Below the pieces are notes generated by a model. It searched no databases. It was not told where the DNA came from and was given only the letters and a program-made list of their open reading frames with translations. A stretch of 37,364 nt of DNA, from assembly GCA_040357565.1 (NCBI GenBank), contig JBDODJ010000110.1; one strand, given 5' to 3'. Shown here in pieces: positions 1 to 37,364 of this stretch; positions within the stretch are counted from its first letter, which is position 1, and each line of letters begins with the position of its first letter. The DNA is from Cercozoa sp. M6MM (Eukaryota; Protista; Endomyxa: Ascetosporea). The position numbers were made by a program, and so were the translations under genes.

Positions 1-10
1 CCCCCCCCAG

Positions 11-1772
11 TTGCCTTCTGGCTGGGCCCGTTGTTCGAGCAGCACATGGCGTCGCTGTGGCCGCAACTCGAGCAGGCACTGCAGCAGTATGAGGTACCTT
101 ACCCCCCCCTCCTACCCCCTCCCTTACCCCTTACCCCCCCTGCCCCTTACCCTAGGAGCCGTACCTACTGCGAGCGGCGGCAGGCGCCATCAGCGACATT
201 GCGTGCGCTCTGCAGGGTCCGCGTCTGCAGCCCTACGTGCACAAGATGATGGTACCATTGAGGGGTCGGGGGGGGGGTATAAAGGGGGTAGAGCGGGGGT
301 ATATGGGGGATAGAGGGGGGTAAAACAGGGGGGTAAACTGTAGGACCTGCTGCACCACGCCTTGACGAGCGAGTTCGTCGACACGGCCACGCTGCCGCAT
401 ATCGTAGTTTTACCCCCCTCTTTACCCCCCTCTTTACCCCCCTCTTTACCCCCCTGCTAACCCCCCCCCCCCATAGGTCGGCACAGTGACACAGATCGCC
501 ATTGAGTNNNNNNNNNNNNNNNNNNNNNNNNNNNNNNNNNNNNNNNNNNNNNNNNNNNNNNNNNNNNNNNNNNNNNNNNNNNNNNNNNNNNNNNNNNNNN
601 NNNNNNNCCCCCTCTTTACCCCCCTCTTTACCCCCCTGCTAACCCCCCCCCCCCATAGGTCGGCACAGTGACACAGATCGCCATTGAGTTGGGTACACGT
701 TTGTTAAAGGGGTGTCTTGTTCTAGGGGTGTCTAGGGGAGTAGTATTTAGGGGTCCAATTAAGGGGGTGTCAGGGAGTATTTAAGGGCGTGATATAGGGC
801 CGGCTTTCGAGGCCTACTTGTCGCATGCCGTTATTGCGTTGGGCAACGTCATGCGACGCTGCATGGAGCAGGCACTTGCTTCTTACCCCCCTTACCCCCT
901 TACCCCCTTACCCCCCTTACCCCCCCCCCCCCCCTGCAGGTGCAAGAGCTGACACTGGACGCGCTGGACACGTTGAACCACCTGCGCGAGTCGGTGCTGG
1001 CCTTCTACTCGGCGGCACTGCAGGGCCTCGACAAGGAACACAAGGGCTTCATGTTCACTAGGGTACCCCCTTAACCACCTACCCCCCTTAACCACCTACC
1101 CCTTAACCACCTACCCCCTTAACCACCCGCCCTCTTAACCCCACCCTGCCCTACCCCCTTAACCAACCCCCACAGTACATGGCGGACGTGATGAATTTGC
1201 TCGGCGTCGTTGCTGCCAGTGGCACTTTGGATGCGAAGGTAGTTTCACTCCCTCACCCCCACCCCCTTAACACTGCCTGTCCCCCTCAAACTCCTGCCCC
1301 TTAACCCCCTTAACCCTGCCCCCTTAACCCTCTTAACCCTGCCCCCTGTCCCTCAGGTGGTGTGTGCGGCCTGCGATTTGATCACGGACATTTTCCGCGT
1401 CTACGCCGGCAATCAGCAGGTGCTGGAGCGAGTGCTGTCGGTTCCCACCGTCACCAACATCGTGCGACGTGCCATTAGTAACCTATGCTTTATCCCCCCT
1501 CCCCTGTCGCCCTTGATCCCCTTCCCACAGACACGAACGACGAGCGCACCTCACAGAAGGCACTGGAGGCCAACCGGGTACTTTACCTCCCTGGCACACC
1601 ACACCCCTCCTCCCTATACCCCCCTCCTGAATAGGCAATGGCAGAGGCAGGCTACCACATCGATCTGGGCGCTGGTGGCAACGTCAACACCTTCCAGCAG
1701 CAGCAACCGCACCTCTTCTCTGCTGCACAGCAACAGCAGCAGCAGCAACAGCAGCCGCACATGATGCACTAG
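11..1772 (+). CDS. KPNB1: Importin subunit beta-1 (karyopherin beta), C-terminal multi-exon part; 5' end lies outside the window
   Basis: Spliced exons read ...AGAISDIACAL...LPHIVGTVTQIAIELGPAFEAYL...LDTLNHLRESVLAFYSAALQGL...VVCAACDLITDI..., matching the C-terminal HEAT repeats of importin-beta (cf. LNELRESCLEAYTGIVQGL). Ends with a polyQ tail and TAG at 1770-1772. Confidence 0.85.
94..1634. repeat. C-rich or G-rich simple-repeat introns of the importin-beta gene (TTACCCC / CCCCTTAA cores)
   Basis: Examples: tandem ACCCCCTTAACCACCT-type units in intron 1063-1175; TTTACCCCCCTC units in intron 404-476; G-rich introns at 252-343 and about 693-798. Confidence 0.9.
508..607. other. Scaffold gap (100 N) with duplicated flanking sequence
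   Basis: N run; about 426-507 is repeated at 608-688. Confidence 0.95.
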
Positions 1773-1871
1773 CATCTAAGGGCCTCTATTCCTTTTAGTT
1801 TTTTGTTTTTTAGTATTCGTACATTACTACTCAGACTGGAAATTTTACTCGGATCATTCGGGACGGGTGAG

Positions 1872-3714
1872 TCAACTTCCGCGCGAAAGCACAAAATGAG
1901 ACCATGAGGTTTCTAGAATTCCACGACTCGGATCACACAGGTCCAGACTGCCAATCGGCATCAGGAGTCTCCGCACGCACAGTGAGACGCGCTTGCGCTG
2001 TTTGAACGCGTTCCAGGTTTCAAGCGACATTTTGGCGAACGCTTGCGACTCGAAAACGACTTCGCACAATTCTCCGGAGCTCTGGAGTTGCAAAACCGCA
2101 CTTTCACCAGTCAGCGTTGAAACAAGGCGAAACTAACATACCCTTAAACCGAGAAACCCGCCCATCGACTTGCAGAAGGCAGCAAGGTCGTCGTACACTT
2201 TGGCTCGCGCGTGCGGCGACAGCGATGGCACGCGAAACGCCAGCAGTCGCTCAACAGGAGCAAAAGCGACGTGAGGCCTCAGTTCCACCGGCCACTCCGA
2301 CTCGGGTACTCGCTGCAGTACCGACGTCTCTTCGGCGTACCTCGGATGCAGCACCACGAACACCCTGCACAGCAAGGCAAACAAAAGAAGAAATAAATGA
2401 AAGCTATGGAATGGAGAAAAAGAAAACCCATACGCATTCAACGTGATACTCGCGAGCAGGTGAAGAATGATAGGAGTTGTATCATTTTGGCACGCGTCGC
2501 AATGGTGGTGCAACACGTGCCTCTGGATGACTGAAGCAACGGCGCGAGTGTCCACAGTCACGTCACGTGGCTTGAGATTGAGCGACTCCGGGCGCACAAA
2601 AAACACGCACCGTCGATACTGTTCGAATTGGTCTGCGGGTTTAGGCTGCGCAAAGCTGCTGTTTTGAGTATCACAGCGTCGGGGAAAGTTGCTTTGCTCG
2701 CGAACGCTCTGTTCAGGAAAGCTTTGCTTGCGAGAGCTGCTGTTTCTGGGAACGGTTTCGTTTCGAGGTCGTTGTTCGTGAAGGCTCTGCTCGCGAAAAC
2801 TTCGTTGACTGGGCTCGCGAAAACTTCGTTCACTGGCGGAGCTTCGTTCACTTAGCTCGCGAGCGCGTTGTTTGGAAAAGCTATGGTCGGGGAAGTTTTG
2901 GTCGGGAATGCTGTGGTCGGGAAAGCGATTTCGCGACTTTTGCGGTTCGGGCGACCCGTGCAGCGTGACGTCGTCGCTTCGACTGTCACTGGGAGCTCGT
3001 GACAGGCCAAAGATGGCGTCAAAGGCGTTTTGCGGAGTCAACGAGATGTCTTCCGTGCTTTTGATACTGTCAAGTGACTTTGGCGCCTGCTGCGGCAGCA
3101 TCGGAGGCGATGAGATCTGACCTGACTGTCTGAGAGAGCTTCGGTGATGCTGGTGTGCGGGTGAGCGCGAACGAGGACGAGACAGCGACTGTGACTGTGC
3201 CTGAGATTCTTTGCGCAGCTTGTGCATTCGAGTGCCTCGCTCACGCATCTCTTGGTCCGTGAGTCGACTCTTGGCGATATACTTCGGCGGCAGCACTCCT
3301 TGCACCATGCGGATGCGCTCACTGTCGCGTGCTTTCTCGTGTCCTTGCAGCAGAAACAACGCATTCGCACGATGTCGACTATTCTCTGGGTTCAGTAGGG
3401 TCTACAAAAATAACATGCACACGTCATACACGTTTACTCAGTCAATGAATTCAAAACTACCGGACGATCTGAGCCGTCAAGGTCGAACTTGTCCCAGTGA
3501 TCGCGAAGTAACTGTGTGTGTACCATTAGAACACAGGTCTGACTCCAGCTAAACGGATCCTACCACTAAACGCAGATCTGAGACTTTACTGCCCTCGGGC
3601 AGCTCAACCTCTAACGGCGTTTCTTGCTCGCTAAATCGCGACGACCGGTGACACACCACACACAAAAAAACACAAAATAAGCTACCTATTCTTGGCGTCT
3701 ACTTTAACTAACAT
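1872..3714 (-). CDS. Hypothetical multi-exon protein: ubiquitin-like N-terminus, S/R/Q-rich disordered middle, RRM-like C-terminus
   Basis: GT-AG splicing gives MLVKVDAKNSEQETPLEVELPEGSKVSDLRLVLLRDHWDKF..., joins ORF 2133-3359 and ends ...VRFLQLQSSGELCEVVFESQAFAKMSLETWNAF...SRGS*. The domain calls are pattern-based only. Confidence 0.6.
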
Positions 3715-3967
3715 AGAAACAATACCCAAAAAACCAAGTGTTTTAAGCCTGATTCGAGTGAAGATGATAATAACAGGCCTTTTTGAAACAGAACAGTCAC
3801 AACAGCGCTCCGGCTGAAATGGCGGCTAACGCCCTACAGAAGAATTACATTGCCCTCCAGTGTACGATTAGACTCACATTGGGTGCGTTCGGGTGCTTAA
3901 TACACAGGGGTGAACCAGAAGCGAATTTCTGTCTTTTGTATCTTCGATTTGTGTTTTGAAGAAACGC

Positions 3968-4648
3968 ATGCCTCGCTCACGCTCGCGCTCGCGTCACCGC
4001 ACGCGCAGAAGGAGTCCAAGTCGTTCTCGCAGTCGGAGCAGACGGCGTGAGCGTGACTCGCGTCGTCGGCGCCGCTCGTGGGATCGCAGTCGTTCGCGAG
4101 ATCGCAGTCGCTCGCGCGAAGCAGCTTCGTCCAGATCGAAAACGAAAGCTTCATCGTCAAAAGCCGTCGAAACAGGAAGTGCACCGACCGGAAAAGCGAA
4201 GAAAAGCAAGAAGCGCGGCAAGAAGCCGGTGTTCGGCACGGGCGGACTGTCGTCAGTGGCCGACTTGACTCGCGACATGAGTGAAGCCGAGCGTGCCAAC
4301 TTTTTGGCGAAGCGTATCGCCATGCGTCAGTCGGCCAAGGTCGCTGCGCGCAGTCAACCGCAAGGCGACGAACAGCTGGATCACGACGACTCGATGCTCA
4401 CGGACGCCGAGATGATGCAGGTGCTCGGCATTCCGCTCAACTTTGGCTCCACCAAGGTACAATCCTTCTGCTTTCTGACAAAGCTTTCTGACAAAGCCTG
4501 ATTGTTTTAGAACAAGCACGTTGAAGACGAACGCTGCAATTTGAGTGGCGCGCGACTCCCGAGCAAGCGACGCTTCCGTCAGTACATGCACACGCGCATG
4601 AAGTCCGGTCCCGATGTGCTCAAGTTCCGCAACGCCGGCGGCAGCTAA
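3968..4648 (+). CDS. SNRNP27: U4/U6.U5 tri-snRNP 27 kDa protein (exons 3968-4456 and 4511-4648)
   Basis: RS-rich N-terminus followed by EMMQVLGIPLNFGSTK|NKHVED...SKRRFRQYMH, matching the SNRNP27 C-terminal motif (MMKLMGF..FDSTK.K.V...KRKYRQYMNR). Confidence 0.9.
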
Positions 4649-4853
4649 ATCCCTACTGGCTACCACTTCTCTCGTCTACCATTCGCTTAGTATGTTTCTG
4701 CCCTTTGTTTTAGTAGCAGGACGCTCAAAAGGGCACTCAAAAGTAATGCAGTCCGGTGTCCTGAGTCGATTTCGGTTAAAGCTGCGGCTTGATTGAAAAA
4801 CGTTTGACGAGACTCGCTCTGGACCGGTGGAGGCGCTTGTGCGGCGCTGGCGC

Positions 4854-6712
4854 ATGCTCGGGGAGGAACGTAATCTGATCGAGGCGTCCCCGCTCCTAAT
4901 TAAATCGGATGACGGGGATGAGATTTCTGAACCAAACAATGATGGTGTTGTTTTAACCGACGACATCCGCGCGGACAGAAATCGCCGTCATTTGTTGCGT
5001 TTCTTAGCCTTGGTCTCCGCAGTGACGAGCCTTGTGTTGATACTGCTGTCGAAAGACAGGTATGGCACTCCACTGGCCCAGCGACTCGGTCTGTGGACGT
5101 TTTTGTTCTTCACGCGCTTCTTTGGTAGAACGGAATGTTCAGGCTTTGTCAGTTGTGCTTTTGCTTTGCTGTGTGATCATGTTGTGCAATGTCGCAGGCG
5201 ATCGGTTTCGAGATCCACACGTACTGCACCCTGCGTACGAAAGTGACGTCAATGCTCGCCTGTTTGTTGTCACAATGGATTATCACCCAAAAGGTTCACT
5301 TGGGTACGTTGTGCTTTCAACTGTTTGTCTCTCCTGATCGACTGTCGTGTGTTGCAGAAATGAAGAAGAAACCAAAAAATTGAGTGCCTTTACGGCTGGG
5401 GCACGAGTTTCATATGCAAGGTAATATTATGCTGCTTGGTTTTTCATGTATGATTTGCTTCTTGCACAGAGTACATGGACATGTGACGGGCGACTGTGCA
5501 CGCCCAAGTACAGTCAAGACTGCACTCGCGGATGCGTTGGATGTGAACGTCACCGACGTTTCGTTTGACTTCAGTTTCGACCCTTCACTTGGGTACACTA
5601 TTCGTGTCTTCGAGCACAAATCAAGTTTTTGTTCATTGTGCAGGCATATGAACAAGGTTGTGTGCTTGCTGTCTGTGATGAAGCCTCTGATTGGCTCTGA
5701 TGGTATCTTTTGTTGCGTGGATGTTTGAGATTAGGTCATCACTTGTGTATTTGCAGTGAGGTGGCTCCAATGGTTGGACACGGATTTACTTTTGGCAAAC
5801 CCGGTGTTCGATTTGCGACAGGTGACTTGAACTTCACTTTCAATGTTTTTGTTGACCCTTTTTATTTGTGTCTTTAGTATCTTCCGTCGGAAGAAGCTCA
5901 ATTAAACGCGAGAGTCGACAAGAACGTTGTGCTGGCTGCTGATCGAAATGGACTAAAGTACTCTTTGCTTTTGTGTTTTCGTTTTAGTTCTAATTGTGTT
6001 AATTCAGCTCGGGTGTTGCGTTCTACAAGGTGTCAGACTCAACGGTGCGTTTTTTGGAACGGTGGCTTGCAAAAGGCACAGAAGGACGGTTTCTTAATAT
6101 GGGCAGGTGTGTTGGAATTTTATTTTTGCTTGCTGTTGACTTCCTTTGATTGTACCTTTATTCTCACAGGGACCAGCCACCGCTCATCTCGCTGTGGAAC
6201 GAAGCTTTAGGCGAACAGGACCGCGAAAGCTGCCGTGTTGAGCAAGGCGAGCATTGTCTGAAGTTCGACAATGACTGCAGTTGCGTCCCGTCACATGTAG
6301 CCCCGTCATTGATTTCCTTTGCTTGCAATCGAATATGATCGTACCTGAACGTGAACAGAGACAAGGACAAAGTGTCTCCCGCCGCAGTCCTCTGCGACTT
6401 GTCGAATTCGACGCCAGTGGCGTGCTGTTGCAGAGCGACGAACAACGCCTTCCGGGTGTGCAAGTTGTTCCGCAGTTTTGGTTCAACGCGTTCGTTGGAC
6501 TTGTTCCTGGTCGCGAAGACGCGCACTCGCGATAGTAGGCTTTCTTTCTGCACCTGAACGGAAGCCCTTAAACTTGAGATGTTTTGCTGCTCGTGTGCAG
6601 TGTGCTCGGCGACCCAATCGCTCACCTGGCCGGCTATCAGAGTGCGGTTAAGCGACAGATGCTGCTCGACTACTACGAGCGACATAAGCGCTGGTTGTTG
6701 CCGCCATATTAA
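4854..6712 (+). CDS. Type II membrane glycosyltransferase, GT34 (MNN10/GMA12-like), multi-exon
   Basis: N-terminal TM (LLRFLALVSAVTSLVLILL); spliced motifs WLDTDLLLANP (DxD), DRNGLNSGVAFYK, RDQPPL, VVPQFWFNAF and GDPIAHLAG, then TAA at 6710-6712. Start codon uncertain. Confidence 0.8.
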
Positions 6713-7079
6713 TTCACGTGCGCCGCGACTCGTCGCGTGAAGCTCACTGTAAGTCAAAAAATCAATTGGAGTGCAGGCGAGTTGTAATAAACCACGTCTC
6801 AAGTGCAAAACCTTGCACTGTGAGATCGGGGGCATGCGGGCATGACATGCCAAGCGTTTCGCTGCGCAAGATCTGGGTCGTTTTCTTGTGGCCATGTCAA
6901 TGAACCGTGCTTTGGTGGGGTCGATCAAACTCGTGAGGCGTTCGCTCGTATCGCTCACGCGCATAGTCGAACCAGTGCGCAACTCTATTGTGATAGTGAG
7001 CCCACTTGAAGTCGCAAGAAACACCACATTTTTGGCTTTTCCTGGGTTTGTGCGATAGCAGCCTAGCAGTCGAACAATA

Positions 7080-7886
7080 ATGTCAAGTGAACAAATGAGC
7101 TCATCATCAACCGATTCGTTGCCCGATGTCGACCTTTCGGGTGCGTCACGTGATTTGTTGTGTGTTTTGCTTTTTGGTATTTTGTGAGTTTTTGGTTTTG
7201 TTCGTCCGGCAGATACGAACATTGTGACGCGCTACAAGATGGCCGGCGATATTGCCAACAAGGTATCCTTTTCTGTGCTGTATCCTCGCGTGACTCAATT
7301 TTCTTAGGCCCTGGAGTTCGCCATCGCGCGATGCGTGGCAGGTACTTTGTATCTTGCGAACTGTGCCGCCCGATCTATGAGTTACACTTGCTTAGGCGCC
7401 GCTGTGAGCGAGATCTGCGCTAGCACGGACAACTACATCCGCGAGCAGGTCAGTTTTCGTCATCTGGATTTGCTGTTCTCGCAACACGCGATTTGTGCAG
7501 TGTGCCACGGTGTTTACCAAGAACAAGACGATGCAGAAGGGAATTTCGTTCCCCACGGTACAGTTTTGAGAGTACAGGCATATTTTGAAAGAGTTTTTCG
7601 TGAGTTTTGTTTGTTTAACAGTGTGTGTCGGTGAACTCGTGTTTGGGTCACTTTGCCGCCGTTGAGCCGGTGCGTTTCACGTTGGCCGAGGGACAAATGT
7701 ACGGCTTAATCTGTCCTTGTGTACCGAGTGTACCTATGTGTAAGCCGATACAGGGCCAAGATTGATCTGGGCGTTCATATCGATGGCTACGCTGCCGTTG
7801 CGGCGCACACTGTCGTCATCGGCCGCGAGCCAACCGAGCGCGAGGCTGATGTAAGTTTAAATAGCCTGTCTTGCTCCCTTCTCTCT

Positions 7887-7925
<39 letters not shown>

Positions 7926-9158
7926 NNNNNNNNNNNNNNNNNNNNNNNNNNNNNNNNNNNNNNNNNNNNNNNNNNNNNNNNNNNNNNNNNNNNNNNNNNN
8001 NNNNNNNNNNNNNNNNNNNNNNNNNCAGGTGATGTCGGCATGTGCAACGGCAGTGGAGCTGGCGAAGCGACTGATCCGACCGGGCAAGAGCAACGCCGAG
8101 GTGACAGCCATCTTCGAAAAGACGGCCAAACAATTCGCGTGCGAGGTCGGTCTTGTTTTGCTGTTGTCAGTGTCCGCGCGGACACATCGCTCTCTTTTGT
8201 AGCCAATGGCCGGTGTGCTGTCGCACGAAATGACGCGCTTCGTGCTGGACGGCGAGAAGTGCGTTTTACCCCGTCACCCCTTTACCCCTCTGTTACCCCC
8301 CCCCCCCCCCGGTAGGTGCATCCTGTCGCGTCAGGACCCACATGAGCACATCAAGGACGCCACCTTCACGCCGGGCACTGTACTTGGCCCCTTTACCCCC
8401 CCCCCCCGGTGGGCCCCCCCCCCCCCCCTGCAGGTCTGGGCCGTCGACATGGTCATGAGCAGCAGCTCGGGTCGTGCCAAGCAGCTCACGCAATTTGTCT
8501 CTGTGTATCTTGCCTCCTTTAATTTGTAGCCACCTGTCCGTATGTCAGTACAAATGGACAGGTTCAAGCGTACCGATCGCGATGCGAATTTGAAGATTAA
8601 GGCGTCGCGCTCGATTCTCGCCGAAATCGATCGTCGCTTTCCGCACTTCCCGTTCTGCGTGCGCGATGTAGTTTTACCCTCTCCTCTTCCTATCCCTACC
8701 CTTTGTTTACCCTACCCCATCCCTACCCTCTGTTTACCCCCCCCCCCCAGCTGCCGAGAGACGCGCACGCGCAGATGGGACTGTCGCACTGTGTGCGCGC
8801 CGGTCTGGTGGAGAAGTTCCCGATCCTGCACGAGATGGACGACAGCGCCAAGGTGGCGCACTTCAAGTGCACCGTTCTCGTGACCGAGAATGGCACCGTG
8901 CCCATCTCGGGCCTGCCTGTCGACCTGGCTGTACACCTCTCTTTATCTTGCCCTTATACTTACCCCTCCTCCTCCCGACAGGGCCTGCAGGAGAAGGCGC
9001 AGCACAAGCTGGAGGACGAAGAGCTGCAGCAACTGCTCGCCATGTCGGTACGCTAACTACCCCCTACCCACACCCCTTTACCCTCCCCCCCCCCCCAGGT
9101 CGGCAAGAAGAAGAAGAAGCGTCGTGCGAAGAAGAAGGCTGCCGCTGCCAAGAACTAA
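7080..9158 (+). CDS. PA2G4: Proliferation-associated protein 2G4 / Ebp1 (inactive MetAP2 fold), multi-exon
   Basis: Spliced VTRYKMAGDIANK, KGISFPTCVSVNSCLGHF, AKIDLGVHIDGYAAVAAHT, GVLSHEM, LKIKASR, VAHFKCTVLV and a Lys-rich tail KKKKKRRAKKKAAAAKN*. Confidence 0.95.
7889..8025. repeat. Intronic poly-G tract running into a 100-N gap (7926-8025)
   Basis: G run 7889-7925 followed by Ns. Confidence 0.9.
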
Positions 9159-9484
9159 AAAGTCAGACTTCTCCCCGGCGGACTCTTTAGTCTGAAATTG
9201 TGATCATCTTCATCTTGTGTACACATACCTACGCTACTGCGACGAGATACCGTACTGTATCTATAGTAGAGATAGTTAGCTTCAGTCTTCTCAGAATTCG
9301 CGTCGAACGGGTATCGAATGTACCGTACGTGGCGTAGCGGAGACGGATAGTCTTACCCACCCCAGGACTGGTACACGAAACTGCATAGTTGGTTTCAAGT
9401 AGAGATAGAACTAAATGGGTCCGGCGCGAGGGGTTGGGGTGGTACGTAAAGGGGAGTATAGGAACCGATTTAAAGTCGCGATCT

Positions 9485-12400
9485 TTAGCTCCTAGTTGTT
9501 AGTTGCAATTCTTGCAGTACCGACAGAGCAGCCGTGAGCCGCTTGTTTTGAGGCGGTTGCGCGACGACAGCATCTTCGCCGATGAGAGTTCTGATGCTTG
9601 AGAAGGAGCGACGTGCCACAGCGAGGCGCTGTTCGAGCTTTAGCACATCGGCTTCGAGATGTGCCAAGTGTTGCGCCATGGCGTCCATGTTGTGTTGCGC
9701 GGTGCCAACTTCGCCTCGAGAAGCTTCGCGTGGTATTTTCGACAAGCCGAGCTTGACGATGCCACTCTCTTCCCGTTGCCACACACGCGTCGCGAACCGA
9801 CACGCGCGTTCCACGTGAGCGGCAGTGACTTCGTCGGCGACCGAAATGCCGAACTTGCCCCACACGCCCTTTTCGACCAGTTCGTCTCGTCGCGCAACAC
9901 TTGCAAGCATGCGGTGTGCGAGAGTTTCTCCACGTTGCGAAAAGACCGTCTGAACTTGCGCGAGGTCGGCTTTGACCAAGTCCTAGCGTCAGTAGCGTCG
10001 GCATTTCGACAAGCATTTTTGGACAACAAAGTAGTGGGCGAGTACCTGAGTTGCAAAGGTGGCCTTTATCGCAGCCAACACTGGCCGCAGGATCTCGCAG
10101 ACCTGTCTCAGGCGCAGTTCCATTCGTTGCGACGACACGTCGGCGTAGAGTTTCCGAACACCTAGCATCACATCGTGTTGACTCGAGCAGAGACGCGCTA
10201 ATTCCACCACGTTTTTGGCTGCAGCTTCGATCCATTGATAGTTCTCCGATACCCTTCGTGCTGTCAGTTCTTGTTCTATCTCAACAGGTTGTACAATGCA
10301 CAGCAAGCGAGAATGGGGCATTTCTTTAAGTCAGTTTTTACTGTATATTTACCTGACAGCGTGAAACCGACGCTGGCTCTCAAGTTGACTGCTCCTCGGT
10401 GGAACTTCTCGCGTCGCGTTCGAGTGTCGGGTTTTGTCTCTAGACCCGCAGGGTCACGCCGGCTTCTGATTTCGACGGATTCTTTTGGTCGCATAACTTG
10501 CAGCAGTGCTTTCACATTCATGAGTTGTCGTTGCAGGAACTCGTTGTGCTGTTGAATCTCTACCAACGACAAGCGACTTAGTTACCATTGCAACAGTCTT
10601 AATTTAAATCCACCTGAAGCGAAGTCTCGCAACTCCATGTCAGCCGACTCTTGCGCACTGTTTGCAGACTCCGCGAGCTTGTCGAACTTCTTACACAACA
10701 TCGTGTGTTCTCGCAAGCTTCGACGCCGAACATCCAGTTGTTTACTGCACACTTTAGTTTAGTTTTACTGTTTCACGTCCCATACAAAAGAGGCACCTTC
10801 GGGAGATGGCAGCATCTCGAAGGTGCGAGACATTGTTTTTGTACCTATAAAAGCAATCACCACTTAGCACGTATGTACGTAAGTGCAAACTTCGGTTGAA
10901 GATAAGATACACTGTTGCGTTCTCGTAGACTTCTTTGAGCTGGACGAGTGCCGTATCCAGTTTCTGCTCGATTTTTGCCACAATCTCAGAACCCACAGCT
11001 TTGCGATTGTTGCGCGTCTCCTCTTGGACGTTCGCGTCGTCGAATTCTGCCAGCATCTGCGAAAGCTCGTGCTCTCGTCTCAGTCTCGCTGCTTTCAATT
11101 TGTCAAACTCGGATCGCAGACGAAACAAGCGTTCCTGCGCGTCTGCAGGAGCTGAAGCTTCCGCTCGAGTCATGCTCATTGCTTCCTTTAAGGAGGTCTG
11201 CAACGCATCGAACTGACTGTTGTGTTGGCGGTGGAAGTGCAAACGTGGCTGTCGGATGCTCAAAAACTCAGTCTCTCCGGCAGCGATTTGCCCTGTTCCC
11301 GTCTGGGATGTTGTCGGGAAAGCACTGCGCGCAAATTGTGCTCTTCTTTGTCGAAGTCGAAGCGGGATCCGTCGCTTTGGAAAGGGTGCACTCTTGGGCC
11401 TGCTGTAGACGCTAGGAGCACTCAGCATGACACTTTCGCGACGCTCAAAAACAGCACTAGCCATGTCTGACTCAACGTGCGCTGAGGGTAAGTTCCTTTC
11501 GGTCTGTTCAGCTGGCAATAGGCGGGACTGCGAAAGCACTGAGTCGGGCGACACGATACGCCCCATACGCGTTTTTTGTCGGCGAAAACACTCCCTCTGG
11601 GAATCGTCCACTCTTTGGGCTCGAAGTCGATTCTCTTGCTTTCGTTCAAGGGCGATCTTCATCAAATGCGCTAACCAAAGACGCAAATGAAGGCATGAGA
11701 TCCCGGAATCACGGGTGCCTGTTACCTCGAAGCAAGCCTTTTTTCCCCCGTTCCTTACAAAACTTGACCTTTCGGTGAAGCTCCCACTTTTCCAGTTGCA
11801 GGTAGGAAGCAAAGTCGGGACTCAGCGAAGAACTGAAAGAACTCGTCAGAACGACAGTGTGACTGACACCACATGCCACGCTTCCAACCACGGCGGAAGA
11901 CAGCGCACCGACCGGTGCGGGAAAAGGAACTGAATCTCGAGTTGCACTTGCCAGTACCGGGTCGAGTGCGCTCTGGAAGCACATACCATATAAATCTACT
12001 AAATTTACGAAAGACACAGGCGTGTTTTTGTTGGGTAAATCACCTTGCCGCCAAAGCCATCTGCGTGCCCAAGTTGCCCGCTTTCTGAGCTTCCCCATGT
12101 GTACAAAAGTCCCACGCTCGAGATCACCGCGGAGTGCTTTGTCACCGCAGCCAAACCGAAAACTAATTATGTCAAGAAGGGCAACGGGGTACTGTATCAG
12201 AAACCCAAGTAAATTTACGTATTTGCCCGCCGATACAGTTCTGATGTGTTTATTGTACAACACCAAGCGAGGCACATTTCGCACAGGTGTTTCAGTGTCA
12301 CCTGTGCCTGTTTGGCCTGCTTGAGACGCTCCGATTGTCCAGACATCTCCGCCACGGGTCAGCAAGAGAATGTGCGACTGCCCCGAGGCTATTCGGACGA

Positions 12401-13756
12401 ACGTGTCGGCTGCAGACAACTTCTTCATCGGACAACGAGAAATCACGACCTCAGGTCTGTTAGTTTAGCCACATGATTGACGGGGTGCAAACTGTTATAA
12501 ATTTAGACAGCGTTGAGTTGCTCAGTACATGTAGCGAAACTTCGACGATTCTTCGTTGTCGGCCCTGTAAAAGTGTTCTCCAAAACCACAAACTGCAATC
12601 GCTCCTGTCTCCTGTCCAAAGAAGGTTCTCTGCATACGTCTTGGTCCGAAACTGTGCGGATTGTACCAACAAAAAGGCCGTGTGAGTTCCTCCACTACTG
12701 ACTTGCACTACTTTTGTTCGCTCAAAGGCAGCGCACTTCTGCAACAGCAACCACGATGCGAAACTGCGACACCATTGTACTGCGTTCTTTCTACCACTTG
12801 CTTCGGAGCGAAAACGTCGTCTTTCGAACCGTGACCAAGCTGCCCACTGCATGAGACAACGGTAGACATAGATCATCTTCATCATATCGAGAATATAAAA
12901 AGCGGTTACTTATCGCTTGATCCCCAAGTGTACACTTCAAACAAGAACTCGTGAGTATAATTTGATAGTTTGCTCAACGCTTGAAATGTCAATGAACAAG
13001 AACTGAACTGAACTCAAGCTCTTATGAATTTTACCTTTTCCTTCTGAATCAATCGCGGACGAGTGTCTCTGTCCACAATCGACAGCAACGAACTGTGCGG
13101 TTCGAGAAGCACCACCAGCAGTGATGTGCTTTGGGTATCGAAGGGAGGACCGGTCACCATGCCCCAGCTGCCCGTGTCTTGAGGATCCACAGGAGTAAAT
13201 CTTGCCGGATTTCGACAAAAACAGCTACAATAGTACATTTAAGAACACGTAAGCGCAACACAGTTTATAGAAACAACCCAACTTGTTACCGTGTGAAACT
13301 GGCCGCATGCAACAGCCGTGATTCGCGCGTCAATGTCGGAAACGACGACAGGCAAGTAGCGACTGGCAAATCCTAAGATACAGTACAACAAACGAGTTTG
13401 AACACATTGGTCCTAAACGTCGCGAGTGAAAGTCCACCTTCAGCTAGATTGCCGAGTTGACCCGCTCGACCGTCCCCGCAAGTATAGACTGAACCCGCGG
13501 ACGTAAGAATTGCTGTGTGAAACTGCCCGCAAGCAACTTCTCGGACTGGCTCTGGGATATGAACTACGAGCGGTGCTGCAGAGTACTTGACACCGTTCTT
13601 TGGGTGCTGTCCAAGCTGTCCTTGGAACCCAGCACCGAAAGAGCACACGTGTCGTCCTTCGTTGGCGAGAGGTCGTTGGGGATCTTTCTCCCCGTCCACT
13701 CTAACACGGTTGGTCATCACATCGAAAGACGACATTATCAGGCCACGAGCCTGCAT
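9485..13756 (-). CDS. RCC1-repeat protein fused to a long coiled-coil region (ODAD3/CCDC151-like), multi-exon
   Basis: RCC1 repeats SFGAGFQGQLG, VACGQFHTAILT...VYTCGDGRAGQLG, IYSCGSSRHGQLGHG, IASGQSHILLLT and VACGVSHTVVLT. Phase-1 intron 11671-11725 joins ...KGLLR-A-HLMKIALERK into ORF 10754-11812, and coiled-coil exons continue to TAA at 9485. Start at 13756 or 13735. Confidence 0.75.
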
Positions 13757-14137
13757 GTCAGGTGCTGCACCAAGTACAAGAAAACGTGAAGTGGCGAGAG
13801 ATTAAATTTACTCTGGAAGCTAGGACATTTTACCCGGACCTGGCCACAAGAGAGAACTCAGGTCATTCGAGGGGTCCGCGGACATACGAGGCTGGCTATT
13901 CCTCCAGACCGCGCTGTTTCCTTCTCTTAGATCGCTATTCCCACCAAAGGTTGAGAGCTGACATGAATCTCACTCAAGCTCTGTGTTTTTCCTGGGGAAG
14001 AGCTGGTGACCCCTGTCCGCGGGGACGCCTCTAGGTGACAAAATACGAGGCTGCAAACACTTTTGTTTTGATCAGACGAGTTACCAACGGCCCAGGCTCG
14101 CAAGTTTAGAGAGCTTCCTACTGACGACTGAGTTTCA

Positions 14138-15141
14138 ATGTCTCAGCTGTCTCACTCCGATTCGCAACAGGCACACTCGAAATTCCAGGTGCAAATTGAC
14201 GACGACGAAGAAACCGCCAACATAGGCTCAGCTCCAGGTTCGAGCAATCAGTGGACTCGAGCAATTCAAATTGCGTCGAAAAAGCATGACTGGTAAAGTG
14301 GTCCCAGCCGCGAGACGTTCGGTTCCCTGGCGTGACTCATCGCTTTTGCAATTGCCTTGCTTCCAGGTACGCGGATCAAGCCGCGGCGATAGACCAGCAA
14401 ATTTCAATTCTGCACCAGCGTCGTGTCCTTCTTCAGCGAAAGATGCAACAGTGCCAGTCAGTGATTCAGTCAATGGAGGCGATCTTGCATATGGATCAGA
14501 GATACCAAGCCATGCACAACGACCCCGAGCATGAGTTGGCAGAGTCACTTGAAGACGCTGCCAACGACCTAAACTTCCGCCGCTATTCGAGTCGTCCGTC
14601 GATCGGTAGTTGCGGAACTGCGCGAAGAATGTCCGTGGCGGCCCCGATACACGAGCAAGCCCTCCCGAACTATCGGTAAGGGGGTAAACTTTGCAAACTA
14701 AGTAGCCGAATCTAAGCCATTGTTTTGTTGTGCAGAAACGTAGCCGAAAGCAACATCGAACAGCCACCGCGAAAACGTCCGCGTCATTCGATGGATCAAG
14801 GAGCGCCACTTCGAGAACGCTTCGTCGGAAATCAACACGTCGCCGAGGCGGCACCGGTCAATTTTGATCCTGCACAGAAGCACGTTCAGGACGCGAAGCA
14901 AGTTCGGACCTTGAGTCGCGCTTCGAGTCGCCAAAGCGAGCAAGAATCGATCCGCGCGAAGCAGCAGGCCCCAGCAGCTCCGCGACGTCCACTGACGAGA
15001 CAGCATCGCGTTGCCATCAACCGACCTATTGAGCAAAGCATCCTGAAACCAACAACGTCGGTCGGTCGAATTGGTTCCGCACCTGACTCTTCTCAGCGCA
15101 GCTCGAACTCACAGTCTCACAGAAAAGCTAATAACTTATAG
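14138..15141 (+). CDS. Hypothetical protein (short coiled coil plus disordered region), about 3 exons
   Basis: ATG at 14138, MSQLSHSDSQQ...; in-frame GT-AG joins to ORFs 14332-14679 and 14725-15141. No recognisable domain. Confidence 0.55.
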
Positions 15142-15312
15142 TACTGTTTTTCACGGGCAGTTGTTTCAATCCGTTTATCCGCAGTCAGTTGACAGTTCAG
15201 CTCAGTTGATTGGCAGCGTTTCTCCTGCGCTACCGGAGCTTTGACTTTTCTCAGTCTGTCACTTTCCCGTAGTCGCAGTAATGTCATGCTTGAGACTGAA
15301 AACTAATAAGAC

Positions 15313-17319
15313 ATGAGCGCGATGAATTCCATGGAGTTATCTTGGGATTCCTTTACCAAGGTTTCGGTAGAAACTCAGTTCAGTCGACATGCTATCCCTC
15401 AATTCACCTGTAAATTATGTCAGTATGTGTGATTGCAGTTTCTTGGGAGTGGAACGCATGGGTCGGTTCATTCTGTCAAAAGCAAGACCACCGGTCATTC
15501 TGTAACCTCATTCTGGGAACCACTAGCATCCTCATTCTTTCAGTTCACTCACTTTATTCCTACCTAGTACGCAATCAAGGAAATATCGGTCGTTGGACGA
15601 ACAACAGCAAGCATAAATGCGATCCTCAACGAGATACGGCTGATGGCGAGCTTTGAGTCGCCATACATCGCAACATACTATGGTGCTTTCACGGATAAAG
15701 GAAAGATATTCATCGTTTCGGTACGGCCTGAGAGAGGAAAACTGTCACCAACCGTACTAGGTAGGACTGTTTCCCTTTTGTAGGAACTCGCGGACGGAAG
15801 CATCGAACGCTTACAAGAGAAAGTGATTGAGAGCAACTCTAGCTTCGACATGGACACTCTTTGGCGTATTTGGTAAGTTCATTTCTCGGGCAGTTTTAAA
15901 CAATTTAACATTTACTACCTAAAATTTAGTATCGGCAAATATTTAAATACTAAAATATTAATAAACATACCGTGCTGCTGCGCAGTGCGCACACAGCCAA
16001 AGGTCTGCAGTCGCTCCATCAACACGGAATTCAACACCGAGACGTAAAGCCGGCCAACTTGCTGTACGTCGTTCCATGCGGGTGGCTCGGTCAGACGAAG
16101 CACGTCTTTAAGCTCACTGACTTTGGCAGTGCTTCCTGTCGCAATGCGTAAAAAACTGAACTATCTGAGTTTATTCGATCTCAACAAACTGTGAATGTGC
16201 TCATTTGACACAGAAGCAAGAGTGGACTCATCGGGTCGCCATACTTTATCGCACCCGAGGTGTGGGACCACCAAGAACACAGCAACAAAGCCGACATCTT
16301 CTCACTTGGCGTCGCTCTGTTCCAGCTAACTTTCGAACGCATGCCGTTCGACCTTCCAAACAATCCGATCATTCAAGAATTGACTTTGAAGGACAAGATA
16401 GAACTTATCGGCAGTCGGATTCGGGCGAGCGAGCCCAGTTGGCCCGAAGACTCGCTTCACCTGCCGCAGCACCAAAAGGCGCTCACCAAGTTGCTCAAGA
16501 AGAATAAGGTCTTTTCCTTTCATTTATGAAGCGGATGGCTTTCAGGTATCCAAGCAACCACAGAACCAAAGAAATCGGGACGTGATTAAATTTACACGCC
16601 GGTTCTGTGACAAGAATGGTAAAACAGGGTTTCTCTTTTTAACTAAAACTCGAACTGAACCAGCAACCGAGTGCTTCAAACAGACCTGATCGAGTACGCA
16701 AGTCCAGAGTTCATTGCGCTCGTCGCTCGCATGCTCGAGAAGGACCCGGAGAAGCGACCGTCTGCTTCTGAACTCTGCCAGAACTGCGAAATCTCCCGCG
16801 TTCTTAAAGAAGACGAAACCGTGCGCAACCAAAAGAAGAATTCGCAGCAAGTATCCCAGCGACGTCAAGAGCGACGCAAACTGATGTGCCACCAAACAGA
16901 GTCTCCAAACTCGTCCACCTCTTTGCTATCGACGTTGATGGTCGACGACATAAAAAAACTCGACGAAATCGCGCTTCCAAGGCCAAAACGCTATCAAAAT
17001 GCGGCACAAGCGATCATGTACTTTCAATCTATCACTCCTCGTGCCACTCTTGTTCCTTCTTGCAGTGTCAATTTTTGACTAAACCAGTCACCGAAAGAAA
17101 CGAAAGAAGTCAACTGACACAGCACACTTGTTCGTAGCAGACCAGGATCTGCTCAAAACCCAATCTAGTAGCAGTAACACGTGCGATAGTCCGAAAAGCA
17201 CGACCCAAAGCAGTTGCCCGAACTCTCAGCGACGCCAGAAAGGGTTTTTCAAGAACAAACTCTGGCGAAAGATTGCGCGACTCTTTCGACAACGTTCCGA
17301 GTCGCTCCAGACAACGTAA
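15313..17319 (+). CDS. Ser/Thr protein kinase, NEK/STE-like, multi-exon
   Basis: Spliced LGSGTHGSV, YAIKEI, NEIRLMASFESPYIATYYGAF, HRDVKPANLL, LTDFG, GSPYFIAPEVW, KADIFSLG and MLEKDPEKRPSASEL. All catalytic motifs are intact. Confidence 0.9.
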
Positions 17320-17369
17320 AAAAGCGACGATTAAAACTTGGCTGGATAGTAAAATTGCTACTGTGACAC

Positions 17370-20300
17370 TCAGTTCGTCACAGAGGCTCGCTTAAAGAGC
17401 AAGTTGCTCGTACGCAGTCGGTGCACGAAGGCATCGATGTGAAAGACTTGGTCGGCGCGAAGTGCCGTGCTTTGCGACTGCTCGATACCGATGCCTTCGC
17501 ACAGGATCGAATTACACTCCTGCAGACTCTTGCCAGGGTCGAGTGCGAGGATGGACTGGCGTGCTTGCGACACGGAGAGCAGTCCGTTGCTGGTGGCGTG
17601 CTCGCGCAGAGCTTCCTCCAGGTCGCCGTAGAATTCGTCGATCTCTTCGAGGTGCTGGTCGCGCAGCATCTCCACGAATGTGCCCTGGTCAAAAAGAGAA
17701 TCCGGGGATGAAAGAGATTCGGAAAAGCTACCTGATTGCCGTCCTCATCTTCCTCGAAGAGTGCAGGCCATTGCACCTGCCGTCGTGGGTCGTCCACTTT
17801 CAGTCTATTTCAAAACAATACAATGGAAAGCGACTAATGCAGTTTCAGTTAACCTTACGCTTTCAAAAGCTCGCGCAAACGTTCCTTTCGCTTCGAAGTG
17901 CCGAAAAAGTCCCGGAGCAACTGCTGGAGCACATTCGTTTCGATTTCGTCTCTCTGTGCCTCGTTTTCGATCTCCTTTTCGAGTCTCTCCAGCAGATTGT
18001 TCTGGTCTTGGTAGACACCTTGCGGAAGCTCACCTTCGAGAATGCGCAAGAACATGTCAATGTCAGCATCGTATCTGCTCAGTTCGTTTCAGTTTCAAAA
18101 TTGGAAATGAAAGTAGAACTAACGCACCGATACTTCTTCAAGCCACTCAAGAAGTTGTATCCCCAGTCGGCGATAACGTGTTGATCTGTGTGCTTGTTGC
18201 GCAAGAAGATGAAGAGATAGTCGACGAGGTGCATCGTGGCAGCTTTTTCATCCTGCTGGTACTTTTCCTCCCAGACCTGTTTCACAAGTTCTTCGATCTG
18301 TCGTTTCGGCAGGTGACGGTTCCTGACTCGGCCTTGGAAACGCAGGTATTTCGGAACCGAAGCATCAGTTCCCAACGCAACAAACGAATCCTCGTCGCGT
18401 CGCTCTTTCAGATCTGTACACGGAGAGATTGGGGCAGAAGTACAGCACAGGGGCATTGTTCTGCCTAACTTTGTCCAGTACCAGCATCAATATCAATGTC
18501 AATTATAGCGCGCAACATCCGCAGTTCTTCGCGTAGCTGCTGATGCCGCGCTGTCGCCATGGCGAGTCTTTGAAAAACAATCTAACTTGGATGAAAGACA
18601 CGTCACATTAGTGTTAATCTTACAGTTGCACAGACGAGAATTTCGACGGATCAAAGTCATGAGGAGTGCTCGAACCATCGTCTTTTTCGGCCGCCCCTGT
18701 TGCGTCGACTTCGGTTTTCCCTTTCGGAAGAAGTGCACACTCCTGCATAGGAGCATATATATATATATATATAAACTTATATATAATTATATATTTATAT
18801 ACAATTATATATTTATAATAAATGTAACGCGAAAAGTACCATAGCAGAGTTCCAGTCGGGTCGGGGAGTGACACGTCCTTCGAGTTTCTGAACCTCAACG
18901 CCCCCATCGTTCAGGACCGGCGGAAGCGAACCTTCGAGGAACAGTTCGCGAGCGCCGACAAATGAGACAATCTGCAGCTGCTTTTTGAGTTGAGACACCT
19001 CGTCTAACTTGGCGGCATACGTCGTCACCATTAGCTAGTATTTGTGGATTGTTTTGTTGGTGCATGTGCTGAAGCTACGAAAGCTACCTGCAAGTCGTTC
19101 TTTGTCGCTTCCACCTCTTTCGTTTTTTCGTTGAGTTCGTGGAGCACTTTCGCGTAAGTTTCGGGCGAAATCGCCTCCGACATCGCGTCTTGCGCAGTTT
19201 CAAGCGCTCGTTCCAATAATCTGTGCCCACGCAAGCACAAAGTAGTCTTCTTATACAGGTGATCCAGAAAGAAGCCTCACATCCTCGAATTCTCGGCATC
19301 GGCAAGCTTCAGCTTGAGACCCGAGATGGTGTCGTTGTAGCTGCCTGTGCGACTTTTGAGACTTTGGGCCTCGCGCTTCAGAACCAAACGAACCACACAT
19401 AACGAACCACACAAAACAACAAAACAAAAACTGTCGACAAACAAAAGAACCTGCACTCGCGTGATGGCTTCTGTCAGAGCGACATTTGCTCGCAGTTGTT
19501 CTTTCTTGGTATCCTCTGCTTCGCCTCGAAGGGCCTGTAGCCGTGCATTCTCCTCATATATTTTGTCCAACTTTGTCAGAAGCTCCTGCTCGCGCTTGCG
19601 TGCTTTTAGTGTTTCGGCACGTGCTTCGTCCAAGCGTTGTTGCCACTCAGCACTGGCTCGCAAGTTCGCAACAGCGGCATCACGTTTTGCTGCTCGCAAT
19701 TTGTGCTTCCACGGTCGTGCATCAGCTGCCAGCTTCCGCTATACTCAGTCCAGAAAGTAAACTGTAAGCTGTGAAGCAAATGAAAGCATGTCTTAGTTTA
19801 CCAACAAATTCGCACAAGCTTCGTTGTCTTTCGAGAGCTCGCGAAAGAAGGTTGAGTAAGAACGAAAGTGCTGCGAAAGCACGTCCAAAACGAAAGCGTT
19901 GTGCGCAAGTCGACTTCCTGCAGTTTCGAGTCCAAGCTGTGGTTTCGCTTCGGCGGAAAGATGGAGTGACGCAGCTTCTTGCCGCAGCTGGAGTTCACGC
20001 AGACCAGTCAAGTGCACGAGCAGTTTCGGAGGCTGTACGACTTGGTTGCGAAGTTCCTCTTCGAAATCGCGATCACCAGATGCAGCTGCAATGGAGATCT
20101 CGTTGAGAGCACTCATGATGCCCGCTGTCGAAGGTCGCCTCGGTTCCGATGCCGGAGGCTGTTTCGATGAGGCAGAAACAGAAGTGTTTCGTGAGGATTT
20201 GCTCGAGCGAGCAGAGGCAGAAACTGGCGCGGATTTCGCCTCAGTTGGAACTTGCTCGGGCAGTTGCTGTTCCGGAGGCTGCGTGATCAGTCGGCCAACT

Positions 20301-20800
20301 TTAACATCGAAGCTTCGTCTCGAAATCAGTTTCAACGGATCTCGCCAAAGGTTCTCCTGAGCTCCTTTGGACGTCGCACTCAACTGTCTCGCTGCTTTCG
20401 ACGTTGCACGTCGCTCGCTGGCTCGTCGTTCGACCAAACTAACAGTGTTTGCGAGCATGCTCTTCGCACGCCGTGCGATTTCATGTGAAGGCGATGCAGG
20501 CAGTGAGCCTCGGTACTGCCGTGTCGCAAACGGTCTGTGCACAAGTCTAGAGGGCGAAGCTCTCAATTTCTCAGTATCTGGTAGCTCAGGCACACACACT
20601 GTGATGAGGCTTTTCTCGCGAGCCACTCTCCCGAAAGAGGAAACAAGCGAACTCGGACGAGCTTCGTCGGCATCAATCGAGACGCGATAACCACGCGCCG
20701 AAGCGCTGTGACGAGCTTTCGTGCGCCACTCACTGCTACCAACGGCGAGTCCATTCTCCTCGCGAACTGCTTGTTCCACATGATGCGAGCTTGAATTCAT
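17370..20800 (-). CDS. TSNAXIP1: Translin-associated factor X-interacting protein 1-like (coiled coil, cilia-associated family), multi-exon
   Basis: Coiled-coil exons followed by TPRPDW, FVALGTDASVPKYLRFQGRVRNRHL, WGYNFLSGLKKYRYDADIDMFLRILEGEL and LFEEDEDGNQ, characteristic of TSNAXIP1 homologues. Confidence 0.8.
18755..18819. repeat. Intronic (TA)-rich tract
   Basis: Nearly pure A/T, ATATAT-rich, inside a TSNAXIP1 intron. Confidence 0.85.
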
Positions 20801-21111
20801 TGGCAAACCGCAGCGCGCGAATGCAGCTCAAAACTCGAAGTCAACCCCGGACCTTAGAGCGCTAGAACCTCAATCGGCTTTTATTCGTGATATTTTCCGC
20901 ATAATTAGCTTCCACGCGGAGGCATAGCAAGTATTATCTGTACAGTAAGTACCGGCTGCCGGGCTGAGGCAAGCTGGGATAGAGACTTGAAAAATAAAAA
21001 AAGCAAAGCTTCGCCCTGCGATAGTTAGATCTGAGGCCAATCAGAGCGAGTGAGCACGTGTGTGATAGTAGAAAATTCGGTCGAAACAGGAGATCCATGA
21101 CGTGTGTGTGA

Positions 21112-22028
21112 ATGAGTGAAGAATCGTCGATAGAGTTGCGGCATGTGGGAGGTTTGGACGAGAAGAGGCGGCGTGGCGCGCTGAGCTGGTCATGCGCGCG
21201 GCGACGCTTGCTGCGGCTGCTGTTGCTGGAGGTGCGCACGTTCGAGCGGCACTTTCCGTTCCCGCGGCGGCGTGCGGCGGCGTCGTGTGCGGTGTCGGCG
21301 GTGCCGGCGCTGTGTTTGGCCGGCGTGGTGCTGGCCGTGCTGGAGCTGCTGCAGGCCGACGGCGACGCGGCGCGCGTGCTCGGCGCAGTGGACGCCGCCT
21401 TGCTGCTGTTGGTGGCGGCGTGGTGGCTACACGCCCAGATGCGACGGTGGCAGCGACGGTGGCACGAGGTGATCGCACTGGCCAGGCAGCGCATCGACGC
21501 CTGTGCCACGCGCATCGCGTGCGGCGATCACACCGTCATTGATCTCACTGATCTCAATGATCATGACGGTGATCAAGACGGTGATCAAGACGGTGATCAC
21601 GACGGTGAGTACTGGCCGCCCGAGCACTACTTTGTGCTGGTGCGGCGCGACGCCGCGTGGCACCGTCTGCCGCCCAACCTGCTGGTGCCGGGCGATCACT
21701 TCAAGTCGCACCGTCGCGTGTGTCACACCGTCCCGCTGGAACCGTCTTCTGACTCTCACGGTGTCACTGACGGTGTCACTGACGGTGTCACTGACAGCGA
21801 TGATACCGACAGCGATGTCAGTGAGAGTCTCCTGCGGCGACAGCACACTGTCGTTGCACTCGAGGCGCCTGCGGTATTGCTTTACCCCCCCCCGGGTGGG
21901 GGCGCGGGCGGGGGGCCCCCCCGTCCCCCCCCCCCCCCACTTACCCCCCCAGTGTGCTCAACTACGCAACACACTGCTGTCGGCGCTGCGCCGGCACCCG
22001 CACTTTCGACACTGTCGTACCGCCGCTC

Positions 22029-22113
<85 letters not shown>

Positions 22114-25100
22114 CACCGAGGTGGCCCTGTGTGCGCGCAGGGGAGACACTGGCGCGCTACGACTCGGTGCTGCAGGCGGCCTACGCACGGTACAGTCGCG
22201 AGTGCGACACGGTGCCGGTGTCGCGCTGCGCCGTGCACGTGAGCGATCACATGCCGAACAGTGCGGCCACTGACGGTGCGGCCAGTGTCGACACTGACGA
22301 TGACACCAACGGTGACACTGACGGTTCGGCCAGTGTCACTGACGGTTTGATGCGCCACGGTGTCACTGACGGTGTCACTGACGGTGTCACTGACGGTGAT
22401 CTCAATGATCCCGACGGTTTCACCGACGGTGATCGCGACGGTCCACACCGTCAGTACACGAGTAGTGATCAGATCGATCAGTGCGCGCGATCACTGTGGA
22501 CACGTGCCTATCTGGGCGCGACTCTCCTCGTGGTCACCGTGACGGTGCTGCAAATGATCGCACGCAGGAATCACACCGTCCTGATTGCCGCTGCCATCAC
22601 ACTGGTGCACGTGCCTCTCTTGGGCATCCTGCTGTCCGCGCGGATGTGGACATTGGCGCAGCGCGACCTGCGCGCTTTCCTACGGCGCATCCGCGCGGAT
22701 GGTTCTCTCCAGTACAGCACTGATTTGTTGCAGCTCGGCGTGCTCACGCGGTATGTCCCTTTCATTTTTCCTATCCTCCCCCCTCCCCCTATTTGACCCC
22801 TGCTTCACCCTGAATCGCCCTGCAGTGTGTGTTTCGCAAGTCGGCACGGTGTGCTGACCCGTGCGCACATGTCGCCTGCCCACATGTAATCAGCATCCCT
22901 CTGGCAACAACGATGGCTACAAATTGCTTTTTGGGGCAGTCTACTCAACGCCGAGGAGCCCATTCTGGTGGACGCACTTCTGGACGACGACGATTCCACG
23001 CGATCGACTTTCTCGTGTAGCCAGCTTTTGTTTTCTCGTTTGCTTTTCTTCAGTTTGACTGATCGTTTAAACTACTGACTCTTTCTGTCCGATAGTGGAA
23101 AGAACGAAACTAGACGCCCATTTAGCACTACTGAAGCCGCTCTCGCTTGCCACAGTTCTCACAGGCGACTGCACACGCCGGCATGTGTACCCGGTATCGA
23201 TCGTTTTTGGCGTTTCTTGCGTTTTGTGGAGGACTGATGTTTTAGAGTGTCTGCATGTGCGCACTCGGCGAAGACGTCGGGTTCAAACGCGAAATTGTGT
23301 TACGCGACTACACGCCCTTGCGTGGGTGTGTCTGCTGCTTTTTCTAACCTTGCTGCCTCTATCTTCTTGATTGTTGGGCAGCGACGGAACCGTGGTGGTG
23401 CAGAAAAATGGCCCAAGACCAACAAAGCAACTGTTCGCGCGTGGACCGCTGGAAACGATTCTTCCTCGCTGCACACACGCTTGGAGTGACGTTCGATCAG
23501 AGTATGCCTGTCTCGTCTTTGCTTGTGTCAGAAATTGCGAAGAAACTCCCTACATTTCAGTGAGGAAACTGGAACTGCCAAAATCGTCGTTTTTGAAAAA
23601 AGCAAGAAAGCCGCCGTCAAAGAGGTATCTAATGGCATATTTGGGATTCTATTATGTCTAGAAATCTTATAATGTAGGTGGTTCGCGGGTGGCGTGCCGA
23701 TGGCTTTCGCGCCGAAATTTTCGCTTTTTCACCAGTTGCGCCCTCGGACTCGAATCTAGGTGCTTTTCAGGCCTACAGCGTGTTTCGACTTGAATCAGCC
23801 ACCTTTATGCAGAAAAACGAGCTTTGATCTTTTTGGGCGCGATCGCATCGCGTCAGGCGCCTCGACGAGGTTCTTTTTCGTTTTTTTGTTTCAGTTTCCA
23901 GTGTGATTGAAGGCGTTTCATGTGCAGAGGTGCCAGCGTTGGTGGACTACTTTGCTTTGAATGGTGTGAACCTTTTTTCTGTGGCTTGTGCGCTTTAAAA
24001 GTCGTTTGTTCTTGTGAAAATAGGCATCCGAATGACGTTGTTTACAAGTCAAAAAATGCGGCACGTACGTGCTCTTGCCGATGCCATGGTAGGACCGTTT
24101 TTCTCACTGCGAGTCTCAAAAAGTCTCCTGTTTTTGCAGGGCATAGAAACTGACTTCAATTTCTGCATCACGCTGAACGAAGGCGAGCAAGAGGACGCCA
24201 ACATCAGTCGAATGCCACAAGGCGTGGCGCAACTTCGGAGGTACAGTTGCAGTACAGTTGGTAGTGACAGTACGGTTGACAGTGTTGAAACAAGCTAGTT
24301 CTCTGAGAGTACCGTGTGTATTCAGGCACTTGCGCGAAGTAGACAATGTTCCGTTGCTGGCGCCAATTTTCTGCGATGCCGACAAGGATTCCGCTGGCGC
24401 AGTTTTGGACATCTTTCGCAATCGGTAGTTTTTTCTGTTGTTGTCTTTCGCTGCATGGATTGTCTTGTTGTCTACAGAGGCGAAAGTATCTGCTGCGTGG
24501 CATCGTCGCTCCAGGACGGCGTGGTGTCGTTGTTCGATGCGTGTCAAGTCGCCGTGGCAGTGGACCCGTTGGCCGCGTCGCCGTGTCGACAGGAGGCGCC
24601 GCTTGGTGTGTCCGCACCGTGTTTTGAGGTGCTCGTATGGACCCGGTGTGCTGTTGCAGACTACGTGAAACGAAGTTTTGAGTGGACACTTGCCAGTGCG
24701 ATCAATACATTGGTGTGCGTGGTGCGACTGTCGCCAGAGTCGTCGTTGGAAGACTTTGCGCATTTGATGACACTGGCGCGACAGCAAGTACTGCGACTAC
24801 GTCGGCAGACGCGTGTGTTGCTGACAGTGACAACTTCATTGATGTTGACACAGCTCACGTTGCTTTTGTTGGGTACGGCTCCACTGGCCGTGTCGTTGCA
24901 TTCAATTGCACTGCCTGTCTTTGCTTTGCATTGGCTACTGGCTGCTATGCCTTTGGGTATCGTTGCTTTTTGTTGGGCTTTCTCTGTGACCTATGCTCTG
25001 AGCTGATGATGCAGAACGAGACACGAGTTCGCACATGGAGGCTTCGAAAGAGGACGAAGGCGACGCGGCCGTGCAGCGACAGAGTCGCGGTCGCTTCCTG

Positions 25101-25739
25101 CGCACACTGTACCTGTCGGTGTTCGTGTCGGCCTATCTGGTTGCTGTTCATCTGGTACGACAAAGCACGTGTTATATTGTGATGGGCTTGGATTCGAGAG
25201 TGTATCGTTACACAGACCTGGCTGCACTGGGTGCAAGATGACTTTGAGTGGATCGGCTCCTACTGGAAGAACACGCAGGATCCAACCTGGTCGAGGCATC
25301 ACTCTGTCGTCATGGTCAATACGGTACCCTTGTTCTGCTTGTGAGTGTTTTTAATCATGAATCGGGCTTTCGTTGTGTTAGATCTCGATTTGGCTGGCCA
25401 TTATCGCCGTCACTTTCGTGCCTTCGTGGGCTTTCCTTCTCGCTCTTGGCAAAGGCACGGTGCTAGTCGCGCTGGGAGCCATCTTGAGTGCTCAGCTGGC
25501 GTCGTCGGCCTCCTTGTCGCCGGCACTCGTGCCTGCATTGGTCGTGCTGCTGACTCCCTTCCTGTTGGCCTTGGTACTCCCCACTTGTGTGCAGTGTTTT
25601 CACCTGCTGTTACAATCCTTCTTGTGTTCTGCAGTTGTGTCGCTACGTGTGGCGTGTCGAGCAACGGCACGAAACTCGCCGGTTGCGCAAGTTGCGTCTC
25701 ATGTTTGACACCAAACTCGGCATGCACAGTCCACGCTGA
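21112..25739 (+). CDS. TMEM94: Transmembrane protein 94 / ERMA-like (P-type ATPase-related), multi-exon
   Basis: VRRDAAWHRLPPNLLVPGD, IFLGAIASRQAPR, MGIETDFNFCITL, RMPQGVAQLRRHLREVDNVPLLAPIFCD, GESICCVASS, VAVAVDP and C-terminal LRLMFDTKLGMHSPR* all match TMEM94 motifs. Confidence 0.9.
22031..22112. repeat. (TG)n microsatellite beginning at an intron donor
   Basis: About 41 TG units; the intron GT is supplied by the repeat itself. Confidence 0.95.
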
Positions 25740-26065
25740 CTCACACTGATGATATCAATTGACTCTCGGCCGGATAGTGTTTGTTTGGCGGTTTTTGAAA
25801 GTTGTCGGTGGTTTCTTGTCGGTGGTTTCTTGTAACTCGAAACATCAGATCTGATCGCTCAGTGCTGACCATTATCTGAACAGATCAATAAAGTCACGTG
25901 ATCTGCCCATCGCCCGAGAAGTCCCAAACGGCTGAGCGTTTGACTACTCCTGTTGCACTGGAAACAATAACCTGCCGCGAGTCCGTGTGTGCACAAGCAA
26001 CAGCGAAAGGGTTTGCGTACCCTGGTCAGCTCGGGGGCAGAGCGTGCAGGCTTTCGTGCTCGGCA

Positions 26066-28492
26066 ATGTCGCAATCTGTCGAATTGACCGTGGACACCAG
26101 CCACGTGCAAGCAGGAGTAGCTAACATCAATGCCAAGCGAGACAAGTCCAAGCCTGACTCAGTGCAGCTTGATGTGGCTGATTGGAAGTTCAGTCTCGCG
26201 TGCAAGCAGCAGAGGGTACAATTTTTCGCTTTTGGTCAGTTTCGATCACTTGCGGATCAGGGTGCTATATTGTGATTGTGCGTTTCTCAAAAGTCATTCG
26301 TGTTTGTCTTGTGGTTTGCTTTCGTGCAACAACAGGTTCTGGTGGGTGCGATATGGCTCGCTGCGCTGGTGCCCGTGATCGGGAGTCTGGTCCTGGGCGT
26401 GCAGGTGCGGAATCTGCTGCACAAGCAAATGCCGGCAGCGATGGAGGCTTCTTTTGATTTTGTGGCGCTGGGACTTTCGCGCGCGCAGCAAATTGGCGTG
26501 GCCTTCACGACGATCTTCCAGCCCGCGTTGCTGAGCGACCTGAGTGCGCGCTACGGCTTTGATGCTTTCGCCGAGGCCAGCACTGTGGTCGAAGGTGAGC
26601 GCTTCTGGGCTGAGCTGCGCGCTGTCACGGAAGACTACGCCACGCGCCTTGTACGAAACGACCTGGCGCCCAAAACTGCCTCTGAGTTCGCGAACACCTA
26701 CATTCCCTTCATGCAGCGTCAGATGCCGTGGGAAAGCGTTTGTTTTTTTTTTTTTTTTTGTTTTTGTCTATTGGTAGATTAGATAAATAAGTTGGGCACA
26801 TTTTGTATAATTTTTGAGCAGCAAGGCATGGAAAAAGCTCGCACGGCGACGAATGAGACGGAACTGCTGCAGGCACAGGAATTCATGTCATTTCGGATGC
26901 CTGAAAAGAACAACGAAACGTACTTTAACATCCCGGTCCTGACGTCCTCGCTGGTGAAGGTGCAGGTGGCTAATGCTGCTGATCTCGCCGATCTAAAGCA
27001 GGATGGGCGTCACACACGCGAGAAGGCCGTCCGGTGGGCCATTGCCGGCGTTTCTGTCGTAAGCGTTTCTCTGTGTTCTGTTTTTCCATGTATAAGACTT
27101 TTGGTTATTTGGCAGCTCTGCCTGGCACTGGTGATGGCCGCGCTGACGACAGCGAAAGTTCACAGCGCGGAGGAAAAGCTAAAGCAGGCGATTCGTGCGA
27201 GTCGACGACGATTACGACGGCGCATGGATCTGGATGAGATTCGACTGGTGGTGACATCGCCCTCGGCCGAGTCCAACGTGATTTTTGGAAATGATGATGA
27301 CAACGAGGACGAAGGGAGACTTGAGTCGGAGTCGCCGAGAAGTGACGCCGGCAGCAGCGACGCTGGCGACGATCGGCGCAGCTACATGGGCGAGTCCGTG
27401 CTGAGTGGCAGCACGCGACTCTCGCACCACACGGGTGGCACGGGCACCTCGGGCAGTCGCGCCACGTCGACGAGCCCCAGCAGCACGGACTGGCGGCGGC
27501 GTGCGCAACGCACACTCAAGCAGAAGGACCGCATCGTGTCTCTGTCCTTCCTGCTGTGCTGGACGCTTCTGATGCTGTCCACGGTACCTACCCTTTGCTC
27601 ATTATGTACCTGTTTTATTTGTTTCTTTGTTTATTGTATCAGAGTCTGTTTTTAAATACATTTATTGACTTGTGTCGATATGCTTAAATTATACTGCCTC
27701 GTATTTTGATATAACATCCTTGCATGCTCCGCATTCGGCACAGGTACTGTTCTGGGTGCAAGCCGAGCAGGCCGAGGACGACGTGAAGGACATCGCCGAC
27801 GTGCAGGTGCCACTAGCTACCAAGTCCTACAAGGTCGTGTCTGACTTTGAATCCGCCTGGTCGGCCGTCATGTTGGCTGGTAGTCACACCTTCCAAAGCA
27901 GGGAGGTCAAAGGGAAGGGAAGGGTAAAGACAACCGGTGTGTGCAGTGACGGCTGAGAGCGACTCGATTCGCGAACTCTACTCGAACATGACGTTCGTGA
28001 CACTGGGCCAGTTTCAGACTTCGTGGCAGCAGATCGAGGCGCTATCACAGCCGCCGCCCGAGGCCGTGGCGAGTGCCGAAACGTACATGCAGACACTGGG
28101 CTTGATTGCGCAGAAGACCTTCCGCGGCGGCAACAACGCCACAGTGGCCGAGGCGCGTGTGCTGTTCAACAGCACGCTGCAGGAGTCGATGCAGCAGCTG
28201 CTGGAGTACGCCGTGCCGCTGCGCGACACGATCGTGCGCGACGTTGACGAGGTGACGGACTCGGTGCAGCGGCGCATCAACACGGCACTCGGCATTGCCG
28301 TGGCCGCCCTCATCATTGGCGTGCTGGTGGCCGTCTTCCTCGTGTCTGCTGAGAACAAGCGAGCCGACGCGCTGCAGCTGCACTGGAACGCGCGCACCTG
28401 GTCGCTCGAGCGCGTCATTGACCACGCTGAGCTGTGCCCGATGCTGCTCAAGCAGGCGCAGGAACTCTACTGTATCTCACTTCTACACACAT

Positions 28493-28524
<32 letters not shown>

Positions 28525-29042
28525 CCGGTGCAGGCGGCGAGAACGTGGACTTCCTGTCGGCCTACCGCATGGCGGCGCGCAACGGCCTGACGTCGCAGCA
28601 TCTGGCGGAGCTATACCACCGGTTTCTGCACAGCAAGGCGCCCGACATGCTCAACATCAGCCACGAGCTGCGCAGTAAGGTGGCCGACCTGTTCGAGCAG
28701 ACTTCGCAGGATGAGGTGCTCAGCGGCGTCGATGCCGAGGAACGTGCCGCGCGCGAGCGGCAGGCTATGATCCTCGCCGAGAAGGACCCGGTGCTGCGAA
28801 CGCGACGACTGCGCGCGCTCGCCACGGTGCACGAGGAGGTCAGTCGACTCGTCTCAACTAACCTGCTGCAGACGTTGTTGCAGTCCACTGGTGCCACTTT
28901 CTTCCTTTGTTTTTCCTTTGTTCTGTCTTATTGTTCATTTGGGTGTTGTGACGCAGAGTTCGTGAACTGGCAGCGTGAGCATCGCGCGCACGCCGAGTTG
29001 GAACTCAAACTGCTGCAAAAGCGCGCCGGCCTGCGCGTGTAA
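26066..29042 (+). CDS. Four-TM protein with two helical extracellular modules and a C-terminal RGS domain (786 aa; exons 26066-26215, 26336-26737, 26822-27058, 27116-27583, 27744-27879, 27947-28471, 28534-28890, 28957-29042)
   Basis: All seven introns are GT-AG and phase-consistent (2361 nt including stop). RGS motifs: WSLERVIDH...ELYCGENVDFL, LYHRFLHSKAPDMLNIS, EVSRLVSTNLLQTLLQSTEF. Four hydrophobic helices. Confidence 0.85.
28493..28520. repeat. (TA)n microsatellite in an intron
   Basis: 14 TA units within intron 28472-28533. Confidence 0.9.
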
Positions 29043-29673
29043 AGACAATGATAAAGCTACACCTCCGTCCTGTCAACACTCGTCACGTCACACCAACACC
29101 TCCGCTCTTAGCTTCCCCGAGCTTAGTTAGTTAGTTCAGTCTTCTAAGAACGTTGAAGCTTGGCGACACGCAAACGTGCGTCATTGGGGCGCGAGGTCGT
29201 TCACTACACGTCCACGCAGATTCCCTTGGCGTCAACGTTCGCCCTGCAGCAGTCTCGTCTCAGTCCTGGTTGGCGTCCAGCGGCCCTCCGCGTCAAAGTC
29301 TTGGGCGTCACACAGTGGCAGACTGACGTCGACAGCGACGATCGATACGTCATGGTTGCTACAGGATCGCGGAGACGACGACGACGGCACACGGCTCGAC
29401 GTCGTCTGGGAGTCGGCGTTCAAGCGCCGACGTAGCACACCTTTAGCCGGGCGGCGACGGCGGCGGACGACTCTTGCGTCCAGCGGAGTGAGTCACATCG
29501 TGCCCACTTCCCCGAGCTTAGTTGGTTGGTCACGCTACCTTGTCATCGCATCCAATAGGAACCTAACGTGAGTACTAGTGTTGCGTTGGCCGCGTCGGAT
29601 CCACCGATCGGACAGATGGTCCGTCAGTGCGAGTGTGAATGTAACTTAGTCATTAGCACAAGTATCAAGGAAA

Positions 29674-31909
29674 TCAAAGTCTCCCACGACCAGATAATCC
29701 GAACTTGGGACGGCGAGGGCGCCGAAAGGAAGGTTCCGACCTGTCTCGGTCGGGACGCGAGTCACTCAAGTCGTGAGTGCCCAACGAGATGTAACTCATC
29801 TTAACATTTGGCCTTGGCCCTGAAGAGGACCTCCGATTTGGCGGTGTGCGCAATCGCAACCGATCGCTGCTGGAAGCTGATGAGGAGGAGCGGTTGACGT
29901 TGCGAAGAAAGAGACTTTGTGGGCCGGATGACGAGAGTTTTGACGGGCGTGGAGCAGCGAAACTCGAGGTCGTTTTGCTGCGCTCGCGTCGAGAGGAAGC
30001 AGATTGCGGTCGTTTCGGTCGATGCACTACCACGCCAACGCTGCCAACGCTTGTGCTGGTGTCCATGGTATCGTAGGAGTGTCGGCGACGAAAGCTGCTG
30101 CGTCGCTTGACTGCAGATTTCAGCTTCTCCTGTGTCGGCGTGGTCGAGGTCGACGTGGAAGCCGCCTCCTCGGCTTTCACAGTGTCGAGGTCCCTTTCGA
30201 GCTCTTCATGAGAAACGCTGGAGGAAGAAGACGTGCTTTGCTGGCTCTCTTGATTTTTACTCCTCTCGCCGACTCTGCATCGGTACCACTTGCAGTGCTT
30301 GACTTTAAGGATTGACCCTGTAGACCCTGCGGAAGGATACGCACATAGTATCCGGAATTATTTGAATAGAAAGAGATGCACGATACTTGAAGACGTAAGG
30401 ATGGGCGGAACGCTTTGATGCTCAAGGTCGTTAGGAGCAAACTGCACGCTGGTGTTAAAGGTCACTCTGCGTCCGTTGGACCGAGCTTCAAGATCTCCAA
30501 AAAAGTCGTCACTTTTACTTCTCACTTCGTCTGCTTCCCCATTGGGAATAAGAATCTGTACAGCATCCCCAGGGTGCAGTATAAATATATCTCTCCATCA
30601 AAACGATGAAAATATCAATCAATACCGTATGCTCATTGAGGAAGGTGTTTCGCGCTGTCAGTTCTTCGACGTCGTTACTCCGACTGCGAGTCAGCCATCG
30701 AGACTCCGTGTCGAGGTGATCGCTTTCGAGCAAAAAAAAAACAAGCAGTGCCACGAAACAACAGCACATTTGGGCATGTGTCGTCAGGGGAAACTAAATT
30801 ACCTCTCTCGTACCTTTGGACCAAGCAAGCGGGACAACTTCACCAATTGGGCGACAAGATAGGTTTTTGGACGGATCGTTGGCCTCCTGAAACTAATGTA
30901 CCTACAGAGAAGAGCTTGTAAACCAAAGTTTAGGACTGGAGTTAATGTATACTGTACATGGAATCAAAACAAACACACTCGAGAGCCTTTCGTGGTGACC
31001 AGCCAAACTTTAACATGAGGTAAACGGCCACCTACATCGGAGAAAAATTCCTTTGCAGTCAGCTTTGGGGTAGTTGATACAACAGAACGTGTTAAGTTAC
31101 CGCACAGCATGAACGAGACTCCCCATCGACGCCGTGAACGAGGACCGACGATCCGCTGCTCGCAGCGTTTTGAATAAAACTGCGCATGTGGGGTTTAAGT
31201 TAAACGTAATCTACATGCACACAAGAAACTTAAAGTAGAAGCGCAATGTACCGGTATATCTTGCGAGCGACACGTCCTTTTTCGTCGAATACCGTGCCAC
31301 CAGTGGACGAATCTGGCCACCGGAAAGTGAGGTAGTGAACACCGAGTCGCGAGAAGAGATTCGGGACGATCTACGTAGATATTACAGGCAATAAAACCTC
31401 TAGCAAAGACAAGGCAAACAGAGTACATGTCCGCAGCAGTTTATGACGTAACTGCACTGCACAGACGTTAAGAAATCAAGGTCTTGCGCTGCATCACGAT
31501 TCCCCAGAAACAAGCCGTCCAGAATCCGGTTGGCGTTGAGAAACTGCTGGCTTGATGGTAATGTTGGCAATGCAAACTGCAATGCACGACAACAAACACC
31601 AAGATGGCAGAGAACAGTAAATGCTGAAATAGAGCTACCTGGCCATCTTTCTCCAGCAAGAAACTGCCACGAAGATAAGAGTCGAACTCTTGAGTCGCAG
31701 TATTTGACGGCCGCAAGCTGGAGGTTGAAGGACGCTTCGCACGCGGTGCTGGGCTTAAAGAAGAAGTGGGACGGGCTACAAAAGAGACAACTTAGTGATT
31801 GTATTGCCGGTACGGCATTCAGGACAAAACCTGCAAGACTTAAAGCAATCTCACTCCTGGCCGAAGACGGCCGGCGCAAGCTACTTCGCCGTGGTAGAGC
31901 GAAATGCAT
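29674..31909 (-). CDS. Dual-specificity phosphatase-fold protein, catalytically dead (HC to HG), with a long disordered tail; multi-exon
   Basis: Spliced ILDGLFLGNRDAAQDLDFL...VINCCGHIVPNLF...YLTFRW...FIQNAASSGSSVLVHGVDGESRSCCAVAVYLMLKFGWSPRKALEYISFRRP...EELTARNTFLN. The 3' end may extend toward 29230. Confidence 0.8.
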
Positions 31910-32051
31910 GTAGCGTGCCACGTTTTGGCCGCCCTTAGTTCAAGCCAGCAAGGTATAGGCCTCGAGTCAAAAAGAAAGAAACCCTTCAGGTTGAAGCGAA
32001 GAACGAGAAACGCTCGCGTCAGCCGGCGCAAAGTGAGACAGTTTGATTACT

Positions 32052-33189
32052 CTAGTTTAAACGAGACTACAGTACTCAGTGCGTATTGGGCAGACGTACG
32101 TCCGCACACGACTGACGTGAAAAATTACTGTACGTCGCAGTGCAAGGTCGTGCGGTGTCCGATTCAGCAGGAAGAGTGCATCGACTGTGTGTGTGTGTGC
32201 AGTTGGAGGGGGTCTTAGTGTAGGAAGGGGTAGAAGAAGGGGTAGTAGGGTAGCGTAGGAAAGGGTCGTAGGGTAGGGTACAGTCGTGCAGCAGACTGGC
32301 AGAAACTTAGTGCACATGCGGCACCGTGATGCACTCGCGGTGCAGGTAGCTCGCCATTCGGCGCCATGTCTCTTCTATAGATGTGCGCTCACGTCGACGT
32401 CCCGTCCATGGATAGCAGGACCTTTCGCGGCACTACATCGTTCAATGTAGTGTTTGCTGATGCAGACGGGTGTAACTATCCATACTGTACACTAAAGCGG
32501 AGTTCAGTTAGCCTGTCGTTTCTTTCTTTTTTTGTCCTATAACTGTAAATTTTACAGTTCTACGGTTAATGGCGGATCTGTGTCCTGCAGAAATGGGCTA
32601 AAACTATTCGATATGCACTAACAATAGTTTAAGACACTCTCCGAACACAGTTTAAAGTGGCATCGTGGACGGAAAGAGATTCGCCTGTCTAACCACTGAA
32701 CACAGTTTACAACAGGTACACGTAGCTATCTATAAAGTAGAGTTCAGTTCGCCTGCCGCTTCTTTTCTTGGTGACTGAACAGTACTACATTAGTTTAGCC
32801 CAATTTTTCAGTTTCTTTTTGGTACAATATGCTAGAATTCGGCTCAGATGCAGCGTTCACGGTCAATCTTTCAGTTTGAGCTGACGTGCCGGATACGCTC
32901 AGGTTAACCGGCGGAAGGCGCGGGACTACGTGGAGACGATGCAGCCTCGGACTCGACTTCTTCTGCTCCCATGCTCCCAGGGTACAAGGACAGTTAATTT
33001 GCCGGTGTATTTTAGTTTCAGTTTAAGAATAGATTTTACAGATGAACAGAATTAAAGCGTAAATACGTATATGGATAGCAGATAGCAAAAAAGAGAAAGG
33101 CAGTTTGTTGATATATATACCGGTGCGTTGCACGCGCAGCACCGCGTTCAGCAGCTCGTACTGCACGGTTGTAAAACTGAAATGTTGGC

Positions 33190-33245
<56 letters not shown>

Positions 33246-33345
33246 NNNNNNNNNNNNNNNNNNNNNNNNNNNNNNNNNNNNNNNNNNNNNNNNNNNNNNN
33301 NNNNNNNNNNNNNNNNNNNNNNNNNNNNNNNNNNNNNNNNNNNNN

Positions 33346-33401
<56 letters not shown>

Positions 33402-36400
33402 AGGCTAGAGGTACTGTACCAGCATGAGCGGGTAGTCGATGTCGGAGAAGCCGAGTCCCCTACTCCAACAAAACAAATATTCTTCACACACAGCATACTC
33501 TCAAGAACGTCTCGTCTATACCACTGCTGAATCGTGTCGATGTCAATGTCCTGCTTGAGTAAGCTAGCCCGTAGCACCTCGACTACTATGCCAGGCAAGT
33601 CGCTCTGCAACAACGTTGTTGCCAGTCGCAGCAAGGTATCCTGACGCAGCGTAATGCGATGCGCCAGTTGCTGCCACCAGCATTGCGTGCGTGGCATGAC
33701 CAGAGGCGCAGCTGGAGGCTGTGGTTCTTGTAAATTTAGCATCCTGGCGACGTCTCGTGTGATCAAAGTCACGAGTTTCTTCTGCTCACATACCGCGCGG
33801 AAGCCTGTAGTACAACTAATTAAGTTGACTCAAGAGATACCAGGAAGTCGAAACAGCAGCCAACGTCTTCTGTAAGAAGACTCGATATTTCTTCTCCGTC
33901 GGCTCCTACAAAGTAAGTACGGAGTTTGTGACTTATCATAAAAACACGTTTGTCAAACTTACCGAGTGCCGCGTCATTCAACTATACCCAACACATGCAC
34001 GTAGTGCTGGATATTGGTGCTGACAAATAAAGAGTACCTTCTTCTTCAACCTGTCGAGCATTCTGACGATGCACTGTGCCTGTGCTCGCAAAGGTTGCGA
34101 CCCATCAGGTTTCAGTTGAGAAAGCAAGATGTAAGTATCCGATACTAAAATTTACCGTTTTAATTCCTTCGGTGTTCCGACCTGCAGAATTGGACACACA
34201 GTGTGATATTATTAAAGGAGGTGTCAAGCAGGGTGACTTACGGAGCAGCACGTCGGCAAGCAGGCTCTTCCACGACCCAGCTGGCCAGACTGATCACAAA
34301 CGGGATTCACACGCTAAGTCGAAAAAGAAGTAGGTGTACGCTGGACTTGCATGGCAGGCACGTGTTGCCCAAGCACGGCAAAGAAGTCGTTCTGCCAGTT
34401 CATAAATTTACATCGGCAGTTCAGTTGGAAGGGGGAAGTAAAATGCAGGTGAGTTATATTACCCAAGCCACGTGAGACGACACCTGCTGTCGCAGCAGTT
34501 CGAGCAACCGACCGACAATTTCTCGTTGTGCGGCCGCTTTGTCTGTCGCATCTTGCATTCCGCACACGACTAAACTCAAGCAGAAAAGCGTCTTTGACTG
34601 TAAACTTACTCAGATCTAGAGAATCCAAGGAACCTTCGAGCAAGTCGGCAACGCTGCGGAGACGCGGCTCAACAAAGTTGAGCAACAGTCCTCTGGGAAA
34701 GGCACAAACAATTCAAAGAGCAACTGAAGGCATAGGGACAACTGACTGTGCGCCTTTCACTTGACTGGACAGCTCCGTCAGCACTGGTCGGAGTGATTCC
34801 AGCATATCAGCCACCTGGACGAAAAAGGGAAGTGCTACTGTTCTTACAGTACAGCAGGCTGCTCAAAAGTGCATGGAAAACTACCTCTGTGATGATTCGA
34901 GGAACCACTCCGCAGCTGATAACGCGCTCTCCTCCTGCCTCTGTTAGAAGGGTTAATTGACGGGTTTGTGCAGGCAGAAAGTAGTTGACTGGACGAGTAC
35001 CTCGCAACAGTCTCGACAAGTTGTTTAGGTGAGCATTGAACGCGTGATCTCTTTGCATAACTTGGTCGGTGAATGTCGAGAGTTCCGTGAAACCCTTCGC
35101 CCTATAAATTAATCAAATCAATAAAGGTTTTAAAAAGGAAATTTCAATTTAAGCCCTCCCCATTTTAGCACTACAATTATAGGTTATTATGATTTTTACC
35201 ACGTCCCATACGTCGTTAATGTTCTACCCGTCCAGGCAGCGGGAGAGCTGAGCAATTTTCCAACGCACCAGATAAATAAATAAAGACTGATGATATGGCG
35301 AAAGGTAAAGGAACTGTAGAGCACGCGTGACTGCGTCGATACTGTCGGCAGTGCGTAAAAGCGTGGTCTGCACCGTCTCGTGGTCGTCCTGTTGTGCCAG
35401 TGCAGTGCATTAAAATATCTAAAGCAGCACAGACCCTACCTGTTGAGTCCTAATCTGCTTCAGCTTGTGGAACGCCCCCTCGTACTGCGGTCCCAGGAGG
35501 TACAGGATCCACTGCAGCCACTTGGGTTGCTTAGTTGTCTCTTTCTGTACGCCCTCCCCTGAGCGTGTCCAGTGAATTACGCAACACGAAATTGTCAGTG
35601 GACAGCGATTGAACTACAGTTGATGCCGGCCAGCAGTTGCCCTGCGTCTTCCACCACACTGCAAACAAAGCACACATACAAATCCTCTCGCTTATGTAGC
35701 ACCCAATCGATACAGAAACACAGCATACGCGGTCACGAGTTGCGCCCAGGTGTCCGGGTGGATCTAAACCAGTACCAGAAAATAAAGTAAATTTACTGAA
35801 GTGAAATTAACAACTGACAGAGTAGCTTTACCAGTTCATGTAGGAGAGCACGGTCGTCTGGAGTCTCCTGTGCAAGTTCTTGCAACTGCTGCAACACTGC
35901 GCTTGGCGGTCTTGGTGTCGGCGAAGGCACGGTGTCCTACAGAGTCAGAATGTCTGAGTGTATATTCGGTTGAGGGGGACTAAACTTAGTACCACAGCAT
36001 CCACTCGAACAAGAACAGGAGCCTGTGGGGTCTCCTGACCTGTCGATAAGGCCTCGGCGTGAACACGGGCATGTGTTTTTGACTCTGGCGGTAGCAGCTC
36101 AAACAGCACCATCACCAGCACTTCATAGGGATGGTGACCCGGCGGTGTACGTTTGTCCTCTCGAGTGTTGCGTTCGGTACCCACATGGACTTGATACACT
36201 GGGTGTGGCTACAGTAAATGTCAACAATACACTCTCAGTAGACATCTACTGTAAGCTAGGAGGGTGCTGTACCAAGGGTTTATCGGAGAGACCAGTCAGC
36301 ACACGGATGATAGTGGAACTAGTCTGCCATTTCAATCATAATTCCTCTCAGTGACAGCATCATTGGCAGTGCTTTGTGCTGTAAATTTACCAGCTTGCTG

Positions 36401-37299
36401 AACTTGCGCAGATCGGTGAGAGTCTTTGCGTAGCCAGGCGTGACAAGATTTTTTCCTGGAAGAGCAGCATGGCTGATATCGCTGCTGGCAGACAACGCCG
36501 CAACCACTGTGCCCACACGTGCAGCAGATTAGAAGTATTAAGATGGGGTCAAGTTCTTGGAGGACGCTCTTACCACGACGCAAAACTGTCGCTTTGTCTG
36601 GCAGTGGAAGTGTGTCACGCTGGCGCCGCAGTGCCTCCAGGGCCTAAGTCGTGTACTTTATGTACATCACACTTTTCATAAACTAGAAAATTTGTCTCAT
36701 CTACCTTAAAGGCTGCTTCCTTCGGGTTCCCGCTCCATTGATTGAAGCTCTCAGTCATCTGCCAGATTCATCAAGTAATTGCCAAGTGAAATACGGTACG
36801 GGATGGGAAAGGGAACGAAGGAAAACTAAAACGTACTCCGACACAGGCACCGTCGGGAATGTCGTACAGCGAGCACAGTGTTGTCAGCACAAAGACCTAC
36901 CGTTGACACAGAGCAGCTTTGCATTCATAGATGAGACACTAACTCTGCCCGTACGATAGAGGGTACCAGGCGCTGGTTGTCTTTTCCGCTTCTTTGGAGC
37001 TTTTCGGTCAGTTCGTTGTGACGGTTTCCAGCCAGCACATCCTGCGCTGCTTGAAGCAGTTGAGGGTACTGGTCCTGGCCATGCTCTGTCCAGATCCAAC
37101 ATCACTCCGCGCGGCTGTGAATGCTACAGTGGAGTGTAAGTTTACCGGGCGGCTGCAACACATCCGCGGCTGTGATATCGCGGTGCATTAGAGGGCACTG
37201 CAACGTGCATCTGGATCCAACTGGGGTGCATTGCGGCCACATCGGCATGCATTCAGATGCTTCCGCCACCGCTACAATGTGATTTACTAAATAGCGCAC
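32052..37299 (-). CDS. Large multi-exon hypothetical helical protein; 5' end and several exon boundaries uncertain, may extend past the window or be more than one gene
   Basis: A series of minus-strand exon-like frames bounded by GT/AG (e.g. QPKWLQWILYLLGPQYEGAFHKLK, LLNFVEPRLRSVADLL, LRQDTLLRLATTLLQSDLPG, LLHDFDALFLLNRTPHDLAL). No family recognised. Confidence 0.45.
33192..33399. repeat. (TG)n/(CA)n intronic microsatellite spanning a 100-N gap (33246-33345)
   Basis: Pure TG repeat on both sides of the N run. Confidence 0.95.
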
Positions 37300-37364
37300 T
37301 AAATTTAGTCGATTACAAGTATCTTCCTACAGTAATAGTTCAAGCCTAAATTTATGTATTACAG

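Follow-up and report, generated by a model that had tools for sequence, protein, structure and literature searches.

The window analysed here, 37,364 nucleotides of DNA from Cercozoa sp. M6MM (Lemnamoeba sinaloensis), carries on its plus strand a gene for a protein with four hydrophobic segments, two helical loops and a C-terminal RGS domain (Table 1). An earlier note made from the DNA alone had predicted a spliced product of 786 amino acids. This was confirmed: the gene has eight exons, and their spliced translation is identical at every residue to the database record MHM6MM_003490 (P0001, 786 aa). All seven introns are of the GT-AG type and 57-160 nt long, with a GC content of 0.24-0.54 compared with 0.53-0.65 in the exons. 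L. sinaloensis (strain M6MM) is a marine amoeba.

Because the order of segments, from the exon with TM1 and loop 1 through to the RGS domain, is repeated in all four paralogues described below, we treat the transmembrane part and the RGS part as one predicted gene. That automated annotation, of which the model is a product, fused an adjacent TM/loop gene to an RGS gene is barely credible, and is refuted at the TM4-RGS junction, where TM4 and the RGS start share exon 6 in one open frame and are juxtaposed in all four paralogues; the junctions upstream rest on splicing.

Table 1. Gene and protein features, with positions in the window
Feature	Residues	Position	Strand	Remarks
Whole gene	1-786	26066..29042	+	8 exons; ATG 26066, stop 29040-29042; product P0001 (MHM6MM_003490)
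Exons		26066-26215, 26336-26737, 26822-27058, 27116-27583, 27744-27879, 27947-28471, 28534-28890, 28957-29042	+	
Exon 1, hydrophilic N-terminus, probably cytosolic	1-50	26066..26215	+	KQQR just ahead of TM1; weak paralogue identity, 32-36%
TM1	51-72	26336..26401	+	Hydropathy peak 2.45; mean paralogue identity 64%
Loop 1, predicted all-helical extracytoplasmic domain	73-255	26402..27034	+	Contains intron 2 (26738-26821); sequons NET195, NET215; no Pfam family
TM2	256-276	27035..27154	+	Hydropathy peak 2.27; split by intron 3 (27059-27115)
Linker, probably cytosolic	277-402	27155..27532	+	Acidic Ser/Thr-rich disordered stretch between basic helices
TM3	403-424	27533..27758	+	Hydropathy peak 2.21; split by intron 4 (27584-27743); paralogue identity 74%
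Loop 2, predicted up-down four-helix bundle	425-577	27759..28284	+	Contains intron 5 (27880-27946); sequons NMT478, NAT528, NST539
TM4	578-598	28285..28347	+	Hydropathy peak 3.1
Juxtamembrane connector	599-614	28348..28395	+	AENKR...LQLHWNARTW; mean identity 74%; a series of columns invariant across the four aligned paralogues
RGS domain	~615-763	28396..28970	+	Contains introns 6 and 7; ~31-residue insertion ahead of the last helices
C-terminal helix, then stop codon	764-786	28971..29042	+	REHRA..E.KLLQKRA; conserved across all paralogues

Membrane segments and topology

Transmembrane (TM) segments were called by Kyte-Doolittle hydropathy with a 19-residue window. The peaks, at 2.2-3.1, bore out the four segments proposed in the earlier note. 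A positive-inside bias was seen at TM3 and after TM2, and was strongest at TM3, which is preceded by seven K/R within 15 residues and followed by one. The count of six sequons was likewise correct, with five in the loops and the sixth, NIS680, within the RGS domain. Loop sequons occur in every paralogue, although their positions vary. Both loops lack cysteine, an unusual trait in a eukaryotic ectodomain. Judged from the sequence, it is likely that both loops lie outside, with the N-terminus, the linker and the RGS domain in the cytosol.

The composition of the linker agrees with its earlier description as acidic and Ser-rich, and the AF2 model adds disorder, with pLDDT values of 25-41 over aa 310-385, where no secondary structure is modelled. 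The short gap described between TM4 and the RGS domain was also found (~17 residues before the RGS match). In the AF2 model, a helix spanning aa 528-623 runs unbroken through TM4.

The RGS domain and the paralogues

Pfam family PF00615 matched P0001 with 22.9 bits (E 1.2e-4), which does not reach the gathering threshold of 23.9 bits, and matched P0002 and P0003 with 20.6 and 20.1 bits. RGS was the top family in each of these three paralogues, with E between 1e-4 and 9e-4. Despite these sub-threshold scores, profile-profile comparison upheld the earlier assignment of an RGS domain to the C-terminus: in hhalign, the C-terminal alignment of the four paralogues matched an RGS reference made of two Pfam-positive domains from this genome (Pfam scores 72.8 and 38.6 bits) at 97.7% (E 1.8e-12, 118 columns). 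The motifs GEN(V/I)xFL and MLN(I/V)S, invariant in all four paralogues, align in hhalign with RENLDFL and PVNLS of a canonical RGS domain. Kept in them are Glu-Asn from 'ENxDF' and Asn from 'xNxS/D'. In the literature on RGS4-Gi-alpha1, these residues contact Gα; in RGS4 they are E87 and N88, the Glu-Asn pair of an ENxxFW-type motif, and N128, the Asn in the α5-α6 loop. On the strength of the profiles, we regard the C-terminal domain as confirmed to be a true RGS domain.

GAP competence is not assured, since the domain is divergent: it scores below the gathering threshold, carries the ~31-residue insertion and, when P0001, the RGS-exon profile and the family profile were each searched against PDB sequences, yielded no meaningful match and no solved RGS. 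In the full-length AF2 model, the RGS region has a pLDDT of 55-70, and the loop 2 bundle took up the fold-search lists; a separate AF2 model of P0002 has a pLDDT of 44. The same divergence would suit an RGS domain that has lost GAP activity and serves as an anchor or effector, scaffolding Gα or other proteins as in GRKs, axin and SNX-RGS proteins. A passage of PMC3971589, citing Anantharaman 2011, treats non-GAP RGS domains as well established. Loss of GAP activity is nevertheless very unlikely here: the four paralogues preserve, without variation, ENxDF and the Asn that aligns with a catalytically important Asn in canonical RGS domains.

The earlier note had suggested looking in this genome for paralogues that share the architecture, and four were found. 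Exon 1 was also found in two paralogue copies, and one paralogue was assembled from two contig ends. A phmmer search of 1.84 billion representative proteins with exon 6 returned only the paralogues, a word-indexed search with P0001 matched P0001 and P0003 only, and contigs from metagenomes and prokaryotes, scanned by pattern, contained no relative. By these searches, the family is lineage-specific and known from one genome. Paralogue identity is 60-74% in the TM segments, 74% in the connector and 48-54% in the loops, and two stretches are conserved best: TM3, and the connector plus the first part of the RGS domain. Since the TM segments and connector are more conserved than the loops, the pattern fits signalling helices joined to diversifying sensor domains. 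That the loops evolve faster would also be expected if they were only weakly constrained. The genome holds ~20 Gα loci and at least 15 RGS loci; a search of it with PF00042, for a globin-RGS context, gave no match.

Predicted fold of the loops and comparison with bacterial sensors

In the AF2 model, loop 2 forms four helices (~425-466, 470-498, 502-522 and 528-577; pLDDT 73-92), the first continuous with TM3 and the last with TM4. As modelled, this is an antiparallel four-helix bundle with a TM helix on either side. Helices were also predicted in loop 1 (73-123, 135-156, 165-206 and 221-255), at a pLDDT below 50 over most of the loop. The top Foldseek matches of loop 2 were almost all LBDs of bacterial four-helix-bundle (4HB) sensors, with TM-scores of 0.55-0.72 by target. 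In VIA, loop 2 aligned with the PcaY_PP LBD (6S18) at Z 14.5 and 2.5 Å over 134/143 residues, and with the Vc1313 LBD (8BSA) at Z 13.1 over 152/158 residues. Unrelated bundles (PsbQ, talin and designed proteins) reached Z 12.8-13.4, 1-2 units under the best sensor, and the fold likeness of loop 2 to bacterial sensors is generic.

Similar neighbours appeared in the ESM Atlas, where scores below 0.9 are leads only. For aa 395-610, the structural neighbours were MCPs with 4HB_MCP_1 (TM-score 0.78-0.79), and the language-model neighbours included CHASE3, 4HB_MCP_1 and PilJ clusters at 0.88. The whole-protein Atlas model superposes on a twin-bundle NIT protein with a TM-score of 0.79 by target. From the models, we are confident that loop 2 has a chemoreceptor-like fold, a TM-four-helix-bundle-TM module. 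Of the earlier proposal that the loops are MCP-type four-helix bundles, the fold of loop 2 holds (AF2, Foldseek, VIA), whereas the sequence pattern does not, being at background in profile comparison.

At E ≤ 10, no exon matched PF12729, PF02203, PF05227 or PF13675 in Pfam. At E ≤ 1, the full proteins matched neither 4HB_MCP_1, TarH or CHASE3 nor any known ligand-binding family, and no HAMP, MCP-signal or kinase output was found in them, the RGS domain standing alone after TM4. Full-length searches took the database record P0001 as query. For hhalign, paralogue segments were joined, with X placed at unresolved junctions. In a comparison with E. coli Tar, Tap, Tsr and Trg, TM3-loop 2-TM4 aligned colinearly with Tar over 178 columns (P = 0.0018). 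When only the loop 2 ectodomain was compared with Tar, Tsr, Trg and Tap, the score was 11.7, equal to background (25 circular shifts, 11.5 ± 0.6; 25 column permutations, 11.3 ± 1.8), in a test that covered TarH alone and used two shallow profiles. Because the signal disappeared with the TM segments, we attribute the P of 0.0018 to them. Half 1 compared with half 2 gave a probability of 1.6% (P = 0.03), and the ectodomains alone were at background.

The earlier note had derived kinship with 4HB_MCP_1 sensors from motif-level likeness to MCPs ('AEDDVKDIADVQVP', cf. LEEIYEDRLP), and tandem duplication from a similarity between loop 1 and loop 2. Both likenesses are at background in profile comparison, and the Pfam check of the loops for sensor families was blank. 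We rejected MCP-sensor homology and tandem duplication as candidates on these grounds. Complex prediction with aa 40-290 and aa 395-610 scored 0.02, which speaks neither for nor against packing of the two loops. No support emerged for bacterial ancestry, for tandem duplication or for a pseudo-dimer.

It is improbable that the loops are true 4HB_MCP/TarH homologues, transferred or ancient, which arose as tandem duplicates and pass a piston signal from a pseudo-dimer to the RGS domain. The bacterial sensor LBDs in Foldseek, the MCP and cluster neighbours and NIT superposition in the Atlas, and the TM-inclusive alignment to Tar would all favour such homology. However, generic bundles score nearly as high, the Atlas scores are only leads and the Tar signal does not outlast removal of the TM segments. 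No exon matched a Pfam sensor family at E ≤ 10, no relative was found among the 1.84 billion representative proteins, prokaryotic genomes and metagenomes, and the two loops resemble each other no better than background. Additionally, the composition of the gene matches that of the host genome and introns lie inside both loops, so any transfer would have to be old. The resemblance to bacterial sensors is best read as one of fold and topology, through convergence or through divergence past detection.

Proposed function and comparison with known systems

We propose that the product is a receptor-like transmembrane RGS protein, specific to this lineage, in which a cue at the ectodomains tunes the GAP output of the RGS domain, and put the probability of this reading at about 0.5. 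It would plausibly be a new kind of receptor. The RGS domain would speed GTP hydrolysis on one or more Gα at the membrane, the ectodomains would bind a ligand or surface cue, and the cue would alter GAP output by displacing TM4 and the conserved connector. Alternatively, the cue may act through the disordered, Ser-rich stretch of the linker to relocate or internalise the protein, as happens with plant 7TM-RGS1. A more specific scheme is doubtful: a Tar-like bundle and a second helical module would act through TM4 and a rigid conserved connector on the RGS domain, and chemosensing would work by the switch-off rate of a self-activating Gα rather than by GPCR-driven exchange. The 'GPCR-independent chemosensing' of the earlier note is an inference.

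A constitutive, membrane-anchored GAP or scaffold is possible, if on the unlikely side. Here the TM segments and loops would place the RGS domain at the plasma membrane, pseudopodia or endomembranes, or would form a surface structure, with no ligand gating. Many eukaryotes have RGS domains with one or more TM segments for which a ligand is not known (PMC3971589). The loops are the least conserved of the folded parts, Pfam recognised no known ligand-binding family in them, and the loop-loop complex prediction gave nothing either way. Yet two folded ectodomains of ~150-180 residues are retained in four paralogues at ~50% identity, and conservation of the TM helices and of the TM4-RGS connector exceeds the expectation for a passive anchor. 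The TM-4HB-TM geometry is, moreover, a bacterial design for transmembrane signalling. We therefore prefer the receptor-like reading, which is testable in that the organism is in culture, its genome is small, and the ectodomain and the RGS domain are small enough to express.

RGS domains fused to TM segments are known in most eukaryotic lineages (PMC3971589), and such proteins form a well-established class to which the ligand-regulated 7TM-RGS belong (PMC3971589, PMC9283941, PMC3865004). The earlier suggestion that the architecture had not been described therefore holds only for a variant within that class. In SNX13/14/25-type RGS proteins and the cercozoan DUF4395-RGS cluster, N-terminal TM segments likewise tether the RGS domain (PMC3971589), but these proteins differ in TM number, have no helical-bundle ectodomains and are unrelated in sequence beyond the RGS domain. 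NIT (PF08376) sensors are alike in having paired helical bundles between membrane anchors, and 329 residues aligned to a 336-aa NIT protein in a model-versus-model comparison in which loop 1 is of low confidence. The NIT domain, however, is one continuous periplasmic domain, whereas the M6MM bundles are parted by TM2, the linker and TM3.

Bacterial 4HB sensors (PF02203, PF12729, 6S18, 8BSA, the MCP2201 LBD, Adeh_2942 4K0D, TorS and PilJ) share the module of a ~150-aa bundle between two TM segments, with helix 1 extending the first TM and helix 4 entering the second. Unlike them, the M6MM protein lacks HAMP and MCP-signal domains, has two modules per chain and eukaryotic introns inside the module, and shows no similarity that sequence or profile comparison could detect. 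If the receptor-like reading is true, the bacterial way of signalling across a membrane, by a bundle continuous with its TM helices, would also work for a eukaryotic G-protein regulator.

The 7TM-RGS proteins are thought to keep a self-activating Gα GDP-bound until a signal relieves the GAP (PMC3865004, PMC9283941, PMC3971589). Those of Arabidopsis (RGS1), Naegleria and Trichomonas have in common with the M6MM protein a polytopic membrane region that precedes an RGS box at the cytosolic C-terminus, and similarity in sequence is confined to the RGS domain. Seven tightly packed TM segments and no large ectodomains characterise the 7TM-RGS proteins, whereas only four hydrophobic segments were found in the M6MM protein, whose two helical ectodomains measure ~150-180 residues each and whose cytosolic linker, predicted to be disordered, spans 126 residues. 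To our knowledge, the receptor-type GAPs of the 7TM-RGS kind are the sole well-studied route for extracellular control of G-protein inactivation. The M6MM protein would, if our reading is true, represent a second and structurally unrelated receptor-RGS design, and a sensor wired to a GAP would have evolved more than once in eukaryotes.

Gene structure and genomic setting

Strain M6MM is a marine amoeba held in culture, taken from fish gills and placed by phylogenomics in Apofilosa (Rhizaria); its present name is Lemnamoeba sinaloensis, and its draft genome comprises 2244 scaffolds and 23.67 Mb (PMC11069148, PMC13746701). A transcriptome exists as well (SRX22918777; PMC13746701). Exon 6 of the window gene, used alone as a phmmer query, recovered with a 100% match the 786-aa database protein P0001, titled 'MAG: hypothetical protein MHM6MM_003490 [Cercozoa sp. 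M6MM]'. Every residue of P0001 is identical to the spliced translation of the gene, in agreement with the 786-aa product proposed in the earlier note. Exons were searched singly, and P0001 was used for full-length searches and models. Introns are AT-rich (GC 0.24–0.54), exons have a GC of 0.53–0.65, and GC3 is 0.77. A single exon encodes both TM4 and the first RGS helix, so their junction is independent of splicing. In the source run, the Logan contigs are interrupted within introns 2 and 6, which fits the unusually high SSR content reported for this genome (PMC13746701). Additionally, three other studies contribute one run each, one of them labelled gut metagenome, in which a contig of 206–247 nt is identical to part of the gene at low depth (2–12x). 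Thus, the same or a near-identical organism is present in other samples.

Six-frame searches of the M6MM assembly (as searched, 2235 contigs and 23.6 Mb) identified three further copies, so the same-architecture paralogues sought in the earlier note do exist. Segment order through to the RGS domain is the same in all three, and exon 1 was matched in two of them. Compared with the window copy, the exons for TM1/loop 1 and for loop 2 are 50–61% identical, and the RGS exon is 49–74% identical. Among the paralogues, the loops are the least conserved folded parts (48–54% identity), compared with 60–74% for the TM helices, 74% for the TM4-RGS connector and 65% for the RGS core. P0003, the public model of the C373 copy, begins in mid-loop 1, although its locus has upstream exons that match exon 1 and the two halves of exon 2. 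A TAG bordering one match probably belongs to an intron, so this model looks N-terminally truncated. The middle of the split copy falls in an assembly gap. No relative outside M6MM was found by phmmer among 1.84 billion representative proteins, by a word-indexed protein search, or in scans of metagenome and prokaryotic contigs.

Coordinates of the gene, its paralogues and associated features
Feature	Location	Strand	Remarks
Window gene, eight exons	window 26066-29042	+	seven GT-AG introns, 57-160 nt
Contig break, intron 2	window 26732-26776		poly-T
Contig break, intron 6	window 28481-28531		(TA)n microsatellite
Matched by contigs of other studies' runs	window 26000-26405; 28146-28392
C13 paralogue	C13:~137550-140600
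C373 paralogue (L017)	C373:1066-4040	minus	annotated protein P0003, 608 aa
Split paralogue, 5' part (L019)	C284:1-868		contig end; exons 1-3
Split paralogue, 3' part (L018)	C611:2748-3963 (locus coordinates)		contig end; exons 6-8 = P0002 (305 aa)
Gα gene on C13	C13:122474-123697
Gα/RGS example loci	C25:48771-49982; C28:85818-86845; C35:25167-26264; C96:13931-14489
Helix, AF2	aa 386-466		pre-TM3 helix + TM3 + bundle helix 1
Helices, AF2	aa 470-498; 502-522		between bundle helices 1 and 4
Helix, AF2	aa 528-623		bundle helix 4 + TM4 + connector

The C-terminal RGS domain and its candidate partners

RGS was the top Pfam family for three paralogues (E 1.2e-4 to 8.9e-4), with all three scores slightly below the gathering score of 23.9 bits, and PDB sequence searches matched no solved RGS structure. 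When the C-terminal alignment of all four paralogues was compared with two RGS domains from this genome that Pfam does recognise, hhalign returned a probability of 97.7% (E 1.8e-12, 118 columns). The RGS assignment made in the earlier note is, at the level of sequence profiles, secure. An insertion of ~31 residues precedes the last RGS helices throughout this family. Two motifs invariant among the four paralogues, GEN(V/I)xFL and MLN(I/V)S, align with ENxDFL and VNLS of the canonical domain; their Glu and Asn we take to be Gα contacts, as in RGS4-Gi-alpha1. Competence as a putative GAP is likely. A repeat-rich protein of 372 aa, P0004, probably of bacterial origin, matched exon 6 solely by a repeated 'LILHWNGRTWSK' resembling the conserved connector 'LQLHWNARTWSL', and was rejected as a relative: the two proteins are unrelated, and the short-motif match was judged to be due to chance.

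The Gα repertoire is very large, with ~20 separate loci and 63 exon-level PF00503 matches genome-wide, and RGS matches exceed the Pfam cut-off at no fewer than 15 loci. These counts agree with the reported rhizarian radiations of RGS and with that of Gα in Bigelowiella natans, all lineage-specific (PMC3971589). One Gα gene lies ~14 kb from the C13 paralogue, probably by coincidence given how numerous Gα loci are. Globin (Pfam PF00042) had no match at E ≤ 0.01 in a six-frame search of the assembly; any globins encoded there would be of another globin family or too divergent.

Topology, fold and ancestry of the loops

Hydropathy of P0001 finds all four of the TM segments first read from the DNA (aa 51–72, 256–276, 403–424 and 578–598). 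Seven K/R residues precede TM3 and one follows it, a strongly basic stretch follows TM2, and the loops hold five of the six N-x-S/T sequons, as described earlier, with the sixth (NIS680) within the RGS domain. Charge bias and loop sequons support a predicted topology in which the N-terminus, linker and RGS domain are inside and the loops outside. Neither loop contains cysteine, and the linker (aa 277–402) is disordered in the AF2 model.

The AF2 model of full-length P0001, built from a shallow alignment of paralogues, is poor overall (pLDDT 56.6) and confident at aa 400–600 (73–92). In Foldseek searches of the PDB, the top rows were almost all bacterial sensor domains (Adeh_2942 sensor, MCP2201 LBD, Tsr, Tar), at E 0.017–0.06 and TM-score 0.55–0.72 by target, none reaching the E 0.001 line. 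VIA, an independent structure search, placed the PcaY_PP LBD first (Z 14.5, 134/143 residues, 2.5 Å) and TorS, PilJ, an MCP LBD and the Vc1313 LBD (152/158 residues) at Z 13–14, with non-sensor bundles in effect tied (PsbQ 13.4, talin 13.1, designed bundles 12.8) and Z below ~13 commonplace among helical bundles. As leads only, ESM Atlas structural neighbours of aa 395–610 were bacterial MCPs (TM-score 0.78–0.79 by query), and by language-model features the best matches were unnamed ciliate and bacterial clusters (0.90) and the nearest named clusters CHASE3, 4HB_MCP_1 and PilJ (0.88). Together, these models indicate that loop 2 is a four-helix bundle in chemoreceptor topology. Of the two sensor-like bundles envisaged in the earlier note, loop 2 thus stands, but loop 1, predicted to be helical with four main helices, was modelled at pLDDT < 50 and is at most a candidate bundle. 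Packing of the two loops against each other is hinted at only by the ESM Atlas model of P0001, which aligns with a NIT protein that has twin bundles (TM-score 0.79 by target).

Pfam scans of every exon and of the full-length paralogues gave no match to 4HB_MCP_1, TarH, CHASE3, PilJ or NIT, the first three being the families named in the earlier note. For hhalign, paralogue segments were joined with X where junctions were unresolved. TM3-loop 2-TM4 aligned colinearly with E. coli Tar/Tap/Tsr/Trg (P = 0.0018; reversed control, P = 0.17). Without the TM segments, loop 2 scored 11.7, no better than the controls (11.5 ± 0.6 for circular shifts, 11.3 ± 1.8 for column permutations). Similarly, loop 1 against loop 2 gave no signal above controls once TM segments were removed. 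Thus, the motif likenesses to MCP sensors quoted previously are at chance level, and tandem duplication is unsupported. Because the profiles are shallow on both sides (Neff about 1.7), the loops may still be distant homologues of bacterial sensors.

A proposed receptor-like, membrane-embedded GAP

The best reading is that the window protein is a receptor-like, membrane-embedded putative GAP. A ligand would gate GAP activity, either by helix displacement via the conserved connector or, in the manner of plant RGS1, by relocation through the linker rich in Ser. In the main rival reading, the membrane part serves as a constitutive anchor. As a receptor-like putative GAP, the protein would be a structural variant of the TM-fused RGS class, a known class whose studied members are 7TM-RGS proteins (PMC3971589, PMC9283941, PMC3865004). 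Its sensor part fails the membership tests of the bacterial chemoreceptor families, yet its geometry is that of the bacterial chemoreceptor module.
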